Of a stretch of DNA of 64,000 nt, positions 1-64,000 are shown in pieces; the first letter of the stretch is position 1, and the number at the start of each line of letters is the position of its first letter. The notes below the pieces were generated by a model, which was not told where the DNA came from, did no database searches, and was given only the letters and a program-made list of their open reading frames with translations. The stretch comes from Candidatus Pacearchaeota archaeon (GTDB taxonomy: Archaea > Nanobdellota > Nanobdellia > Pacearchaeales > GW2011-AR1). Location: contig JAOAJC010000001.1 in the NCBI GenBank assembly GCA_026414385.1, positions 2,384-66,383 of the forward strand. The letters are read 5' to 3'. Made by a program: the position numbers and the translations under genes.

Positions 1-962
1 TTTTTGCAAATTTTAAAAATCTTTGCAACCTCAAAAAGAGAACCATTTTGATTTGGTTTGATTATCATTGCATTAATTGATTTCATTTTAATTGCTTTTT
101 TTAATCTTCGGATATTGGTTGTTGTTAAATCGTCTCCGATAATAAGATGTTTTTTTACTATTTTAGAAAATCCTAAAAAATCCTCTTCATTTAATGGGTC
201 TTCAAGATAAAATAGGTCATAATCATTAATTAATGAATTCATATAATGAATTTGTGCTTCCCTATCTAATTGTTTATCTTTGTAATTATAAATTCCATTC
301 TTGAAGAAAGAAGATGATGCTACATCTATACCTATTCTTGTGTTTGTTAGATTGGAAAGAATTTCTAAAATTTCTTCATCATTTAGCGAACATTGTAAAG
401 CGCCTTCATCATTAACTTGTTTTGTATTCAATATTAATTTTAATGTTTTATAATTATCTTGCATTGATTTAACATTATCTTTGAAAGATTTTTCATTTGG
501 AATTAATAGGAATTCTTGGAAAACCGGATGTTTCTTGAATTTGGCTGAATGCAATCCGCCACCAATTGCATTGCCGACAGGAATTGGAAACTTTTTTGCG
601 TTAGGATTAATAACTTGCCATAATTCTTTTTTATTTTCTTTTGCAAGCGCCTTTAATATTGCAGATTCCAATGCGAAAAGAGCATTTGCTCCAAATTGTT
701 TTGCATCTTTTAAATTAAATTTTTTTTTGATAAGAGATTCAATTTTAGACAAATCATTAAATGAATTTATTTCAAATGGAATTTTTAATTTGTTTATTAC
801 ATTAACATTCCAATCTAAAGAAAAATTATATGATGGCGTTTCATGCTTGCCTTTTGATTTTCCTGAAGGAGATGATGCTTTTTGGTTATTAACAGAAACT
901 TCTATTGTTGGTTCGTTTCTTGAATCTTTTATTATTCTTGCCCTAACCTCTTTTATAATCAT
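1..962 (-). CDS. eno: Enolase (phosphopyruvate hydratase), truncated by the window edge (N-terminal ~320 aa present)
   Basis: Hand translation of the minus strand from ATG at 962 gives MIIKEVRARIIKDSRNEPTIEVSV...SPSGKSKGKHE, then NAIGGGLHSAKFKKHPVFQEFLLIP, IGIDVASS, YLEDPL, IIGDDLTTTN and IKPNQNGS. These are the classic enolase motifs in the correct order. The plus-strand ORF 481..999 in the track is its antisense shadow. Position next to rpoK matches the conserved archaeal rpoN-rpoK-eno-rps2 cluster. Confidence 0.85.
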   Translation of the reverse strand, partial: MIIKEVRARIIKDSRNEPTIEVSVNNQKASSPSGKSKGKHETPSYNFSLDWNVNVINKLKIPFEINSFNDLSKIESLIKKKFNLKDAKQFGANALFALESAILKALAKENKKELWQVINPNAKKFPIPVGNAIGGGLHSAKFKKHPVFQEFLLIPNEKSFKDNVKSMQDNYKTLKLILNTKQVNDEGALQCSLNDEEILEILSNLTNTRIGIDVASSSFFKNGIYNYKDKQLDREAQIHYMNSLINDYDLFYLEDPLNEEDFLGFSKIVKKHLIIGDDLTTTNIRRLKKAIKMKSINAMIIKPNQNGSLFEVAKIFKICK

Positions 963-1056
963 AAAAAAAATAAGAAAACAGAGTTTTTATAATATTTGAT
1001 TTAACCAATATATCAAAATGATTAATTTTTTAATTTAATTGGTAGAAAAATTGTGA

Positions 1057-1446
1057 TTATTCTTCTGTTGAAGAAGTTCCATTTGTGCTAATAGGTTCAT
1101 CAACATAATCCTCTATTTCGTCACCCTCAATTAAACCAAGTTCGTGCGCATCTTCTGTAAGTTCTTTTTCAACTTCTTGTTCTTTTGCAATAAGTTCTTC
1201 ATCAGAAATCTTTTCTTCTTTTACTGATAACTTTGTTTTTCTCTTTTGTGGCATTGGTCTTGTTACTGAAATTGGCAAGACATTAAGCTCAAGCTCTTTT
1301 TCAGCTATTTTAATAGGGTCAAAGTTCATTGTTTTTAATTCTTCTTCTTTGAACTTATAAAGAAATGGAGCATCCATTGCTATTTGTAGTGCTCTTGCGC
1401 CTATAATCCTTGCAATCTCATAGCGAGTAAATTTTTCGTTCTCCAT
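1057..1446 (-). CDS. rpoK: DNA-directed RNA polymerase subunit Rpo6/RpoK (omega-like) with an acidic C-terminal extension
   Basis: N-terminus TRYEIARIIGARALQIAMDAPFL is the Rpo6/RPB6 signature. Sits between eno and the exosome genes. Confidence 0.8.
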   Translation of the reverse strand: MENEKFTRYEIARIIGARALQIAMDAPFLYKFKEEELKTMNFDPIKIAEKELELNVLPISVTRPMPQKRKTKLSVKEEKISDEELIAKEQEVEKELTEDAHELGLIEGDEIEDYVDEPISTNGTSSTEE

Positions 1447-1457
1447 AGCGATATTGT

Positions 1458-2267
1458 TTAAAGAAACTTTTTAAGTTTTTCGTTCATTTCGTCAAATTTT
1501 TTTGATAGGATGTTTGTTATTTTTGAAATTTCTTCTTTTGAAAAGGATAATTCCCCTGTTTTTTGACATGAATTTACCATATATTGATTATTCCAATATG
1601 AGACTCCAAAAGTTATTCTAGCGTCGCATGCTTCCTCTTCTTCTCTTGTTGGATCCATGATAATTGAATTTCCTAATTTGTAAAAAGTAAAAGAAAAAGG
1701 ATATGTTTTTGAGAGTGGGAGTTTTTTTGTTGGTTTTTTCTCATAATCAATCATTCCTTTTTCGTCAAGAACTGGAATCATCGTGTTTTTTAGTGCGATG
1801 ATTGCCCCTATTGTAGATGCATCGATTAAATTACCATCGTCATTTATTGGATAGATGTCTATAAAAACCGTCCATACTTTTCCTTCTTCTATAAACAATT
1901 TTTCTAATTCTATCATACTTGAACCTCTTATTGCCCTATCAACTAATCTTGGAAGTTCAATCGCATAAAATCCTGGCGGGCCCATTTCAAATCTTGGAGA
2001 AGCAAGAGGAAGCAAATCACATGAAACTGATAAATTTCCTTTGTCTGGCGAATCTGGGTAAGGCTCGCCTGGAGCTAATTTAACTCCGACGATAACATCT
2101 GTTTTTCCAAGCCTTACTCTTGTAGAACCTTCTGCTTTATTTGAAACACCTATTTCTATTGAAATATCTCTGAATTCAAGAAGATTGCGTCCGTCAAATC
2201 TTTTTCCTTCTGCAAACATTTTTTTAAGAGTTTCTTTTGTTAGATTAGAGGTTTCCATTGATATCAT
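1458..2267 (-). CDS. rrp42: Exosome complex component Rrp42 (RNase PH-like, non-catalytic)
   Basis: 269 aa RNase PH-fold protein directly downstream of rrp41 with 4-nt overlap. Canonical archaeal rrp4-rrp41-rrp42 order. Confidence 0.8.
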   Translation of the reverse strand: MISMETSNLTKETLKKMFAEGKRFDGRNLLEFRDISIEIGVSNKAEGSTRVRLGKTDVIVGVKLAPGEPYPDSPDKGNLSVSCDLLPLASPRFEMGPPGFYAIELPRLVDRAIRGSSMIELEKLFIEEGKVWTVFIDIYPINDDGNLIDASTIGAIIALKNTMIPVLDEKGMIDYEKKPTKKLPLSKTYPFSFTFYKLGNSIIMDPTREEEEACDARITFGVSYWNNQYMVNSCQKTGELSFSKEEISKITNILSKKFDEMNEKLKKFL

Positions 2268-2965
2268 TTTATAATCTCCTTAAGCGCTTTTTTTTGCGCT
2301 TCATAAATTTCTTTGCAAGCGTTATCAGATAAAGAAATTAAGTCATTAATTAATTCTGGTTGAACTTTGCCATCAAATTGTAATAGAGTAAACTCGTCTG
2401 TATTTGCTATTCTTGCTATTGCAAAATCAGTAGAACCCTCTCCCTCTTCAAAATCTTCTTCTTCCTTTGTTAAATCAACGACAAGATTTTTATCCAATTT
2501 TCCAACTGCGACAGAACAAACTAAATTTTTCATCGGTATGCCTGCATGAGCAAGAGCCATTGAAGCAGCATTAATTCCTGCTGTTCTTGTTCCTGCATCT
2601 GCCTGGATTATGTAAATCTGAACATCAATTACAGTATTAGGAAAGCTTTTTAAGTCCACTACTGGAGAAAGAGCCCATTCGGTAACTTTTGAAATTTCTT
2701 GGCTTCTTCGTGACGGGCCAGGTTTTTTTCTGTCATGGACAGAGAAAGGCAATAAGTCATAATTTACACGAAGAATGCATTTAGTAGGATCTTCCATGTG
2801 CTTTGGGTGTAATAATCTTGGCCCATAAACAGCTGCAATTGCGACAGTATCTCCAAAAGCAAACATTGCAGAACCATCTGCATTTGGAATTACTCCAACT
2901 TTAGCAACTATCTTTCTTAATTCAGTTGGTTTTCTGCCATCTTTTCTCTTAAATTCTTTTGCCAT
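2264..2965 (-). CDS. rrp41: Exosome complex exonuclease Rrp41 (RNase PH)
   Basis: MAKEFKRKDGRKPTELRKI...AAVYGPR and GTRTAGINAASMALAHAGIPM are typical RNase PH/Rrp41 motifs. Confidence 0.85.
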   Translation of the reverse strand: MAKEFKRKDGRKPTELRKIVAKVGVIPNADGSAMFAFGDTVAIAAVYGPRLLHPKHMEDPTKCILRVNYDLLPFSVHDRKKPGPSRRSQEISKVTEWALSPVVDLKSFPNTVIDVQIYIIQADAGTRTAGINAASMALAHAGIPMKNLVCSVAVGKLDKNLVVDLTKEEEDFEEGEGSTDFAIARIANTDEFTLLQFDGKVQPELINDLISLSDNACKEIYEAQKKALKEIIK

Positions 2966-2966
2966 A

Positions 2967-3701
2967 TTATTTATAGTTTCTAAACCATTCCTCCATTTTT
3001 TCTGTTAGGCCCTCTATATGAACTTTTTCAACAACAAATTCTATTGCTTTTCTTGCTTTGATTTGATTATCGACTGAATCTGCTTTTATCCATATCCACC
3101 CATTCTGTCCAACAGTAATATTAGAAGAAGTATTTTCTTTTATTAAATTAATCATGCTCCCTTCTTTCCCGATTATTCTTGGGACGCGATTAGGATTTGT
3201 GTGAAAAACAAAACCCCCTTCTAATTTGCCAAGCCCTTTTCCCTTTAGAGTCAAATCTATCCCTTTTGATTTTACACCCCAGATTTTTGCAGCGACAATA
3301 TCGCCTATTGCAATAAACTGATCCATTTCTGCTTTTGAGACGAATTTAGGTGATTCTTCTATCGGCAAAAACGCTTGTGAGGCAGAACCAATATCAATAA
3401 TCCATCCGTGGAATGTAATGTCTGTAACTCTTCCTAAAACAACATTGCCTCTTCTTGGAATAAATGCGCCCGTGAGGGCTATAACTTTTATAACTCTGCC
3501 ACTTTCTTCTGCTAAACCAAACCGATTAGCGACTATATCATTCCCTTCTCTTCTTGTCCCGTCACCTGGAAGATAATCTTCTCCGCTAACTATTATCTCT
3601 CCTGGTATTACGGGTTTTCTTTTTGCGTGTTCGTATTCTTCGGAAGAAATTTCTTGTTCAGTTATTTCTTCATTAATTTTATTTTCTTTAACTTTCTTCA
3701 T
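2967..3701 (-). CDS. rrp4: Exosome RNA-binding subunit Rrp4 (S1 + KH domains)
   Basis: S1/KH-like sequence (VIPGEIIVSGEDYLPG...KIWGVKSKGIDLTLKG...KH-like tail). Start refined to the internal ATG at 3701 (MKKVKENK), which removes an implausible Cys/Phe-rich leader. Confidence 0.8.
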   Translation of the reverse strand: MKKVKENKINEEITEQEISSEEYEHAKRKPVIPGEIIVSGEDYLPGDGTRREGNDIVANRFGLAEESGRVIKVIALTGAFIPRRGNVVLGRVTDITFHGWIIDIGSASQAFLPIEESPKFVSKAEMDQFIAIGDIVAAKIWGVKSKGIDLTLKGKGLGKLEGGFVFHTNPNRVPRIIGKEGSMINLIKENTSSNITVGQNGWIWIKADSVDNQIKARKAIEFVVEKVHIEGLTEKMEEWFRNYK

Positions 3702-3888
3702 ATAATAACTTAGACAAAAGAATAATATAATTTTCTTTTTGTCTACCTTTTTCCTTTTACACAAAGTTAATAAATTGAAGATTTAAAAATGTTTCTATTA
3801 TGTTTAGGAAAAAGGAAAAACATTATTGATAGAAAGAATCTTATCAAAAATTTAGCAAATAAATAATAAAGTTTGAATCAAAAAAAGA

Positions 3889-4566
3889 TTATTTTTTTTC
3901 TGGAAGTTCTTCACTTTGTACTGCACCATGGGTTATGTTATTTAGTTTCGTATAAAAATCCATTTGCATGCCGGATGGAATATTAAGAATTACTGACAAA
4001 GAGCCATTTGGAAGCCAGTCCTCGCTTTCTTTAAAATCTTTTAAGATACCATAAACTTGTCCGGTGTATTGTGGCGGGATAGTAAGTTTAATTCTTTTTG
4101 TTTCTATCCTTATAGGTAAGATTGTTTGTATCTTTGTTATTAAATCTTGCATTTGTTGTTCTGCTGGCCTTGAATCAAAATTAAAATGAACTTCTTCTGC
4201 GGCCCTTCTTATTCTTTCTTCTGTATAAGGTCTGCCATTCTGATCAACTGCGTTCTTAACGACAAGATTAATTACTTGTTTTATTTTTGATTCTTTTTCA
4301 GCATCTCGAAATTCTTGGGTTTTTTGAACTTCTCCAGAAACAATAATTTTTTTTGCAATTTCATATAAATCTGTTGTTCCAAATGCCTCTTTTAAATCAG
4401 AAGAAGGGGCGACGTTTCCTTTTTTTATATCTGTATAAACTTGTGGTGAGTCAAGAGCAGAAATTATATCTCCTTTTCCAGATTTAACTTTAAGAGCTTC
4501 GTCTAAATCGACTCTTATCTCATAGGTTTTTCCTTTTATTTTTAATCTTGCCATAACTTTTGCCAT
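3889..4566 (-). CDS. sdo1: Ribosome maturation protein SDO1/SBDS homolog
   Basis: 225 aa with an SBDS-like N-terminal domain (KGKTYEIRVDLDEALKVKSGKGDI). Conserved neighbour of psmA and the exosome genes in archaea. Confidence 0.75.
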   Translation of the reverse strand: MAKVMARLKIKGKTYEIRVDLDEALKVKSGKGDIISALDSPQVYTDIKKGNVAPSSDLKEAFGTTDLYEIAKKIIVSGEVQKTQEFRDAEKESKIKQVINLVVKNAVDQNGRPYTEERIRRAAEEVHFNFDSRPAEQQMQDLITKIQTILPIRIETKRIKLTIPPQYTGQVYGILKDFKESEDWLPNGSLSVILNIPSGMQMDFYTKLNNITHGAVQSEELPEKK

Positions 4567-4668
4567 GATAAAAAAGAAAAGAAAGAGTTAATAAAGTTTG
4601 TTATAAATTAAATAACATAAAGCTTAAATAGAGTATTAAAAAATAAATATTATTGAGGTTATTCTAAA

Positions 4669-5394
4669 ATGGACATACCTACTGAGATGCAGCATCAAGC
4701 AATGGGATATGACAGAGCTGCAACTATGTTCTCTCCAGAGGGACATTTATTACAAGTAGAATATGCTGAAAAAACCGTAAGGTTGGGAAGTGCAAGTATT
4801 GGCATGGTTTGTTCTGATGGTGTAGTTATTATTGCGGATAGAAGAATAAGAGATAAATTGATTTCTCCCGAATCTGCAAATAAAATTTTTGAGATTGACG
4901 AACATATTGTAGCAAGCGCTGCAGGGATATTAGCTGACGCAAGAATATTAATTGAGAATGCGCAAGTGTTGGCGCAGCAAAACAGAGTTAGTTATGGAAG
5001 CCCTATTGAACCAATAGCAGTAATAAGAATGATTGCAGACAAGAAACAAATGTTTACTCAATATGGCGGGGCTAGGCCATTTGGAGTAGCGATATTATTG
5101 GGCGGAGTAAGTAAGGGAAAAGCTTATTTATATACAAGCGACGTTACTGGAAATTTTTTTGCTTATAGAGCTAATGCTATTGGAGAACATGATGAAAAGA
5201 TAAGAGAAATATTGAGGAGCGATTTTAAAGATAATATGACGATAGAGGAAGGAATTAGATTCGCATTAAAAATTTATAAAGAAATTCTTGACAAAAACTT
5301 TGACATAGAGAGATTTGACGTTGGATATGTAAAAATAAAAGAAGAAAAGCTTGTTAGATTGCACGGAGATTCTCTTAAAAAATTTTTGAAATAA
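4669..5394 (+). CDS. psmA: Proteasome alpha subunit
   Basis: GYDRAATMFSPEGHLLQVEYAEKTV is the proteasome alpha signature. 241 aa. Confidence 0.9.
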   Translation: MDIPTEMQHQAMGYDRAATMFSPEGHLLQVEYAEKTVRLGSASIGMVCSDGVVIIADRRIRDKLISPESANKIFEIDEHIVASAAGILADARILIENAQVLAQQNRVSYGSPIEPIAVIRMIADKKQMFTQYGGARPFGVAILLGGVSKGKAYLYTSDVTGNFFAYRANAIGEHDEKIREILRSDFKDNMTIEEGIRFALKIYKEILDKNFDIERFDVGYVKIKEEKLVRLHGDSLKKFLK

Positions 5395-5401
5395 AAAGTA
5401 A

Positions 5402-5809
5402 TTAAGGCAAATTAAAGATTTTTCTAAATATAATAGAGCTAAATAGGGAAGCAAAGATATAATACCATAACCAAGTTGTGGCGATTGTTGTTGCAACCAT
5501 CATATCTTTCATAAAATTAAAAAGAAAAAGTAAAGGGATGAGAGTTATAAGCATTGGTTTAAGAGAATGTCTCATTGTCTCACCCATGTGGGAAAACATC
5601 TCTTTTTGAAGCTCCATAAGTTTTTGAGGATTGTCTTTATGATTTTTCATTTCTTCCTGCAATTTTTTCTGTTTTTCTTTTATTTCACGCATTTTTTCTT
5701 TGTCAAGAACAAAATAATTTATAATAGAAATAAAAAAAGATATGAAAATAGCTAATACTATTATTGTTAGTCTGGGATATGAGGTAATTAAAGGAGTGAT
5801 TTCAACCAT
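5402..5809 (-). CDS. DUF106 family membrane protein (archaeal Oxa1/YidC/EMC3-like insertase candidate)
   Basis: TM1, a charged coiled-coil hairpin (KEKMREIKEKQKKLQEEMKNHKDNPQKLMELQKEM), KPMLITLIPLLFLF and further TM helices match the DUF106/PF01956 architecture. Located directly downstream of secY, as in many archaea. Confidence 0.55.
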   Translation of the reverse strand: MVEITPLITSYPRLTIIVLAIFISFFISIINYFVLDKEKMREIKEKQKKLQEEMKNHKDNPQKLMELQKEMFSHMGETMRHSLKPMLITLIPLLFLFNFMKDMMVATTIATTWLWYYIFASLFSSIIFRKIFNLP

Positions 5810-5848
5810 GGGAAAAAATAGATTTTTCGATATTTAAATTAAATGATT

Positions 5849-7237
5849 TTAAACAGTCATCTTTTTTATCATTGGATGCATGTCCATTGCGTGTTGATGT
5901 GCGATGTTTTGATAAAGCTGATAGATAATAGTTATTGAAAGCAAAATTGCCGTTCCAGAAGTTAGTGCACCAAGAGAATCTGTTATTGCTGCCAGTGTTC
6001 CAATTGCTATTCCACCCATAACTGTTAGAGGCATTATGTATCTTGATAAAATTGCTTCTAAAACCCTCTCGTCTTTTCTAAATCCTGGAATCTGTAATCC
6101 GGAAGCTAGAATTTTTTTTGCCTGAGATTGTGCGTCCATACCAGAAGTTTTAACCCAAAAAATAGCAAAGATTACTGAAAAGCAAACAAAGAAAATTAAA
6201 TGTGTTAAAGCTTGAAAAACATGAACAACCTGTAAGTTCCCACGAATTATTGCTTCAAGAAGATTAGAGTGTCCGAGCCAAAATGCAAATCCTGCTATTG
6301 GTTGTCCTTGGGAGAAAGTCCCTAAAAAAGTTGGATGGCCAAGCCATCTTTCCATAAGCGAGGCAAATAATTGAATGTTTGCTACAAGTGCTGCTGCTAA
6401 AATAACTGGAATGTTAGAAGTATAGAAAAATGCAAGAGGCCATTTCATAGAATACCCTCTTAATCTTTCATATGCGAGAGGAATCTCAACTTTTAGACTT
6501 TGAGCCCAAACAACTGCAAGAAAAATTAAAATTGTAACTGCTATGGCTGAAATTGCTGATAGTGCTTCTTTTGGAGCACCGCCTATGACTGCTTGAATTA
6601 TTACAAAAAGCTTTCCTGCACAAGGAGTATTCGCAAAATCAACAAAGCAATTTTCTCCGCTTGCTCCTATAAATTGAAATAAACTATTAAAAATACGCCA
6701 AGCAACTCCTGCGACTATAAAAATAGAAACTCCTGAACCAAAACCCCATTTTGTAGTAACCTCATCCATTAACATTATTGCTAATCCGCCTAGAATTAAT
6801 TGGAAGATTACTATTCCGGCGTATCCGGGAACTGCTTGGAGCCCACCCATTAAAACATAAACACACGCTTCAAAAACGATGAAAAATAAAACTCCTATTT
6901 TTTGTATTCCTTGGAAAAATCTTCTTCCATCCTCAGTATTTGTGTCTATATTTATTATACCTGAACCTACAAGTAATTGCAATATGATTGAAGCCATAAC
7001 AATTGGACCAATACCCAAAGAAATTATTGAACCAAAGTCGGTTCCTAAGATAATTGCAAGATATTCAAATCTTTCAAGAGAGTTTTGGGCAAGTCCAAAA
7101 AGTGATATGTTTGCTAATATAAAGAAAGCTACTAAAATAATAAGAGTCCATTTTAGTTTTACATTAAAACTTAATCTTTTTTCAAGAGGTTTTTTAACTT
7201 CTGGAAGAAATTTGAATAAATTTATGAGAGATTGCAT
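5849..7237 (-). CDS. secY: Preprotein translocase subunit SecY
   Basis: 462 aa polytopic membrane protein at the end of the spc-like r-protein cluster. SecY-like TM2/plug and GGxAxxxMxE-type segments. Confidence 0.9.
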
Positions 7238-7662
7238 TTTCCACCAGCCTTTTCTATTTTTTCCTTTGCGGATTTAGAAAAAGAAGATGCAGTTATTATT
7301 AATTTTTCTGTTATATCTCCATCCCCTAAAATTTTGTAACCTTTTAGGTTAATCTCATAACCATCTTTTGTTTTTTTGTATTTATCTAAGCTTGCATTAA
7401 TTTGGGACAAATTTATTATGTTGAGTTTTGGCTTAACGCGTCCTCTTCGTAAAGCTTTGTCTTTCCCAAAATATTCTGCGCCATAAAGTTTCATTACAAG
7501 GGTTTTTTTCTGTCCAGAGCGTTTTCCTGTTCCAGACATCCCTACTCCACCTTTGTTACCTAAACCCCTTGTTCTTTTTCTATGTCCTCTTCTATGAGTT
7601 TGACTTCCGCGATATCTTGTGCTTTTTTTTCGTTTTTTTATTTTCATTGTCAAATTTAACAA
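7222..7662 (-). CDS. rpl15: 50S ribosomal protein uL15
   Basis: [35 protein letters not shown] is the uL15 signature. Confidence 0.9.
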
Positions 7663-7678
7663 TTTTATTGATTAAATA

Positions 7679-8008
7679 TTATAACATCCTCCTAATTAAA
7701 TCTTCTATTTCTTTATTTTCTCCAAGAACACCTTTTGGATAGTGTAATTTTGAATTTATTCCACCTCTTGGTGGATGAAGATTTAAAACAATGGATTTTC
7801 CTTTTTTCTTATTAATCTCGTCAATAAGTTTGGGGCTAATTTCTCCATAAGAAACAAAATTCCTTATTTTATTTAAAAGTTTAAGATTTTCTTTGTTTTT
7901 TTCCATTAAAATGAGAGAGTATTTCTTCCTAAGATGAAGTCTAAATAGTGTTTCTTTTATTGAAGATGGTATTTCTACAAGTCCGGATATTCTAATAACT
8001 GCGATCAT
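7679..8008 (-). CDS. rpl30: 50S ribosomal protein uL30
   Basis: MIAVIRISGLVEIPSSIKETLFRLHL is uL30-like. Correct position in the cluster. Confidence 0.85.
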   Translation of the reverse strand: MIAVIRISGLVEIPSSIKETLFRLHLRKKYSLILMEKNKENLKLLNKIRNFVSYGEISPKLIDEINKKKGKSIVLNLHPPRGGINSKLHYPKGVLGENKEIEDLIRRML

Positions 8009-8805
8009 AGTTTCATTTTGTTTGTTTTATTTAGAGCATCAATGCAAGCTTTGGCTAAATTAAATGTAGTTCGTGTTTGTCCTCTCGCGACTCCATAGAT
8101 ATCTTTTATTCCGGCAAGCCTTAATATTTTTTTACATTCATCTCCAACAACTAAACCGGTGCCTCTTGGTGCGGGGATTAATTTTATCCTTACACTCCCG
8201 CATTTGCCGTGAACAACAAAAGGAACTGTGTGCGGAACAGAACCTGGAGCTTCTTTTGATTCAAAACCCCTCACAACTTTAATTATACTAAGTTTGGCAT
8301 TTCTTATTGCTTTTTCTCTTGCGGGTAGAGTTTCTTTTGCTTTTCCCATACCTATACCAACATGTCCGTTTTTATCTCCGACAACAGCCATACATGAAAA
8401 TGATGGAACATTTCCTTCCATTGTTTTTTTCTGAGTTTGGCGCCAAGCTCTTCTTTTTCCGCCACCAAATTTCCCTTTTGCCTGCCCAATAAGAAGCAAG
8501 TCTGATTCTAAATTGAGAAGAGAATCTACTATTTCTGGTTCAAGAATTTTTTTGTGTTTTTCTAAAATTTCATCAATATCTTTTATTTTTCCTTCTTTAA
8601 CGAGCTTTCCTAAGGAAGTTTTTGGAACCCAAGAAGCAAGTTTATCTTTTGTTTCCTCTAATTTTTTTGTTATTTCTTCTTTAATTTCAATTGGAATTTC
8701 TTCCTTGTTTTCTAATTCTGCTATTTCTTTTTCTATTCTTGCGATTTCTTCAGGCGTTGCATCATATGTTACTTTTGGTTTTGTTGGTATATCTTTTTCT
8801 GCCAT
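8005..8805 (-). CDS. rps5: 30S ribosomal protein uS5 with a charged N-terminal extension
   Basis: GGGKRRAWRQ...VVGDKNGHVGIGMGKAKE...LIPAPRGTGLVVGDE is the uS5 core. About 60 extra K/E-rich residues at the N-terminus. Confidence 0.9.
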   Translation of the reverse strand: MAEKDIPTKPKVTYDATPEEIARIEKEIAELENKEEIPIEIKEEITKKLEETKDKLASWVPKTSLGKLVKEGKIKDIDEILEKHKKILEPEIVDSLLNLESDLLLIGQAKGKFGGGKRRAWRQTQKKTMEGNVPSFSCMAVVGDKNGHVGIGMGKAKETLPAREKAIRNAKLSIIKVVRGFESKEAPGSVPHTVPFVVHGKCGSVRIKLIPAPRGTGLVVGDECKKILRLAGIKDIYGVARGQTRTTFNLAKACIDALNKTNKMKL

Positions 8806-8806
8806 T

Positions 8807-9277
8807 TTATTCTCCTATAATTTTATCAAAAATTTTGGAAATTTTTTCTTTTTTTATCATTTCCATTGGAGGCAAACAATCCGGATTGTGAGGAATTTTA
8901 AGCCCGGAATCAATTGCTCCTTTTAGAGCTGCAAATAATCTTGATTTTTGAATATTGCGATTCATCCCTATATCTAAGATTGCTGATGTGATATTTTGCT
9001 TTTGTGCCATTTTCCCAACTAAAAATCCAGTTAGGTAAGCTGCGGATAGACTCTTTAAACTTCCTGATAGTTCTCGGGGCCAACCTTTTTCGAGAAGAAC
9101 TTTTGAGGTTAAACCAACAATAATTTTATCTTGTGCTATTTCTGACACGACTATTTGTGCGATTATGTAGCGATTTGTTTTTCTTATTACTAATCTTGGT
9201 TTTTGAGATTTCAGAAGGACCAATCTATTCCTGTAATCGGTTTTTGCTTCTCTTCTTCTGCGTTTAATTGTTTTCAT
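8807..9277 (-). CDS. rpl18: 50S ribosomal protein uL18
   Basis: RRRREAKTDYRNRLVLLKSQKPRLVIRKTNRYIIAQIV is the uL18 signature. Confidence 0.9.
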   Translation of the reverse strand: MKTIKRRRREAKTDYRNRLVLLKSQKPRLVIRKTNRYIIAQIVVSEIAQDKIIVGLTSKVLLEKGWPRELSGSLKSLSAAYLTGFLVGKMAQKQNITSAILDIGMNRNIQKSRLFAALKGAIDSGLKIPHNPDCLPPMEMIKKEKISKIFDKIIGE

Positions 9278-9292
9278 TTTCTGTCTCCTGTT

Positions 9293-9700
9293 TTATTGAT
9301 TAAATAATTTAATTCTTTCTTTTAAGTGAGCTTTATCTTTAAATAAAGAAGCTCTTATTTCTTTCCTTAATTTATAATATTGCTCTTTAGTTATTTTGCC
9401 TTGTTTTTTTAATTGTTTTATATATGAACGCAGATTCCTTACCATCAAAACATATTTTCTTTTTTTGTTTTTTGGAGATTTTCTGATGCTCCCTTTTCTC
9501 CTTCTTGTTTTTCTTTTGACAATTTTCTTCCTGCCTTTTATCTCTCTTATTAAAATTGCCCCGTCATTTAATAAATCCAATATATCTTGACGAGTAAGCG
9601 CTTCTTTTATATCTGCTAATCTCTCTTTATTAAATAAAATCCTGTCTTTTCCAACTTTGAGGACTTTTGCTGCGAATATTTTTTTCTTTTTAAGATTCAT
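9293..9700 (-). CDS. rpl19e: 50S ribosomal protein eL19
   Basis: MNLKKKKIFAAKVLKVGKDRILF is the eL19 N-terminus. Confidence 0.85.
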   Translation of the reverse strand: MNLKKKKIFAAKVLKVGKDRILFNKERLADIKEALTRQDILDLLNDGAILIREIKGRKKIVKRKTRRRKGSIRKSPKNKKRKYVLMVRNLRSYIKQLKKQGKITKEQYYKLRKEIRASLFKDKAHLKERIKLFNQ

Positions 9701-10059
9701 TTTCTACCTCGCGAATTTAGATTTAAAACTTTAATTTTAAGTTCGTCAGCTTTTTTTATTAATTCTAATTTTTTCTTTGCTCCGACTCTTGCCAATATTG
9801 CGATATTATCTTTTGTAAGAGATTCTAATTCTTTTTGATTATGAACTAATTTGGGAATTAATCCGTGTATCCTTCCAGATTCTTTTTTTGGAGTTTTATA
9901 TCCGACAGAAGGCATAGGAGAATATGAAAATCTCTTTAATCTAATTTTACTAGACTTGCCTCTCGGGCGTCTCCATTTTCGCAAGCTTTTCTTTTTCTTT
10001 CCGAGCCGAAGATATCTTACAGATTCTTGCCTAACAAAAGTTGGTTTTTTCTTTTTCAT
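9697..10059 (-). CDS. rpl32e: 50S ribosomal protein eL32
   Basis: KKWRRPRGKSSKIRLK...VGYKTPKKESG is eL32-like. Confidence 0.85.
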   Translation of the reverse strand: MKKKKPTFVRQESVRYLRLGKKKKSLRKWRRPRGKSSKIRLKRFSYSPMPSVGYKTPKKESGRIHGLIPKLVHNQKELESLTKDNIAILARVGAKKKLELIKKADELKIKVLNLNSRGRK

Positions 10060-10598
10060 TTTTTAACTCCTGGTTTTTCAACTATAAAAATGCCGTCTTG
10101 AAAAATCCTTCTATCACGATTCCTAATTTTGGTTGCTCTCTCAAAATTTGCGGCTGTTTGTCCTGCTGCGTCTTTATCATGAGATGAAATTGTGATTTTT
10201 TGTCCTTTTATTTCAACATCCACATTTGGAAGAATCTCTGCGTATCTTGGAGTTTTCTCACCAAGAAAGTTATTTATTATTAGTTTATTTCCCTCTATCT
10301 TTAAAGTCATTGGAAAATGAACAAAAACAGCTTCTAATTTATATACATATTTTTCGGTTAAACCTTCAAAGAGATTTTTTATATGTGCAATAAATGATTT
10401 TATTTTTTTATAATCATTTTTATTTCCTTTTTTACAAAAAAGGATAATCTTATTATCTTTGATTGTTAAATTTATGTTTAATAAAGGCAATTTTTTTTCT
10501 AAAACGACAGAACCTTTTTTACATTTGATAGTTTTGTCAATGATTTCACACTCTATTCCCGATGGAATTTCAAGTTCTTCAACATATTGTTTTTTCAT
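10056..10598 (-). CDS. rpl6: 50S ribosomal protein uL6
   Basis: uL6 two-domain sequence. Start refined to the internal Met (MKKQYVEELEIPSGIE) so the gene abuts rather than overlaps rps8. Confidence 0.85.
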   Translation of the reverse strand: MKKQYVEELEIPSGIECEIIDKTIKCKKGSVVLEKKLPLLNINLTIKDNKIILFCKKGNKNDYKKIKSFIAHIKNLFEGLTEKYVYKLEAVFVHFPMTLKIEGNKLIINNFLGEKTPRYAEILPNVDVEIKGQKITISSHDKDAAGQTAANFERATKIRNRDRRIFQDGIFIVEKPGVKK

Positions 10599-10599
10599 T

Positions 10600-10974
10600 T
10601 TAATAGAAATATGCCAATAGGCACCCCCCGATATTTTTTTCAAAACAAGTAGTATGTGACATTAATCCTTTTGGAGTTGAAATTATAATTGTCCCTATAT
10701 CTTTTGCAGGAAGATATCTTTTAACATATTTTTCAATTTCGTCAACTCGAACAACAAACCTTGGTTTTATTGCCTTACAAAAGTTTAACTTGCCTATTTC
10801 AATCTTTAAGATATTATCTTTGACTTCATAATTAGTGATATATCCTTTCATTTTTGCCATTGCTAAAATTGAGAGCAATAGCTTTGAATATCGCTTTATT
10901 TCCAAATATTTCTTTCCCGCCCTATTGGCATTCATTATGTTATTCAATGCGTCTGAAACTACATCTTGTGACAT
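10600..10974 (-). CDS. rps8: 30S ribosomal protein uS8
   Basis: MSQDVVSDALNNIMNANRAGKKYLEI is the uS8 N-terminus. Start refined to the Met at MSQD, which ends the overlap with rps14. Confidence 0.9.
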   Translation of the reverse strand: MSQDVVSDALNNIMNANRAGKKYLEIKRYSKLLLSILAMAKMKGYITNYEVKDNILKIEIGKLNFCKAIKPRFVVRVDEIEKYVKRYLPAKDIGTIIISTPKGLMSHTTCFEKNIGGCLLAYFY

Positions 10975-10976
10975 GG

Positions 10977-11207
10977 TTAGTCGTATTTTTTGAAGCCAAT
11001 TTCTTCCGCTATTTCGCGAAAGCATTGTCTACATAAATTTAGATTATATTGTGATAAGTGGGCGCCGAATCTTCCACAACGTTCGCATTTTTTTCTGGCT
11101 AAACCAGTTGTTCTTTCTTTTGGCTTATTATGTCTTAAAAATTTCTGCATTTTTTCAGGTTTTTCTTTTAATTGTTTTAAAATTTTATTCCAATCGCTTG
11201 CTGTCAT
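10977..11207 (-). CDS. rps14: 30S ribosomal protein uS14 (zinc-binding type)
   Basis: CERCGRFGAHLSQYNLNLCRQCFRE is the uS14 Zn-ribbon. Confidence 0.9.
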   Translation of the reverse strand: MTASDWNKILKQLKEKPEKMQKFLRHNKPKERTTGLARKKCERCGRFGAHLSQYNLNLCRQCFREIAEEIGFKKYD

Positions 11208-11208
11208 T

Positions 11209-11712
11209 TTAAATAAATTTTGTTTTAAAAACCTCCTTCATATAATTGATAATTTCGTCTTTTGAGACAAATTGTTTTTTTGGAATTTTTCCCTTTTTTA
11301 TTTTTTTTCTCTTTACTCTTAAACCAGGTCTAGCAAAAACAACCGTAACATTAAAACCGCGAATACCGATATCTCGTTGGTATTCTATTCCTGGAATTTC
11401 TATATACTCTTTTATACCGAAAGAAAAATGGTTTTCCGAAACTTGTTTTTTCTTTAGTGTATTGTTTATTGAAGCTAACAATTTTTTTAGCAATTCTATT
11501 GCTTCTTTACCTCTTAATGTAACTCTTGTTCCTACTTCTAAACCCGGACGAACGTCAAATTCTGGAATTCTTTTTGTTGAGATAATTTTTTGTGCTTTTT
11601 TCCCCGAAATAAATTCTAAAAGCTTTTTTTCTTTTTCTAAATCTTGCGAAACAGCACCACCGCTAAGAACAACCTTCTCTATAGCAATAGTTCTCATTAT
11701 ATTTTCACTCAT
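11209..11712 (-). CDS. rpl5: 50S ribosomal protein uL5
   Basis: IAIEKVVLSGGA...RGFNVTVVF is uL5-like. Confidence 0.9.
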   Translation of the reverse strand: MSENIMRTIAIEKVVLSGGAVSQDLEKEKKLLEFISGKKAQKIISTKRIPEFDVRPGLEVGTRVTLRGKEAIELLKKLLASINNTLKKKQVSENHFSFGIKEYIEIPGIEYQRDIGIRGFNVTVVFARPGLRVKRKKIKKGKIPKKQFVSKDEIINYMKEVFKTKFI

Positions 11713-12326
11713 AGTGCAATTACCTCGCTTTCCGGGATTATCGTAGAAATATCATTAATTTTTATTTTTATTTTTTTATCATCAATTGATTCGACTTTTG
11801 CTTTATTTCCAGCGTATTTTCCCTTGAATATGAATACTTCTGAATTTTTTGCAAGAGGAACATGGGATTTTATTTTTCCATTAAAATCAATGTAAAGAGA
11901 GTCACCTATTGGAATTTGTTGGGAAGTTAATATATTTGAACCATCATGAAGGTGATATTGAACTTTCCCTTTCTTTTGCAATGTTTTACCAACAACTTTA
12001 CATAATTTCATTTTTTCATTTGTTTCTTCAAAATGAAATTTTTTTGTTGGTAATATTGTTAAACGATAGGTTTTATCTGCTTCAAGAATATTAAATAATT
12101 TAATTGCCTCATTAAAATGAGATGCTTTTTTTCCATTGATTTTTAATAAACCAGAGTTAATCATTTTTTTGACTTCTTTTGTTGTTTTTGCCAACTTTAA
12201 AATGTCTCTTATTGCTATTACGAGGGGAACTGAGTTTTCAATATCTGACGAAGCTCTTGCTAAATATTTAGTTCCTTTTTTTGGAATTGGAAGTTTTGTC
12301 GGACTTGCTTTTCTTGTTAAGTGCAT
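11709..12326 (-). CDS. rps4e: 30S ribosomal protein eS4
   Basis: MHLTRKASPTKLPIPKKGTKYLAR is the eS4 N-terminus. Start refined to that Met. Confidence 0.85.
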   Translation of the reverse strand: MHLTRKASPTKLPIPKKGTKYLARASSDIENSVPLVIAIRDILKLAKTTKEVKKMINSGLLKINGKKASHFNEAIKLFNILEADKTYRLTILPTKKFHFEETNEKMKLCKVVGKTLQKKGKVQYHLHDGSNILTSQQIPIGDSLYIDFNGKIKSHVPLAKNSEVFIFKGKYAGNKAKVESIDDKKIKIKINDISTIIPESEVIAL

Positions 12327-12327
12327 T

Positions 12328-12738
12328 TTATGTTTTGAGTTGAGAAGTTTTAGAAGAAGTCTTTCTTTGCAAAATTGCAAGCCTTTTTTTGTCGTCTAAA
12401 TTTAGGGCTTGTATTTGCAATACAGACGGATGGAAATAGACGTTCACTTTTGTTCCGTCTTTCTTTGTCCTCTGTATATTTTCGAGAGAGATGCGATTAT
12501 GCTTTAAATCCACAAAGGATACTTTGGCTTTCTTTTTCTTAAAAGAGCCACGCATAACAAGCACCTCATCCCCTTTTCGAAGGGGAAGACTTCTCTTGCC
12601 ATACTTCTCTCTCAAAGATTTTGATAAATTAGCACTTAAAAACTTATGCTTTTTATGAAGCGGGGCGTTTGCTAAATATTTTCGTTGTTTTCTTGGTTGT
12701 TTGCTACAAACCCATGATAGAGAGAATTCTTTCTTCAT
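12328..12738 (-). CDS. rpl24: 50S ribosomal protein uL24
   Basis: SKQPRKQRKYLANAPLHKKHK...GDEVLVMRGSFKKKKAKV is uL24 (KOW). Confidence 0.85.
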   Translation of the reverse strand: MKKEFSLSWVCSKQPRKQRKYLANAPLHKKHKFLSANLSKSLREKYGKRSLPLRKGDEVLVMRGSFKKKKAKVSFVDLKHNRISLENIQRTKKDGTKVNVYFHPSVLQIQALNLDDKKRLAILQRKTSSKTSQLKT

Positions 12739-12775
12739 TTTTTTAGTTTTAAAGATTTATTTAAAATTTTTCTCA

Positions 12776-13177
12776 TTATAGAACATATTGAGCGATTTTT
12801 GCAACTTGCGACCATCGCTCTTGAACCTCCCTTGCAACTGGACCTTTAATTTGAGTGCCTTTTGGATTTCCTTTCTCGTCTTTTAATAACGCAACTGCAT
12901 TATCTTCAAAACAAACTCGTTCCCCGGTTAATCTCCTGTATGGTTTTTTAACTCTGATTATGACAGCATCAAAAACTTGTCCTTTCATGTCTGGCTTTCC
13001 TTCTCTCACAGATACTTTAACCCAGTCAGAGATTTTTGCAAAATTTTGTCTACCTTTCGTTGATTTCCCGCCTTTTATACTCACTATTTTTACAATTCTT
13101 GCTCCGCTATTATCAGAAGCTAAAACTTTGCTCCCTATGTTTAATCCGCGTGTTGCCTTTGCTGTTAGTGCTTTCAT
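12776..13177 (-). CDS. rpl14: 50S ribosomal protein uL14
   Basis: LASDNSGARIVKIVSIKGG is the uL14 signature. Confidence 0.9.
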   Translation of the reverse strand: MKALTAKATRGLNIGSKVLASDNSGARIVKIVSIKGGKSTKGRQNFAKISDWVKVSVREGKPDMKGQVFDAVIIRVKKPYRRLTGERVCFEDNAVALLKDEKGNPKGTQIKGPVAREVQERWSQVAKIAQYVL

Positions 13178-13488
13178 TTTTCCGCTCCTTTTATAACCTT
13201 TCCGATTACTATAAAATGAACTAATTTACTTATTGGACGGCACTCTGCAACTTTTATTAAATCTCCAATAGCGACATCGATGTTGGAAGGTAATCTTGCG
13301 TGAAGCCGTGTTTTTTTCTTGTAAAATCTTTCATATTTTGGAACATAAACTGTTCTTTCAAATTCTATCACGACTCTTGATGGAAATTTCTTTACAACTT
13401 TTCCTTCAAATACCCTACCATGAGTTAAGATCGGAGTTCCATCTATCATTTTTAATTCTACTTCTTTTTGCTCATTTTTCTTTGTCAT
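13174..13488 (-). CDS. rps17: 30S ribosomal protein uS17
   Basis: GKVVKKFPSRVVIEFERTVYVPKYERF is uS17-like. Confidence 0.85.
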   Translation of the reverse strand: MTKKNEQKEVELKMIDGTPILTHGRVFEGKVVKKFPSRVVIEFERTVYVPKYERFYKKKTRLHARLPSNIDVAIGDLIKVAECRPISKLVHFIVIGKVIKGAEK

Positions 13489-13494
13489 TTTTCT

Positions 13495-13791
13495 TTAATC
13501 GATTATTGAATCTTCTGGAAAACCAAGCTTTACCAAGATTGGCTTAACTTGTTTTTGATGATTGCCTTGCAGTTCTATGACATTGTCTTTGACTGTCCCG
13601 CCACATGCAAGTTTCTCTTTCAGGTGTTTTGCTGTTCCTTTGATATCAAAGCTTTTGTTAAACCCTGATATAAGGGTTATGATTTTTCCATATCTTCTGG
13701 AAACTGTTGAGACAGTTATCTTTTGCTTGGATTTATCTATCTCTTTGAAGATATCTTGCGTTGGTAACCCGAATGTGTCTTCTATGTTCAT
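13495..13791 (-). CDS. eif1: Translation initiation factor SUI1 (aSUI1/eIF1 family)
   Basis: ITVSTVSRRYGKIITLISGF...KLACGGTV is the SUI1 fold signature. Usual location between rpl29 and rps17. Confidence 0.8.
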   Translation of the reverse strand: MNIEDTFGLPTQDIFKEIDKSKQKITVSTVSRRYGKIITLISGFNKSFDIKGTAKHLKEKLACGGTVKDNVIELQGNHQKQVKPILVKLGFPEDSIID

Positions 13792-13793
13792 AT

Positions 13794-13997
13794 TTATTTT
13801 GTCTTTTCATTAACTCCTTTTTTGGAATTAATGAACGTAAGTATGCGCGAAATTGCCTTTTTAATTTCTTTGGTTTTCGCGTTTTGTTTTTGCGAAGTTA
13901 TATTTGCTTTTATTAATTCGATTTTTAAATCTTTTAGTTTTGACTCTAGTTCTTTTTTATCCATTTTTGCAATCTCTTTGAATTTTAAAATTGCCAT
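13794..13997 (-). CDS. rpl29: 50S ribosomal protein uL29
   Basis: 67 aa helical protein (ELESKLKDLKIELIKAN) between rps3 and sui1. Confidence 0.8.
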   Translation of the reverse strand: MAILKFKEIAKMDKKELESKLKDLKIELIKANITSQKQNAKTKEIKKAISRILTFINSKKGVNEKTK

Positions 13998-14683
13998 TAT
14001 TTTTTAATCTCCTTTTTTTCTTTTTTTCTTGATTTTTTTTGCGGTTTTTCTTCTGCTTTTTCCGACGAGAGAATAATTTGTTTTTTTAATTCGTCGGTTA
14101 TAGTAATTTTGTCGTGAATTGGTGCTTCTGGCGGCAAAATTGAAACTTTAATTCCTACCACACCAGGAATTGTTATTGCTTGTGATATTGCCCTATCTAC
14201 AACCTGCGCAGGATTTCCTGTTTTTTTCAAATAACCTTGCGCAAATCTCCATGAGCGCGCTCTCTCACTAGGTAATTTCCCGGAGAGAACAATTTCTGCT
14301 CCTAAAGCCCCTGCATCCATTATTTGCGTCAACATCTTATATGCAATTATTTTAAATTTCAAAGCACCCTGTCTCTCTAATAAGATTGCTATTTCGTCTG
14401 CAACAAGCTTTGCATCTAAATATGGATTCTTAATCTCTCTTATTTCAATATGAGGATTTTCAAGATGAAAGTTTTTCTTTAGAATCTTTGTCAAATCTTC
14501 TATTTTTTCACCCCTCTTTCCGATAATGAGTCCTGGTTTTGGTGTAGAGATTATTATTTTTTCTCCAACTGGAGTGTATTCTATGGAAACGTTACTGATT
14601 TTACCCTTACCCATAGAAGATTTTATATATTCTTTAACGCCTAATTCTTCTTTCTTAAAATTAACAAATTTTTTTTCTTCCAT
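13997..14683 (-). CDS. rps3: 30S ribosomal protein uS3
   Basis: KH-domain region IISTPKPGLIIGKRGEKIEDL plus a C-terminal lysine-rich tail. Confidence 0.9.
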   Translation of the reverse strand: MEEKKFVNFKKEELGVKEYIKSSMGKGKISNVSIEYTPVGEKIIISTPKPGLIIGKRGEKIEDLTKILKKNFHLENPHIEIREIKNPYLDAKLVADEIAILLERQGALKFKIIAYKMLTQIMDAGALGAEIVLSGKLPSERARSWRFAQGYLKKTGNPAQVVDRAISQAITIPGVVGIKVSILPPEAPIHDKITITDELKKQIILSSEKAEEKPQKKSRKKEKKEIKK

Positions 14684-15213
14684 TATTTATTTTCTCCAAA
14701 ATTTTTATTTTCTGTTGAATTTTCAATTAATTTCGCTTTAATTAAAATGTTTGCTCGTTTAAACCTTCTTCCTCCGCGTTTAGGTGGGCGAGAAGCACGA
14801 TTCGCAGACGCAAAATAAATTTTAGTTTTATCCAAATCCATTCCAGAAGATAGTGCGTTTCCCTTCAATCCTTTTAGAACAGAAATTACTAATTTTGAGG
14901 CATTGATTGGATATCTTCCGGACATCATTCCTTTTCTGTGAGGTATTTCTCCCTTAAAAGGAATTGGTTTTTTTAATTTTATAACTTCTTCCAAATCTTG
15001 AATTGCGGAATCAATTGTTTTGTTTTTAATAAATCTTGAAATATACATTAAGTGTTTTTTTGATGCGTGAAGATTTAATCCTCTTGCTATGACTTCTGTT
15101 TTTGTTGGTTTTTTGTCTTCATTTTTTTTCTCTGTTTTTAATTCTTGTTTTTTCTCTTCTTGCTTTGTTTCTTTGTTTTCTTCAATTTTTGTTTTTTTAT
15201 CTTTTTCTGTCAT
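14683..15213 (-). CDS. rpl22: 50S ribosomal protein uL22 with a K/E-rich N-terminal extension
   Basis: ARGLNLHASKKHLMYISRFIKNKTIDSAIQDLEEV is the uL22 core. Confidence 0.85.
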   Translation of the reverse strand: MTEKDKKTKIEENKETKQEEKKQELKTEKKNEDKKPTKTEVIARGLNLHASKKHLMYISRFIKNKTIDSAIQDLEEVIKLKKPIPFKGEIPHRKGMMSGRYPINASKLVISVLKGLKGNALSSGMDLDKTKIYFASANRASRPPKRGGRRFKRANILIKAKLIENSTENKNFGENK

Positions 15214-15214
15214 T

Positions 15215-15622
15215 TTATTTCTTCTGCGCAGAAGCCGAGCTCTTTGTAGCTCCTATGCCCGGCGCCCCGTGCTGAACTTTAGCTCGCGTTAGTGCAAACT
15301 CCCCTAATCTATGTCCAATCATCTTATGAGATATTATAACATCTACAAATTGTTTTCCATTATGAACTGCAATTTGCATACCCACCATATGAGGAACTAT
15401 AACAATATCCCTTAAATGAGTCCTAATTTTTTTCTTTTGGGATATACTTTCATTGCATCTTTTAACAAACTTCTCTATTTTTTGAAAATTTCTTAAAACT
15501 GTTCTTCTTGAACGAGAAGGTAGGTATTTGGCACACTCTCTTATATCAAGAGCTTTAAGCTCATCAAGAAGCTTTCCGCGATATAATATTTCTTTTGATT
15601 TTACGACAGATTCCTCTACCAT
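15215..15622 (-). CDS. rps19: 30S ribosomal protein uS19
   Basis: HLRDIVIVPHMVGMQIAVHNGKQF is the uS19 signature. Confidence 0.9.
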   Translation of the reverse strand: MVEESVVKSKEILYRGKLLDELKALDIRECAKYLPSRSRRTVLRNFQKIEKFVKRCNESISQKKKIRTHLRDIVIVPHMVGMQIAVHNGKQFVDVIISHKMIGHRLGEFALTRAKVQHGAPGIGATKSSASAQKK

Positions 15623-15715
15623 TTTATTTGTTATATACCTCCTTAAAATTCTGAATTATTGTTTTTTTGTTTAATCCATAATTAATTATTTTTGTGTGTA
15701 TTTCTTTGAATTCCA

Positions 15716-16414
15716 TTATTTCCTCCTTCCTGTGCGTCTTGGCCTTAGATGCCCGACTTTTGCGCCTGCAGGAGCATTTCTCTTTGCAATTTTTGATTTA
15801 ATTCTTTTTCCTCTGCCAGAACCAAATGGATGGTCTACAATATTCATCTTTACTGCAGATGTTCTTGGCCAGAGTTTGTTTCTTGTTTTCATTTTATAAA
15901 ATTTCCTTCCTGCTGTCATAAATGGCTTTAAAACTCTGCCACCACCAGCGATTATTCCAAGGGTTGCTCTACAATTCCCGTCAAATATTACTTCTTTTTT
16001 GTTTGGCATAATTAACGAAACTTTATTGTTCTCAAGTTTTTTTGAAACAATTGCGAAAGAACCGCTTGTCCTTATAATTTTTCCTCCATCTCCAGGATTT
16101 CTTTCAATATTATAAACATTTGAACTGACTGGGATGTTTTTTAACATTAAAATATTTCCATCTTTTATTTCATTTCCACCAACCATTATTTTTTGTCCTT
16201 CAAAAGCGTTGTTAAAAGCAGGAATGAAGAAAATTTCTTTTCCTAACTTTGCTTTTATTAAAGGCGCTGAATGCGCTGCAGAGTGAATTATTTTTTGTAT
16301 TTCTGCTTCGCCTTCACCTTGGGGATATTGAATTTTATAAATAAAGGATTTTTTCTTTGCCTGATAGGTTAGGCTTCCATGTCCTCTCGCTTGTGAGATT
16401 ATTCTTTTTCCCAT
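15716..16414 (-). CDS. rpl2: 50S ribosomal protein uL2
   Basis: IVDHPFGSGRGKRIKSKIAKRNAPAGAKVG is the uL2 C-terminal signature. Confidence 0.9.
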   Translation of the reverse strand: MGKRIISQARGHGSLTYQAKKKSFIYKIQYPQGEGEAEIQKIIHSAAHSAPLIKAKLGKEIFFIPAFNNAFEGQKIMVGGNEIKDGNILMLKNIPVSSNVYNIERNPGDGGKIIRTSGSFAIVSKKLENNKVSLIMPNKKEVIFDGNCRATLGIIAGGGRVLKPFMTAGRKFYKMKTRNKLWPRTSAVKMNIVDHPFGSGRGKRIKSKIAKRNAPAGAKVGHLRPRRTGRRK

Positions 16415-16418
16415 TTTA

Positions 16419-16661
16419 TTATATCATCCCAAGTTTAGTTGCTACATCAATTGCTGGATTCTCCTTTTTTAATTTGACATAGACAAATTTTTTGTTTTGC
16501 CTGATAAGAGTTCTTATTTTTTCTACTTTTATTGCGAACAATTTTTCTATTTCTTTTTTAATTTCTGTTTTTGTTAGGTTTCTATCTGTTTCGAACAAAA
16601 GCGTATTTTCTAAATCAATTAATTTTACTGCTTTTTCTGTTGTTATTGGCTTAAGCAACAT
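16419..16661 (-). CDS. rpl23: 50S ribosomal protein uL23
   Basis: KPITTEKAVKLIDLENTLLFETD is uL23-like. Confidence 0.85.
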   Translation of the reverse strand: MLLKPITTEKAVKLIDLENTLLFETDRNLTKTEIKKEIEKLFAIKVEKIRTLIRQNKKFVYVKLKKENPAIDVATKLGMI

Positions 16662-17430
16662 TTTTATTTTCCTCCAAATCTTTTATTGCTTTTTTAGTAT
16701 AGATTGTTAATCTTCCTAAAGGGTATAAATCCGAAATTGATAATTCGTTTGATTTAACAATATCAATTCCTTTAAATTTAGCATGTTCATCTTTCCCTAT
16801 TACTATTAAAAGTCCGGCATTTGATTTGTATTTTCTTCCTCTTGCTTTGCCTTTTCCTGCTCTAACTTTTTTGTTTTTCATTGCTATTGAAAATGCACTT
16901 CCAAAAATCTTTTCTAATGAAGCAATCAAATCTTTTGTTTTTGAAGGTAGTTCCTCTATAACATAAGGAGGATTAATTTCTTTTAGAGAAGAATATCTTG
17001 ATAGGATAATTTGTTTGTTTGCCGTTGATGCAATTGCAGAAGCAATTGCCAATTTAATTTCGTTTTTGTTTATCTTTTTTAATTTTTTTATTAATTTGGG
17101 AGGGTGGGCTCTTCTTCCACCACGAACAGAGGAAACCTCTGCAGCAATCCAATAAAATTGGTTTCCGCGCCTCCACATTTTTTTTCTTGGGACTCTGGAA
17201 ATGCCTTTTCCATAAGAACCTTTCCATTTGTGCCTTCTTTTTGAGATTGTGCCGGAGGCAGAGTGCCTTTTCCCTGCTTCTGCAAAAGGAGCATATGGTT
17301 GAATTTCCTTTGTTGCTTCAAATAACTTTGCGCAAATATCTTCTCTTATTTTTGATGAAAATATTTCTGGAAGAGAAATTTCTTCTTTTTTAGTTCCGGC
17401 TGAGGAATATAAAGTAGTTTTTATTGTCAT
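16651..17430 (-). CDS. rpl4: 50S ribosomal protein uL4
   Basis: 259 aa, conserved position between rpl3 and rpl23. uL4-like GRRAHPPK motif. Confidence 0.85.
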   Translation of the reverse strand: MTIKTTLYSSAGTKKEEISLPEIFSSKIREDICAKLFEATKEIQPYAPFAEAGKRHSASGTISKRRHKWKGSYGKGISRVPRKKMWRRGNQFYWIAAEVSSVRGGRRAHPPKLIKKLKKINKNEIKLAIASAIASTANKQIILSRYSSLKEINPPYVIEELPSKTKDLIASLEKIFGSAFSIAMKNKKVRAGKGKARGRKYKSNAGLLIVIGKDEHAKFKGIDIVKSNELSISDLYPLGRLTIYTKKAIKDLEENKNVA

Positions 17431-18374
17431 GTTAGTGATATAAATTCATATTTTAGTTTTGATTGAGATTTTGTTTTTCTAAAAGAAGGAGTTAATAAAA
17501 TTGCTCTTTTTTGCGGGCCTTGAACAGAACCTTTTAGAATAAGGTAATTTGATTTAATTTTTCCAAAATGTGGGAAGCCTTCGTTAGGATTAATGTTTTT
17601 TTCTGTAATTGAGCCAAATGAAATAACTTTTGAATTATATTGAACTCTTGTAAAAAATCCTAATTGTCCTGCTTGAGCAACTCTAAAAGAAGTGTGGGCA
17701 GGATGCCATGGGCCTAATGTTCCGGGGCGCCTAACTCCTTTTTCAGTTTTATGTGATTTTTTTCCTATACCGAATCTCGCTATTGGACCAGAAGTTCCCT
17801 TCCCTTTTGTAATGCCCCTTAAATCTAAAAGAGGGAATTTAAGAAAATCTTTTAATGTTATTTCTTTTCCAATTAAAGATTTAGCAAATTCTATTTTGTT
17901 TTTTGCTTCAATCGCTACTTCAACTAAATCAGGAGTTTTTTTAATTGATGTTTGCGAAGGAATGGAATAGACAATTAACCTTATATCATCATACTCTTTC
18001 GGAATTTCTTCATCAAATTTTTTAAGAGTTTTAGGAACATTAAGTTTTCTTTTTAATTCCTTGTCATTTGAAACAATAATGTCTTTTGTAACAATACCTT
18101 TATTATAAAATCTTATTGAGAAAACTTTCATATTTGGTGCTTCAAGAATTGTAACCGGAACATAAATTTTCTTATTTTGAGTTAGAGATTTTTCAGTCAT
18201 ATCCTTAACCAGAGCAGATGACATTCCTACCTTGTATGCAATAAATCCAAGTAAAGAATCAGTTTTTCCATCACCCTTAACTATTTTCCAATTTACTCTC
18301 GGGATAAGCTTATTAGTCCTCTTTCTAGGCCAAAACTGCAAACTTCCGTGCCTTGGACTTCGTTTTGTCGGCAT
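17427..18374 (-). CDS. rpl3: 50S ribosomal protein uL3
   Basis: MPTKRSPRHGSLQFWPRKR...ARFGIGKKSHKTEKGVRRPGTLGPWHP is archaeal uL3. Confidence 0.9.
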   Translation of the reverse strand: MPTKRSPRHGSLQFWPRKRTNKLIPRVNWKIVKGDGKTDSLLGFIAYKVGMSSALVKDMTEKSLTQNKKIYVPVTILEAPNMKVFSIRFYNKGIVTKDIIVSNDKELKRKLNVPKTLKKFDEEIPKEYDDIRLIVYSIPSQTSIKKTPDLVEVAIEAKNKIEFAKSLIGKEITLKDFLKFPLLDLRGITKGKGTSGPIARFGIGKKSHKTEKGVRRPGTLGPWHPAHTSFRVAQAGQLGFFTRVQYNSKVISFGSITEKNINPNEGFPHFGKIKSNYLILKGSVQGPQKRAILLTPSFRKTKSQSKLKYEFISLT

Positions 18375-18498
18375 TTTTATTAGTTATTAATTTTGTTTGA
18401 TAAGTGCAACTCAGACTTAGTTTAAACAACAGAAGCGTTATCAACGCATGTTGTTTTAGTTCTTTTGATTCTACACCAATATTTGATAAAAATAAGGG

Positions 18499-18506
18499 TT
18501 TATAAA
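18499..18506 (-). promoter_or_regulatory. Candidate BRE/TATA box (TTTATAAA) for the rpl3 to secY operon, about 125 nt upstream of the rpl3 start codon
   Basis: AAGGGTTTATAAATTTG in the 286-nt gap upstream of rpl3. This is the only strong archaeal TATA-like element in the gap. Confidence 0.3.
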
Positions 18507-18660
18507 TTTGATGGGGCGCGATTAAAAGCCAAAATTTATTGAGATTACCTAAAATCATACTCTCGAGATATTAGATATAATTGACTCGAGAAAAAGCCCT
18601 TATGAGGGGAGAAAAGAGAGTTAAATTATATTCAGATATCGGATAACTAAATAAGAGGGG

Positions 18661-19407
18661 TTATTCCTCTTGTTCTATTCTTGGGGCTAAAACAAAAGAT
18701 AAAAGAACATCGCCTGTTGAGAAGTTTATCCTCATCGGGTGATTGTCAGAGAAATTTATTGCTACTCTTGAAGATATTTTTGCCCCTTTTATGAATTTGT
18801 TTAGATATTCAAGAGAAAATCTTGCCATGCTGTTATCTGAATGAATTTCAACTTCGTCTGATGAGAATTCTATTTTTGCAGAGTTTAAACCCTTTGCTTC
18901 AATTACGAAAGAGGTTGGATTTGCCATAAATGTGCAAGCATCCGACACAATTGAACAATCCTCAATTGCTTCTACAAAAGACATTGAGTCCATTTTTATT
19001 ACAGATTTAAATTCCCATTGAGGCATCTCTTTTTCTTCACCCTCTATGTCTATCAATGCCAGATTGAATTCTCTTCTTATTTTGTCTTGGATACCTAATT
19101 TTAGAAGATTATCTTCACGAGATATTGTTAGAGAAGAACCTTGCAAACATCTTCGCAAGACGTTTTTTAAGTTTTCAAGATTAATGCCAAGAGTTTCGTC
19201 TTTTTCGACTTCAAATTGAGAAAAAAGAGAAGAAGGCATCTTAAAATAAACCATTGCTACATTAGCAGGATCTATTGCAGTTATGCTCATTCCGTCTTTT
19301 TTTATTTTTAACCTAACTTCTGTAACTAATTCTGAAATTATTGAAATAATGTCTGATAATAATCTTGGACTATCTAATTTTAATAACATAATTTTGGATA
19401 ACAACAA
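18661..19407 (-). CDS. pcna: DNA polymerase sliding clamp PCNA
   Basis: 248 aa. N-terminal MLLSKIM...VTEVRLKIKKDGMSITAIDPANVAMV and two-domain layout are typical PCNA. Confidence 0.85.
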   Translation of the reverse strand: MLLSKIMLLKLDSPRLLSDIISIISELVTEVRLKIKKDGMSITAIDPANVAMVYFKMPSSLFSQFEVEKDETLGINLENLKNVLRRCLQGSSLTISREDNLLKLGIQDKIRREFNLALIDIEGEEKEMPQWEFKSVIKMDSMSFVEAIEDCSIVSDACTFMANPTSFVIEAKGLNSAKIEFSSDEVEIHSDNSMARFSLEYLNKFIKGAKISSRVAINFSDNHPMRINFSTGDVLLSFVLAPRIEQEE

Positions 19408-19476
19408 CGACTTTTAAGGTTTGTTGTGATAAAATAGAATAGATAGATTATAAAAGAGAATTATTGTTAATAAAAG

Positions 19477-19490
19477 TGTGAATTTTCACA
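19477..19490. promoter_or_regulatory. Inverted repeat TGTGAA-tt-TTCACA in the divergent pcna/priS promoter region
   Basis: Perfect 6-bp arms with a 2-nt spacer in the 170-nt intergenic region between two divergent replication genes. Confidence 0.3.
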
Positions 19491-19576
19491 ACAAAAATAT
19501 CTAAATTAGAACAGAGTGAAATTTATTATTCTCAAAAAACAATAATTATTATAAGACGGCTAATTAATAAAATGAA

Positions 19577-21112
19577 ATGGGAAAAGAAGAGAGAATAAAG
19601 GCGATAACGCAATTGTATTATTCAAATCCAAAGGTTCTTGAAGCAATGATGATGTTTTCGATTGATAGGGAAGTTATTCCAAGATATTTTGAAATTTTTG
19701 GGAAAAGGCCTGACAAGATTCAATACCCTTCTGACATTCTTGGAATGGTGAAAAAAGGAGCAACCTCTTTTCATGTATCAGAAGAGTTGTGGAATGATGT
19801 TATGGCTTTAAGTTCTGATTTGAAAACGGAAGAGTTAAATGAGTTGAGAAAAGGATGGGATTTATTAATTGATGTAGATTCGCCTTTTCTTGATTTGTCA
19901 AAAATTGCAACAAAGTTATTATTAAATGCTTTAAAAGAACACGGAATTAAAAATTATGGATTAAAATTTTCTGGAAACAAAGGATTCCATATTATTGTTT
20001 CTAACAAGGCTTTTCCAAAAATTTATGATGGGAAGGAAACGAGAAAAATGTTTCCTGACTGGGCAAGAGCTATCTGTGAATATTTAACAAACTACATAAG
20101 AAAGGATTATTATTTGGAGGCAGGCAAAATATTAACAAACAGCGAAATAGAAAAAAACACTGGATTAAAGGAAGAGCCAAACATTATATGTAAAAAGTGT
20201 GGGAAAAAAGCGCGTGTTGGAGATTTGATTAATTTTAAATGTCCGGTGTGTAACATGGAAATATCAAGAAAAGATGTTAAGATAACAAAGAGAAAATTAA
20301 GATGTTTAAACGAAAAATGTGCAGGTTTTTTTGAAATCATAAATGAAAAAAAATATTATTATTGCGAGTATTGTAAAGAGAGGGATAATGAAAAAATGAA
20401 ATTAAATTCTGAAAAAAATCCTGAAAATTTTGAAGAATTAAGAGGAGTTAATGTTGAGAAGATTGCCAAATTAGATTTAGTGCTTGTTTCTCCAAGACAT
20501 TTATTTAGAATGCCATATTCTTTACATGAAAAGACGGCGCTTGCGAGCATTACAATAAAAGAGGAAGATATTGATAAGTTTATGCCGAGAGATGCAAATC
20601 CGTTAAGTGTGAAAATAATAGAGTTTATGCCAAACAATGAAGAAAATGAAGCAAAATATCTTTTGAGCAATGCAATAGAGTGGAAAAAAACGCAAGAAGA
20701 GACAAATGAAAATAGTTGGAAAAAAATTGATGAAAATGAATTTAGAGAGGTTGATTTTAGAAAAATAAAAGAAGAAATGTTTCCAGAATCTATAAAAAAA
20801 TTATTAAGAGGACTAAAAGACGGGAGAAAACGAGGGTTATTTGTATTAATTACTTTTTTGAGGGCGTTGAATTTTCCTGCAGATTATATAAATAAAAGAA
20901 TAAGAGAATGGAATAAATTGAATGACCCACCATTAAAAGAAGGGTATATTAAAGCACAAATTGATTGGCATCTAAAACAAAAGAAGAAAATATTACCACC
21001 CAATTATTCAAATGATGCATTTTATAAAGACATAGGATTAATTAATGAGATTCCTAAATTAAAAAACCCTCTTTCTGAGATTGCAAGAAAATTAAAGGAG
21101 AATAAAAAATAA
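19577..21112 (+). CDS. priS: DNA primase small (catalytic) subunit PriS with tandem Zn-ribbons and a C-terminal PriCT/PriL-CTD-like helical domain (possible fused primase)
   Basis: AEP catalytic motifs (DLLIDVDSPF, KFSGNKGFHIIV), eight Cys in two CxxC...CxxC ribbons, and a C-terminus GRKRGLFVLITFLRALNFPADYINKRIREWNKLNDPPLKEGYI matching the PriCT-1-type pattern. Confidence 0.75.
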   Translation: MGKEERIKAITQLYYSNPKVLEAMMMFSIDREVIPRYFEIFGKRPDKIQYPSDILGMVKKGATSFHVSEELWNDVMALSSDLKTEELNELRKGWDLLIDVDSPFLDLSKIATKLLLNALKEHGIKNYGLKFSGNKGFHIIVSNKAFPKIYDGKETRKMFPDWARAICEYLTNYIRKDYYLEAGKILTNSEIEKNTGLKEEPNIICKKCGKKARVGDLINFKCPVCNMEISRKDVKITKRKLRCLNEKCAGFFEIINEKKYYYCEYCKERDNEKMKLNSEKNPENFEELRGVNVEKIAKLDLVLVSPRHLFRMPYSLHEKTALASITIKEEDIDKFMPRDANPLSVKIIEFMPNNEENEAKYLLSNAIEWKKTQEETNENSWKKIDENEFREVDFRKIKEEMFPESIKKLLRGLKDGRKRGLFVLITFLRALNFPADYINKRIREWNKLNDPPLKEGYIKAQIDWHLKQKKKILPPNYSNDAFYKDIGLINEIPKLKNPLSEIARKLKENKK

Positions 21113-21184
21113 TAAAAAGATTTGGTTAATTTATTAAATTAAAATGATAGGGAATGTTTTTAAAGATGTAAGCTATATAATTTT

Positions 21185-23011
21185 ATGCGTAAAAGAGGAT
21201 ATGTTATCAGCATAATAATTGTTTTTGCAATATTAATGGCAAACTTTTCAATTGCTGCAACTAATGAGAGTGAGGTAGTTAGTGTTGATAAGGCTTATAA
21301 ATGCCTAAATGAGCAAATTAAAAAAGTTGGTTCAAATATCGGATTCCAAGACGCGATTTTTGCACAGCTTGCAATTGGTTCAGTAAAAGAAACAAGAGAA
21401 AAAATTGAGAGCGAAAAAAGTTCTACTGAAAATTGTTGGCCAAAAGCAGGATGTAAGATAAAAGAAACAGCACAGGTAATGTTGGCTTATGATAGGGTAG
21501 GAAAGAGCACTTCTGAAATAAGAAAATGGCTAATGTCAAAAAATGCGAGCGCAAGTGAGTTAATATGGTTTTTAGAAATTGATATAACAAACAAAGAAGT
21601 TTCAACATGTAGTTTGAAATACGATGGAGTTCAATATAGCATAAAAGTAAATGAGGAACAAAAAATATCTGGGAATGCTGGAAATTGTTTTGTAATTGCG
21701 AATAATGGTTATATGTTAAGAGTTAGCAATAATTGTATTGGAAAAGAGTTTGAAATATCTTGCGACAAAGATTTTGTAACAGCTATGATTTATCAATCAA
21801 GTACTGGAAAAACATTATTTATTCCGCCAAAAGCGACAGGCGCATCTGGTGGCGGGACAACAAAAGAAAAAGCTATTTCGCAATGTTTTAAGACAACAGG
21901 AGCAGGGTGCGATTATGAAGGGACATTATGGGCAGTCCTTGCTCTTGAAAAATTGGGCGAGGAGACAGATGCATTTTTACCATACCTTTATGCATTTGCT
22001 GATTCTAATAAAAGATATTTTCCATCTGCATTTTTGTACATGATTACAAGTGGTGAGGACCAATATGATTCTATAATTTCTTTGCAAAAACAAGGAAAAT
22101 ATTGGGAAATTGCGGGAAGTCCTTATAATAAATATTATGATAGCGCACTGGCGTTAATGGCATTAAGCAAAACGACATCGCAAGAGGCAGAAAACGCAAA
22201 AGCAAATTTATTAACAATACAAACTCCTGATGGGTGTTGGAATAATAACAATATAAGAGATAGCGGATTTATATTATATGCAGGGTTTACGAAGAGTGTT
22301 GGGAGAGAGGGTGGAGGAGAGGTTCCAAAATGCACTGCACCATTTTCATGTACAGGTTTATTTGATTGTGAAAAAGCTGGTGGGACAAGACAATATAATT
22401 ATGATTGTTCATCAGAGGGGGCTACAAAGATATGCTGTTCAATAAGTGTTGTTGAAGAAACTTGTAGTAAAAAGGGAGGGGTGTTATGTGGTGCAAATGA
22501 ACAATGCACTGGTAGAACAGAACCGTCAAAAGATGGAAGTTGTTGTATGAGTGGTTTTTGTGAAGAAATCCCGGTTGTAGAGGACTTGTGTAGTAAAGCG
22601 GGAGGGACGTGTAAATTTGTGTGTGAGGAAGGGGAAGAAAAAAGTAGCGAAACATGCGCAAACACAGAAGAAGTTTGTTGTGTTAAAAAAGGAACAAGCA
22701 TTTGGTTTTGGATTGTATTACTAATAATATTAATTGCACTAACAATAGTCGGGATTGTTTATAGAAATCAGCTAAGATTATTTTGGTTTAAAATTTGGCC
22801 AAAAATAAAAGAGAAATTCATGGGAAAGAAAGTTGAGAGTAAAGCTATGCCTACAACGCAACCAACAACAAAAGCCCCTATTATGACGCCACAAAGAATG
22901 ATGCCAAGGCCAGCTTATCCAATATCGCAAAGAAGTCCGGGAATAGCAAAATCTTCAAAGGAAAAAGAAATAGAAGAAACATTAAGAAAACTAAAAGAGA
23001 TGGGAAAATAA
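21185..23011 (+). CDS. Secreted membrane-anchored surface protein with a toroid-like domain and three Cys-rich modules
   Basis: N-terminal signal/TM. The N-terminal alpha-repeat domain has a QW-like motif (LLTIQTPDGCWNNN). Three tandem Cys-rich modules (C..GG..C......CC) precede a single TM (IWFWIVLLIILIALTIVGIVY) and a basic/Pro-rich cytoplasmic tail. Confidence 0.6.
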   Translation: MRKRGYVISIIIVFAILMANFSIAATNESEVVSVDKAYKCLNEQIKKVGSNIGFQDAIFAQLAIGSVKETREKIESEKSSTENCWPKAGCKIKETAQVMLAYDRVGKSTSEIRKWLMSKNASASELIWFLEIDITNKEVSTCSLKYDGVQYSIKVNEEQKISGNAGNCFVIANNGYMLRVSNNCIGKEFEISCDKDFVTAMIYQSSTGKTLFIPPKATGASGGGTTKEKAISQCFKTTGAGCDYEGTLWAVLALEKLGEETDAFLPYLYAFADSNKRYFPSAFLYMITSGEDQYDSIISLQKQGKYWEIAGSPYNKYYDSALALMALSKTTSQEAENAKANLLTIQTPDGCWNNNNIRDSGFILYAGFTKSVGREGGGEVPKCTAPFSCTGLFDCEKAGGTRQYNYDCSSEGATKICCSISVVEETCSKKGGVLCGANEQCTGRTEPSKDGSCCMSGFCEEIPVVEDLCSKAGGTCKFVCEEGEEKSSETCANTEEVCCVKKGTSIWFWIVLLIILIALTIVGIVYRNQLRLFWFKIWPKIKEKFMGKKVESKAMPTTQPTTKAPIMTPQRMMPRPAYPISQRSPGIAKSSKEKEIEETLRKLKEMGK

Positions 23012-23063
23012 ATTGAGAGAACATAAAAGATAATAATAAAAAGGTTAAAAATTAATTAATTTT

Positions 23064-23996
23064 ATGAAAAAGATTGTGCTTTTAGTATTTTTTGTTTTTC
23101 TATCTAGCAGTGTGTTCGCCATAAGCGTTGATATAAAAAATAATTATTTACCAAGGCAAACAGTTATAGCGAAGATATCTGGTGAGGTTTTAGATATTTT
23201 AACAAAAGATAATATTCAATTCAGGAGAGGACATGTTGCGATTCCATTAGAACATGATTTAAAAAAAATAGGGGAAGAGTATTATATTTGGTTTATAACT
23301 CCATTTTTAGAGAACAACTATACGATTATAATAAAAAATATTGCTACAACTGTTGGCGGTTTTGTGAAAAGAATAGATTATGAAAAAAATTTCTCTGTGA
23401 TTGGAAATGCGAGCTATTCAATAAAGCCAGGTTTTGTTTATGCGACAAAAGATTTTGAAATAGCAGTGTTATTATATGAAGATGAAAGAAAGCAAATAAA
23501 AGTTAATTTTTTAGATGAACAGGAGATTGTTTTAAAGCCAGGAAATAATTTATTAAAATTTTCAATAGGAAGCATAAATGAGAGTGGATTTTATAACTTG
23601 ACAATAGGAGAGTATAATGTTCCAGCATACATAATTCCAAACAAGACATTTTATAAAAAGATAAATGAAACAAATGTTACGGCAAAAAACATCATTATTG
23701 AATATGAAATTAAAAATAAGACAAAAATAAACGAGACAAAAAAATTTGAAGTGTATTGTTATGAATATCCTGGGAAAATATGTGGAAATGAAGAAATTTG
23801 TGATGGTGAGACAAGAGAAACAATTGACGGATTTTGTTGTATTGGAACATGTAAGGGAAAAGAAAAGCAAAGTTCTGCATTATGGGGGTATTTATTAATT
23901 ATTGTTGTGGTTGCAATTTTAGGATATATTGGATGGAAATATTATAAAACAAAAGAAGAAAGAAAAAATATATTGCAAAAAAATGTGGCAAAATAA
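23064..23996 (+). CDS. Secreted surface protein with a Cys-rich juxtamembrane module and C-terminal TM anchor
   Basis: Signal peptide MKKIVLLVFFVFLSSSVFA. Module CYEYPGKICGNEEICDGETRETIDGFCCIGTCKG aligns with the modules of the upstream gene, then a TM and a KKTKEERKN tail. Confidence 0.55.
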   Translation: MKKIVLLVFFVFLSSSVFAISVDIKNNYLPRQTVIAKISGEVLDILTKDNIQFRRGHVAIPLEHDLKKIGEEYYIWFITPFLENNYTIIIKNIATTVGGFVKRIDYEKNFSVIGNASYSIKPGFVYATKDFEIAVLLYEDERKQIKVNFLDEQEIVLKPGNNLLKFSIGSINESGFYNLTIGEYNVPAYIIPNKTFYKKINETNVTAKNIIIEYEIKNKTKINETKKFEVYCYEYPGKICGNEEICDGETRETIDGFCCIGTCKGKEKQSSALWGYLLIIVVVAILGYIGWKYYKTKEERKNILQKNVAK

Positions 23997-24000
23997 AGAA

Positions 24001-24519
24001 TTAATCTTTTTTTGTTTTTGATTTTTTTTCAGGTTGTTGATTTTTGGCTTCGTTTTTTTGAGTTTCTTTGTTAATTTCTTCTTCAAGAGAAGGTTTTTTA
24101 AACAAATGAGGAGCATATTTTTTAAGCTCATTTAGAGCGATGTTTCTCTCGACAATTATTTTTTTTGTTATTGCGTCATAATCATGAAGTCTTGCGATAA
24201 GTTTATTTCCCAACTCGTTTAATTCTGCATTAGAAAGTTCGATTTTTTCTGGGGATATTAGTTCGACATTTGCAGGCATGTATGCAAACAATATTCCAAA
24301 AAAAGAAGACAAGGAGTCAAGCTCGAGAGAAACTTCTGCAAAAGAAGTAAACAAATCTTTCTTGTTTTCAATCTCTTTTGCTTCGTGTATTTTTTGACTT
24401 ATGATTTTAACTCCTTTTTCTTTGCTTAATCTTTCTATTAGTTGTTCAAGCGCGGTTTTTATGTAATCTTTAGGTCTTCCTAATATTTCAAGAACAATAT
24501 CAACTTGAAGGTTTTTCAT
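24001..24519 (-). CDS. Hypothetical protein with an acidic/lysine-rich tail
   Basis: 172 aa ORF in a clean gap. No recognisable motif. Confidence 0.4.
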   Translation of the reverse strand: MKNLQVDIVLEILGRPKDYIKTALEQLIERLSKEKGVKIISQKIHEAKEIENKKDLFTSFAEVSLELDSLSSFFGILFAYMPANVELISPEKIELSNAELNELGNKLIARLHDYDAITKKIIVERNIALNELKKYAPHLFKKPSLEEEINKETQKNEAKNQQPEKKSKTKKD

Positions 24520-24544
24520 AAATATATGCTATTAAAGTTGGCTT

Positions 24545-25225
24545 TTAAATCCTTCTCAAAATGAGATAAATAAGAATTAAAACAAAAATAATCAAAAATG
24601 CGTAAAAAAAATAAAACCACAATTTTAGTTTGTGGGTTGTTTGAGTATTTGTTTTTTTATTGAGATGGATTTTTTCGTTGCTTTTCGGTTGTTCTTCGTC
24701 TATTTTTTTTGGCATCTCTTCTTTTAGTGGAACGAAATCAGAAATAGAAGTTGTTAATTTTGGTGATTCGGATTTGGAAAAAGAATCTAATGATTGAGTT
24801 GGGGAGGAATTTGTTGTTTTTGATTCTTGTTTTTTTTCATTTGGTAAAATTGTTATCGGATTGCAAACTTCTGAAAAAGAGGAAGAGTTTGTTTTTCTTA
24901 ATCTCGCACAAATATTTGTTGCTCCGACATAATATGATTTAATCTTAAACTCTTTTGTTTTTGGAAAAACTTCTTTTAGATAATAGAATGGGTTGTTCCA
25001 TTTACCATCATAATAGATTTCGGAAAATTCTTTTGAATCATCATTTATAAATATTTTAACATCATAATTATTTGTTATAGAGGAAGATGTTGAAATAGAA
25101 ACAGAAAAGCTTTCATTAACGATTGATGATGATGGAGATATAAATTGAAATTCTAATGAAGATGATAGATTAATGGAAATTATCAAAATAATTAAATAAA
25201 GAACATTAATAACCATAGCTTTCAT
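24545..25225 (-). CDS. Ser/Thr-rich secreted protein with N-terminal signal and C-terminal TM anchor
   Basis: Start refined to MKAMVINVLYLIILIISINL (signal). Ser-rich ectodomain and a C-terminal TM LWFYFFYAFLIIFVLILIYLIL. Immediately downstream of the nuclease gene on the same strand. Confidence 0.45.
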   Translation of the reverse strand: MKAMVINVLYLIILIISINLSSSLEFQFISPSSSIVNESFSVSISTSSSITNNYDVKIFINDDSKEFSEIYYDGKWNNPFYYLKEVFPKTKEFKIKSYYVGATNICARLRKTNSSSFSEVCNPITILPNEKKQESKTTNSSPTQSLDSFSKSESPKLTTSISDFVPLKEEMPKKIDEEQPKSNEKIHLNKKTNTQTTHKLKLWFYFFYAFLIIFVLILIYLILRRI

Positions 25226-25952
25226 AGTGAGCAATTCCTCCGTTGTTATCAAATAGATATAAGCTATCCCTATCATTATTCCATATGTCAGTTTTTGAAT
25301 TCCAAAAAATATCTGTTGAATTATCTTTACCTATATTAGAATGGAGAGTAATTTTTGAAAAACTAATGTTTTTGAATGAATAGATCTTTCTACTCTCGTC
25401 CTTTATTGTAAAGCCAGTCATTGAAATGTTGCAATTGTTTATTATTATTATTTTTTCTTCTTTCGGGTTTATGTCTGTGCTAAAACAATTATAATAAATA
25501 GAAGGTTTCCATATTCCCAAATGATTTTTAATTGCGTTTTTTTCTGCATTTGAAAATAATTTTAGCTCTGATTCTTGAACAAGAAATTTTGATGCAAGGC
25601 CAAGTTCAACAATCCTTAAATTTAAGTATTCGGGAACATAAATTCTTGCAAGATATCTGTTATATTTATCTATGTCAATTATTTCTATATTGACTGACTT
25701 ATTTTCATAAGATTTAAGAAAACCTATTGCTAAATTTGATATTTGTAGATTTTTTTCTGGGGAGTTGATATTAATGAGACGGATTGTTCTATTATCTTCT
25801 AAAATTAGAGTATCGCCATCAATAACTCTTGAAATTACCACACTTTCTATTTTTTTATTTTTTTCGGAAATTAGAAGTGAAGAAAGGTGAAAAAGTGCAA
25901 AAACAAATAAAGTTATAAAAAATGCTAATAAAAAAGCGTATTTTTTATTCAT
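25206..25952 (-). CDS. Membrane-anchored extracellular thermonuclease (staphylococcal nuclease fold) fused to a lamin-tail domain (LTD)
   Basis: N-terminal TM anchor. SNase motifs VIDGDTLILEDNRTIRLININSPE, DKYNRYLARIY and KNHLGIWKP. C-terminal region ...IINNCNISMTGFTIKD...IWNNDRDSLYLFDNNGGIAHYESYGY fits the LTD pattern (W-N-N-x-G-D...L.D..G..VD...Y). Confidence 0.7.
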   Translation of the reverse strand: MNKKYAFLLAFFITLFVFALFHLSSLLISEKNKKIESVVISRVIDGDTLILEDNRTIRLININSPEKNLQISNLAIGFLKSYENKSVNIEIIDIDKYNRYLARIYVPEYLNLRIVELGLASKFLVQESELKLFSNAEKNAIKNHLGIWKPSIYYNCFSTDINPKEEKIIIINNCNISMTGFTIKDESRKIYSFKNISFSKITLHSNIGKDNSTDIFWNSKTDIWNNDRDSLYLFDNNGGIAHYESYGY

Positions 25953-25958
25953 TGTAAA

Positions 25959-26426
25959 TCAAATTATTTCTATCTTGCATTTTAAGGATGAGATAAATTT
26001 TTTAAGATTATTATTATCTAAAACGATTGTTTCTGTGTTTATGTTTGGATGAAATCCAATCAAATCTGACTCAATAACTTCTTTGTCAATGAAAAGCGTT
26101 ACGGAAGAAGAATAAATCATACCAAACAAAGAAACAGAACCAGGTGTTAAATTTATTTGTTGTTTTAATTCTTCTGGAGAAGCGAATTGTAGTTTTTTGC
26201 TGGCTATTCTTTTTTTTAAGGATTTTATATCTAATCTTTTTTTCCCAGGCATGCAAACTAAATAAAATTTACCTTTATCGTCTTTTAAAAAAAGGCTTTT
26301 TGTTCTCAATCCCGGAATGTTTTTTATTATCTTTGATGACTCTTCTACTGAAAAAACTGGTGGATGTGAGTATAATTCATATTTTATATCATATTTGGTT
26401 AGGTAATTTTTTAGATTCTCGTCCAT
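25959..26426 (-). CDS. YbaK/ProX-type aminoacyl-tRNA deacylase (trans-editing domain)
   Basis: 155 aa. KYELYSHPPVFSVEES...GSVSLFG matches the YbaK/ProX editing-domain family. Confidence 0.6.
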   Translation of the reverse strand: MDENLKNYLTKYDIKYELYSHPPVFSVEESSKIIKNIPGLRTKSLFLKDDKGKFYLVCMPGKKRLDIKSLKKRIASKKLQFASPEELKQQINLTPGSVSLFGMIYSSSVTLFIDKEVIESDLIGFHPNINTETIVLDNNNLKKFISSLKCKIEII

Positions 26427-26516
26427 TAGATAACTGAAAAAATAGGGTTAATATAATTTTAGATTTTAATTTGTGGATAAAGCAAATTTAATAAACTCAA
26501 GAAAACAGATAGAGGT

Positions 26517-27449
26517 ATGGTAAAAGAATATGATTTTATTATCATTGGAGCAGGGGTTGCGGGTTTGTCTGCTGCGATGTATGCTGGTAGATTAGGACTC
26601 AAAACATTATGTCTTGGTGCAAGTTCTGTTGAAGAGAAAGCAATTGGCGGCATAATAACAACAACAGATGATATTGAAAATTTTCCAGGATACATAAAAA
26701 TTTCAGGAGTGGAATTAGCTGAGAAAATAGAAAAACACGCCAGAGAATACAATGTTGAAATAAAAGAAGAAAGAGTTGAAAAAATTGTAAAAAAAGAAAA
26801 AAAATTTATTATAAAAACTAAAAAAAATGATTATGTTGCGAAAACAATATTAATCGCGACAGGAACTGAGAGAAGAAAATTAGAAGCAAAAAATGCTGAT
26901 AAATTTGAGAGAAAAGGTGTTGTATATTGTGCATTGTGTGACGCAGGATTATTTAAAGATAAAATCGTGGCAATTGTTGGTGGTTCAAATGCTGCTGCCA
27001 AAGATGCGTTGCTCTTGGCAAATAAAGCAAAAAAAGTTTATATTATTTACAGAAAAGAAAAATTGAGGGCAGAGGAAGATTATAGGAAAAAAGTAGAGGC
27101 AAATCAAAAGATAGAGATAATAAACAATGCAACGATTTTAGAGATTAGTGGAAAAGAAAAAGTTGAAGAGCTTGTTTTAGATAGGGAATATAAAGGAAGC
27201 AATAAATTAAAAGTTGATGGGGTTTTTGTTGCAATTGGGGGGAATGCAGCTTCTGAAATTGCGATTGAGTTGGGATTAGAATTAAATGAGAAAAATGAGA
27301 TAATAACAAACAAAAATTGTGAGACAAACATTGGTGGAGTTTATGCAGCAGGAGATGTAACTGATAGGGAATGGAAACAAGCGATAACTGCTGTTGCAGA
27401 GGGATGTATCGCGGCTTATTCTGCATTTAGATATTTAAGTAAAAGATAG
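26517..27449 (+). CDS. trxB: Thioredoxin-disulfide reductase
   Basis: FAD motif DFIIIGAGVAGLSAAMYAGR, redox-active CALCDAG, and NADPH motif GGSNAAAKDALLLA. Confidence 0.85.
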   Translation: MVKEYDFIIIGAGVAGLSAAMYAGRLGLKTLCLGASSVEEKAIGGIITTTDDIENFPGYIKISGVELAEKIEKHAREYNVEIKEERVEKIVKKEKKFIIKTKKNDYVAKTILIATGTERRKLEAKNADKFERKGVVYCALCDAGLFKDKIVAIVGGSNAAAKDALLLANKAKKVYIIYRKEKLRAEEDYRKKVEANQKIEIINNATILEISGKEKVEELVLDREYKGSNKLKVDGVFVAIGGNAASEIAIELGLELNEKNEIITNKNCETNIGGVYAAGDVTDREWKQAITAVAEGCIAAYSAFRYLSKR

Positions 27450-27525
27450 AACATTAATAGAGTATGATTTAATTGAGATTTTCTAACTTAATAAGGTTTT
27501 TAAAGTTCATATAAGTAATAAAATA

Positions 27526-27981
27526 ATGAAAAGAATTGCTAAAAGAGGGTTGTCGCCAATTATTGCGACAACATTGTTAATCTCGCTTGTGGTTATATTA
27601 TCAACAGTAATATTCATATGGGCGAGATCTTATTTTGGAGAGCAAATAACAAAGTTTGGTGGGCCTATTGAAGATTCGTGTAAAAATGTTGATTTCAGCG
27701 TAAGTTTTTCTGGGGGGATTTTAAGCATTGCAAATAATGGAAATGTTCCGATTTATGGAGTTAAGATATATGAAGAAGGAACTTTTGGAACAAATGATTT
27801 GGGAGATATAACAACCAAGGTTATTTTTCCTGGAAAAACAGGAGAGATGAGAGCAAATATGATTAATAATAACAATGTTAATAAAATTGTCGTTGTTCCA
27901 ATTTTGTTAGGAGTTATTGAAGAAAAAGAAGAGACAAAAGCATTTGCTTGTGATATTAATTATGGCAAAAACATAGGATAG
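27526..27981 (+). CDS. Archaeal type IV pilin (PF07790-like N-terminus, class III signal peptide)
   Basis: MKRIAKRGLSPIIATTLLISLVVILSTVIFIW matches the [KR]G-x-SP[IV][IV]AT-x-L[LI] archaeal pilin N-terminus. Confidence 0.75.
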   Translation: MKRIAKRGLSPIIATTLLISLVVILSTVIFIWARSYFGEQITKFGGPIEDSCKNVDFSVSFSGGILSIANNGNVPIYGVKIYEEGTFGTNDLGDITTKVIFPGKTGEMRANMINNNNVNKIVVVPILLGVIEEKEETKAFACDINYGKNIG

Positions 27982-27985
27982 AACA

Positions 27986-28525
27986 ATGGACAAAAAAAGA
28001 GGCATGTCGCCTATTGTTGCCACGGTTTTGATTGTTATGTTAACTATTGCAGGTGTTGCAGCAATTGCGAGCTTTGTTATTCCATTTATTAAAAAAAATT
28101 TGGAAAGTGGAAGTGAGTGTAAAGATTATGAAGATTATTTTGTTTTTGACGAGAGTTATAGATATAATTGCTATACTGGTAGCGGAAACAACACGGTTTA
28201 TGGATTTTCTGTAAAAGCGAAAGCTGATACAAAATCTTATCAAAATTTGAAAGGTTTTGTTATTGTGTTAAGAGCAAATGACGGAACATCAAAGAGCTAT
28301 GAAATAGTAAATGGTAGTCAGGCAGGGGAGATAAAAACCTGTGGAAAAACAAAAGTTGAATTGCCATATTCTGGTGGAATAAAAACATATGGATTTCGGA
28401 AAGAAAACATAGTTTCTGCAATAATCCAAACAAAACTTAAATCAGGAAAAATCTGTAAAGAAGCAGATAAAATAGATTTTTATAGGTGCGAATATTCAAT
28501 TGGAGAGACGCTGAAAACATGCTAG
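27986..28525 (+). CDS. Archaeal type IV pilin (PF07790-like N-terminus)
   Basis: MDKKRGMSPIVATVLIVMLTIAGVAAIASFVIPFI is the same class III signal motif. Confidence 0.75.
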   Translation: MDKKRGMSPIVATVLIVMLTIAGVAAIASFVIPFIKKNLESGSECKDYEDYFVFDESYRYNCYTGSGNNTVYGFSVKAKADTKSYQNLKGFVIVLRANDGTSKSYEIVNGSQAGEIKTCGKTKVELPYSGGIKTYGFRKENIVSAIIQTKLKSGKICKEADKIDFYRCEYSIGETLKTC

Positions 28526-29046
28526 TAAAAAAAGGACAGGTTTGGCTTGAAACGGTTTTATACACTTTAATAGGGCTTGTATTAATTGGAATGGTTCTTG
28601 CGTTTGTTATGCCAAAAATTAATGAGGTAAGAGATAGGGCGCTTGTTGAGCAAGCAATATCAACATTTAGTTTGTTGGACGAGAAAATAAATGAAGTTTT
28701 ACAAAAAGGAGCGGGAAATACGAGGAAAATTGATTTTATAATGAAAAAAGGCGAACTCTATTTTAATATGAGTAATGATGAAATTGTTTTTGTGATAAAA
28801 GAATTATCAAAACCATATTCAGAACCTGGAATAGAAATAGAACGAGGAAATATGAAAATATTGAGTTTGCAAAAAGCAAAAACAAATGAAGTGTATTTAA
28901 AATTGAAATATGACTCAAATCTAACATATTCTGGCAGCGATAACTTAAAAAAATTGACTTCTGCATCAACTCCTTATAAGATTTTTATTGAAAATAAAGG
29001 TGTTGTTGGGGAAAGAGAGTGGATAAACATAGAAGAGGTTTCTTAA
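28519..29046 (+). CDS. Pilin-like protein with class III signal and Glu at +5
   Basis: Start refined to the overlapping ATG (ATGCTAG) giving MLVKKGQVWLETVLYTLIGLVLIGMVLAFV. KKG then QVWLE places a Glu five residues after the predicted cleavage site. Confidence 0.55.
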   Translation: MLVKKGQVWLETVLYTLIGLVLIGMVLAFVMPKINEVRDRALVEQAISTFSLLDEKINEVLQKGAGNTRKIDFIMKKGELYFNMSNDEIVFVIKELSKPYSEPGIEIERGNMKILSLQKAKTNEVYLKLKYDSNLTYSGSDNLKKLTSASTPYKIFIENKGVVGEREWINIEEVS

Positions 29047-29101
29047 TAAAAAAAGATAGGTTTAAATAAATCTTTTCTCTGATTAGTAGTAATAAAAAAA
29101 G

Positions 29102-30625
29102 ATGGTTCAAAAGATAAATTTAAATCCTGCAATTCCAAAGCTTCAAAAATTTGAAGATAAAAAAAAGATAGATGTTAGATATGCCCTTATTTCCCCATAT
29201 GCATTCGCGCATATCTATTGGAGAGAGGACATAGGCGAGGTAGTTTATGAGATTGAAGAACCGGTATTAAATGAAAAGGAAAGAGCTTCTCTTGAAAAAT
29301 TAGAAAATGCAATGCTTGAACTGATAAACATAAATGTGGCTGTTGAAAAAACATTGGAAGCGACAACAGAATATATTGATAAAACAGCAAAATTACTTAT
29401 TGCAGAACTTAATTTAAATATTAGTGATGAAACTTACGAAAAATTGTTTTATTATTTGTTTAGAAACTTTATAGGGCTAAATGAGATTGAACCATTATTG
29501 AGAGATTATTATATTGAAGATATTGAGTGTAACGGGGTGAATACCCCGGTTTATGTCGTGCATAGGGTTTTTAGAAATTTAAGAACAAATTTGACTTTTA
29601 AAGACATGGATAAAGCAGCGAGCTTTGTAGAGAAGCTTGCGCAGAGATGCGGAAGATATATTTCTTATGCACAACCATTGCTCGATGGAACATTGCCTGA
29701 TGGTTCAAGAGTAAATGCAACATATACAAAAGAGATAACTTCAAAAGGGCCAACATTTACAATAAGAAAATTTACGAAAATACCTTGGACTCCAACGCAA
29801 TTAATAGCATTTAATACGATGAGTGCTGAAATGGCTGCGTATTTTTGGATTCTTATCCAATATAAATCGAGTATTGTTGTTGCGGGAGGAACTGGTTCGG
29901 GAAAAACTACTTTCTTAAATGCGATGGCTTTTTTTATTCCGCCAGAGGCAAGAGTAGTCAGCATAGAAGATACGAGAGAAATAAACTTACCAAGAGAAAA
30001 TTGGTTACCTTCTGTTGCGAGGCCATCAATTGGGGTTGGAAAGGTTGGCGAAATTGATTTGTTTGAATTATTAAAAAGTTCATTTAGACAAAATCCAGAT
30101 TATATTATTGTGGGAGAAGTGAGGGGGAAAGAAGCATTTGTGCTTTTTCAAGGAATGGCTTCTGGACATGCTTCTTTGAGTACAATGCACGCAGATTCTG
30201 TTGAAACAATGGTTAGAAGATTAGAAACTCCGCCAATAGAACTCTCTCCAACATTAGTAAATACACTTGATTGTGTTGCTGTTGCTGCGAAAGCATTGAT
30301 AGGGCAGCAAGAGTCAAGAAAAATAAGAGAAGTTTCTGAAATTGTTGAAGTTAATAAAGATGGCAGTGTTATAATAAATACCCCTTTAATTTGGGATCCG
30401 AAAACAGACAAATTTCTTTTTAGAAAAGAGAGCAAAGTATTTGAAAAAATAGCAGGAAGATTTGGAATGACTATTGATAATTTGTACAAAGAATTCACGA
30501 TAAGAACAAAATTACTTTACGAATTAGCAAGAAGAAAAGTGTTTGGATTTGAAGAGATACAAAGAATAATAAACGATTATTATAAAAATCCTGCAGAAGT
30601 GTTAAGTAGATATGGAATAGGTTAA
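29102..30625 (+). CDS. Type IV pilus/secretion assembly ATPase (FlaI/TadA/PilB family)
   Basis: Walker A VAGGTGSGKTTFLNAM, Asp box, Walker B DYIIVGEVRGKEA, and His box GHASLSTMHADS. Confidence 0.85.
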   Translation: MVQKINLNPAIPKLQKFEDKKKIDVRYALISPYAFAHIYWREDIGEVVYEIEEPVLNEKERASLEKLENAMLELININVAVEKTLEATTEYIDKTAKLLIAELNLNISDETYEKLFYYLFRNFIGLNEIEPLLRDYYIEDIECNGVNTPVYVVHRVFRNLRTNLTFKDMDKAASFVEKLAQRCGRYISYAQPLLDGTLPDGSRVNATYTKEITSKGPTFTIRKFTKIPWTPTQLIAFNTMSAEMAAYFWILIQYKSSIVVAGGTGSGKTTFLNAMAFFIPPEARVVSIEDTREINLPRENWLPSVARPSIGVGKVGEIDLFELLKSSFRQNPDYIIVGEVRGKEAFVLFQGMASGHASLSTMHADSVETMVRRLETPPIELSPTLVNTLDCVAVAAKALIGQQESRKIREVSEIVEVNKDGSVIINTPLIWDPKTDKFLFRKESKVFEKIAGRFGMTIDNLYKEFTIRTKLLYELARRKVFGFEEIQRIINDYYKNPAEVLSRYGIG

Positions 30626-30687
30626 AATGTGAAAATTTCTTAAGCCATATTGATTAAATTTAATAAGATTGAAAAATAAATATAATT

Positions 30688-30849
30688 ATGAAAAAAGAGG
30701 ACATTAATTTAATTGCCAGAGTATTGACGGACATGAAAGATTCTTTAACTGAAATTGAAAATGCGTTGAAAAATAAAGACATTGGAAAATTAAATGAAGC
30801 AAAATCAAAGATTTTGAGGTTGCAAATAGAGATAGATAAAAGAATATGA
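30688..30849 (+). CDS. Small coiled-coil ORF (53 aa) between the ATPase and the membrane platform gene
   Basis: MKKEDINLIARVLTDMKDSLTEIENALKNKDIGKLNEAKSKILRLQIEIDKRI, with a stop codon overlapping the next ATG (ATGA). Below the ORF-track size cutoff. Confidence 0.3.
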   Translation: MKKEDINLIARVLTDMKDSLTEIENALKNKDIGKLNEAKSKILRLQIEIDKRI

Positions 30850-32138
30850 TAACCCAAATAGAACAACTAAAAAAGAACATAGATGGTGAAATAAAGATAT
30901 TAGGAGAGATTTCTAATTTATTTGTTAGGTTTGAAAATAGCACTGGAGAAGAAAGAAGAATAATTCTTAGTACAATTGATTCACTATCTAAAAATATGAA
31001 GATGATAAACCGAGCGATTCCAAAAATTCTTGAGAGTATTGTCATTGAGGAAAGAAAAGAAAAGAAAGAAGACAAACTTGAGAGAATAGAAGAAGGAATT
31101 GCGGAGGGGGTTGTTTTGAAACTAGAGGACAAGGAAAAATTCTTAACAGAATTAAACATAAATGAAGAGTTTATTAAAAAATTAAAGAAAAAGAAAAGTG
31201 AGGGTGAAGAAAAATATGAAGAATTCAAAAAAGCAAGAGGTTATTTGAAACTTGCAAATAGGTTTTTTTTAGAAAGTTCTATTAGTATGGTAAAGAAAGG
31301 ATATTTCAGTGATTTATACAATGATTTAAAAAAATCAAATTTAAACATTCTTCTTGAAGGATATGTTGCGATGATGCTTTTAACAAGCGTTATTGCGTTT
31401 TGTTTGGGGGTTTTTTTGTTTGTTTTTTTTATGTTATTTGATATTAGTTTTTCGATGCCTTTAATAAGTGCCTATAAAGGCGGGTTTTTTCCGAGATTTT
31501 CAAAAATAATATGGCTACCTTTAATTATGCCATTGATAACTTTTATAGCACTCTATATTTACCCATCAACAGAGGCAAAATCAATTGAAAAAAATATAAA
31601 CGAAGAATTACCATTTGCTGTGGTGCATATGAGTTCTATATCAGGTTCTGGGATAGCGCCTGTGGAAATTTTCAAAATTATTGGGAATAGCAAAGATTAC
31701 CCATATCTAAAAAGAGAGTTAAGAAAAGTGTTAAACCAAATCAACATATATGGATATGATTTAGTTAGCGCATTAAATAATGTCTCAAAAAGTACACCAA
31801 GTGCAAAATTAAGTGCCTTGATGGCTGGATTATCAACTACAATAAATACTGGTGGAAATTTGAGCGATTTTTTTCAGAAAAGAGCTGATTCATTGCTATT
31901 AGAGTACAAGTTAGATAAGGAAAAATTCATAAAAGTTGCAGAGACATTTATGGACATTTACATAAGCGTCGTAATTGCTGCACCAATGATAATTATGTTG
32001 TTGTTAATAATGATATCAATATCGGGATTACAAACAGGATTCTCGCCATATCAATTAACATTCATCACAATAGCAGGAGTAGCTTTTGTTAATATTATAT
32101 TTTTAGCATTTTTACAAACAAAGAAAGGAATTGCATAA
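30846..32138 (+). CDS. Pilus assembly membrane protein, FlaJ/TadC-like, N-terminal half (T2SS-F domain)
   Basis: Cytoplasmic coiled-coil N-terminus, then TM helices and a T2SSF-like domain (ELPFAVVHMSSISGSGIAPVEIFKIIG...LSALMAGLSTTINTGGNLSDFF). Confidence 0.7.
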   Translation: MITQIEQLKKNIDGEIKILGEISNLFVRFENSTGEERRIILSTIDSLSKNMKMINRAIPKILESIVIEERKEKKEDKLERIEEGIAEGVVLKLEDKEKFLTELNINEEFIKKLKKKKSEGEEKYEEFKKARGYLKLANRFFLESSISMVKKGYFSDLYNDLKKSNLNILLEGYVAMMLLTSVIAFCLGVFLFVFFMLFDISFSMPLISAYKGGFFPRFSKIIWLPLIMPLITFIALYIYPSTEAKSIEKNINEELPFAVVHMSSISGSGIAPVEIFKIIGNSKDYPYLKRELRKVLNQINIYGYDLVSALNNVSKSTPSAKLSALMAGLSTTINTGGNLSDFFQKRADSLLLEYKLDKEKFIKVAETFMDIYISVVIAAPMIIMLLLIMISISGLQTGFSPYQLTFITIAGVAFVNIIFLAFLQTKKGIA

Positions 32139-32986
32139 TGAAAATAAATAGAACAAAATTGCTTGGAATTATAGCAGGAATAATTGTGATAGTTGTTGAT
32201 TTAATATTTTTCTTTGGTGAAAAAGCATTTATGTTTATCATCGGCATAGCAATTGTTGTAGCATTAACACCTTTTATAATTGAAATAGTAAGGGAGGGAA
32301 AAAGGGCAGAGGATATCGAAGAGAAATTTCTTGAATTTTCAAGAAATCTTGCAGAAAGCGTAATGACTGGAACTCCGATAAGTAAAAGTATTGTGAATAT
32401 ATCAAAAAAGAATTATGGTGCTTTGACTCCCCACGTGCAGAAATTATCAAATCAAATTCAATTAGGAATACCATTAAGTAAGGCATTGCAAATATTTGCA
32501 AATGATATTGATAATGTTGTTATAACTAGAGCAATAGCACTAATAAGTGAGGCTGAAAAAGCTGGTGGAGAAATTGATTATATTCTCGATTCTGTTGCTA
32601 AATCAATTGCAGAAACAGAAAAACTAAAAAAAGAAAGAAAATCTGCAATATTTAATCTTGTAATGCAAGGATATATTATATTCTTTATATTTATAGGAAT
32701 AATGCTCGTAATGGAGTTTAAAATATTGCCACTTGCGACAGGAATTGGTGGGGGGGGCATTTCTGGAGTAGAAATTGGTGGAATGATACCTGTTGGAGGA
32801 CAAACAATGAATCCTGAAGAGATATCAAATTTATTCTTATACTTGCTTTTAACACAAGGATTTTTTGCAGGATTGACTATTGGAAAATTGAGCGAGGGTT
32901 CTATAAAAGCTGGGATTAAACACTCGTTTATACTTGTTATTGCAGCATTTTTAATATCAACGGGAGTAAGAGCTTTGTTTGTTTAA
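32138..32986 (+). CDS. Pilus assembly membrane protein, FlaJ/TadC-like, C-terminal half (second T2SS-F domain)
   Basis: TAATG overlap with the upstream half. TM, then T2SSF-like IEEKFLEFSRNLAESVMTGTPISKSI...LISEAEKAGGEIDYILDSVA, then TMs. Confidence 0.65.
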   Translation: MKINRTKLLGIIAGIIVIVVDLIFFFGEKAFMFIIGIAIVVALTPFIIEIVREGKRAEDIEEKFLEFSRNLAESVMTGTPISKSIVNISKKNYGALTPHVQKLSNQIQLGIPLSKALQIFANDIDNVVITRAIALISEAEKAGGEIDYILDSVAKSIAETEKLKKERKSAIFNLVMQGYIIFFIFIGIMLVMEFKILPLATGIGGGGISGVEIGGMIPVGGQTMNPEEISNLFLYLLLTQGFFAGLTIGKLSEGSIKAGIKHSFILVIAAFLISTGVRALFV

Positions 32987-33046
32987 AAACATAATTGAAC
33001 TTTGTTATAAAGCAAATTTAATAAACTAAAAAAAATTAAGAAAGAT

Positions 33047-33745
33047 ATGAAAAAGAGAGGGGCGAGCAATATAGAGTTTATACTTGCATTTGTATTGTTT
33101 GTCGGATTTGTAGCAACGATTTTTTATTTTTTTAATCCTATTAGAAATGTTAATTATATGGAATCATCTTTAAACTATGTTATTGGAGCGATAGAGAAAA
33201 ATGTAACTAGTGAGATTGATGAAGTTGGGATATTAATTAAAGGTTCAAGTTCGGGGGGCAATATTGCAAAGGTTAAGATAAAAGACATTTCAAATGATAA
33301 AAAAGTTGATGCAAGAGATTATTATGGATTTCGATTTGATGCAAAAAGAAATGGTGAAGAAGTTTATATTGATTTAAAAAATAGAGGAACAAATAACAAT
33401 TTTATAATATTTAGGTTTAATGAGGAATTTAATGAGGAAACAATTTCTAGTGGCCAAGAAAGAGAATATACAATATCAACAAAAGATTCAAGAAAAATTG
33501 TTTCTGAAAAAAAAATAAAGCAATTAAGCGAGAGATACGCAAATAATTATTTAAAATTGAAAGAAGAACTAAAAATTCCTGCGAACATTGATTTTTCATT
33601 TTCGTTAGAATTGCAAGACAGAAAAATAGAAGTAACAAAAGATATTCCTGCAAGAGCAGAAGTATTTGCAAAGGGAAAATTAATTGAAGTATTAAAAGAA
33701 AATGAGGTGACTGAAACCGGATATTTAACAATAAGAATATGGTAA
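33047..33745 (+). CDS. Pilin-like/minor pilin protein (class III signal, Glu+5)
   Basis: MKKRGASNIEFILAFVLFVGFVATIFYFF. If cleaved after RG, Glu is at +5. Confidence 0.5.
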   Translation: MKKRGASNIEFILAFVLFVGFVATIFYFFNPIRNVNYMESSLNYVIGAIEKNVTSEIDEVGILIKGSSSGGNIAKVKIKDISNDKKVDARDYYGFRFDAKRNGEEVYIDLKNRGTNNNFIIFRFNEEFNEETISSGQEREYTISTKDSRKIVSEKKIKQLSERYANNYLKLKEELKIPANIDFSFSLELQDRKIEVTKDIPARAEVFAKGKLIEVLKENEVTETGYLTIRIW

Positions 33746-34167
33746 ATAAAAAAGGAATAGTTAGAATAATTGAAGCCAGTGTTGCAATATTAATTATATT
33801 GTCTGTAGTATTAGTGGTTTCTGAAAGAAAAAAATTGCAAATTGAGAGCGATTTAAGTGAGAGAATAACTCCATTGTTAGAAGAAATAGCAAAAAATGGG
33901 AGTATGAGAGAAGCGATAATAAGAGATAATGAAACGAATAATGATGCTGAAAATCTTGTTATGGATTTTTTGAAACAAAGAATAAAAGAGACATTTATAG
34001 GTTATAATGTAACAATATGTAACTATACTCTTGTTTGTGGATTAAGAACATATCCAACAGAAGCAAAAGGCAACATTTATTCTGGAGAGAGAGTGATTAG
34101 CACAACATTAGAAAATAGACAGTTCAATCCAAAAAAAATAAAGATTTTCTTATGGATTAAAAGATAA
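33739..34167 (+). CDS. Pilin-like protein (class III signal)
   Basis: MVNKKGIVRIIEASVAILIILSVVLVV. Confidence 0.45.
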   Translation: MVNKKGIVRIIEASVAILIILSVVLVVSERKKLQIESDLSERITPLLEEIAKNGSMREAIIRDNETNNDAENLVMDFLKQRIKETFIGYNVTICNYTLVCGLRTYPTEAKGNIYSGERVISTTLENRQFNPKKIKIFLWIKR

Positions 34168-34299
34168 AACTGGTTTGCAATAGATTAAATTAAAAAATTT
34201 TGCATAAAATAGAATAACTTAAATCTTATGTTTGGGCGCGCATTTGTATAGATTAAGGAGTACAGGTAATTTTATAAACTCCATTTCTTTAAAAAAGAT

Positions 34300-35907
34300 A
34301 TGAAAAGAGAGGTTTTTTTTATCGGATTTGTAATATTTATAATAACGTTTGCAAGCGCTATTTGCAATGATGAGAATCAGGTTATTTTAAGATTATACAG
34401 AGAGAATAACTCTCATGCGGCAATATGGTCAAATACAACTTATAGCGAAAAAGTGTGTTTTAATGATATTTTTGGACTAAATTATTCAGGAACAAATCCA
34501 CACGATTGTAATAGTGATAATAGTAATGTTGTTTTAAAGCTAAATCAAGAGTTTAATGCGCATGCTGCACTGCCAACTCTTCCAGATAGTGTTGTTGGAT
34601 TCCCAATAAAAGTTTGTTATAAGGGAGTAAAAAAATGTGAATTGTTTGATAATGATAATTGCAGAGCAAATCAGAAAGCAATTCTTTATTTTAATAGCGT
34701 GATTAACTCTCATCTTTCAAAAAATTATGGAGGGGATTTTACAAAAACATTGTGTTGTTATAGATATGATGCGATAATTCATCCGGAATGGTGTTTTGCA
34801 AATAACATTAGCAGTTGTGATAGATATAATAGTCAAACTAATTGCACTCAAGATTTATGTAATGCCTCATTAGTAGATCCAAATTGTCCTCTCGGAGCAA
34901 CTTGTAATTGTGCTTGGGAAAATAATCAATGCAAATTAAAAGTAATAACCACTCCTCCAGCCCCGCCATTTTGTTCTACTATAAATTCATGTGGAGATTA
35001 TAAAGAACAAAGTAAATGTTCTGAAGATATGTGTAACGTTTCTGGGACAGGATATAAGTGTGAGTGGAATATCGCAGATGGAAAGTGTGAGAAAGTTCAA
35101 ATCCCTGGATGGTGTTCTGTAATTAGTAGTTGTAGTAATTATACAACGCAAGCAAATTGTAGCGCGAATCCTTGTTTGGAGGGAAAAGCATGTTATTGGA
35201 ATAATAGTGTTTGTAAAGATTATAAAGCAGATGATAAATGTAGAATAAATAATATAACGAAATGTGCAAATTATGTGGACAAAGATCCGTGTAATGATGA
35301 TGCTTGTAATGTATCTATAATTGGTTGTTCTCCTAATCAGTTATGTTGGTGTGCTTGGGAAAATAATAAGTGTGAGAAAAGAGAAAAAGATAGAGAAGAA
35401 AAAAGAGATTTTTGCGATTATATAGATTCTTGTAGTGATTATGATACTTCAAATAAGTGCGAAAATGATAATTGTGGAATTGCAGATTATGATGAGAATT
35501 GTCCTATTGGTAGAGATTGTTCGTGTAAGTGGATAAGTAATGTTGGTTGTGGAGTATCATTTGAGAGTGGGGGAGGGAGTGGTGGCAGGATGCCTCCTGG
35601 TTCAGGTGGGTGGGGCAATCCAGGTTGCAAATATAATTGTACAATTAATACAAAACAAGGAGAGTGTAAAGAAGGATTTATGGATGTGATAGTAAATGCA
35701 GAAACTAGGATAATACAAGGATGTACAGGAGCAACAGGAAGTCCACTAGATTGTCAAACTAAAACAATAAAGGGAGTTCCGTGTGCATTAGCAGAAACAG
35801 AATTGCCTTTTTTTGAATTTTGGCAAATCCTCATTTCTATTGTGGGGATTGTATTTGTCTATTTGTTTTTATTAAAAAATTGGGAAAAAATAAAAAAGCA
35901 TATATAA
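34300..35907 (+). CDS. Secreted Cys-rich repeat protein (five ~40-aa C-x-x-Y/x-x-x-x-C-x-x-D-x-C-N-x-S...C-x-W-x-N-x-x-C modules) with C-terminal TM anchor
   Basis: Signal peptide. Repeats CDRYNSQTNCTQDLCNAS...CNCAWENNQCKLK, CGDYKEQSKCSEDMCNVS...CEWNIADGKCEKV, CSNYTTQANCSANPC...CYWNNSVCKDY, CANYVDKDPCNDDACNVS...CWCAWENNKCEKR, CSDYDTSNKCENDNCG...CSCKWISNVGCG. Many N-x-S/T sequons. Gly-rich linker and TM at the end. Confidence 0.6.
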   Translation: MKREVFFIGFVIFIITFASAICNDENQVILRLYRENNSHAAIWSNTTYSEKVCFNDIFGLNYSGTNPHDCNSDNSNVVLKLNQEFNAHAALPTLPDSVVGFPIKVCYKGVKKCELFDNDNCRANQKAILYFNSVINSHLSKNYGGDFTKTLCCYRYDAIIHPEWCFANNISSCDRYNSQTNCTQDLCNASLVDPNCPLGATCNCAWENNQCKLKVITTPPAPPFCSTINSCGDYKEQSKCSEDMCNVSGTGYKCEWNIADGKCEKVQIPGWCSVISSCSNYTTQANCSANPCLEGKACYWNNSVCKDYKADDKCRINNITKCANYVDKDPCNDDACNVSIIGCSPNQLCWCAWENNKCEKREKDREEKRDFCDYIDSCSDYDTSNKCENDNCGIADYDENCPIGRDCSCKWISNVGCGVSFESGGGSGGRMPPGSGGWGNPGCKYNCTINTKQGECKEGFMDVIVNAETRIIQGCTGATGSPLDCQTKTIKGVPCALAETELPFFEFWQILISIVGIVFVYLFLLKNWEKIKKHI

Positions 35908-35949
35908 AGGAATCAGTAATTTTTTAAACATAATTTTATTAATAAAATA

Positions 35950-38649
35950 ATGAATAAAAAAAGAGTGAGCGTTGTTTTTTGTTTTATATTCTTATTAGTT
36001 ATTATTAGTTTTGTTTCTGCATCTTTTAGTTTTAAAAATGAAAATTTGCAAAGAACATATGTTGGTGGAGAGATGATTAAGGGATTTATAAACATAAGTT
36101 TCTCAAATGAGAATGCACATAGTTTATTAACTAGTAATTTTAATGGAACAATAACATTAATTGAATTATTGAAAAAAAATAACTTTATCGAAAATAATGA
36201 TTACATATGTTCTAGAAAAAAATGCGAAATTGATTATAAAGCAGACGAAGAAATAAACAGTTTAAATTTAAATGATGATGATAGTAAAATAATTGGCTTT
36301 AAATTAACTGGAAATAATGTAGAAATAAGTTCGTTAAAATTATCTTTGGCAACAAATGCAGATGCTTCGTGCGAGAGAGAAATTTTGATAGATGTTCTTG
36401 ATAGAAACGAGAGTTTTATACAGAGCACAAAAAAAACAAAGGATATTTGTGAAGAAGAGTATTTTGGTTGTTTTGACGAAAACGAAGATACAAGTTATGT
36501 AATTATATCAGAATCAGGATATTGTGAAAAGATTGAATTGCCGCCAGCACCTGCATATATGATAGGAGCAAAAGTAAAAAATGGAACAGCGACAGCAAAA
36601 TTAACAATGAAATTATATGATGGTTCATGGAATGAGTTGGGTGAATGTGAATTACCAAAAAACTCACAAAATATTGAAAAACTGACATGCCAAGTTAATT
36701 ATTCAAATAAAGAAAAGAAAGAATTTATGATTTGCATTTCTTCTTCATCAGAAGACGCAGAATATCAGATAAGGAGTGAAGAATCTAGAGAAACATGCGG
36801 AACGGATAATATGGGTAGCTCTTATAATATTGATTTTGAGATATTTGCAAAAAAAGTTAAATTTGCTCCGATAGGGATATTATCAATAAATGAGACGACT
36901 TTTTCAGAACAAAATGATGGAAATAACTTAAATGATTATATAGATAGTTATATAGAAGAAAAATATGAAAGAAATTGTTCAAATGGGTGCATAATTCCGT
37001 TTAGGATTTATGGGAATAGTCAGACAATTACAAAAGAAAGTGCAACATTAAAATATAGAGAAGGTAGTGGTAGAGTGTTGCGTACGACAGGTGCTATTTA
37101 TTCTATTGAAAAAGAAGATGCAAAAATAACTACAAAAAGAGCATTAAACATAAATATTGAAAAGGCAGGTTTTTTCATACCTCTCTTATCAACAGCAAAA
37201 CAATTATTAATTTATTTGGACAATAAGATGATATTGCCAAAAGCTATTCCGATAAATGTTACAAAAGGATTTGATTTTGATATTTCACCAAAAGAAGTTA
37301 GCATTGGTATAGTAACTTATTTTAATATAATAACAACTGAGAATATAACTTCGTCCAAGTGGAATTTTGGAGATGGAACAATTGAAACATTTGATGGAAA
37401 AGGAGCCGTACATAAATATGTTGGATTACCAATTGGAACAAATGAGTATAGTGTTGAAGTAATCGTAACAAGAAAAGATGGAGTAATATCAAAAAAAATA
37501 TTTAAAATAGGGATTGAGCCATTGTCAGAAAGCGCAAAAACCTTGCTTAATATATCAAATTCAAAAATAACAAAATTAAACTCAAAAATAAACTCTTATC
37601 CTGAGTGGATTGGAGATTTAATAAAAACAAAATTGAATTTTGATAATATGAATTCTGTTATTACGAAAGGAAAAATTGCTATTTTGAATGCTTCAACTAA
37701 TGATGATTATATGGCAATAATAAATCAAATGTTAGGATTAGAAATTCCCGATGAAATAATTTCAAAAGAGATTGGAAAGGATATTAATCCTGTTGTTGGA
37801 TTTGAAAAAATAGAAACGTCTGCCATTGAACAGATATCAAATAAAAAGGTAAGCTCAGATAAAAAAGCAGAACTAAAAGAAGCGATTATTAAATGGATGG
37901 CGAGAAATGCAAACATGAAATTAGAGTATGAAAAGATATTTCAGATAGATGAAAATGGGGAAAAAATTTTACTTAGTAAATTGGTGATAGATGTTAATCC
38001 AAAAGAAAAAGCTTATTTGATAATAAATTATCCACTCAACAGCATAAAATTCAATGGAAATTATTCTGAAAGTGCAATTGGTTCTTTTAGTTATATCCCT
38101 ATAAAAGAACCAAAAATAATAGAATTTGCAATTATGGATAATGTTAATGTTGGGGATTTAGGTATTTATCTATCGCCAACAATTGATAAAGTTTATGTAC
38201 AAGCAGAAGTTGTTAAGGAAGAATTTAATTGGAGTAGATTTATAACGTGGATGATTGTTTTGTTCGTAATTGCTTTTATAATATACATTGTAATGCAAGA
38301 ATGGTACAAAAGATATTACGAAAAATCATTATTTAAAAATAAAGATGACTTGTATAATTTAATTAATTTTATTTATAATGCAAAAAAAGCAGGAATGAAA
38401 GATGAAGAATTAAGAAATAAGTTGAGTGATGCAAAATGGAAAGGCGAACAAATAACATATGCTCTAAGAAAAGCAGAAGGAAAAAGAACTGGGATGTGGG
38501 AAATACCAATATTTAAATATTGGGAACAAATGGAAATAAAAGCAGAGATTGCAAAAAGAGTGGGTGAGCAAAAAACAAGCGCGCAACAACAGTCAAATTC
38601 AAAAATGCATAATATAAAAACTGGGACACAACAAAGTTTATTAAAATAA
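35950..38649 (+). CDS. Large secreted surface protein with a PKD domain and C-terminal TM anchor
   Basis: Signal peptide. PKD motif WNFGDGTIETFDGKGAVHKYVGLPIGTNEYSVEVIVTRKDG. TM FITWMIVLFVIAFIIYIVMQEWY. 899 aa. Confidence 0.6.
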   Translation: MNKKRVSVVFCFIFLLVIISFVSASFSFKNENLQRTYVGGEMIKGFINISFSNENAHSLLTSNFNGTITLIELLKKNNFIENNDYICSRKKCEIDYKADEEINSLNLNDDDSKIIGFKLTGNNVEISSLKLSLATNADASCEREILIDVLDRNESFIQSTKKTKDICEEEYFGCFDENEDTSYVIISESGYCEKIELPPAPAYMIGAKVKNGTATAKLTMKLYDGSWNELGECELPKNSQNIEKLTCQVNYSNKEKKEFMICISSSSEDAEYQIRSEESRETCGTDNMGSSYNIDFEIFAKKVKFAPIGILSINETTFSEQNDGNNLNDYIDSYIEEKYERNCSNGCIIPFRIYGNSQTITKESATLKYREGSGRVLRTTGAIYSIEKEDAKITTKRALNINIEKAGFFIPLLSTAKQLLIYLDNKMILPKAIPINVTKGFDFDISPKEVSIGIVTYFNIITTENITSSKWNFGDGTIETFDGKGAVHKYVGLPIGTNEYSVEVIVTRKDGVISKKIFKIGIEPLSESAKTLLNISNSKITKLNSKINSYPEWIGDLIKTKLNFDNMNSVITKGKIAILNASTNDDYMAIINQMLGLEIPDEIISKEIGKDINPVVGFEKIETSAIEQISNKKVSSDKKAELKEAIIKWMARNANMKLEYEKIFQIDENGEKILLSKLVIDVNPKEKAYLIINYPLNSIKFNGNYSESAIGSFSYIPIKEPKIIEFAIMDNVNVGDLGIYLSPTIDKVYVQAEVVKEEFNWSRFITWMIVLFVIAFIIYIVMQEWYKRYYEKSLFKNKDDLYNLINFIYNAKKAGMKDEELRNKLSDAKWKGEQITYALRKAEGKRTGMWEIPIFKYWEQMEIKAEIAKRVGEQKTSAQQQSNSKMHNIKTGTQQSLLK

Positions 38650-38668
38650 ATAGAATCATTTTAGAAAA

Positions 38669-39307
38669 ATGTTAAAGATATTAAAAAGTTTTGCGAAGAG
38701 AATTCTGAAAAGCATTTTTAAAAAAAGAGATGAAATAAAAATTGGATTTTATGGGCCACCAAATGCTGGTAAGACATCTATTGCAAACAAAATATGTAAA
38801 GATTGGACTGGAGAGGAAATAGGGAAAGTTAGTAAAATACCTCATGAGACAAGAAAAGTGCAATTCAAAGAGAAAGTTGAAATTGAACACAAAGGGAAAA
38901 AACTAACATTTAAAATAGCAGATACTCCAGGAATTGCCACAAGAATTGATTATGAAGATTTTTTAAAACATGGGTTAAATAAAGGGATTGCAAAAAAAAG
39001 AGCAAAAGAAGCTACGCAGGGAGTTATAGAATCAATAAAATGGCTTGATGATATGGATGCTGTTATTGCTGTTTTAGACGCAAGTGAGAATCCATATTCG
39101 CAAGTAAATGTTACAATATTAGGAAACATTGCTGCGAGAAACATTCCTGTTCTTGTTGTAGCAAATAAGATTGATTTAAAAAAAGCAGACATTAATCAAA
39201 TAAAAGCAGCTTTTCCAGATTATGAAGTTATTGGAATAAGCGCAAAAGAGGGAACAAATTTTGACGAATTTTATGAATCGTTATTTAAATTAGCAAAGCA
39301 GATTTAA
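38669..39307 (+). CDS. Small GTP-binding protein (P-loop GTPase)
   Basis: G1 GPPNAGKTS, G3 DTPG, G4 ANKID, G5 SAK. Confidence 0.75.
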   Translation: MLKILKSFAKRILKSIFKKRDEIKIGFYGPPNAGKTSIANKICKDWTGEEIGKVSKIPHETRKVQFKEKVEIEHKGKKLTFKIADTPGIATRIDYEDFLKHGLNKGIAKKRAKEATQGVIESIKWLDDMDAVIAVLDASENPYSQVNVTILGNIAARNIPVLVVANKIDLKKADINQIKAAFPDYEVIGISAKEGTNFDEFYESLFKLAKQI

Positions 39308-39313
39308 GATAAA

Positions 39314-39706
39314 ATGGTAAAAGAAAAAAAAATAAAAGGATTGAGTTTGCAACTAATTCCATTTTCAGAGCTAAGCGGGCTTGGAATATCAGAAAGAGTA
39401 AAAAAAGTGTTGTCTTTGGTATTAGATAATAAAATAGCCATAATCCAGGGGAGATTAAGGGCTGAAGAAGAAGCAAGATTAATTGAGGATACAATGGTTT
39501 TAGTGGATAGAGTAAAAAATTTTAAAGGTATAGAGTTGGCTGTGATTGAACCTGACTTAAAAGATGCTGGAATTTTTATGAAAGCTAAGCAGGCAATTGC
39601 AAATTCTCTAACTGGCAATAACAACGCCCTAACAGTCGTCGGTCCAGCTTCAATAATAAAAGAAATAAAAAGAAATCCAAAGAAGATTGAACTGATGCTA
39701 AAATAA
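39314..39706 (+). CDS. Archaeal conserved protein, DUF2073-like
   Basis: 130 aa. It is the conserved downstream partner of this GTPase in archaeal genomes (recalled from memory, not searched). Confidence 0.4.
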   Translation: MVKEKKIKGLSLQLIPFSELSGLGISERVKKVLSLVLDNKIAIIQGRLRAEEEARLIEDTMVLVDRVKNFKGIELAVIEPDLKDAGIFMKAKQAIANSLTGNNNALTVVGPASIIKEIKRNPKKIELMLK

Positions 39707-39727
39707 ATAAAACTTTATTAATCCATA

Positions 39728-40123
39728 TTGCTGATTTTTTGTATGCCATATAGGTGCGTACATTGTTCGGTAGTTTATGAAGATAGTGCAGAAGAACTAA
39801 TGCGTGGTTGCTCTAATTGTAAAAGCAAGTTCTTTTTTTATATAAAACCAGAGAAATTAAAGGAAATTGCAGAAAATGAGAGAGAAGAGAATTTTACAAA
39901 AGAAGAAAAAGAAAAAATGGAAAAAGATATAAGAGAGATTGTTGGGATAACTAATGAAGAAAAGCCAGTATTTTTAGATTTTGAAAGTATAAAAGTAATA
40001 AGACATGGAAAATATCTTATTGACTTACCAAAATTATTTGATTTAAAAAAACCAAGAGTTTATAGTTTAGAAGATGGAAAGTATATTATTGATTTAAACG
40101 TTCTAATGAAACCATCAAAATAA
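39728..40123 (+). CDS. Zn-ribbon-containing protein (DUF2072-like)
   Basis: CVHCSVVYED...CSNCKSKFFF ribbon at the N-terminus followed by an acidic coiled region. Third member of the conserved triad. Confidence 0.4.
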   Translation: MLIFCMPYRCVHCSVVYEDSAEELMRGCSNCKSKFFFYIKPEKLKEIAENEREENFTKEEKEKMEKDIREIVGITNEEKPVFLDFESIKVIRHGKYLIDLPKLFDLKKPRVYSLEDGKYIIDLNVLMKPSK

Positions 40124-40162
40124 AAAGACAAGAGTTAAAAACATATTTTTATTAGGAATTGT

Positions 40163-41428
40163 ATGAGTTTAAAAAAATTTCTTGACAAATTGAATTTTTT
40201 ACCATCAAATGAGGAATTAAAAAAAATACGGGAAGAAACAAAAAAAGTTGTGGAAATATTGAAAAAAAATGCGACTATGCAAAAAATTGATGTTGAGATT
40301 TTTGTAGGCGGAAGTTTAAAAAAGGGAACGATTATGAGAAATGACGAATATGACATTGATATTTTTGCAAGATTTTCAACAAAATATGAGGAAAAGATAA
40401 TTTCAGATTTATTGGAAAAAATTTTAGACGAAATTGGAAAAAAAGAAAAAATACATGGCAGTAGAGATTATTTTAGAATAAAAAAAGAAAATATAGTTTT
40501 TGAGATTATCCCTGTAATAAAAATAAAAAAACCAAATGAAGCGAAGAATGTGATGGATTTAAGCTATTTTCACGTAAATTATGTGAAAAAAAGAGCAAAA
40601 AACAAAAAAATATTAAGAGAGATCGTATTAGCAAAAAAGTTTTGCAAAGCCAATAGAATTTATGGTGCAGAAAGTTATGTGCAAGGATTTTCTGGATATG
40701 CGTTAGAGTGTTTAATAATTTATTATAGGACATTTGAAAAAATGTTAAGAGAAATCGCAAAAGCAAAAGATAAAATAATTATTGATATTGAGAAAAAATA
40801 CAAAAATAAAGATGAGGTAGCGATTCGTATGAATGCTAGCAAGATAAAAAGTCCAATTGTTCTTGTTGATCCAACTTACAAGGAAAGAAATGTAACTGCA
40901 TCTTTAAGTTGGGAGACATTTAATAAATTTAAAAAAATTGCAAAAAAATTCCTAAAGAAGCCGACAAAAAAATTCTTTGAATTTGAGGAGTTAGATGAAA
41001 ATAAGATGAAGAATGAAGCAAAAGAGCAAAAAGCAGAATTCATAAAAATTATATTAAAAACAGATAGACAAGAAGGCGATATTGCTGGAACGAAAATGAA
41101 AAAATTTGCGAATTTTCTTGAAAGAGAGGTTAGTAAATATTTCAAAATAATAAGGAGTGAATTTGACTATAATGGCGGAAAAGAAGGAAGTTTATATTTA
41201 ATCGGTAAAACGAAAAACGAGATTTTAAGAAAGGGTCCGCCATTGAAAATGAAGGAAAATGCGGAGGTTTTCAAAAAGATAAATAAAGAGGTAATAATAA
41301 AAAAAGGCGTTCTTTATGCAAAAATAAAAATTAATTTTTCTTTAGAAGAGTTTATAGAAAAATTTTATAAAGAGAGGGAGAAGCAAGCAAGAGAGATGGG
41401 AATAATAGAGCTAATAATAAAGAGATAG
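40163..41428 (+). CDS. cca: CCA-adding enzyme (archaeal class I tRNA nucleotidyltransferase)
   Basis: GGSLKKGTIMRNDEYDIDIF (GS...D.D nucleotidyltransferase motif) and RIYGAESYVQGFSGYALECLIIYYRTF typical of archaeal CCA enzymes. Confidence 0.8.
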   Translation: MSLKKFLDKLNFLPSNEELKKIREETKKVVEILKKNATMQKIDVEIFVGGSLKKGTIMRNDEYDIDIFARFSTKYEEKIISDLLEKILDEIGKKEKIHGSRDYFRIKKENIVFEIIPVIKIKKPNEAKNVMDLSYFHVNYVKKRAKNKKILREIVLAKKFCKANRIYGAESYVQGFSGYALECLIIYYRTFEKMLREIAKAKDKIIIDIEKKYKNKDEVAIRMNASKIKSPIVLVDPTYKERNVTASLSWETFNKFKKIAKKFLKKPTKKFFEFEELDENKMKNEAKEQKAEFIKIILKTDRQEGDIAGTKMKKFANFLEREVSKYFKIIRSEFDYNGGKEGSLYLIGKTKNEILRKGPPLKMKENAEVFKKINKEVIIKKGVLYAKIKINFSLEEFIEKFYKEREKQAREMGIIELIIKR

Positions 41429-41439
41429 AAGATGAAAAA

Positions 41440-42222
41440 TTAGTCATCTAATTTAATAGACCTTTCAATTATGTTTGAGAGGGAATTTGTAAAAAATTGT
41501 GAATCTAACCAAATCCCAATCTCATCCTCTATTGTTTCAGGAGTTATCATAAAAAGAAGTTCTTTTTTGTCCGCAATAAAAACTCTTGTTGGAGTATCAA
41601 AAACTTTTGCTTTTAGTTTGTATTTATTATTTATTTTTTTTATTTTTTCTGCGTCGCCTGATAAAATCAATTTAATTTTTATGTTTGATTTGTTTAATTT
41701 TTCTATAGACGGCATTAAAACACGAATTTTATCTTCAAAATCATCAATAGAGGTGCAGATAAGAACCTCTTTTGTGGCATTATTGAGTAATTCTCTTATT
41801 CTTGATAGAATGTTTGCTCTTCCTTTAATGGAACCTATTATCTCATGGGCTTTTATTGGAGAAATTCCTGCATTATGCAATTCCTCGAGCTCTTTGTATT
41901 CTTGTGTTGATTTTAAATTTGAGAGAGATTTAACTTTTTCTTGTGCATCTTGTAAGGTATTTGCTTTTATTTTTTCAATTACTTCGGTTGGTTTTACGGC
42001 AATATATTTAACAGGTTTTCCTATTTTAACTATCGCAAAACCTGATTTTTCTAAAGATTCAAGAACGTCATAAGTCCTGGATCTTGGAACGCCAGATAAA
42101 TCTGCAATCTCCCCGGCAGAAGCTATACCTTTTGATAATAGAGCAAGCCATACTTTAGTTTCGTAAATATTTAATCCAAAAAATTCTTTTATTCTCTTTA
42201 CTAATTCAGGTTTTAGTATCAT
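41440..42222 (-). CDS. TrmB-family transcriptional regulator
   Basis: N-terminal wHTH YETKVWLALLSKGIASAGEIADLSGVPRSRTYDVLESLEKSGF plus a TrmB-like C-terminal domain. Confidence 0.75.
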   Translation of the reverse strand: MILKPELVKRIKEFFGLNIYETKVWLALLSKGIASAGEIADLSGVPRSRTYDVLESLEKSGFAIVKIGKPVKYIAVKPTEVIEKIKANTLQDAQEKVKSLSNLKSTQEYKELEELHNAGISPIKAHEIIGSIKGRANILSRIRELLNNATKEVLICTSIDDFEDKIRVLMPSIEKLNKSNIKIKLILSGDAEKIKKINNKYKLKAKVFDTPTRVFIADKKELLFMITPETIEDEIGIWLDSQFFTNSLSNIIERSIKLDD

Positions 42223-42276
42223 ATAGAGACAACAAATAAAGGATATTTAAAGGTTTCTATTGTATTTATTTAATAG

Positions 42277-43170
42277 TTACAACAAAAATAAATATTTAAG
42301 GATGTAGACAAGGCTTAATGCGATAAAACAACCAGCTGATATAAACGGCATAGCAGGGTAAAACTTACCTTTTTTTGAAAAGATGAATAAAATAAACAAT
42401 GAGAGTGTTGCTCCAATTATAGTTATTAATGATGGGACAAAACCAAATGTTCTAAGAATGACGCCTGCAAATATTATTGGAAAAACGACATCGCCTCCGC
42501 CGAGGATTGCAAGATTCAATTTTATTTTCTTTTCTTTTATGTTATTCTTTTTCATTTTAACGATTATTGCTTTTTCCTTTGCACCGATATAAGGAACAAA
42601 GAAGCCGGAAAACATTTTTAATTTTTGGATTTGATATTTTGCCATTCTTTGCATAAAGCCAGAGTGCCAAACTGCATAAATATCATAAATTGAAAGTATT
42701 AGAAAAAGAAGAATAATCGTAAAAACATTTAATAGAGGAACAAATATTGCTGCAATCCCAGGATAGATTAATAATTCCGTGAAATTGTGTATCAGAATAT
42801 TTTGCCTAAATATTTTTAGTATTGCAAGAATTATTGCAATCAATAGTGCGATAATAGAAGAATTTGGCAAACCAAAAAGAACAGAATTTATTGTAATTGC
42901 GATTGCAATTGTAATAACAAACATAAACCATAACTTAAGTAAGAACTCTATATTAAATCGCATAATTATGAGCATTATAAAAACTGCAAAAATAATCGCT
43001 ATAATAATTGAGACAAAACTAATTTCGGGCGAAATATTTTTTGGAGGAGCCATCCCGTATGGGAGCGCATCGTTATTAATAGAATATGAATAAACAACTG
43101 CAATTCCAATTAATTGGGTTATTAAAAACATAAAAAGTAAAATTGCAACGATTTTAATAGAGTGTTTCAT
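42277..43170 (-). CDS. Presenilin/signal-peptide-peptidase-like intramembrane aspartyl protease (A22 family)
   Basis: Polytopic membrane protein with intramembrane YD (LILSIYDIYAVW), GxGD (LAILGGGDVVFPIIFAG) and PAL-like (KFYPAMPF) motifs in the canonical order and spacing. Confidence 0.6.
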   Translation of the reverse strand: MKHSIKIVAILLFMFLITQLIGIAVVYSYSINNDALPYGMAPPKNISPEISFVSIIIAIIFAVFIMLIIMRFNIEFLLKLWFMFVITIAIAITINSVLFGLPNSSIIALLIAIILAILKIFRQNILIHNFTELLIYPGIAAIFVPLLNVFTIILLFLILSIYDIYAVWHSGFMQRMAKYQIQKLKMFSGFFVPYIGAKEKAIIVKMKKNNIKEKKIKLNLAILGGGDVVFPIIFAGVILRTFGFVPSLITIIGATLSLFILFIFSKKGKFYPAMPFISAGCFIALSLVYILKYLFLL

Positions 43171-43211
43171 AAGTATAATTGATTTTTTGCGTTTATAATA
43201 TTTATCCTCGT

Positions 43212-45092
43212 TTATTTTAATCGAATTGTTTCTAAATTTTTAGGAACATTTGTTTCTATTTTATAGGTTTTGTAAATGGAAGATGCTAAATCCAAACATC
43301 TCGAAGCTTCGCCGTGATTGATGATAATTTTCTTTGGCTTTGGAACAATTCTATTAATATATTGTAATAGTTCGTTTCTTCCGGAGTGAGATGATAAACC
43401 AGCTAACTCTTCAACTTGCATTTTAACATTTATTTTTTCGTTAGATATCATTACTTCTTTTGCCCCATCTTGAACTATTTTTCCCAAAGAACCAGCTGCT
43501 TGATAACATCCAAAAACAATTAAATTATTTGGATTATCTGCAAGATTTTTGAAATATTCAACAGATGCTCCGCCAACTAACATTCCAGAAGTTGCTATAA
43601 TAATGCAAGGCCCGCCTTCAAGAACTTGCTTTCTCTCTTGGGGAGAACCAACTCTTTTAAGAATATCTGATAAAAAAGGATTAACATCTTGAAAAATTTG
43701 ATTTCTTACGGAACTGCTTAGAAAATCTGGATAGGCGGTATGAATTGCATTAATATCCCATACCATACCATCAAGATAAACTGGAACATTCGGTAGCTCG
43801 CCAGAAGCAATTGCTTCAACAACACGGAGAGTTGTTTCTTGCGCGTGTCCTAACCCTAATTCTGGTAAGAGAATTTTTCCTTTCCTCTCTATTGTTTTTT
43901 TTGCGAGTTCAATAAATTTTTTTTCAGCTTCCTGTCTTGGTGGAAGAATGTTTTCTTTTCCACCATAGGTTGATTCAATAATTAACGTTTCAACTCTTGG
44001 AAAGTGATTAATCGCAGGATCTAATAACCTTGTTTTTGAATATTTCATGTCTCCGGTATAAACAAGATTATGCAAACCATTACCAATATTGATATGAACT
44101 TCTGAAGAGCCTAGAACATGTCCTGCATTATAAAAAGTTATTCTTATATCGGGAGTTATGTCATGAACTTCATTATATTCAAGACAAATAGAGTGTCTTA
44201 CCATTTCTGTTATGTCCTCTGTTTTGTATAGGGGGGAAGCTGCTTGCTTATATGCCACTCCAATGAAATCAAGAGCGAGAAGAGCTGCAATATCTCTTGT
44301 TGGAGCAGTCATATAAACAGGGCCTTTATAACCTAGTTTGTAAAGATAAGGTATCAGAGCACTATGATCTAAATGTGCATGAGATAAGATTATTGCGTCT
44401 ATAGAGTTTAAATCCCCGATTTCTGGAACATTTAGATATGGAAATTTTTCAGAACCTTCATCTATTGCAGGATTAATACCACAATCAAGAAGGATTTTTG
44501 ATTTCGGTGTTTGAAGAAGAAAACAAGAACGCCCGACTTGCCTACCACCGCCAAGACAAGTAATTCTTACCCAAATATCCATCTTTTCGGAAGTCCATTC
44601 TGAATAAATCTTTTTTCCGATTTCATTTAAAAATTTTCTTCTGTAAGTGTTGTTTGCATATAAAACAGAACGAATTTTTTCAGTTATTTTAGACGGAATT
44701 GCTGAGCTTCTTTGAACAACAGGTGCCCACATTGTTGATTTTTTAATATCATTTAAAACAGAACCTTGTTTTCCGATTACTAGGCCAGGTTTTTTTGCTT
44801 CTATAATCACAACGCTTCTTTGAACATCAAAAATAATATTCGTAATACCTGCCTCTTCCGGAACAAGAGCACGAATTGTTTTTTCAGTGTCGCTCTCGGA
44901 AGCTAAAATTGATTTGTCTGCCCTTAGCTCAACTCTTTTTTTAATCTTATCAACTATCTCTTTTATTTTTGAATCTCCTGTTTTGAAAAATTCTTTGTTT
45001 TCTGTATAAAGAACTATATTTGCTCCTTCGAACATCGCATCAGTTATTAATTTTGGCAATTCTTCTTTTATATTCTTTAAAATGTCCGCCAT
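43212..45092 (-). CDS. fttA: aCPSF1/FttA beta-CASP ribonuclease (N-terminal KH domains plus metallo-beta-lactamase and beta-CASP)
   Basis: 626 aa. KH region, HxHxDH motif ILSHAHLDHSALIPYL, and the conserved C-terminal HGE motif. Confidence 0.85.
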   Translation of the reverse strand: MADILKNIKEELPKLITDAMFEGANIVLYTENKEFFKTGDSKIKEIVDKIKKRVELRADKSILASESDTEKTIRALVPEEAGITNIIFDVQRSVVIIEAKKPGLVIGKQGSVLNDIKKSTMWAPVVQRSSAIPSKITEKIRSVLYANNTYRRKFLNEIGKKIYSEWTSEKMDIWVRITCLGGGRQVGRSCFLLQTPKSKILLDCGINPAIDEGSEKFPYLNVPEIGDLNSIDAIILSHAHLDHSALIPYLYKLGYKGPVYMTAPTRDIAALLALDFIGVAYKQAASPLYKTEDITEMVRHSICLEYNEVHDITPDIRITFYNAGHVLGSSEVHINIGNGLHNLVYTGDMKYSKTRLLDPAINHFPRVETLIIESTYGGKENILPPRQEAEKKFIELAKKTIERKGKILLPELGLGHAQETTLRVVEAIASGELPNVPVYLDGMVWDINAIHTAYPDFLSSSVRNQIFQDVNPFLSDILKRVGSPQERKQVLEGGPCIIIATSGMLVGGASVEYFKNLADNPNNLIVFGCYQAAGSLGKIVQDGAKEVMISNEKINVKMQVEELAGLSSHSGRNELLQYINRIVPKPKKIIINHGEASRCLDLASSIYKTYKIETNVPKNLETIRLK

Positions 45093-45120
45093 TTTGTTTT
45101 TATTTTAGAACTTTTTTAGT

Positions 45121-45774
45121 TTACTTGTATTCTGCTATAATTTCTTCTGAAACAACATGTTTTATCCCTTCTTTTGAAATTGTAAAGATATCTATCCCGT
45201 TACCAGAACCAATATCTCTTTGAGTAGAAGATTTAAGACACTCTTTTGCGAGCTCAACCCCCTCTTTTAGAGTGATGTCTTTTCTATATTGCCTTTCTAA
45301 TAGTCCAAGAATATACGGCATTCCTGAAGAAAAATTTGCATCATAATCTTTTACTTCTATTACGGAGCCAGAAGGTTCTATTGTATAAAGTTCTGTTGTT
45401 CCATCCTCATTAACTCCCCCTATGAGTAATCCCACAACACTGGGTATCATTGCGGGTGTTCTTATGTTCCTAAAAATCATTAAGGCAACTAAGTTTGCTG
45501 CTTCTTTTACAGTTGGGCGAGATTTTGTTTTTAATTCTTTTAATCTTAATTCTGCTGCAATTATTTTATGAGTTAGTTGTGCATCAGAAACAACTCCTGT
45601 CCAAGATGAAAGAATGTAATCGTTTATAGGAATTACTTTTTGTTCTGTTTTACTCATAACTATATTTCCTGCGGTAACTCTTCTATCTCCACCCATTACT
45701 ATGCCGTCTTTACAAACAATTCCAACTAAGGAAGTGTTAGATTTTAAGATATTGTTTTGAATTTCTGCGTTCAT
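45121..45774 (-). CDS. psmB: Proteasome beta subunit (with propeptide)
   Basis: ...NTSLVGIVCKDGIVMGGDRRVTAGN... with a Thr after the propeptide. Start refined to MNAEIQ. Confidence 0.85.
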   Translation of the reverse strand: MNAEIQNNILKSNTSLVGIVCKDGIVMGGDRRVTAGNIVMSKTEQKVIPINDYILSSWTGVVSDAQLTHKIIAAELRLKELKTKSRPTVKEAANLVALMIFRNIRTPAMIPSVVGLLIGGVNEDGTTELYTIEPSGSVIEVKDYDANFSSGMPYILGLLERQYRKDITLKEGVELAKECLKSSTQRDIGSGNGIDIFTISKEGIKHVVSEEIIAEYK

Positions 45775-45833
45775 TTTTATGAGAATAATCAAAAGATATA
45801 AAGACGCGGGGTATTTAAGTTTTATGATTTTTC

Positions 45834-47903
45834 TCAAAAAGACAGAATTCGGCCAACATCGACTTTTGAGATATCATTTTCTTTTTTAAGTCTAATAACA
45901 TTATCAACGAATCCTTCTATTTTTTGTTCGTGACTTACAATGATTAATTGGGTAAGTTTTAATTCTTCAAAAACGTCACGCATTTTTTCTAATTGCGCCT
46001 CTGAGAAACCATCTGTCGGTTCATCAAGTATGACGATGTCTTTTGTTTTAATATTGCTAAGAATGGAATTTATTGTTTGATTAAGTGCTAACCTATATGC
46101 TAACGCAACTGCTGTTCTTTCCCCGCCGGAAAGAAAAGAATATTCCATTTCATTTTCACCCTGGATTATGAGTGGCGTAAAATTCTCGTCTAATTGCACT
46201 TCAAAAGAATCTTGTGGCATAAGCATATGAAACCATTTTCCAAATAATTTTGAGAATTCCAACCTTAGTTTTATCAAAATATTTCTTTCAGTAAAATCAA
46301 TTAAGTTTATAAATTGAGAGGAGAGCCAATCTGTCAATTCTAAAAGTGCGAGAAGCTTCTTCTTTGACTCCTCTTTCTTTTTTATTTCTTCCGCCAGTGA
46401 AGAGATTTGTTTTTTTGTCAATTCAATCTCTTTTTTTAACTCTGCTAGCGAAATTTCCGAAATTTTTTCGATATTAAATGCATTCTTTAATTCGTCTTGT
46501 TTAGATTTTAGAAGATTTATGAATTTTGACAATTTAGAAGCTTCTTGTTTAAGATTTTCTATATGGTTAGATAATAAAATAATATCCTTCTCTAAAGTTT
46601 CTGTTAACTTTTTTATTTCTTCCATTCTTGTAATTGATCTTTGAATAATTATCATTTTTGTTTTTAAATTCTCGAGGTTTAACTTTTCTTCTTCGAGATT
46701 TGATAGAGTGTCTTTTTCTTTTTCCAACAAAAGTTTTATATTGGATTGTTCGTCTCTTAAAGAGTTTAATTTTTTTGTTATTGAAGATATCTCTTGTTCG
46801 GTTTTATTCAGAATATTATGTTTGTGAGTTTCTGAAACATCTTGAAGACAAGTCGGACAAAATTTCAGATTGAGGATCCTCTCTTTTTCAGAAACAAAAG
46901 AAAGCTTATTTGAGTTTAATGAATTAATTGTTGTTGATATCTCAATTAATTTTGAATTTAGTTTTTCAACTTCGCTTTTCTTAGAAAGAATTTCGTTTTT
47001 TATATTTATTAATTTTTGTTCGTCAAAATTTTCTTTTGCTTCTACAACATTTTTATTTAAATTATTAAATTCTTTTTGTAATGACAGAAGATGTTCTCTT
47101 TTTGAACTTATCATAATTTTTGTTTTCTCTATTTCTTTTTCTAACATTTCTTTTTCTTTTATTTTTTTCTCCAATTCAAAAACTTCTGTCTCTATATTTT
47201 TTCTTTTTTCTTTGTTTAGAGAAACCTCTTTTTCTTTATCAATAATTTTTTGTTCCATTGAAATTAGTGATTCGTTTATTGATTTTAGTCTTTCTTTATC
47301 AGAATCAAGAGTTTTTATTTCGCCTTGAAGAAGTTTTGCTTCTTCTTTCATTTTATTCAAAAAAATAGTTAAGTTATCTCGTATTTTTTTATATTTATCT
47401 ATGCCAAAAGTATGCCTCAAAACATTTAACCTTGTTTCCGCATCTTCTGTAATAATTTGCTTCATCTGTTCTTGCGGAGTATAAACTGTAAATCTATAAA
47501 GAATGTTGTTCTTTTTTATAAATTCTGATGGGTAGTGTAAAATAGACAAAACTTTTGATTTTAATTCTGTAACTGACAATTCTTCTTTCTGTCCGTTGAT
47601 AGTAATTGCTGAATAATCATTAATTACGGAATTTCCTTCTCTTTTTAATCTTCTCTCGATTATAATGTCATTATTATCTATATTAAATTCCAATAAAACT
47701 TCTCCGAAATTTGAATTATTTCTTAAAAGAAAAGAACCTTTTTGTCCAGGTTGTAATCCAAAAAGAGCATATTCTAATGCGAACAATATTGAAGATTTTC
47801 CAGAACCTATATCTCCGGAAAGAAGAGTAGAACCTGTTGGAAATTCTATCTCTTGATTTTCGTAACTCCTTATATTAATTAGTTTAATTCTTTTTATTAT
47901 CAT
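45834..47903 (-). CDS. rad50: Rad50 ATPase (short coiled-coil version with CxxC zinc hook)
   Basis: Walker A GDIGSGKSS, zinc hook CPTCLQ, signature LSGGERTAVALAYRLAL, and Walker B VILDEPTDG. 689 aa. Confidence 0.85.
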   Translation of the reverse strand: MIIKRIKLINIRSYENQEIEFPTGSTLLSGDIGSGKSSILFALEYALFGLQPGQKGSFLLRNNSNFGEVLLEFNIDNNDIIIERRLKREGNSVINDYSAITINGQKEELSVTELKSKVLSILHYPSEFIKKNNILYRFTVYTPQEQMKQIITEDAETRLNVLRHTFGIDKYKKIRDNLTIFLNKMKEEAKLLQGEIKTLDSDKERLKSINESLISMEQKIIDKEKEVSLNKEKRKNIETEVFELEKKIKEKEMLEKEIEKTKIMISSKREHLLSLQKEFNNLNKNVVEAKENFDEQKLINIKNEILSKKSEVEKLNSKLIEISTTINSLNSNKLSFVSEKERILNLKFCPTCLQDVSETHKHNILNKTEQEISSITKKLNSLRDEQSNIKLLLEKEKDTLSNLEEEKLNLENLKTKMIIIQRSITRMEEIKKLTETLEKDIILLSNHIENLKQEASKLSKFINLLKSKQDELKNAFNIEKISEISLAELKKEIELTKKQISSLAEEIKKKEESKKKLLALLELTDWLSSQFINLIDFTERNILIKLRLEFSKLFGKWFHMLMPQDSFEVQLDENFTPLIIQGENEMEYSFLSGGERTAVALAYRLALNQTINSILSNIKTKDIVILDEPTDGFSEAQLEKMRDVFEELKLTQLIIVSHEQKIEGFVDNVIRLKKENDISKVDVGRILSF

Positions 47904-49042
47904 AGTCCGATTATTTTTTTGATTTCTGAGATTAATCTTTCTTCAAATATCAAAGATTTTTCATCATCAAGCTTTTCCATTTGTAAAGTTTTTAATAATG
48001 TTGGAATGAGAAAGTTGTATTTATTTGGGTTTTTTTCCTCAAATTTCTTAATTATTGCTAACTCCATATTAGAAGAATCTGTTATATCTATCTTAATTTC
48101 TGGTTCTGGCAAATGCAATTTTGAGGTGGATTTTAGAAAAGAGTATGCTTGTTGTTTTTTTACATAATCCTCTATTTTTTGGAAATCTATATCAGTACTT
48201 TTCCCTTTTTCAAGAACACCATATAGTTTTAGAATTACAATTTTGTTTTTAAGATTCTCTTTCTCTAAATTTTTTATTATCTCTTCTGTTGCGGTTAGTG
48301 CGTTTTTGATTTCAATGTTAAAAGTTATTACATCGTGTAATTTTATCTCTTCTCTCTTAATCTGCCAAAAATTTACAATACAAAAAGAACCTGCGCCGAG
48401 TTCTTCTAATTCTGAGATGTTGTTCGGAAAGATTGGACCAGAATAAACGAATTTTCCTTTTTGATATTTAATATGGAGGTGGGAGAGAGCAACGTAATCT
48501 ACTTTTGGAAGAGCATCTTGATTAACTGCTTCAATTGGCAGAGAAGAAACAGCATCCTTAATCGAAGTATGCAAGAGGAGAATTTTAAATAAAGGAGAAT
48601 CTTGTAATGAAATTCTTGAGAGTTCTTCAACCTCTAAAGAAGATTTTTTTCCAGGGTAACCGTAAATTGCGATGTTTTTATAGATCGTTGGTTCTAAAAC
48701 TATTTTATTATTTTTTTCTTCAAAAACAGCTACATTTTTGCAAAAACCTGCTTTTTCTAAAACATCAAGAAAAGTTTTGCCAGATACAGAATAATCATGA
48801 CTTCCTGCTATAAGAAAAACAGGTATATTTGCTTCTTTTAGTTTTTTAAATTCGTGAAAAGTATCTTTTAAAATATCTATTGGAGGGTATGCAGAATCAA
48901 ATAAGTCGCCAGATATGAGGATAAAATCCACTTTTTCACGAATGCACTTGTCTATTGCGTATTGAAAACTTTTAAGATTTAGTTCTTTTAATTCTGGTTG
49001 TCTCCATGAACCTAAATGACAATCACCCAAATGTGCAAATTT
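47900..49042 (-). CDS. mre11: Mre11 nuclease
   Basis: MKFAHLGDCHLG...ILISGDLFD are the phosphoesterase motifs. Overlaps the rad50 start. Confidence 0.85.
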   Translation of the reverse strand, partial: KFAHLGDCHLGSWRQPELKELNLKSFQYAIDKCIREKVDFILISGDLFDSAYPPIDILKDTFHEFKKLKEANIPVFLIAGSHDYSVSGKTFLDVLEKAGFCKNVAVFEEKNNKIVLEPTIYKNIAIYGYPGKKSSLEVEELSRISLQDSPLFKILLLHTSIKDAVSSLPIEAVNQDALPKVDYVALSHLHIKYQKGKFVYSGPIFPNNISELEELGAGSFCIVNFWQIKREEIKLHDVITFNIEIKNALTATEEIIKNLEKENLKNKIVILKLYGVLEKGKSTDIDFQKIEDYVKKQQAYSFLKSTSKLHLPEPEIKIDITDSSNMELAIIKKFEEKNPNKYNFLIPTLLKTLQMEKLDDEKSLIFEERLISEIKKIIGL

Positions 49043-49087
49043 CATAAAAACCAAAGCAAAACAAAATTATTTATAGATTATTGTAAT

Positions 49088-49558
49088 TTATTTACACTCA
49101 ATTGGTTGTGAAATTATTGCTTTTTCACATACTATTGCTTTATTATTAATAACATCAATTGGCACGATTTCTAAATTATATGAACCCGGGGGGAAATTTC
49201 TTGTAGGAATTTTAAATGGGCGCGAATATGTATTACCTGGACTTAATCCTACAGAACTACCTTCATAGAAATATTGGTTTGCCTCATTTAAAGTTGTTTT
49301 TGATGTTGAATTTCCGATTCTTATATATGCTCCTTTTACTTTAAACAATCCCTTATTTGTCAAAGATAAATGCAATATCCCTTTTTGGATGTCACATACA
49401 TAATTGTTAAGAATTAAATTTATTTCTTCTTGGCAAGAGGGTTGTGATTTTGGGAGATAAACTTTTATGTATGCATAAACCATAACAGACATTACAACAG
49501 CGATTACAATTAATAATACATAACTTATCATTTCGCTGATTGCTTTTTTGTTTTGCAT
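49088..49558 (-). CDS. Pilin-like protein (class III signal-like N-terminus)
   Basis: MQNKKAISEMISYVLLIVIAVVMSVMVYAYI. Confidence 0.4.
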   Translation of the reverse strand: MQNKKAISEMISYVLLIVIAVVMSVMVYAYIKVYLPKSQPSCQEEINLILNNYVCDIQKGILHLSLTNKGLFKVKGAYIRIGNSTSKTTLNEANQYFYEGSSVGLSPGNTYSRPFKIPTRNFPPGSYNLEIVPIDVINNKAIVCEKAIISQPIECK

Positions 49559-49559
49559 T

Positions 49560-50087
49560 TTATTTGATTGCTACAATCTCCTCTTCCCTTACTTTCTTTT
49601 TTAAAATAACATAAAAATTCTGCCCTTCAGTGATATTAAAATCAAAAGAAATATCATCAGAAAGTTTTACTTTTATTTTTTTATCTTGTTGAGGAATTTG
49701 GACTTGTGTTCTGCTGTATTTTTTTGTTGATGTTGAGATAGTGCTACCAGGAATTCCAACGCTACCGGTTTCTGTTGCGGTATAATTAATAAGATATAAA
49801 TTATTTATATCTCCATAAACAACAATAAAATCTGCTTCAGGATTTAATGTCGAGTAATTTGATAGAAGTTGAGTGATGCGAGTATCTATTTCTTGTTTAT
49901 TATTAGCATTGAATATTCCATTATCTATAACTTGGTTGGATTCTATTTTTATTTCTTCTGATAAATCATAGATTGCAGTTTCTGGAATTTTTTCAGTTGT
50001 TTTTTCGATATAAACTGCACTAATAGTTATAATAATAAGCGAGATTATTATTGCAGCCATAAGAAAAAATTGTCCTCTTTTATCCAT
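49560..50087 (-). CDS. Archaeal pilin-like protein (KRGQ class III signal)
   Basis: MDKRGQFFLMAAIIISLIIITISAVYI. Confidence 0.55.
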   Translation of the reverse strand: MDKRGQFFLMAAIIISLIIITISAVYIEKTTEKIPETAIYDLSEEIKIESNQVIDNGIFNANNKQEIDTRITQLLSNYSTLNPEADFIVVYGDINNLYLINYTATETGSVGIPGSTISTSTKKYSRTQVQIPQQDKKIKVKLSDDISFDFNITEGQNFYVILKKKVREEEIVAIK

Positions 50088-50111
50088 AAATAAATAATAT
50101 AAGATGGGTTT

Positions 50112-50570
50112 TTATTTATTTTGATTTGTAATTTCTTCTGGCGTGGCTTCATAATCGTTTTTATGAATAGCGGATTTAGAAAGAATTGTCCTTCCATGAT
50201 AAATTATGAGTAAATCTTCGTTTTCTGATGTCGGAGTTTGAAGAATTTCTATTAGTTGATAGATTCTTGAACGATTGACAAAATATCTACCTTTTGCAGT
50301 TTTATTGCGAAGACAATATTCGAGTGTTGGTAGTTCTCTGTCTCCTAAATGTTCCCACAAATTTAGGGTTGTCTCGTTACCAGAACTTAAATCTCTTATT
50401 GATAGATTATCATCAATATCAAAATTATTGAATAGCGGTTCTTTGATTATTTCATAATTAAAATAAAAAATTTTGCCGTTGATTTCTTTTAGATGGGCGA
50501 AACGCCTACCTTCAAGCGATTTTTTTCTTGCAATATAATCTTGAACTGAATCTCTATCTCGTTTTATCAT
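50112..50570 (-). CDS. Hypothetical protein
   Basis: 152 aa ORF with no recognisable motif. Co-directional with the pilin pair. Confidence 0.35.
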   Translation of the reverse strand: MIKRDRDSVQDYIARKKSLEGRRFAHLKEINGKIFYFNYEIIKEPLFNNFDIDDNLSIRDLSSGNETTLNLWEHLGDRELPTLEYCLRNKTAKGRYFVNRSRIYQLIEILQTPTSENEDLLIIYHGRTILSKSAIHKNDYEATPEEITNQNK

Positions 50571-50574
50571 TAAA

Positions 50575-50845
50575 GGTGTAGGCAGGGAGTTTGCTCAAAA
50601 AACCCATTGCAGAACCCTCTTGCCTTTCTCAGTTTTGCAACCCTGAAAGCATCTTGTTTCCTGATTAGGGCTGCTCCGATCAAGGCCTGACCCGATTCAC
50701 AGGAGCAAGATCGAACAGGACAAAACATCAACGTCCGGCAAAAGACTGCAAAGAGTCTTTCTCACTCGCTCCTTTAAGCTTGCCATGAAGCCCGCTTGCA
50801 TGACGGCGCAGGGCTAGCGCGCCAGCTTGCCTACATCATAAAGAA
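50575..50845 (-). ncRNA. ffs: Probable signal recognition particle RNA (7S/SRP RNA)
   Basis: A ~270-nt GC-rich island in an AT-rich genome with no ORF. The minus-strand reading contains GGUCAGG-CC-uugauc-GG-AGCAGCC (forward coordinates 50668..50693). This is the conserved SRP RNA helix-8 pattern (GGUCAGG...AGCAGCC flanking a short stem-loop). Confidence 0.5.
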
Positions 50846-50917
50846 TAAATAATCCTTTATAAACATAATGAAAATGTTCTTTAAAATTTAATAAATTTTT
50901 AATTAAATAGTTGAAAG

Positions 50918-51106
50918 TTATAAAATCTGTTCTTTTATGTGTTTGACATCTTCGTCAATATAAGATTGTTTTCTTGGCTCGTAATCATCATATTCGTTAA
51001 ATTCATTATATGCGAAGTTATTTTTTCTTGAGAGCAAGATTAAAAACATAAGAAGAACTAAAAGCAATATTGAATTTGAAAAAAACATAAATATTAATAA
51101 CTCCAT
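50918..51106 (-). CDS. Small hypothetical membrane protein (62 aa)
   Basis: Single TM (LLLVLLMFLILL) followed by an acidic tail. Confidence 0.25.
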   Translation of the reverse strand: MELLIFMFFSNSILLLVLLMFLILLSRKNNFAYNEFNEYDDYEPRKQSYIDEDVKHIKEQIL

Positions 51107-51145
51107 TTTTAAACGAGACGTAAAGAATATTTAAAGATTTATTTT

Positions 51146-52819
51146 TTACATTCTATTAATTACTGAAATTCCTAATAGAGACAGTGCGTTCTTTAAAACT
51201 TGTGAGAAAGCATCAACGAGGGCAAGACGGAATGACTCATTATCTGAGCCTATAACTTTATTTGAGTGATAAAATTCGTTAAAGGTTTGTGCAAGGTGCA
51301 AAGCATAGTTTGCAATTAAATTCGGAGAAAACGAATTAAAAGAATCTTTTATTATCGAGGGAAAAAGATTCATTTGAAGAAGAAGATTTTTTTCTAAATC
51401 GTTTATTTCGCCAATTTTGAATTGATTAAGTTTTGACTTTGATTTTTTTAGAATGTTTCTTGCCCTTGCATAAGTGTATAAAAGATAAGGGCCAGTGCTT
51501 CCCTCAAATGATAGAAATTTTTCTATATCAAAAACAATATCATTTTGTCTATAATTTTTAAGATCCCCATAGATAATTGCAGAAAGAGCTATTTTTTCTG
51601 CCCTGTCATTTAAATCTTTTTTCGCAATATTTTTTTCCCGTTTTTCAATTTCTTTTTTTGCTAAAGCAATCGTTTCGTTTAAAATATCCTCCATGAAAAT
51701 AGTTTTGCCTTGTCGTGTTGAGAGTTTTTTTCCGTCTTTATCAAGATAAAGTCCGTGAGAGAGATGAATACAATTTTTTGCCCAATCAAAACCTAAAAGC
51801 TCAAGAATCTTAAATAATTGCCTAAAATGAAGATTTTGTTCAGAACCAACTTCATAAATCATTTTATCAAATTTATATTTTTTGTATCTATCAATAGCGG
51901 CAGCTATATCTCTTGTAATGTATGGTTTTGTCCCATCCGATTTTTTGATTATTACGTTTGGAAGAGAGTATTTTTCAAGTTCTATAACTAAAGCCCCTTG
52001 GCTTTTTTTGAGAAGTTTTTGTTTTTGCATTAATGTAATTACATTGTTTGCTTTTTTCCCGTATAGTGATTCTCCAGAAATTTCATCAAAATTTATATTA
52101 AGCATAGAATAAATTTTATTAAAATCTTTAATACTAAGAGCGCGGAATAATTTCCAAAGTTTTATGGCTTCTTTATTGCCTCTTTCAAGTTTTTTAAACC
52201 ATTTTCTTGATTCGTCTTCCAACTCTGGAAGATTGTTTATTTTAACATAAATCTCAAAAAGATGCTTTATTGGTTCTTTTTTTAATTTTTGATAATTTCC
52301 AAATTTTTTATAAGCCACAATAAGCTTTCCAAATTGTGTGCCAAAATCTCCGAGATAGTTTATTTTAATTGTTTTGAAACCCAAAGTTGAACAAATGTTA
52401 GCAATTGAATTACCTATGATTGTTGAACGTAAATGCCCTATTCCGAAAGGTTTTGCGATATTTGGAGAAGACATATCGATTAGAATTGTTTTTCCTTTAC
52501 CGATATCCGAACAGCCAAATTTATTTTTTTCTTTTTGGATTCTTTTTATAACATTTTCTGCCAAAATATTTCTGTTTAAAAAAATATTAAGATATCCATT
52601 GATTGGTTCAATTTTTTCAAATTCAAGGACATTTTTAAGTTTAGATGCAATCTCTTTTGCGATAATGTCTGGATTTTTCTTTTGAATTTTAGATAAGAAA
52701 AAGCAAGGAAAAGCAAAATCCCCTAATTTTGAATCTTTTGGGATTTCCAATAAATTAATTATTTCTTCTTTTTTTAAATTTAAAAAATGGTTTAATATTT
52801 CTGCTATTAACTCTTTCAT
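51146..52819 (-). CDS. argS: Arginine--tRNA ligase
   Basis: HIGH-region equivalent PNIAKPFGIGHLRSTIIGN and C-terminal DALR/anticodon-binding domain (ANYALHLAQTFNEFY). Confidence 0.85.
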   Translation of the reverse strand: MKELIAEILNHFLNLKKEEIINLLEIPKDSKLGDFAFPCFFLSKIQKKNPDIIAKEIASKLKNVLEFEKIEPINGYLNIFLNRNILAENVIKRIQKEKNKFGCSDIGKGKTILIDMSSPNIAKPFGIGHLRSTIIGNSIANICSTLGFKTIKINYLGDFGTQFGKLIVAYKKFGNYQKLKKEPIKHLFEIYVKINNLPELEDESRKWFKKLERGNKEAIKLWKLFRALSIKDFNKIYSMLNINFDEISGESLYGKKANNVITLMQKQKLLKKSQGALVIELEKYSLPNVIIKKSDGTKPYITRDIAAAIDRYKKYKFDKMIYEVGSEQNLHFRQLFKILELLGFDWAKNCIHLSHGLYLDKDGKKLSTRQGKTIFMEDILNETIALAKKEIEKREKNIAKKDLNDRAEKIALSAIIYGDLKNYRQNDIVFDIEKFLSFEGSTGPYLLYTYARARNILKKSKSKLNQFKIGEINDLEKNLLLQMNLFPSIIKDSFNSFSPNLIANYALHLAQTFNEFYHSNKVIGSDNESFRLALVDAFSQVLKNALSLLGISVINRM

Positions 52820-52882
52820 ATAAAATAAAATCATAGATAATTAATAAATCTATCTTTATAAGATTATTAATTTATTATTAAA

Positions 52883-53176
52883 CTATCTTAATTTTGTACC
52901 GCACTCTGTGCAAAATCTCTCTTTTTCACTTATTTCTTTTTGGCATGTCGGGCAATTTGTGAGAGGAACTATCATTTTTCCGCCACAATCTGGACAGAAT
53001 TTATCTTCGGGATTTCCAATCTTTGTGCATTTCTCGCATTTTGGTGGGAGCTTTTTCCTTTCAATAATTGTTTTATAACCCGGCTTACCACCGGATACAA
53101 CTTTTGAAAAAGCATCTTCTATTGCGAGAGCATCTTTTCCGCTTTGAAATTTTCTTAAATCTAAATTACTTCCCAT
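52883..53176 (-). CDS. Double zinc-ribbon protein
   Basis: CEKC...CPDCGGK and CPTC...CTECGTK, i.e. four CxxC pairs in 97 aa. Confidence 0.45.
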   Translation of the reverse strand: MGSNLDLRKFQSGKDALAIEDAFSKVVSGGKPGYKTIIERKKLPPKCEKCTKIGNPEDKFCPDCGGKMIVPLTNCPTCQKEISEKERFCTECGTKLR

Positions 53177-53320
53177 TTTTCCTCTTTTGATTTAGAATTT
53201 TATATCTTATGATATATAAATATTTTGATGGTAAAAAAATTTATGTTAGTTATCTTTGATTCACTCTTGTCTTAAAGCTTCTCGCTTACGCTGCGAGCTT
53301 TAATCCTGCGGTGAACAAAG

Positions 53321-53394
53321 AGCCTCTGAGGAGATTTGAACTCCCGACCCCGAGTTTACGAAACTCGTGCTCTAACCAGCTGAGCTACAGAGGC
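53321..53394 (-). tRNA. tRNA-Thr (anticodon CGU)
   Basis: Minus strand reads GCCUCUG UAGCUCAGCUGGUUAGAGCA CGAGU UUCGUAA ACUCG GGGUC GGGAGUUCAAAUCUCCU CAGAGGC U. It has a 7-bp acceptor stem, D-arm, CGU anticodon, T-arm GGGAG/UUCAAAU/CUCCU. No encoded CCA. Confidence 0.85.
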
Positions 53395-53407
53395 ATAATA
53401 TTATTTT

Positions 53408-55615
53408 GTGAAAATTACTTATAAATATGTTTATAAATTAGATTTCGTTGATTATCTAATGAAAAAAAAGGGGTTTGTGTTTTTGATTGGGATTTATGTG
53501 TTAATTTTTAGTATGGTTATATCTAGCGCAACGATTACATTTAATAATGTTTACCTAAATGATACGGATAATTTTTATTCAAACTATAGTGGGAATAATA
53601 TAATTAATGTTAGAGTAAATGTTACAAATACTTCAAGAATAGTTTCTTTTTTTGCGAATTTTTCAAATCTAACAACCTCTTGTGGTGCTGGTGGGATTGT
53701 TAATTTTAGTTATCTAGGGGATAATATATGGAATGCTTCGTGTAATGTTGGCAACCAGGCAGCGATTTCTAATTTTGTTGGTGGGCCGATAATTGTTGTC
53801 GCAATTAATCAAACAGGAAGCGTAACAACAGATAATTCATTGAGAGTTGTTTTGTACAATTTTAGCGTTCCAGTAATGCCGCAAGGATGTCAGAGATTTG
53901 GTCCATTAACAACAAATTTTACTAGTGTTTTGGATTTTGCAAGAGTAAATTTTGTAATCCATGTACAAAATAATTTTACATGCATGATACAGCAAATGGG
54001 GGTTTCTGGGCCACCAACTCTTTCAGCAAGTTATATTGATGTAATGATAATGAATATGACTTCTGTTAATCTTTCTGATAGAGAACAAGCACAAAAATTA
54101 TCAAATCTTCCTTCATATTTAAGATTAAATCTAAGCCAGCCAAAAGCTTTTCCAAACATAGTAAGAATATTTGTTAATGCATCTGCTTTTGCAGCGCTTG
54201 ACACAAATACTTCAATAAAATTGTTAAATCTTCCTTTTATTACAAAGCCAAATGTTAGCGCGGATAATCCTGACGAGATATTAAATATATTATGGGAGTC
54301 AAATGGATATGACAACGGTTTTCAAGTAATCACTGGAAACCTTACTATTAATGTTTTGGGATTTAGCGAATATAATGCTACAGACATAATTGCTCCGACA
54401 ATAAACATAATTTCCCCCAAATATGGAAATTATTATGCAGTTGGAACAAACAATTTTATTATTAACATATCATTGAATGGGACAGGAACAGAGATAAGCA
54501 AATTTATATTAAATATCACAAATTCAACAGGACAAGTTAATTACACAATATATAACTCAAGTATTAATAGTGCTAATTGCAAAAACATCAGTTTAGGAGG
54601 AGAATTTTATTATTGTGAATTAAATATAACATTGGCAGATGGAATTTATACAATAAATGCAACTGCTTATGATTATGGGGTGGAAAGTCCTGGAAATTAT
54701 TATTCTATTTCACAAGAATTAATAGTGGATACATCATATCCAAAAATAACATTGATAAGTCCAAATGATGATGCTAAATGGGGGAGTTCAAATAGTGTAA
54801 AATTCAAATTTAATGTTAGTGATATAAAGATAGCGAATTGCACATTGTATATTACCGGAGATGCGACAAAAGAAAAAACAGATGATTCTATTGATGTTAA
54901 TGATGGTGAAATAATAATAACACAATCTTTAGAGAATGGAAATTATGAGTGGTATATAAAATGCACTGACTATGTTGGAAAGACCAATTCAAGCGCGACA
55001 AGAGATTTAAAAGTAGATTATATGGATGAAGAAGATGATAGGGAGAGCGACTCGGTTGATACTTCTTCATTTTGGACAAATACATACTCTCCAACTGATG
55101 AGGCATTTCGGGTAGGATATACAAAAGAGCTTGAAAAAGGAGAGAGAGTGAGAATAAAAATTGGAAGTGAGACACATTATGTTGGAGTGATAAAAGTAAG
55201 TTCAAATAAAGTTATTATAAATGTAAGTTCAACACCTCAACAAGCAGAGTTGAGCATAGGGGAAGAAAAGAAATTTGAGGTAACGAATGACAATTATTAT
55301 GATATAAGTGTGAGATTAAACAACATTATCAATAAGACAAAGGCGAATTTGACAGTATTATATCTGCATGAAACAATTATAAAAAACATAACTCAAACAG
55401 AAACTAACAAAACAACAAACATAACAAAAATTAACGAGACAATAAAAACCGAAGAAAAAATAGAGAAAACAAAAATCTCGATGAAAACAAAAATAATTTT
55501 GACAATAATTTTAATTATAATAATTGGAGCAGTTATATTTTATTATAGGGAAGAGATTTCAGAATGGGTAAGAAAAAGAAAAATAAAAATTAAAAATAAC
55601 CTACATAAGCATTAG
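53408..55615 (+). CDS. Large secreted, sequon-rich surface protein with C-terminal TM anchor (S-layer/adhesin candidate)
   Basis: Signal/TM FVFLIGIYVLIFSMVISSA. Very many N-x-S/T sequons. C-terminal TM KTKIILTIILIIIIGAVIFYY and a basic tail. Probable true start at MKKKGFV (53459). Confidence 0.55.
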   Translation: MKITYKYVYKLDFVDYLMKKKGFVFLIGIYVLIFSMVISSATITFNNVYLNDTDNFYSNYSGNNIINVRVNVTNTSRIVSFFANFSNLTTSCGAGGIVNFSYLGDNIWNASCNVGNQAAISNFVGGPIIVVAINQTGSVTTDNSLRVVLYNFSVPVMPQGCQRFGPLTTNFTSVLDFARVNFVIHVQNNFTCMIQQMGVSGPPTLSASYIDVMIMNMTSVNLSDREQAQKLSNLPSYLRLNLSQPKAFPNIVRIFVNASAFAALDTNTSIKLLNLPFITKPNVSADNPDEILNILWESNGYDNGFQVITGNLTINVLGFSEYNATDIIAPTINIISPKYGNYYAVGTNNFIINISLNGTGTEISKFILNITNSTGQVNYTIYNSSINSANCKNISLGGEFYYCELNITLADGIYTINATAYDYGVESPGNYYSISQELIVDTSYPKITLISPNDDAKWGSSNSVKFKFNVSDIKIANCTLYITGDATKEKTDDSIDVNDGEIIITQSLENGNYEWYIKCTDYVGKTNSSATRDLKVDYMDEEDDRESDSVDTSSFWTNTYSPTDEAFRVGYTKELEKGERVRIKIGSETHYVGVIKVSSNKVIINVSSTPQQAELSIGEEKKFEVTNDNYYDISVRLNNIINKTKANLTVLYLHETIIKNITQTETNKTTNITKINETIKTEEKIEKTKISMKTKIILTIILIIIIGAVIFYYREEISEWVRKRKIKIKNNLHKH

Positions 55616-55636
55616 TTGTTTAATTACAAATAGGTA

Positions 55637-56347
55637 GTGATTTTACGAAGAAAAGAATATATATCAAAGAATTGTGTAAAGAGTATGATAAAAAGCATTA
55701 AAAAACTAATTCTTGGTGAAAAGAATAATAAATATATTTTTAACAAAAACGAGAAACCGGATGCAATTATTCTTGCGGCAGGAATGCTTGGAAGAAAAAA
55801 TTTGTATCCGAAAGCGCTTATAGAATATGGTGGAAAACCAATAATTGAACATCAAATTAATTGGTTAAAACCATTTGTTAATAAAATAATAATCGCGTGT
55901 CATAAAAAAGAGTGCGAACAAATATCAAATATCGTGGGACATTATGAAGGAATTGAATTTTCTACAGAAACCAGATTATTAGGAACAGCTGGCGCGACGA
56001 AAAAAGCCGCTGAAAAATCAAAAGCAGATTCAGTTATTATCGTAAATGTTGATGACATAACTGACATTGATTTGAATGCATTAATAAATTTCGGAACAGA
56101 TACTATATGCGTATCAAATCCGCGCGTCAATTTTGGAATTATTGAGACAGAAGGATTTGATATAAAACAATTTAGGGAAAAACCTATTTTGAAAAACATA
56201 TGGGCGAGCTGCGGTGTTTATTATTTGAGTAAAAAGACAATTAGCAAAATGCCTGATTATGGCACATTAGAACAAGATGTTTGGCCTTATATTAATATAA
56301 GGGCGTTTAAACATTTTGGGACATGGAAGACATTTAATAGAAACTAA
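55637..56347 (+). CDS. Sugar-phosphate nucleotidyltransferase (NTP-transferase family)
   Basis: AIILAAGMLGRK...PKALIEYGGKPIIEHQINWL...LLGTAGA...VNVDDITDID are nucleotidyltransferase motifs. Confidence 0.6.
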   Translation: MILRRKEYISKNCVKSMIKSIKKLILGEKNNKYIFNKNEKPDAIILAAGMLGRKNLYPKALIEYGGKPIIEHQINWLKPFVNKIIIACHKKECEQISNIVGHYEGIEFSTETRLLGTAGATKKAAEKSKADSVIIVNVDDITDIDLNALINFGTDTICVSNPRVNFGIIETEGFDIKQFREKPILKNIWASCGVYYLSKKTISKMPDYGTLEQDVWPYINIRAFKHFGTWKTFNRN

Positions 56348-56453
56348 TAATTATTTTTATTAAAATATTATATTTGTTAAGGTTAAATATTAGATAAAGC
56401 GAAGATGTGCGGTTTATAACAGATTTCTTTAAAAATTAAGAATATATAGAAAT

Positions 56454-56687
56454 TTGATGAAAAATTTGTTAGAAGATATTTTATTTTTGCAAGTCTTTAG
56501 TTATAAGAATCATAATAGAGTTCATCCTTTTTATAAATTAGTGATTTTTTCTTTGTTTTTATTAATATTTGGATTGATTTTTTGGGTTCCTTTTATAATG
56601 TTTTTTTGTCTCTTGATGTTCGCTATAATTTTGATTTTTATTTATTTTTGGAAGAATCCTCTTGAAATTTGTGGGATAAAAATTTAA
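56454..56687 (+). CDS. Small hypothetical membrane protein
   Basis: Two predicted TM helices, 77 aa. Confidence 0.25.
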   Translation: MMKNLLEDILFLQVFSYKNHNRVHPFYKLVIFSLFLLIFGLIFWVPFIMFFCLLMFAIILIFIYFWKNPLEICGIKI

Positions 56688-56688
56688 A

Positions 56689-57027
56689 ATGAAAAATTTG
56701 GAACAATTGTCTGATTTTGATTTGGGTGGCTATAAATTTTGGTATATATTAGAGGAATTAAGAAAAGACTATAGCAGATTTGTGCATGATGATTTTCCAG
56801 ATGAAGTAATTGCAGGGGCGATTCAAGGGATTAAGAATATAAGAGAGGTTTCTAAACAAGTAAGAAGTTTAGAACAAAATTCAAGAGAAGAAGCAGAAAG
56901 ATTTAAACAACAAATTTTATTAGAACATTGTGGATATATTTATTTGATACATCTTATAATAGGAAGGGAAAGAGATTTTAAATTTTCTGAGATATATAAT
57001 TCTATTAAAAATAAAGATATTAATTAG
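56689..57027 (+). CDS. Hypothetical protein
   Basis: 112 aa ORF, no motif recognised. Confidence 0.3.
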   Translation: MKNLEQLSDFDLGGYKFWYILEELRKDYSRFVHDDFPDEVIAGAIQGIKNIREVSKQVRSLEQNSREEAERFKQQILLEHCGYIYLIHLIIGRERDFKFSEIYNSIKNKDIN

Positions 57028-57086
57028 AGAGAGTGCGCTAAAAAGTTTGAGCAAAAAGAAAAAAAGAAAAATAAAAATTATGCAGA

Positions 57087-57206
57087 TTATTCTGAATCTG
57101 CTGATTCTGCAGTTAATTCAGTATTTTCTGTTTGAGTTTCTTCTGTCTTAACTGGAGAAACTTTTTCAGTTGTCTTTTCTGATTTTTTTGGCCTTCCTCT
57201 TGGCAT
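57087..57206 (-). CDS. Tiny ORF (39 aa) with an N-terminal AT-hook-like motif
   Basis: MPRGRPKKSEKTTEKVSPVKTEETQTENTELTAESADSE, found by hand translation. RGRP core then an acidic tail. Confidence 0.25.
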   Translation of the reverse strand: MPRGRPKKSEKTTEKVSPVKTEETQTENTELTAESADSE

Positions 57207-57686
57207 ATTATTAACCTCCTCTAATAAAAAAATTAAATTAAAAGAGTATTTAATTATTGAGAAAGGCTTTTAAACTATCTAAGTAGTGCCATAATAGTGA
57301 TAAATTTATTTAAATTTTTATTAATCCGAACTTTAATTATATGCTGAAACTTTTTATTTTTGATTAAAACTTACTGCATTTGATAATAAGTTCGTGTTAA
57401 TTAAAAGATTAATTTTAAAAAGGCTCAGAAATTTAAGGTAAGATGTCATATGTTATGCCTGGAATGTTTCCAGTTGGGCAGATATGGAGTGTTTCAAAAT
57501 TGTACCTAAGATGGGCATCTTATTTAGCCAGTGCTGTCAAAAATAAGATAATTAAGAATATTGTTAATAAAGAGATTATTTTTAATGTTTTAAATTAGTC
57601 AAAAACCAGAGTTTTTTTTGATTTTTTAGCTGTTTTTGGCTTCGTTTAATGTATCTTGTGCGAACAATAGGCACAAGATTAAGGGT

Positions 57687-57908
57687 TTAAGGCGCAAATG
57701 CTCTATAACCCGGGGAATTATCGAAATCTTGATACAATTTTACAAATTCTTGACGCATTTTTGAGATTATTTGCTCTCTTGACTCTTTTGAATTATCAAA
57801 TCCTGCAAGCGATAGTAAAATGGCTTGTGCAAATAATGTTGCTATAAATAACCCGTTTCCCTTTTCAACATATTCTTCTTCTTCTGTTTTTTGTTCTAGA
57901 TTTTCCAT
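57687..57908 (-). CDS. Hypothetical small protein
   Basis: 73 aa ORF with a hydrophobic core segment. Confidence 0.3.
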   Translation of the reverse strand: MENLEQKTEEEEYVEKGNGLFIATLFAQAILLSLAGFDNSKESREQIISKMRQEFVKLYQDFDNSPGYRAFAP

Positions 57909-58002
57909 GATTTTTTGATGCTTTCTTAGTATTTATAGTTTGCTATTTTATAAAAATCATTAGCTATAAGTTTTTGGAAATAATTGAAAGTTTTCGCTAT
58001 TT

Positions 58003-58146
58003 TTATAGATAGATATTAATTATTTGTAAAATTCCGTAAATTATTAAGTAAAATCCTAGTATCCATCTAACTAATCTTGGAAATAAGAGGACTAAGATTC
58101 CCAATAATATTGCGAGAATTGCAATAATTGTTAAGGATATTGCCAT
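58003..58146 (-). CDS. Tiny hydrophobic membrane protein (47 aa)
   Basis: Hand translation gives MAISLTIIAILAILLGILVLLFPRLVRWILGFYLIIYGILQIINIYL. Confidence 0.3.
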   Translation of the reverse strand: MAISLTIIAILAILLGILVLLFPRLVRWILGFYLIIYGILQIINIYL

Positions 58147-58173
58147 TTTGAAATTACCTCCTTTCAATTGTTA

Positions 58174-58422
58174 TTAATCTTGTAAGAGTTTTGAGGTGAA
58201 AAAGATAAAAATCACTCCAAAAATAGTTATTGAAATTGCAGTATATGTTTCGGTAAGATAGTGCTCTGGGTGAATGTTTATTAGTTTTAGTGTTAAATCT
58301 TGAAATAAGTTAAAAATTGCATTGCGCCAGGCCCAGGCAATAGTGAAACCGACAGCTGCGACTATTGCAAGCCGAATTTGTCGTTTAAATTCTAATTTGA
58401 AAGTTCTTTTTACATTAAACAT
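58174..58422 (-). CDS. Small membrane protein (82 aa)
   Basis: Two TM segments (LAIVAAVGFTIAWAW; AISITIFGVIFIFF). Confidence 0.35.
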   Translation of the reverse strand: MFNVKRTFKLEFKRQIRLAIVAAVGFTIAWAWRNAIFNLFQDLTLKLINIHPEHYLTETYTAISITIFGVIFIFFTSKLLQD

Positions 58423-58502
58423 GGTTTTCCCTAAATAAAAGACTGGAAAACAAAACCAGTTCTTTTATAATAAAACAAATAAAAAATCAAAAGTTTTTAA
58501 GT

Positions 58503-58679
58503 TTATTTCCTCTTTTTGACTGGGGCTTGATAGTTTCTAACAAGCTTACCGATACCTATAACTAATACTGCCAATGGGATAAGCCATTTTGAGAGTGCGT
58601 CTAACTGAGAGACTCCAAGCAAAGGCAGGACAAGTAAGACACCGATAAGAGTTACAAGCCATGCTGTTAATTTGGCCAT
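58503..58679 (-). CDS. Tiny hydrophobic membrane protein (58 aa)
   Basis: Hand translation gives MAKLTAWLVTLIGVLLVLPLLGVSQLDALSKWLIPLAVLVIGIGKLVRNYQAPVKKRK. Confidence 0.3.
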   Translation of the reverse strand: MAKLTAWLVTLIGVLLVLPLLGVSQLDALSKWLIPLAVLVIGIGKLVRNYQAPVKKRK

Positions 58680-58835
58680 TTTTACCTCCTTTTTAATTTA
58701 GTTTGTGATTTTATTAAAAATTATAGGAATTTGGAGTTTATAAGCTTTTCTTTTTTTATTTTTGGTTAAATTTAATGGCCGGGTGCGTTCGGCGCTTCGC
58801 GCCTCACATATTATTGAGGTTGTATTTTTTTAATT

Positions 58836-58925
58836 ATTCCACTTTTTTGGAATTTTGATAAGATTTTTTTTAAAATTCCATTATTTATGTGTAATAATTA
58901 ATATGGAATTTTTTAAAAATTCCAT
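58836..58925. promoter_or_regulatory. Cluster of TGGAAT/ATTCCA dyad elements (three inverted-repeat sites, one a perfect 23-nt palindrome)
   Basis: ATTCCA-cttttt-TGGAAT (58836..58853). TGGAATTTT-N15-AAAATTCCA (58848..58880). ATGGAATTTTT-T-AAAAATTCCAT (58903..58925, perfect). Confidence 0.4.
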
Positions 58926-59038
58926 ATGCAATAAAGGGGTGCTAAAAGTTGTTGTTTTTTATTAAAAATTTAAGCAAAAATTGTTAAAATATTGGCATTT
59001 TTTGTAAAAATTTTATATTTTTTAAGTGTTTTTTGGTG

Positions 59039-59056
59039 TTTAAACAGCTGTTTAAA
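59039..59056. promoter_or_regulatory. 18-bp perfect palindrome TTTAAACAGCTGTTTAAA flanked by TGGTGTTTAAA direct repeats
   Basis: Direct repeats at 59034..59044 and 59068..59078. Lies in a 510-nt intergenic region upstream of the wHTH gene at 59194. Confidence 0.4.
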
Positions 59057-59193
59057 ATTTAAATAATGGTGTTTAAAGTTTATTTTTTGGGTTTTTGCTT
59101 GTTTGTTTTTTGTTTGTTGTGTAACTTTTAAGTTGTGGTTTTTAAGGCTTAAAAAAACGAAATATTTATAAATTAGAGTTTTTTGAATATATT

Positions 59194-59859
59194 ATGTTTG
59201 ATTGGATATTTGGAAAGAGGTGGAAGAGGGTTGAGGAAGAAACAAAAAAAGGATTTAATGCAGTGAGAGAAGATATTGAAGCAATAGGAAAGTGGATAAA
59301 ACATCTTGATGGGGAAGATAAACAGCTGTTTATGATTATTTCTGAATTAAAAAATGAAATAAACGCGTTAAAAAGCGAATTATTAGAGTTAAAGAATGGA
59401 TTAGAGGTTGCTGAAGAAAGTCAAAAAATTGTGCCAAAATTTAAAAAATTGCCAGTTGTTGGTAAACAAACAGGTGTTGAGGTTGTTCAAAAAGTTGTTC
59501 AAACACCTGTTCAAACAGGCAATTTTTATGATATTTTTAAAAGTTTGAGTGCTAATGAGAGATTAATTGTTTTTACATTAATGAATAGTGAGCTAAAATT
59601 AAGTTATGAGGATTTGGCTTTGCTGTTAGGGAAAGAGAGAGCAACTATAAGAGGGCAGATAAATGCAATAAAACAGAAAAGTGAGGGTTTAATTGAGGAG
59701 ATAATTGAAAAAAATGGGAAAAAAAGAGTGTTTATTCCAGATGAAATAAAGGTAAAATTAGCAAAATATGCAAAAGTGAGAGTTAAGAGTGAGAAAAAAA
59801 TGTTAGAAAATGAGAATTTCAGTGAAAAAAGTGAAGGAGAGCAAAAAAATGAGAGTTAG
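59194..59859 (+). CDS. Coiled-coil plus C-terminal winged-helix (MarR-like) protein
   Basis: N-terminal heptad-rich region (ELKNEINALKSELLELKNGLE), Q/V/T-rich linker, and wHTH ERLIVFTLMNSELKLSYEDLALLLGKERATIRGQINAIKQKSEGLIEEI. Confidence 0.5.
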   Translation: MFDWIFGKRWKRVEEETKKGFNAVREDIEAIGKWIKHLDGEDKQLFMIISELKNEINALKSELLELKNGLEVAEESQKIVPKFKKLPVVGKQTGVEVVQKVVQTPVQTGNFYDIFKSLSANERLIVFTLMNSELKLSYEDLALLLGKERATIRGQINAIKQKSEGLIEEIIEKNGKKRVFIPDEIKVKLAKYAKVRVKSEKKMLENENFSEKSEGEQKNES

Positions 59860-60012
59860 AAATCTATATTAATTTGGCCTGTAAATTTTGGAGGTGAGAG
59901 TAAAAATTAAAACGAACCTAAAAAACAACGAGAATGGGGGAAGAAAAAAAAGAAACAACAAAAGATTAAAAGTTGTTGGAAAAAAACAAGAGTTTATCGG
60001 TTAAACGAAAAT

Positions 60013-60642
60013 TTATAACTCTCTGAGAGATAAAATAGTTTGTAAAGAGGCGATTTTTTTAAGTTCGGGGGAGATTGAGAGAACAATTTTTTTGTTGTTG
60101 TGTTTGGTTTTTATGACAGGAATCCCTTTTTTAATAAGTTTTAAGACATAATCTCTTATTGAACTTTCAGTTAAGGAGAGTTTTTTTGAGATAAGAGAGT
60201 AATCGACTATAAAACCCTCTTCTTCGAGTTGATAGATTGTTGAGAAAACTAACATTTCTTGATTTGTTAGGTGCTTAAAAGTAGAACGAATGTCTTTTTT
60301 TATAGAGTCAAGAGAGTTTAGGATCTGTGAAAGATGTTCTATTTTTGATATTTTATCAATGTGTTGGATTGTCTGTCTGTTTGTCTGTCTGTCTGTTGGA
60401 ACCCCATTATTTCCTGTGGAAACTTCATTATAATTGGTTATTGGGCTGTATAAATGAGATTTATTTGTTGGATTTGATAAAATAGTGGTATTTTGCGGTA
60501 GGGATTTATTTATTTGTTGGTTGTCTGTTGGTTTGTCTGTTTGTTGGATTGAGTTTAAAGTTCGTTTAATTTCATTTATTTGTTCTTTTATTTCTTGAAT
60601 CTCTATTTTTACTTTTGCAAATGCTTCTTTTATAGGATCCAT
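60013..60642 (-). CDS. Paralogous coiled-coil plus C-terminal winged-helix protein with a Q/T/N-rich linker
   Basis: MDPIKEAFAKVKIEIQEIKEQINEIKRTL. Linker PTDRQTNRQT / QTDKPTDNQQ encoded by (TGTC/TGTT)n repeats. wHTH NQEMLVFSTIYQLEEEGFIVDYSLISKKLSLTESSIRDYVLKLIKKG. Confidence 0.5.
   Translation of the reverse strand: MDPIKEAFAKVKIEIQEIKEQINEIKRTLNSIQQTDKPTDNQQINKSLPQNTTILSNPTNKSHLYSPITNYNEVSTGNNGVPTDRQTNRQTIQHIDKISKIEHLSQILNSLDSIKKDIRSTFKHLTNQEMLVFSTIYQLEEEGFIVDYSLISKKLSLTESSIRDYVLKLIKKGIPVIKTKHNNKKIVLSISPELKKIASLQTILSLREL
60371..60396. repeat. Tetranucleotide (GTCT/GTTT)n microsatellite inside the coding region (second copy 60515..60550)
   Basis: gtctgtctgtttgtctgtctgtctgtt, and further on ttgtctgttggtttgtctgtttgttgg. 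Confidence 0.6.
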
Positions 60643-60704
60643 AAATAAATTAGATTAAAAAGAATTAATAAGTATTGTTGTGAATTAGAATAATTAAAAA
60701 TGAA

Positions 60705-61028
60705 TTAGGGGGAATCTCTGAAGAGATTTGGGAGAGAGGAGTTTGTATTTGAGAGATTTTGTTGGTGTTTTTTATATACTTCATAAGTTTTATTAGAGAG
60801 GCGCCAGCGCTGCCTTTTTATATAATTGTTACCCTTTGGGTTCTTATTTATTTCAACAACAAGAGATTTAGATTTTAATTCAAGAAGTAAAGATTTTGTA
60901 AATTCTTCATCTCGGGCAATTTCTCGGCTGATATCTGAAGTGAATTTGGATTCTGGGGATATGGAAAAAAGATAGTGAAGGATTTGTTCTGCTATTTTAT
61001 CTTTTTTTTCTTTTGATAGTTTTGGCAT
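60705..61028 (-). CDS. Small putative DNA-binding (wHTH-like) protein
   Basis: Start refined to MPKLSKEKKDKIAEQILHYLFSISPE...SREIARDEEFTKSLLLELKSKSLV, resembling a MarR/PadR-type HTH. Confidence 0.35.
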   Translation of the reverse strand: MPKLSKEKKDKIAEQILHYLFSISPESKFTSDISREIARDEEFTKSLLLELKSKSLVVEINKNPKGNNYIKRQRWRLSNKTYEVYKKHQQNLSNTNSSLPNLFRDSP

Positions 61029-61206
61029 GATAACAAAAACTAAATAAATTATATAAATATTTAGTATTTTTGAATTAAAAGAAAAAAATAACAAAAAAGT
61101 AGAGTAAAAATAGATAATAAAATTTATAAATTTATAGAAAGAGTTTTATTTGGCCTGTATGCTCTCTGTTTTGTAGTTGGAATAATAAAATTTAGATTAG
61201 GTAAAA

Positions 61207-63804
61207 ATGAGTTTTATAAAATACATAGAAAAGAACAAAGCTGAAGAGATAGAAAATATATTAAATCCAATTGTTAGAGAGTGGTTTTTTTCGAAGTTTA
61301 AAGAGTTTTCATTGACACAACTTTATGGGGTAAAAAACATAAATGATAGAAAAAACATTCTTGTGTGCGCACCTACAGGAGGGACAAAAACATTAACTGC
61401 TTTTTTACCAATTATTAATTATTTAGTGGAATTGGCTTTAAAAAAAGAGTTGGAAAATAAGGTTTATGCTGTTTATTGTTCGCCATTAAAAGCGTTGACA
61501 AATGATATTTATATAAATTTAATAAAGCCGCTTGAAGAGATTGGAGAGATAGCAAAGAAAAAAGGAAAAGAAATGCAGGAAATAAGAGTGGGTTTAAGGA
61601 CCGGAGATAGTGAACAAAAAGAGAGACAGAAAATGACAAAAAAAAGTCCCCATATTCTTGTTACTACGCCTGAAAGTTTTGCTATAGTTATGACATCAAA
61701 AAAATTTATTGAGAATTTAAGAGGGGTAGAATATGTTATTGTTGATGAGATACACGCACTAACTAATAAAAGAGGAGTTTATTTGTCTTTAACTTTGGAG
61801 AGATTGAGTGATATAAGCATAATCGAGCCTGTAAGAATTGGATTAAGCGCGACTATTGCACCGCTTGAGGAAATTGCTCGTTTTTTAGTTGGGGTTGGTA
61901 GAGAGTGCCTTATTGCAGATGTAAAATTAATGAAAAAAGTTGAGATTGGATTAAATTTTCCAGGGGGGAACATAATTGAAGCTGAGAGCATAGAAAATCA
62001 GAGGGAACTTTATTATATTCTTGATGAGTTAATATGGAAGCATAAGACTACATTAATATTTACCAATACAAGAGCTGCAACAGAAAGAATTATTCATTAT
62101 CTTGATTTGCATTTTCCTGGGAAATATGTAGGATTAATAGGTGCGCATCATTCTTCAATGAGCAAAGAAAAAAGATTTGAGATTGAAGAGAAACTAAGAA
62201 AAGGGGAGTTAAAGGTAGTGGTAAGTTCAACTTCTTTAGAATTGGGAATTGATATAGGAAGTATTGATTTAGTAATTATGTTGAGAAGTCCAAAGAGCGT
62301 TTCAAGAGCGTTACAAAGAATAGGAAGGGCGGGACATAAGTTACACGAAAACCCGAAAGGAGAGTTTTTAGTGTTGGATAGAGATGATTTAATTGAGTGC
62401 GGGGTAATGAGAAAAGGAATGATAGAGGGGAAGATTGATTTAGCAGAAATTCCAAAAAATTGTTTGGATGTTTTGAGTCAACAAATTTATGGTATGGCTA
62501 TAACAAGAGTGTGGAATGTTGATGAGTTATTAAAACTCATAAGGAGAAGTTATTGCTATGAGAATTTGACAAAAGAGGACTTTTATTCTGTTATTAGTTA
62601 TCTTGCAGGAGATTATGCATTAGAACACAGAAATGTTTATGCAAAAATTTGGTATGATGCTGAAAAAAAGCTTATAGGAAAAAGAGGAAAGATGGCAAGA
62701 GTAATTTATTTGACAAATTTAGGAACGATTCCAGGAGAGGAAAGTGCGAGTGTCATAATCGGTACAGGAGAGAGAAAAGGAAGCGTTGTAGGGAAGATTG
62801 ACGAATCATTTTTGGAGAAAATGAAAAGAGGAGATGTTTTTGTTTTGGGAGGGAATAAATATCAGTTTTTATATGCGAGGGGGTTAAAAGCGTTTGTTTC
62901 TGCAGATGTTTCAAAAAATCCTACTATTCCTTCTTGGTTTTCTGAGATATTACCTTTGAATTTTGAGTTAGCGAAAGAGATAGGAAGGTTTAGAAAATTG
63001 GTGAAGGAGAGGTTGCAAGAGAAAGAGAGGTGTATTGAGTGGATAATGAGTTATTTATATTGCAAGAGAGAGATTGCAAATGAGATTTATGATTATTTTT
63101 GGCAACAAGATAAATTTTCTGAGATCCCTGATGAAAAAACATTAGTTGTGGAGAAATATAAGGAAAATAAAGAGTATTTAATGTTTCATAGTTTGTATGG
63201 TAGAAGAGTAAATGATGTATTAGCAAGAGCTTATGCCTATGCTGCTGCAAGATTAAAGCATAGAGATGTAGAAATAGGTGTTGGCGATAATGGGTTTTAT
63301 ATTGCTGGTGAAAGTTTGGATGAAAATAAAATAATAAATTGGGTAAAATCAAAAGATTTGGAAAAAATAGTAAAAGAAGCTATTGAAAAGACAGAAATTT
63401 TAAGAAGAAGATTTAGGCATTGTGCTGCAAGAGCTTTAATGATATTGAGAAATTATAAAGGGAGGGAGAAAAGTGTTGGAAAACAGCAAGTGCATAGTGA
63501 GTTTTTGTTTGTTGCTGTAAAAAAATTAAGTGATGATTTTCCAATATTAAGGGAGGCAAGAAGAGAGGTAATAGAGGATTTAATGGACATAAAAAATGCA
63601 AAAAAAGTATTAGAATGGATTGAGAGAGGTGAAATAAAGATAAAAATAAAAAAATTACCTTTGGTTTCGCCGTTTGGTTTAAATTTGAGTTTGCAGGGAA
63701 AGAGTGATTTAATTAAAATGGAAGATAGAGTGAGTTTTTTAAAAAGAATGTATGAGATACATATGAGAACAATAAATAATAAAGAGGAATTTAAAATTAT
63801 ATAA
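61207..63804 (+). CDS. lhr: Lhr-like ATP-dependent helicase (superfamily 2, COG1201-type with C-terminal DEAD/H-associated domain)
   Basis: Motif I CAPTGGTKT, motif II VIVDEIH, motif III SAT, motif VI QRIGRAGH. A ~350-aa C-terminal extension typical of Lhr-core proteins. Confidence 0.75.
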   Translation: MSFIKYIEKNKAEEIENILNPIVREWFFSKFKEFSLTQLYGVKNINDRKNILVCAPTGGTKTLTAFLPIINYLVELALKKELENKVYAVYCSPLKALTNDIYINLIKPLEEIGEIAKKKGKEMQEIRVGLRTGDSEQKERQKMTKKSPHILVTTPESFAIVMTSKKFIENLRGVEYVIVDEIHALTNKRGVYLSLTLERLSDISIIEPVRIGLSATIAPLEEIARFLVGVGRECLIADVKLMKKVEIGLNFPGGNIIEAESIENQRELYYILDELIWKHKTTLIFTNTRAATERIIHYLDLHFPGKYVGLIGAHHSSMSKEKRFEIEEKLRKGELKVVVSSTSLELGIDIGSIDLVIMLRSPKSVSRALQRIGRAGHKLHENPKGEFLVLDRDDLIECGVMRKGMIEGKIDLAEIPKNCLDVLSQQIYGMAITRVWNVDELLKLIRRSYCYENLTKEDFYSVISYLAGDYALEHRNVYAKIWYDAEKKLIGKRGKMARVIYLTNLGTIPGEESASVIIGTGERKGSVVGKIDESFLEKMKRGDVFVLGGNKYQFLYARGLKAFVSADVSKNPTIPSWFSEILPLNFELAKEIGRFRKLVKERLQEKERCIEWIMSYLYCKREIANEIYDYFWQQDKFSEIPDEKTLVVEKYKENKEYLMFHSLYGRRVNDVLARAYAYAAARLKHRDVEIGVGDNGFYIAGESLDENKIINWVKSKDLEKIVKEAIEKTEILRRRFRHCAARALMILRNYKGREKSVGKQQVHSEFLFVAVKKLSDDFPILREARREVIEDLMDIKNAKKVLEWIERGEIKIKIKKLPLVSPFGLNLSLQGKSDLIKMEDRVSFLKRMYEIHMRTINNKEEFKII

Positions 63805-63858
63805 TTTATATTTTTGAGAACAATAGATTTTATTAAGAGGATTAATAAATAAGAAAAG

Positions 63859-64000
63859 ATGAGTGTTGATAGAAATTTGGTTGGGAGAAGAGAGTATGTT
63901 TCTCCTATTTATACAGCTAATGTGAGTAATGGGGGAGGTTTAGATGAGAGAGATGATTTTGAAAATTGGTTAAGAGACGAAAAAAATAGTTTAGGAAAAA
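63859..64000 (+). CDS. Start of an uncharacterised ORF (partial at the window edge)
   Basis: ATG at 63859 (MSVDRNLVGRREYVSPIYTANVSNGGG...) running off the end of the window. Confidence 0.3.
   Translation, partial: MSVDRNLVGRREYVSPIYTANVSNGGGLDERDDFENWLRDEKNSLGK

Follow-up and report, generated by a model that had tools for sequence, protein, structure and literature searches.

Origin recognition boxes (ORBs) inside a protein-coding sequence have been described in Pyrococcus and Thermococcus, where the dp1 gene for the small subunit of PolD carries a cluster of ORBs and mini-ORBs near cdc6/oriC (PMC1904270). This cluster is conserved throughout the order and is bound by Cdc6/Orc1 both in vivo and in vitro, and it has been suggested to act in looping or as an auxiliary element (PMC1904270). 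The predicted origin of Archaeoglobus profundus has two inverted ORBs 1,264 bp apart, with the two hypothetical genes Arcpr_1541 and Arcpr_1542 between them, and is located far from cdc6. Another kind of precedent is the tetranucleotide contingency locus, as in lgtC with (GACA)n and lic1 with (CAAT)n of Haemophilus influenzae. To our knowledge, the replication origins of DPANN archaea are essentially uncharted. No literature linking DPANN to origin recognition boxes was found, and the search for Pacearchaeota together with replication origins returned only unrelated work on G-quadruplexes.

We analysed a stretch of 64,000 nucleotides (the window) from a Candidatus Pacearchaeota archaeon. It contains three genes, here called C, B and A, which form a conserved gene cluster near a predicted replication origin. 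Gene B has an ORB-type box and a tetranucleotide repeat next to each other in its coding sequence.

Genes of the C-B-A cluster

The genes and their parts are as follows.

59194..59859, plus strand: gene A (N3D20_00405), 221 aa, convergent to gene B; N-terminal helices at residues 2-78, KQT/VQT repeat block at residues 91-108 (nt 59464..59517), HTH at residues ~111-190
60013..60642, minus strand: gene B (N3D20_00410), 209 aa
60541..60636, minus strand: N-terminal helix of gene B, residues 3-34
Residues 33-82 of gene B: linker, predicted to be disordered
60016..60384, minus strand: MarR-like helix and winged helix-turn-helix (wHTH) of gene B, residues 87-209
60705..61028, minus strand: gene C, 107 aa from the ATG at 61028, a small conserved protein directly upstream of B
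61207..63804, plus strand: Lhr-type helicase, divergent from gene C, with the Pfam domains DEAD, Helicase_C, WH_Lhr and DEAD_assoc

An earlier note on this DNA had described A and B as convergent paralogues of one layout, with an Lhr-like helicase beyond a third gene. The convergence is real, and the helicase was recognised by its Pfam domains. Homologues of gene B numbered 2481 at E<=0.01. A search of genome contigs placed gene-B relatives at 456 places, and the best 80 loci, each from another species' genome, were examined. Gene A was present and convergent to B in 77 of these best 80 loci, and gene C lay directly upstream of B in 79.

Both proteins do show the common layout: a helix at the N terminus, a middle part rich in Q and T, and a MarR-like domain at the C terminus. 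In its AlphaFold model, B has a helix at residues 3-34, a region of low confidence at 33-82 and then, at 87-209 and with high confidence, a further helix and the wHTH; pLDDT is mostly above 90 across residues 110-209. When this model was compared with the PDB by Foldseek, the top matches (YusO, MepR, ST1710 and MarR) all belonged to the MarR family, with probability 1.0 and E about 3e-4. The MarR-like wHTH fold that the note had claimed for the C-terminal region was thereby borne out for B at the level of structure prediction. The model of A starts with two long helices, followed by an HTH of moderate confidence whose wing was not confidently modelled. B is thus predicted to carry a MarR-like wHTH with flanking helices that could mediate dimerisation, and the same is suggested for A by its moderate-pLDDT model and its hhalign match to B.

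Sequence searches were less informative. None of the Pfam or NCBIfam MarR models matched A, B or C above threshold, and only sub-threshold HTH or coiled-coil matches were seen; a PDB sequence search with the three proteins gave no significant match. The N-terminal helices matched coiled-coil families and GCN4 or ZapB chains compositionally, in all cases weakly, and an N-terminal coiled coil in A and B is plausible from the predicted helices. The claimed paralogy held for one domain only. BLASTP between the whole proteins was not significant (E 0.68), whereas profile-profile comparison by hhalign gave homology of the C-terminal domains with 88.9% probability, rising to 95.8% (E 8e-9) with 77 versus 81 sequences. 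These profile results support A and B as distant paralogues in the C-terminal wHTH domain alone. Gene C was also considered as a relative of A or B and was rejected, since hhalign detected no homology to either; against Pfam it gave only a weak EarA-like match below threshold. A and B are DPANN-specific proteins that combine an N-terminal helix with a MarR-like winged helix.

An ORB-type box in the linker of gene B

Two adjoining elements occupy the middle of gene B.

60401..60422, minus strand: ORB-type box TTTCCACAGGAAATAATGGGGT, encoding (V)-S-T-G-N-N-G-V
60361..60399, minus strand: (RACA)n tract CCAACAGACAGACAGACAAACAGACAGACAATCCAACAC, encoding PTDRQTNRQTIQH, directly 3' of the box

The box has the form TTTCCA-NN-GGAAAT-NNN-GGGGT on the minus strand, and the (RACA)n tract is directly next to it. 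By its sequence it conforms to the ORB consensus, in which a TTCCA-NN-GGAAA(C/T) dyad is followed 3-4 nt on by a GGGGT G-string. Only one of its 22 positions differs from the published A. profundus ORB TTTCCACAGGAAATAAAGGGGT (21/22 identical). The Methanomassiliicoccales ORBs have the same spacing and can be aligned with it gap-free, and it is near the pan-archaeal consensus. When the 64-kb window was scanned with a position weight matrix trained on the gene-B sites, the box was the only strong match (37.8 bits). Its position in the model of the B protein has a pLDDT below 50. As the box is single, lies in a transcribed coding sequence and does not adjoin an AT-rich unwinding element, it is unlikely to be the initiation site itself.

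The box is strongly conserved among orthologues. Of its 17 specified positions, all were matched in 46 of 81 species, 16 in 29 species and 15 in the other 6. The changes were confined to positions that also vary in known ORBs, and the central NN and the 3-nt spacer varied freely, again as in known ORBs. Third-codon-position identity in gene B was 0.91 in this block, whereas the wHTH domain reached 0.53 and the N-terminal helix 0.57. Far from being a loose spacer, this part of the linker contains a canonical ORB, and the box and tract region is the most nucleotide-conserved part of gene B. Codon choice across species was nearly fixed in the box (TCC 99%, background 7%; GGG 96%, background 24%) and fixed in the tract (GAC 100%, background 23%; ACA 100%, background 44%), the per-codon binomial P values for such choices being calculated with phylogenetic relatedness ignored.

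Duplicated boxes were also observed. Some species carry an in-frame duplicate, and two loci (L040 and L077) have a second full ORB 43 nt upstream. The latter copy is read in a different frame and specifies LPQEMRGSK or LPQEIKGLK in place of STGNxGV. A second copy in a different frame indicates that the DNA is conserved and not the peptide. Judged from these alignments, the box DNA is under nucleotide-level purifying selection in 81 species or more; the peptide S-x-G-N-x-G-V is a consequence of the DNA element. An ORB should be conserved as DNA independently of coding, and the gene-B box, on this comparative evidence, is.

The related genomes place the cluster close to a predicted origin. An orc1/cdc6 gene (Pfam Cdc6_lid, Cdc6_C) was found 1.5-3 kb from C-B-A in 21 of the best 80 of the 456 loci. 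Most of the orc1-PRC intergenic regions contain ORB(-) and ORB(-) about 98 bp apart, an AT-rich stretch and then ORB(+). These boxes are of the gene-B motif type and match 13-15 of the 17 positions; the gene-B ORB is nearer to the consensus and better conserved than the origin's own boxes, and its polarity is that of the right-hand origin ORB. Elsewhere in the 80 loci the motif was concentrated at such orc1-adjacent origins. Neither orc1/cdc6 (Pfam on the 30 larger ORFs; tblastn with Pacearchaeota Orc1) nor the main ORB array was present in the 64-kb window. In the sister locus L081 the gene order is PRC, p152, Metallophos, Lhr, C, B, A, and in this clade Lhr and Metallophos separate C-B-A from the PRC-barrel/p140 genes bordering the predicted main origin. 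By extrapolation from L081, orc1/cdc6 and the main origin would be located just past the right end of the window. The distance from the gene-B ORB to the main origin ranges by clade from about 1.4 kb up to roughly 5 kb or beyond, which argues against a strictly distance-dependent architectural role. GC skew was discarded as an origin indicator, as it merely tracks the coding strand.

Two further features of this type were found upstream of gene A.

58919..58941, plus strand: second, weak ORB-like site ATTCCATATGCAATAAAGGGGTG, 252 bp upstream of gene A, in the orientation opposite to that of the gene-B ORB
58836..58927, no strand assigned: intergenic TTCCA/TGGAA dyad cluster upstream of A, with ATTCCAC-N5-TGGAAT and ATATGGAA-N11-TTCCATAT, the dyad motifs of the earlier note

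The weak site had the second-best matrix score in the window (11.5 bits) and is kept in L081. An ORB at this position was present in only 5 of 72 loci, so the site is lineage-specific, and a conserved second ORB upstream of gene A was rejected as a general feature. It faces the gene-B box, whereas the boxes on either side of the AT-rich stretch in the canonical Pacearchaeota origin have the opposite arrangement. The dyad cluster has five half-sites in 88 bp versus 4.4 per kb window-wide, and these dyads have the ORB core half-site in common. Two candidates within gene A were discarded: the ORB-like sequence at 59733..59755 (with TCCAGATGAAAT at 59736..59747) was treated as a chance match, being unconserved in the codon table of orthologues, and the DNA of the AVQT repeat misfits the ORB spacing.

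Taken together, the data make it probable that the gene-B ORB is an auxiliary Orc1/Cdc6 site placed in a disordered linker, the DNA of which would be used twice.

Repeat tracts and alternative explanations

The earlier note had described two tetranucleotide tracts in the linker, slippage in which would vary its length or frame. The first tract is indeed a period-4 array according to TRF (unit TGTC, 6.8 copies, 91% match, 60370..60396, one interruption). The second is instead a degenerate 12-nt repeat.

60515..60550, minus strand: first Q/T-rich tract of the protein (QQTDKPTDNQQ), a degenerate 12-nt repeat with CCAACA units

TRF reported a period-12 array here at 60515..60545 and another of this period in gene A at 59484..59517. 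CCAACA recurs across orthologues in reading frames 0, 2 and 1. At 60382..60396 gene B has a perfect tetranucleotide run of only 15 nt (3.75 units). No other such run in the window reaches 14 nt, but the average number in composition-preserving shuffles is 0.44, which puts the tract alone within the reach of chance; its significance comes from conservation across species. The ORB model does not account for how little the (RACA)n tract varies beyond the box.

If the locus were a contingency locus, slipped-strand mispairing in the (GACA)n or CCAACA repeats would switch gene B or rapidly vary its linker length in populations. A genuine tetranucleotide array does lie in the coding sequence, and a change of 1 or 2 units would end the protein early, at 92-103 aa and ahead of the wHTH domain. 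Across the 81 species, perfect (ACAG)n runs measure between 0 and 41 nt. Protein length also differs among species (208-306 aa, with differing linkers), and linker length varies within 90%-identity clusters; the short members of these clusters look like fragments from short contigs. However, the runs are always in frame: none of the 81 orthologues is frameshifted, all are full-length, and no out-of-frame (OFF) allele was found. Throughout the family only 1-3 units follow the box, a number that did not change inside the 90% clusters examined. All indels seen within clusters are confined to the other tract, behind the N-terminal helix, and among them are 33-nt changes, which are not multiples of 4. 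The perfect run is much shorter than classical contingency tracts, and it belongs to the most conserved DNA of the gene. We thus consider such a locus quite improbable. Length variation of the linker stands, and nothing in these comparisons points to an ON/OFF switch in the (GACA)n tract.

The remaining alternatives accept the conservation and assign it to something other than an Orc1/Cdc6 site. An operator bound by A, B or C for autoregulation would suit a strictly conserved cluster that encodes three putative DNA-binding proteins around the site, the palindromic TTCC-N3-GGAA core (palindromes being targets of MarR-type dimers) and the clustering of TTCCA/TGGAA dyads upstream of gene A as well. 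The motif is nevertheless the pan-archaeal ORB including the asymmetric GGGGT typical of Orc1 sites, it recurs in the inverted arrays around the AT-rich stretch beside orc1/cdc6 in related genomes, and a palindrome of 11 bp is short for a MarR dimer, which leaves an operator unlikely. That S-x-G-N-x-G-V-P-T-D-R-Q-T is a functional short linear motif, with a coincidental likeness to an ORB, appears very unlikely. Its residues are invariant in the protein alignment and a comparable xQT repeat occupies the matching relative position in paralogue A, but the synonymous positions are nearly fixed even for rare codons, the variable codons fall on variable ORB positions, the off-frame copy encodes another peptide, and the motif sits in a predicted disordered region. 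Least likely of all is an element acting in RNA, be it a recoding signal, a structure in the mRNA or the target of an sRNA. Nucleotide-level conservation within a coding sequence is typical of RNA elements too, and frameshifting could conceivably make use of a tetranucleotide repeat, since all three of its frames yield one and the same peptide. Against this, no Rfam match overlapped the box at E<=10, and a permissive scan of 58800..61300 and a gathering-threshold scan of the whole window returned nothing relevant. The only match nearby, to rteR (60419..60475, opposite strand), was sub-threshold, at 24 bits versus a gathering cutoff of 72. The fold of the box region was no better than that of shuffles (z = +1.19), the other frames have no long alternative ORF downstream, and the block exactly matches a known DNA element.

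Proposed role and comparison with known systems

If the gene-B box is an auxiliary Orc1/Cdc6 site, the middle of gene B would serve both as protein code and as a DNA signal. Orc1/Cdc6 would bind this box as it would the more degenerate origin boxes of the same type. The box is near the consensus, would probably be of high affinity and may act as an auxiliary initiator site on the origin arm of the same polarity. Its downstream role could be origin organisation, titration of Orc1, or an intragenic block to transcription; with such a block, expression of gene B would follow Orc1 occupancy. The (GACA)n tract, which encodes DRQT units, has probably lengthened and shortened during evolution by slippage, 12 nt at a step and hence in frame. 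It is possible, though we regard it as rather doubtful, that the arrangement goes further. Either the box is part of an Orc1/Cdc6-gated dual-coding device, where the bound initiator would gate an origin-proximal winged-helix protein acting on the origin or on chromosome segregation, or C-B-A with its inverted ORB pair constitutes a second origin of the Archaeoglobus type. If one of these were true, the locus would be the first sequence-defined replication-origin system of Pacearchaeota and a clear case of a replication signal dictating a conserved peptide.

For the auxiliary site itself, the locus offers a sequence-level handle, namely a canonical oriC prediction beside orc1/cdc6 in related genomes together with a satellite ORB. 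It raises the question whether archaeal initiators use distal high-affinity sites, as with bacterial datA/DARS and the Pyrococcus dp1 cluster, whether neighbouring genes are regulated through initiator binding, and how an 'invariant' peptide motif comes to be imposed on a disordered linker by a DNA signal. It also calls for caution in annotation, as an invariant motif in a low-complexity linker can stem from an overlapping DNA element and not from protein function.

Among known proteins, MarR-family regulators resemble B in residues 87-209, which form a long helix, an HTH, a beta-hairpin wing and a C-terminal helix; gene B adds to these an N-terminal helix and a long disordered linker. The contingency loci of H. 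influenzae share with gene B a GACA-type repeat in the coding sequence, where non-triplet slippage would shift the frame. In contrast to them, the gene-B tract is short and interrupted, shows no OFF alleles in 81 species and is flanked by DNA that is extremely conserved at the nucleotide level. The Sulfolobus ucm/UBP system was considered as an analogue, and the accessible part of its literature contained nothing that ties it to the C-B-A locus.

The closest resemblance is to archaeal ORBs and mini-ORBs, including the 22-nt ORBs of A. profundus and A. fulgidus, those of Methanomassiliicoccales and ORB1-3 of Sulfolobus oriC1, with which the gene-B box shares the TTCCA-NN-GGAAA(Y) dyad, the 3-nt spacer and the GGGGT. 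Unlike them, it lies within a coding sequence in one copy (occasionally two), is separated from the main array by between 1.4 kb and more than 5 kb, does not adjoin an unwinding element, and is joined to a (RACA)n tract. The window also resembles the A. profundus origin in having an inverted pair, the gene-B box at 60401..60422 (-) and the weak site at 58919..58941 (+), about 1.5 kb apart, which spans gene A and most of gene B, with orc1 not adjacent. It differs in that the second site is weak (11.5 bits) and occurs in 5 of 72 related loci only. As in the dp1 cluster, the ORB of gene B is found inside a coding sequence; here the host gene and the lineage are different, and one near-consensus predicted box appears to dictate a conserved peptide within the disordered linker.

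Gene cluster and protein architecture

The genes concerned, in a window derived from a Candidatus Pacearchaeota MAG, are:
59194..59859, plus strand: gene A, 221 aa, 100% identity to N3D20_00405
60013..60642, minus strand: gene B, 209 aa, 100% identity to N3D20_00410
60705..61028, minus strand: gene C, small, directly upstream of B
61207..63804, plus strand: Lhr-type helicase, divergent from C

Genes A and B are convergent. About 2,500 homologues were found for each protein, all in DPANN genomes (labelled Pacearchaeota or Nanoarchaeota) and metagenomes. A scan using one genome per species located relatives of B at 456 places, and the 80 best, each from a different species genome, were compared. 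Of these 80 loci, 79 have C directly upstream of B, 77 have A convergent to B and 47 have Lhr adjacent. C-B-A is a conserved gene cluster. The window also carries replication and repair genes at 18661..21112 and 45834..49054 (PCNA, a primase small-subunit-like protein, Rad50 and a Mre11-like phosphoesterase). Its sole Rfam or ARAGORN RNA genes are an SRP RNA (50578..50834, minus strand; 71 bits under the bacterial large SRP model of the SRP clan) and tRNA-Thr(CGU) (53320..53394, minus strand).

The earlier note described A and B as paralogues with an N-terminal coiled coil, a linker and a C-terminal MarR-like winged helix. Structure prediction bore out this architecture. For B, AlphaFold (mean pLDDT 73.8) predicts a helix at 3-34, low confidence over 33-82 and, with good confidence, a helix plus winged helix over 87-209; the top Foldseek matches of this model in the PDB were all MarR-family regulators (E ~3e-4, probability 1.0). 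The model of A was weaker (pLDDT 59), showing an HTH in addition to two long N-terminal helices. Judged from the models, a coiled coil in the N-terminal helices is plausible. Paralogy held for the winged-helix domain but not at the level of BLASTP, which detected no similarity between A and B: the C-terminal domains aligned in profile-profile comparison, at 88.9% probability first and at 95.8% (E 8e-9) in a comparison of 77 versus 81 sequences. The same method detected no relationship of gene C to A or B, and no curated family scored above threshold for any of the three.

The invariant block and repeat tract of gene B

The features of this region are:
60401..60422, minus strand: origin recognition box (ORB) in gene B, TTTCCACAGGAAATAATGGGGT, the first 22 nt of the block in the window
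60370..60396: period-4 array, TGTC x 6.8, 91% match (Tandem Repeats Finder)
60515..60545: period-12 array (Tandem Repeats Finder)

In the protein alignment, the tetranucleotide-encoded stretch of B is not a loose linker but an invariant motif, S-T-G-N-x-G-V-P-T-D-R-Q-T-x-x-Q-T. When 81 orthologues (proteins 43-60% identical) were back-translated, the synonymous sites of the block barely varied. TCC was used in 99% (background 7%), GGG in 96% (24%) and GTT in 100%; across block and tract, CCA reached 96% (31%), ACA 100% (44%) and GAC 100% (23%). In contrast, equally conserved residues of the winged-helix domain showed normal codon variation. Mean third-position identity in the block was 0.91, compared with 0.53 for the winged-helix domain and 0.57 for the N-terminal helix, a within-gene contrast independent of the per-codon binomial P values, which ignore shared ancestry.

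The nucleotide consensus is TTTCCA-NN-GGAAAT-NNN-GGGGTT-CCAACAGACAGACAGACA, and S-x-G-N-x-G-V is the plain translation of TCC-ANN-GGA-AAT-NNN-GGG-GTT. Selection on the peptide is contradicted by the synonymous sites and by the reading frame. Two species, L040 and L077, carry a second complete ORB 43 nt upstream (the two boxes are at gene B positions 193 and 236) in another frame, so that this copy encodes LPQEMRGSK or LPQEIKGLK; no other observation argues as strongly for selection on the DNA rather than on the peptide. In-frame duplicate boxes occur in L005, L019, L030 and others, and the ORB copy number within gene B differs between species. The box falls where the B model has pLDDT <50, and an imposed sequence should be tolerated there. 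On this comparative evidence, the box is under strict nucleotide-level selection; it sits where this origin-proximal gene for a winged-helix protein encodes its disordered linker, and a (GACA)n tract is fused to it.

By its sequence, the block is a canonical ORB, the type of site recognised by the replication initiator Orc1/Cdc6. Its first 22 nt differ at one position from the Archaeoglobus profundus ORB, TTTCCACAGGAAATAAAGGGGT (PMC3035285). They can be aligned gap-free with the ORBs of Methanomassiliicoccales, GTTCCAGTGGAAATGG-AGGGGT, and come close to the pan-archaeal consensus, CTTCCAGTGGAAACGAAAGGGGT (PMC4153887). The core TTCC...GAA, essential for Cdc6 binding in Pyrococcus (PMC1904270), is present. 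Among 81 species, 46 matched 17/17 specified ORB positions, 29 matched 16/17 and 6 matched 15/17. The central dinucleotide (CA, CT, TA, GT and others) and the 3-nt spacer vary freely, and it is precisely there that known ORBs differ from one another. We found no literature on ORBs in DPANN. An RNA element is unlikely: Rfam gave no same-strand match overlapping the box, and the folding of the region did not surpass that of shuffled sequences (z = +1.19). Recognition by the winged-helix proteins of the locus rather than Orc1 is less likely, given the asymmetric G-string of the box and the canonical ORB arrays adjoining orc1.

Straight after GGGGTT come CCAACA and then (RACA)n, read as P-T-(D/N)-(R/K/Q)-Q-T units. 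The convergent genes and repeat tract were confirmed as the earlier note had them. The perfect tetranucleotide run, the only one in the window, spans just 15 nt (60382..60396); shuffles yield 0.44 such runs on average, so it is unremarkable by itself. Across species, perfect (ACAG)n runs measure 0 to 41 nt, all in frame, CCAACA and ACAGAC units are found in all three frames, and the variant codons AAC and AAA are one step from GAC and AGA. This pattern agrees with slippage-driven microsatellite turnover held to 12-nt steps. The uniformity of (RACA)n goes beyond what the ORB model accounts for, and microsatellite homogenisation or an extended binding site is possible.

Potential phase variation, also proposed, found no support. 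Were the tract to change by 1 or 2 units, B would be truncated at 92-103 aa; none of the 81 orthologues is frameshifted, and the units after the box, 1-3 across the family, did not change in number within the 90%-identity clusters examined. The linker length does evolve, as was suggested: within-cluster differences, non-tetranucleotide indels among them, map to the Q/T tract that comes first after the N-terminal helix (at 60515..60550 in the window).

Other elements in and near gene A

Two overlapping repeat features lie in gene A:
59464..59517, residues 91-108: KQT/VQT block, 12-nt repeat, consensus GCTGTTCAAACA x 3, containing the palindrome AACAGCTGTT
59484..59517: period-12 array (Tandem Repeats Finder)

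Across 77 species, synonymous sites of the KQT/VQT block are unusually uniform (GCT 94-99%, background 38%; ACA 83-100%, background 44%), and it matched no known element. Ser57 (59362..59367) is TCG in 95% of species (background 7%), in a CG-containing palindrome that reads TTATCGTCGATAA in most species and AACGCGTT in the window; Val195 (59773..59784) is GTG in 99% (background 15%), within AAAGTGAGAGTT. These near-fixed codons suggest further nucleotide-level constraints. An ORB-like string at 59733..59755 (plus strand), ATTCCAGATGAAATAAAGGTAAA, resembles the Sulfolobus mini-ORB TTTTCAGATGAAAC; orthologues do not conserve the string, which is probably due to chance.

Upstream of gene A, an intergenic (TTTG)n / TTTGTTT array (59079..59120) is the only other period-4 array that Tandem Repeats Finder reported in the window; its minus strand is (CAAA)n-like and recalls the AACA variants that other species have in the gene-B tract. 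A GC-rich element, GCCGGGTGCGTTCGGCGCTTCGCGCCTCACATATTATTGAGG (58778..58819, plus strand), stands out from its AT-rich intergenic surroundings. Two small hairpins lie within it, GGCGC-TTC-GCGCC and CCTCA-N8-TGAGG. Many related loci (L002, L006, L012, L024, L036 and others) conserve the element, often in 2-3 copies each, with a compensatory stem variant, GGGC-TTAC-GCCC, in L081. A small structured RNA is one possibility, a repeated regulatory or terminator element another.

Replication origin context

When the whole 64-kb window was scanned with a position weight matrix built from the box, only two sites reached at least 6 bits, the gene-B box (37.8 bits) and:
58919..58941, inverted relative to the gene-B box: weak ORB-like site, 11.5 bits, 252 bp upstream of gene A

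The 64-kb window contains no orc1/cdc6. This gene lies 1.5-3 kb from gene B in 21 of the 80 related loci, and its L058 protein matches Pfam Cdc6_lid and Cdc6_C. The gene order in the orc1-linked loci is orc1 (leftward), origin, PRC-barrel (86 aa), p140 (a conserved 140-aa protein), C and B (rightward), with A convergent on B. Most orc1-PRC-barrel intergenic regions have the classical archaeal origin layout: two same-strand ORBs ~98 bp apart are followed by an AT-rich stretch and then by an ORB in inverted orientation, beyond which lie the PRC-barrel and p140 genes. These ORBs share the motif type of the gene-B box but are more degenerate (13-15/17 positions). A canonical Pacearchaeota oriC is predicted at L058 2490..2836, where the AT-rich stretch contains (ATTAT)n, and in the corresponding regions of 20 other loci. 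In the window's clade, Lhr and a Metallophos gene sit between p140 and C, as seen in the sister locus L081. Upstream of its PRC gene, L081 has two ORB-like sites with an AT-rich stretch between them, and from this layout the main origin of the window's genome is predicted to lie a short way past the window's right end.

In a rival reading, the C-B-A region itself would be an A. profundus-type second origin, with two inverted ORBs ~1.3-1.5 kb apart enclosing two small genes. The weak inverted site is in keeping with this, as is a cluster of TTCCA/TGGAA dyads just to its left (58836..58927; ATTCCAC-N5-TGGAAT and ATATGGAA-N11-TTCCATAT), with five half-sites in 88 bp versus 4.4 per kb in the window; these may be mini-ORB-like sites. 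However, the partner site is present in just 5 of 72 loci, and the two sites face each other, unlike the ORBs flanking the AT-rich stretch of a canonical origin.

As an ORB, the gene-B box would be bound by Orc1/Cdc6, and we infer a downstream role as an auxiliary or titrating site, or as an intragenic roadblock. Its polarity is that of the right-hand origin ORB, and one report describes Orc1 monomers as binding ORBs with defined polarity (PMC12141716). A precedent for an intragenic ORB is the Pyrococcus dp1 cluster, which lies inside a coding gene near cdc6 and is bound by Cdc6/Orc1 (PMC1904270).
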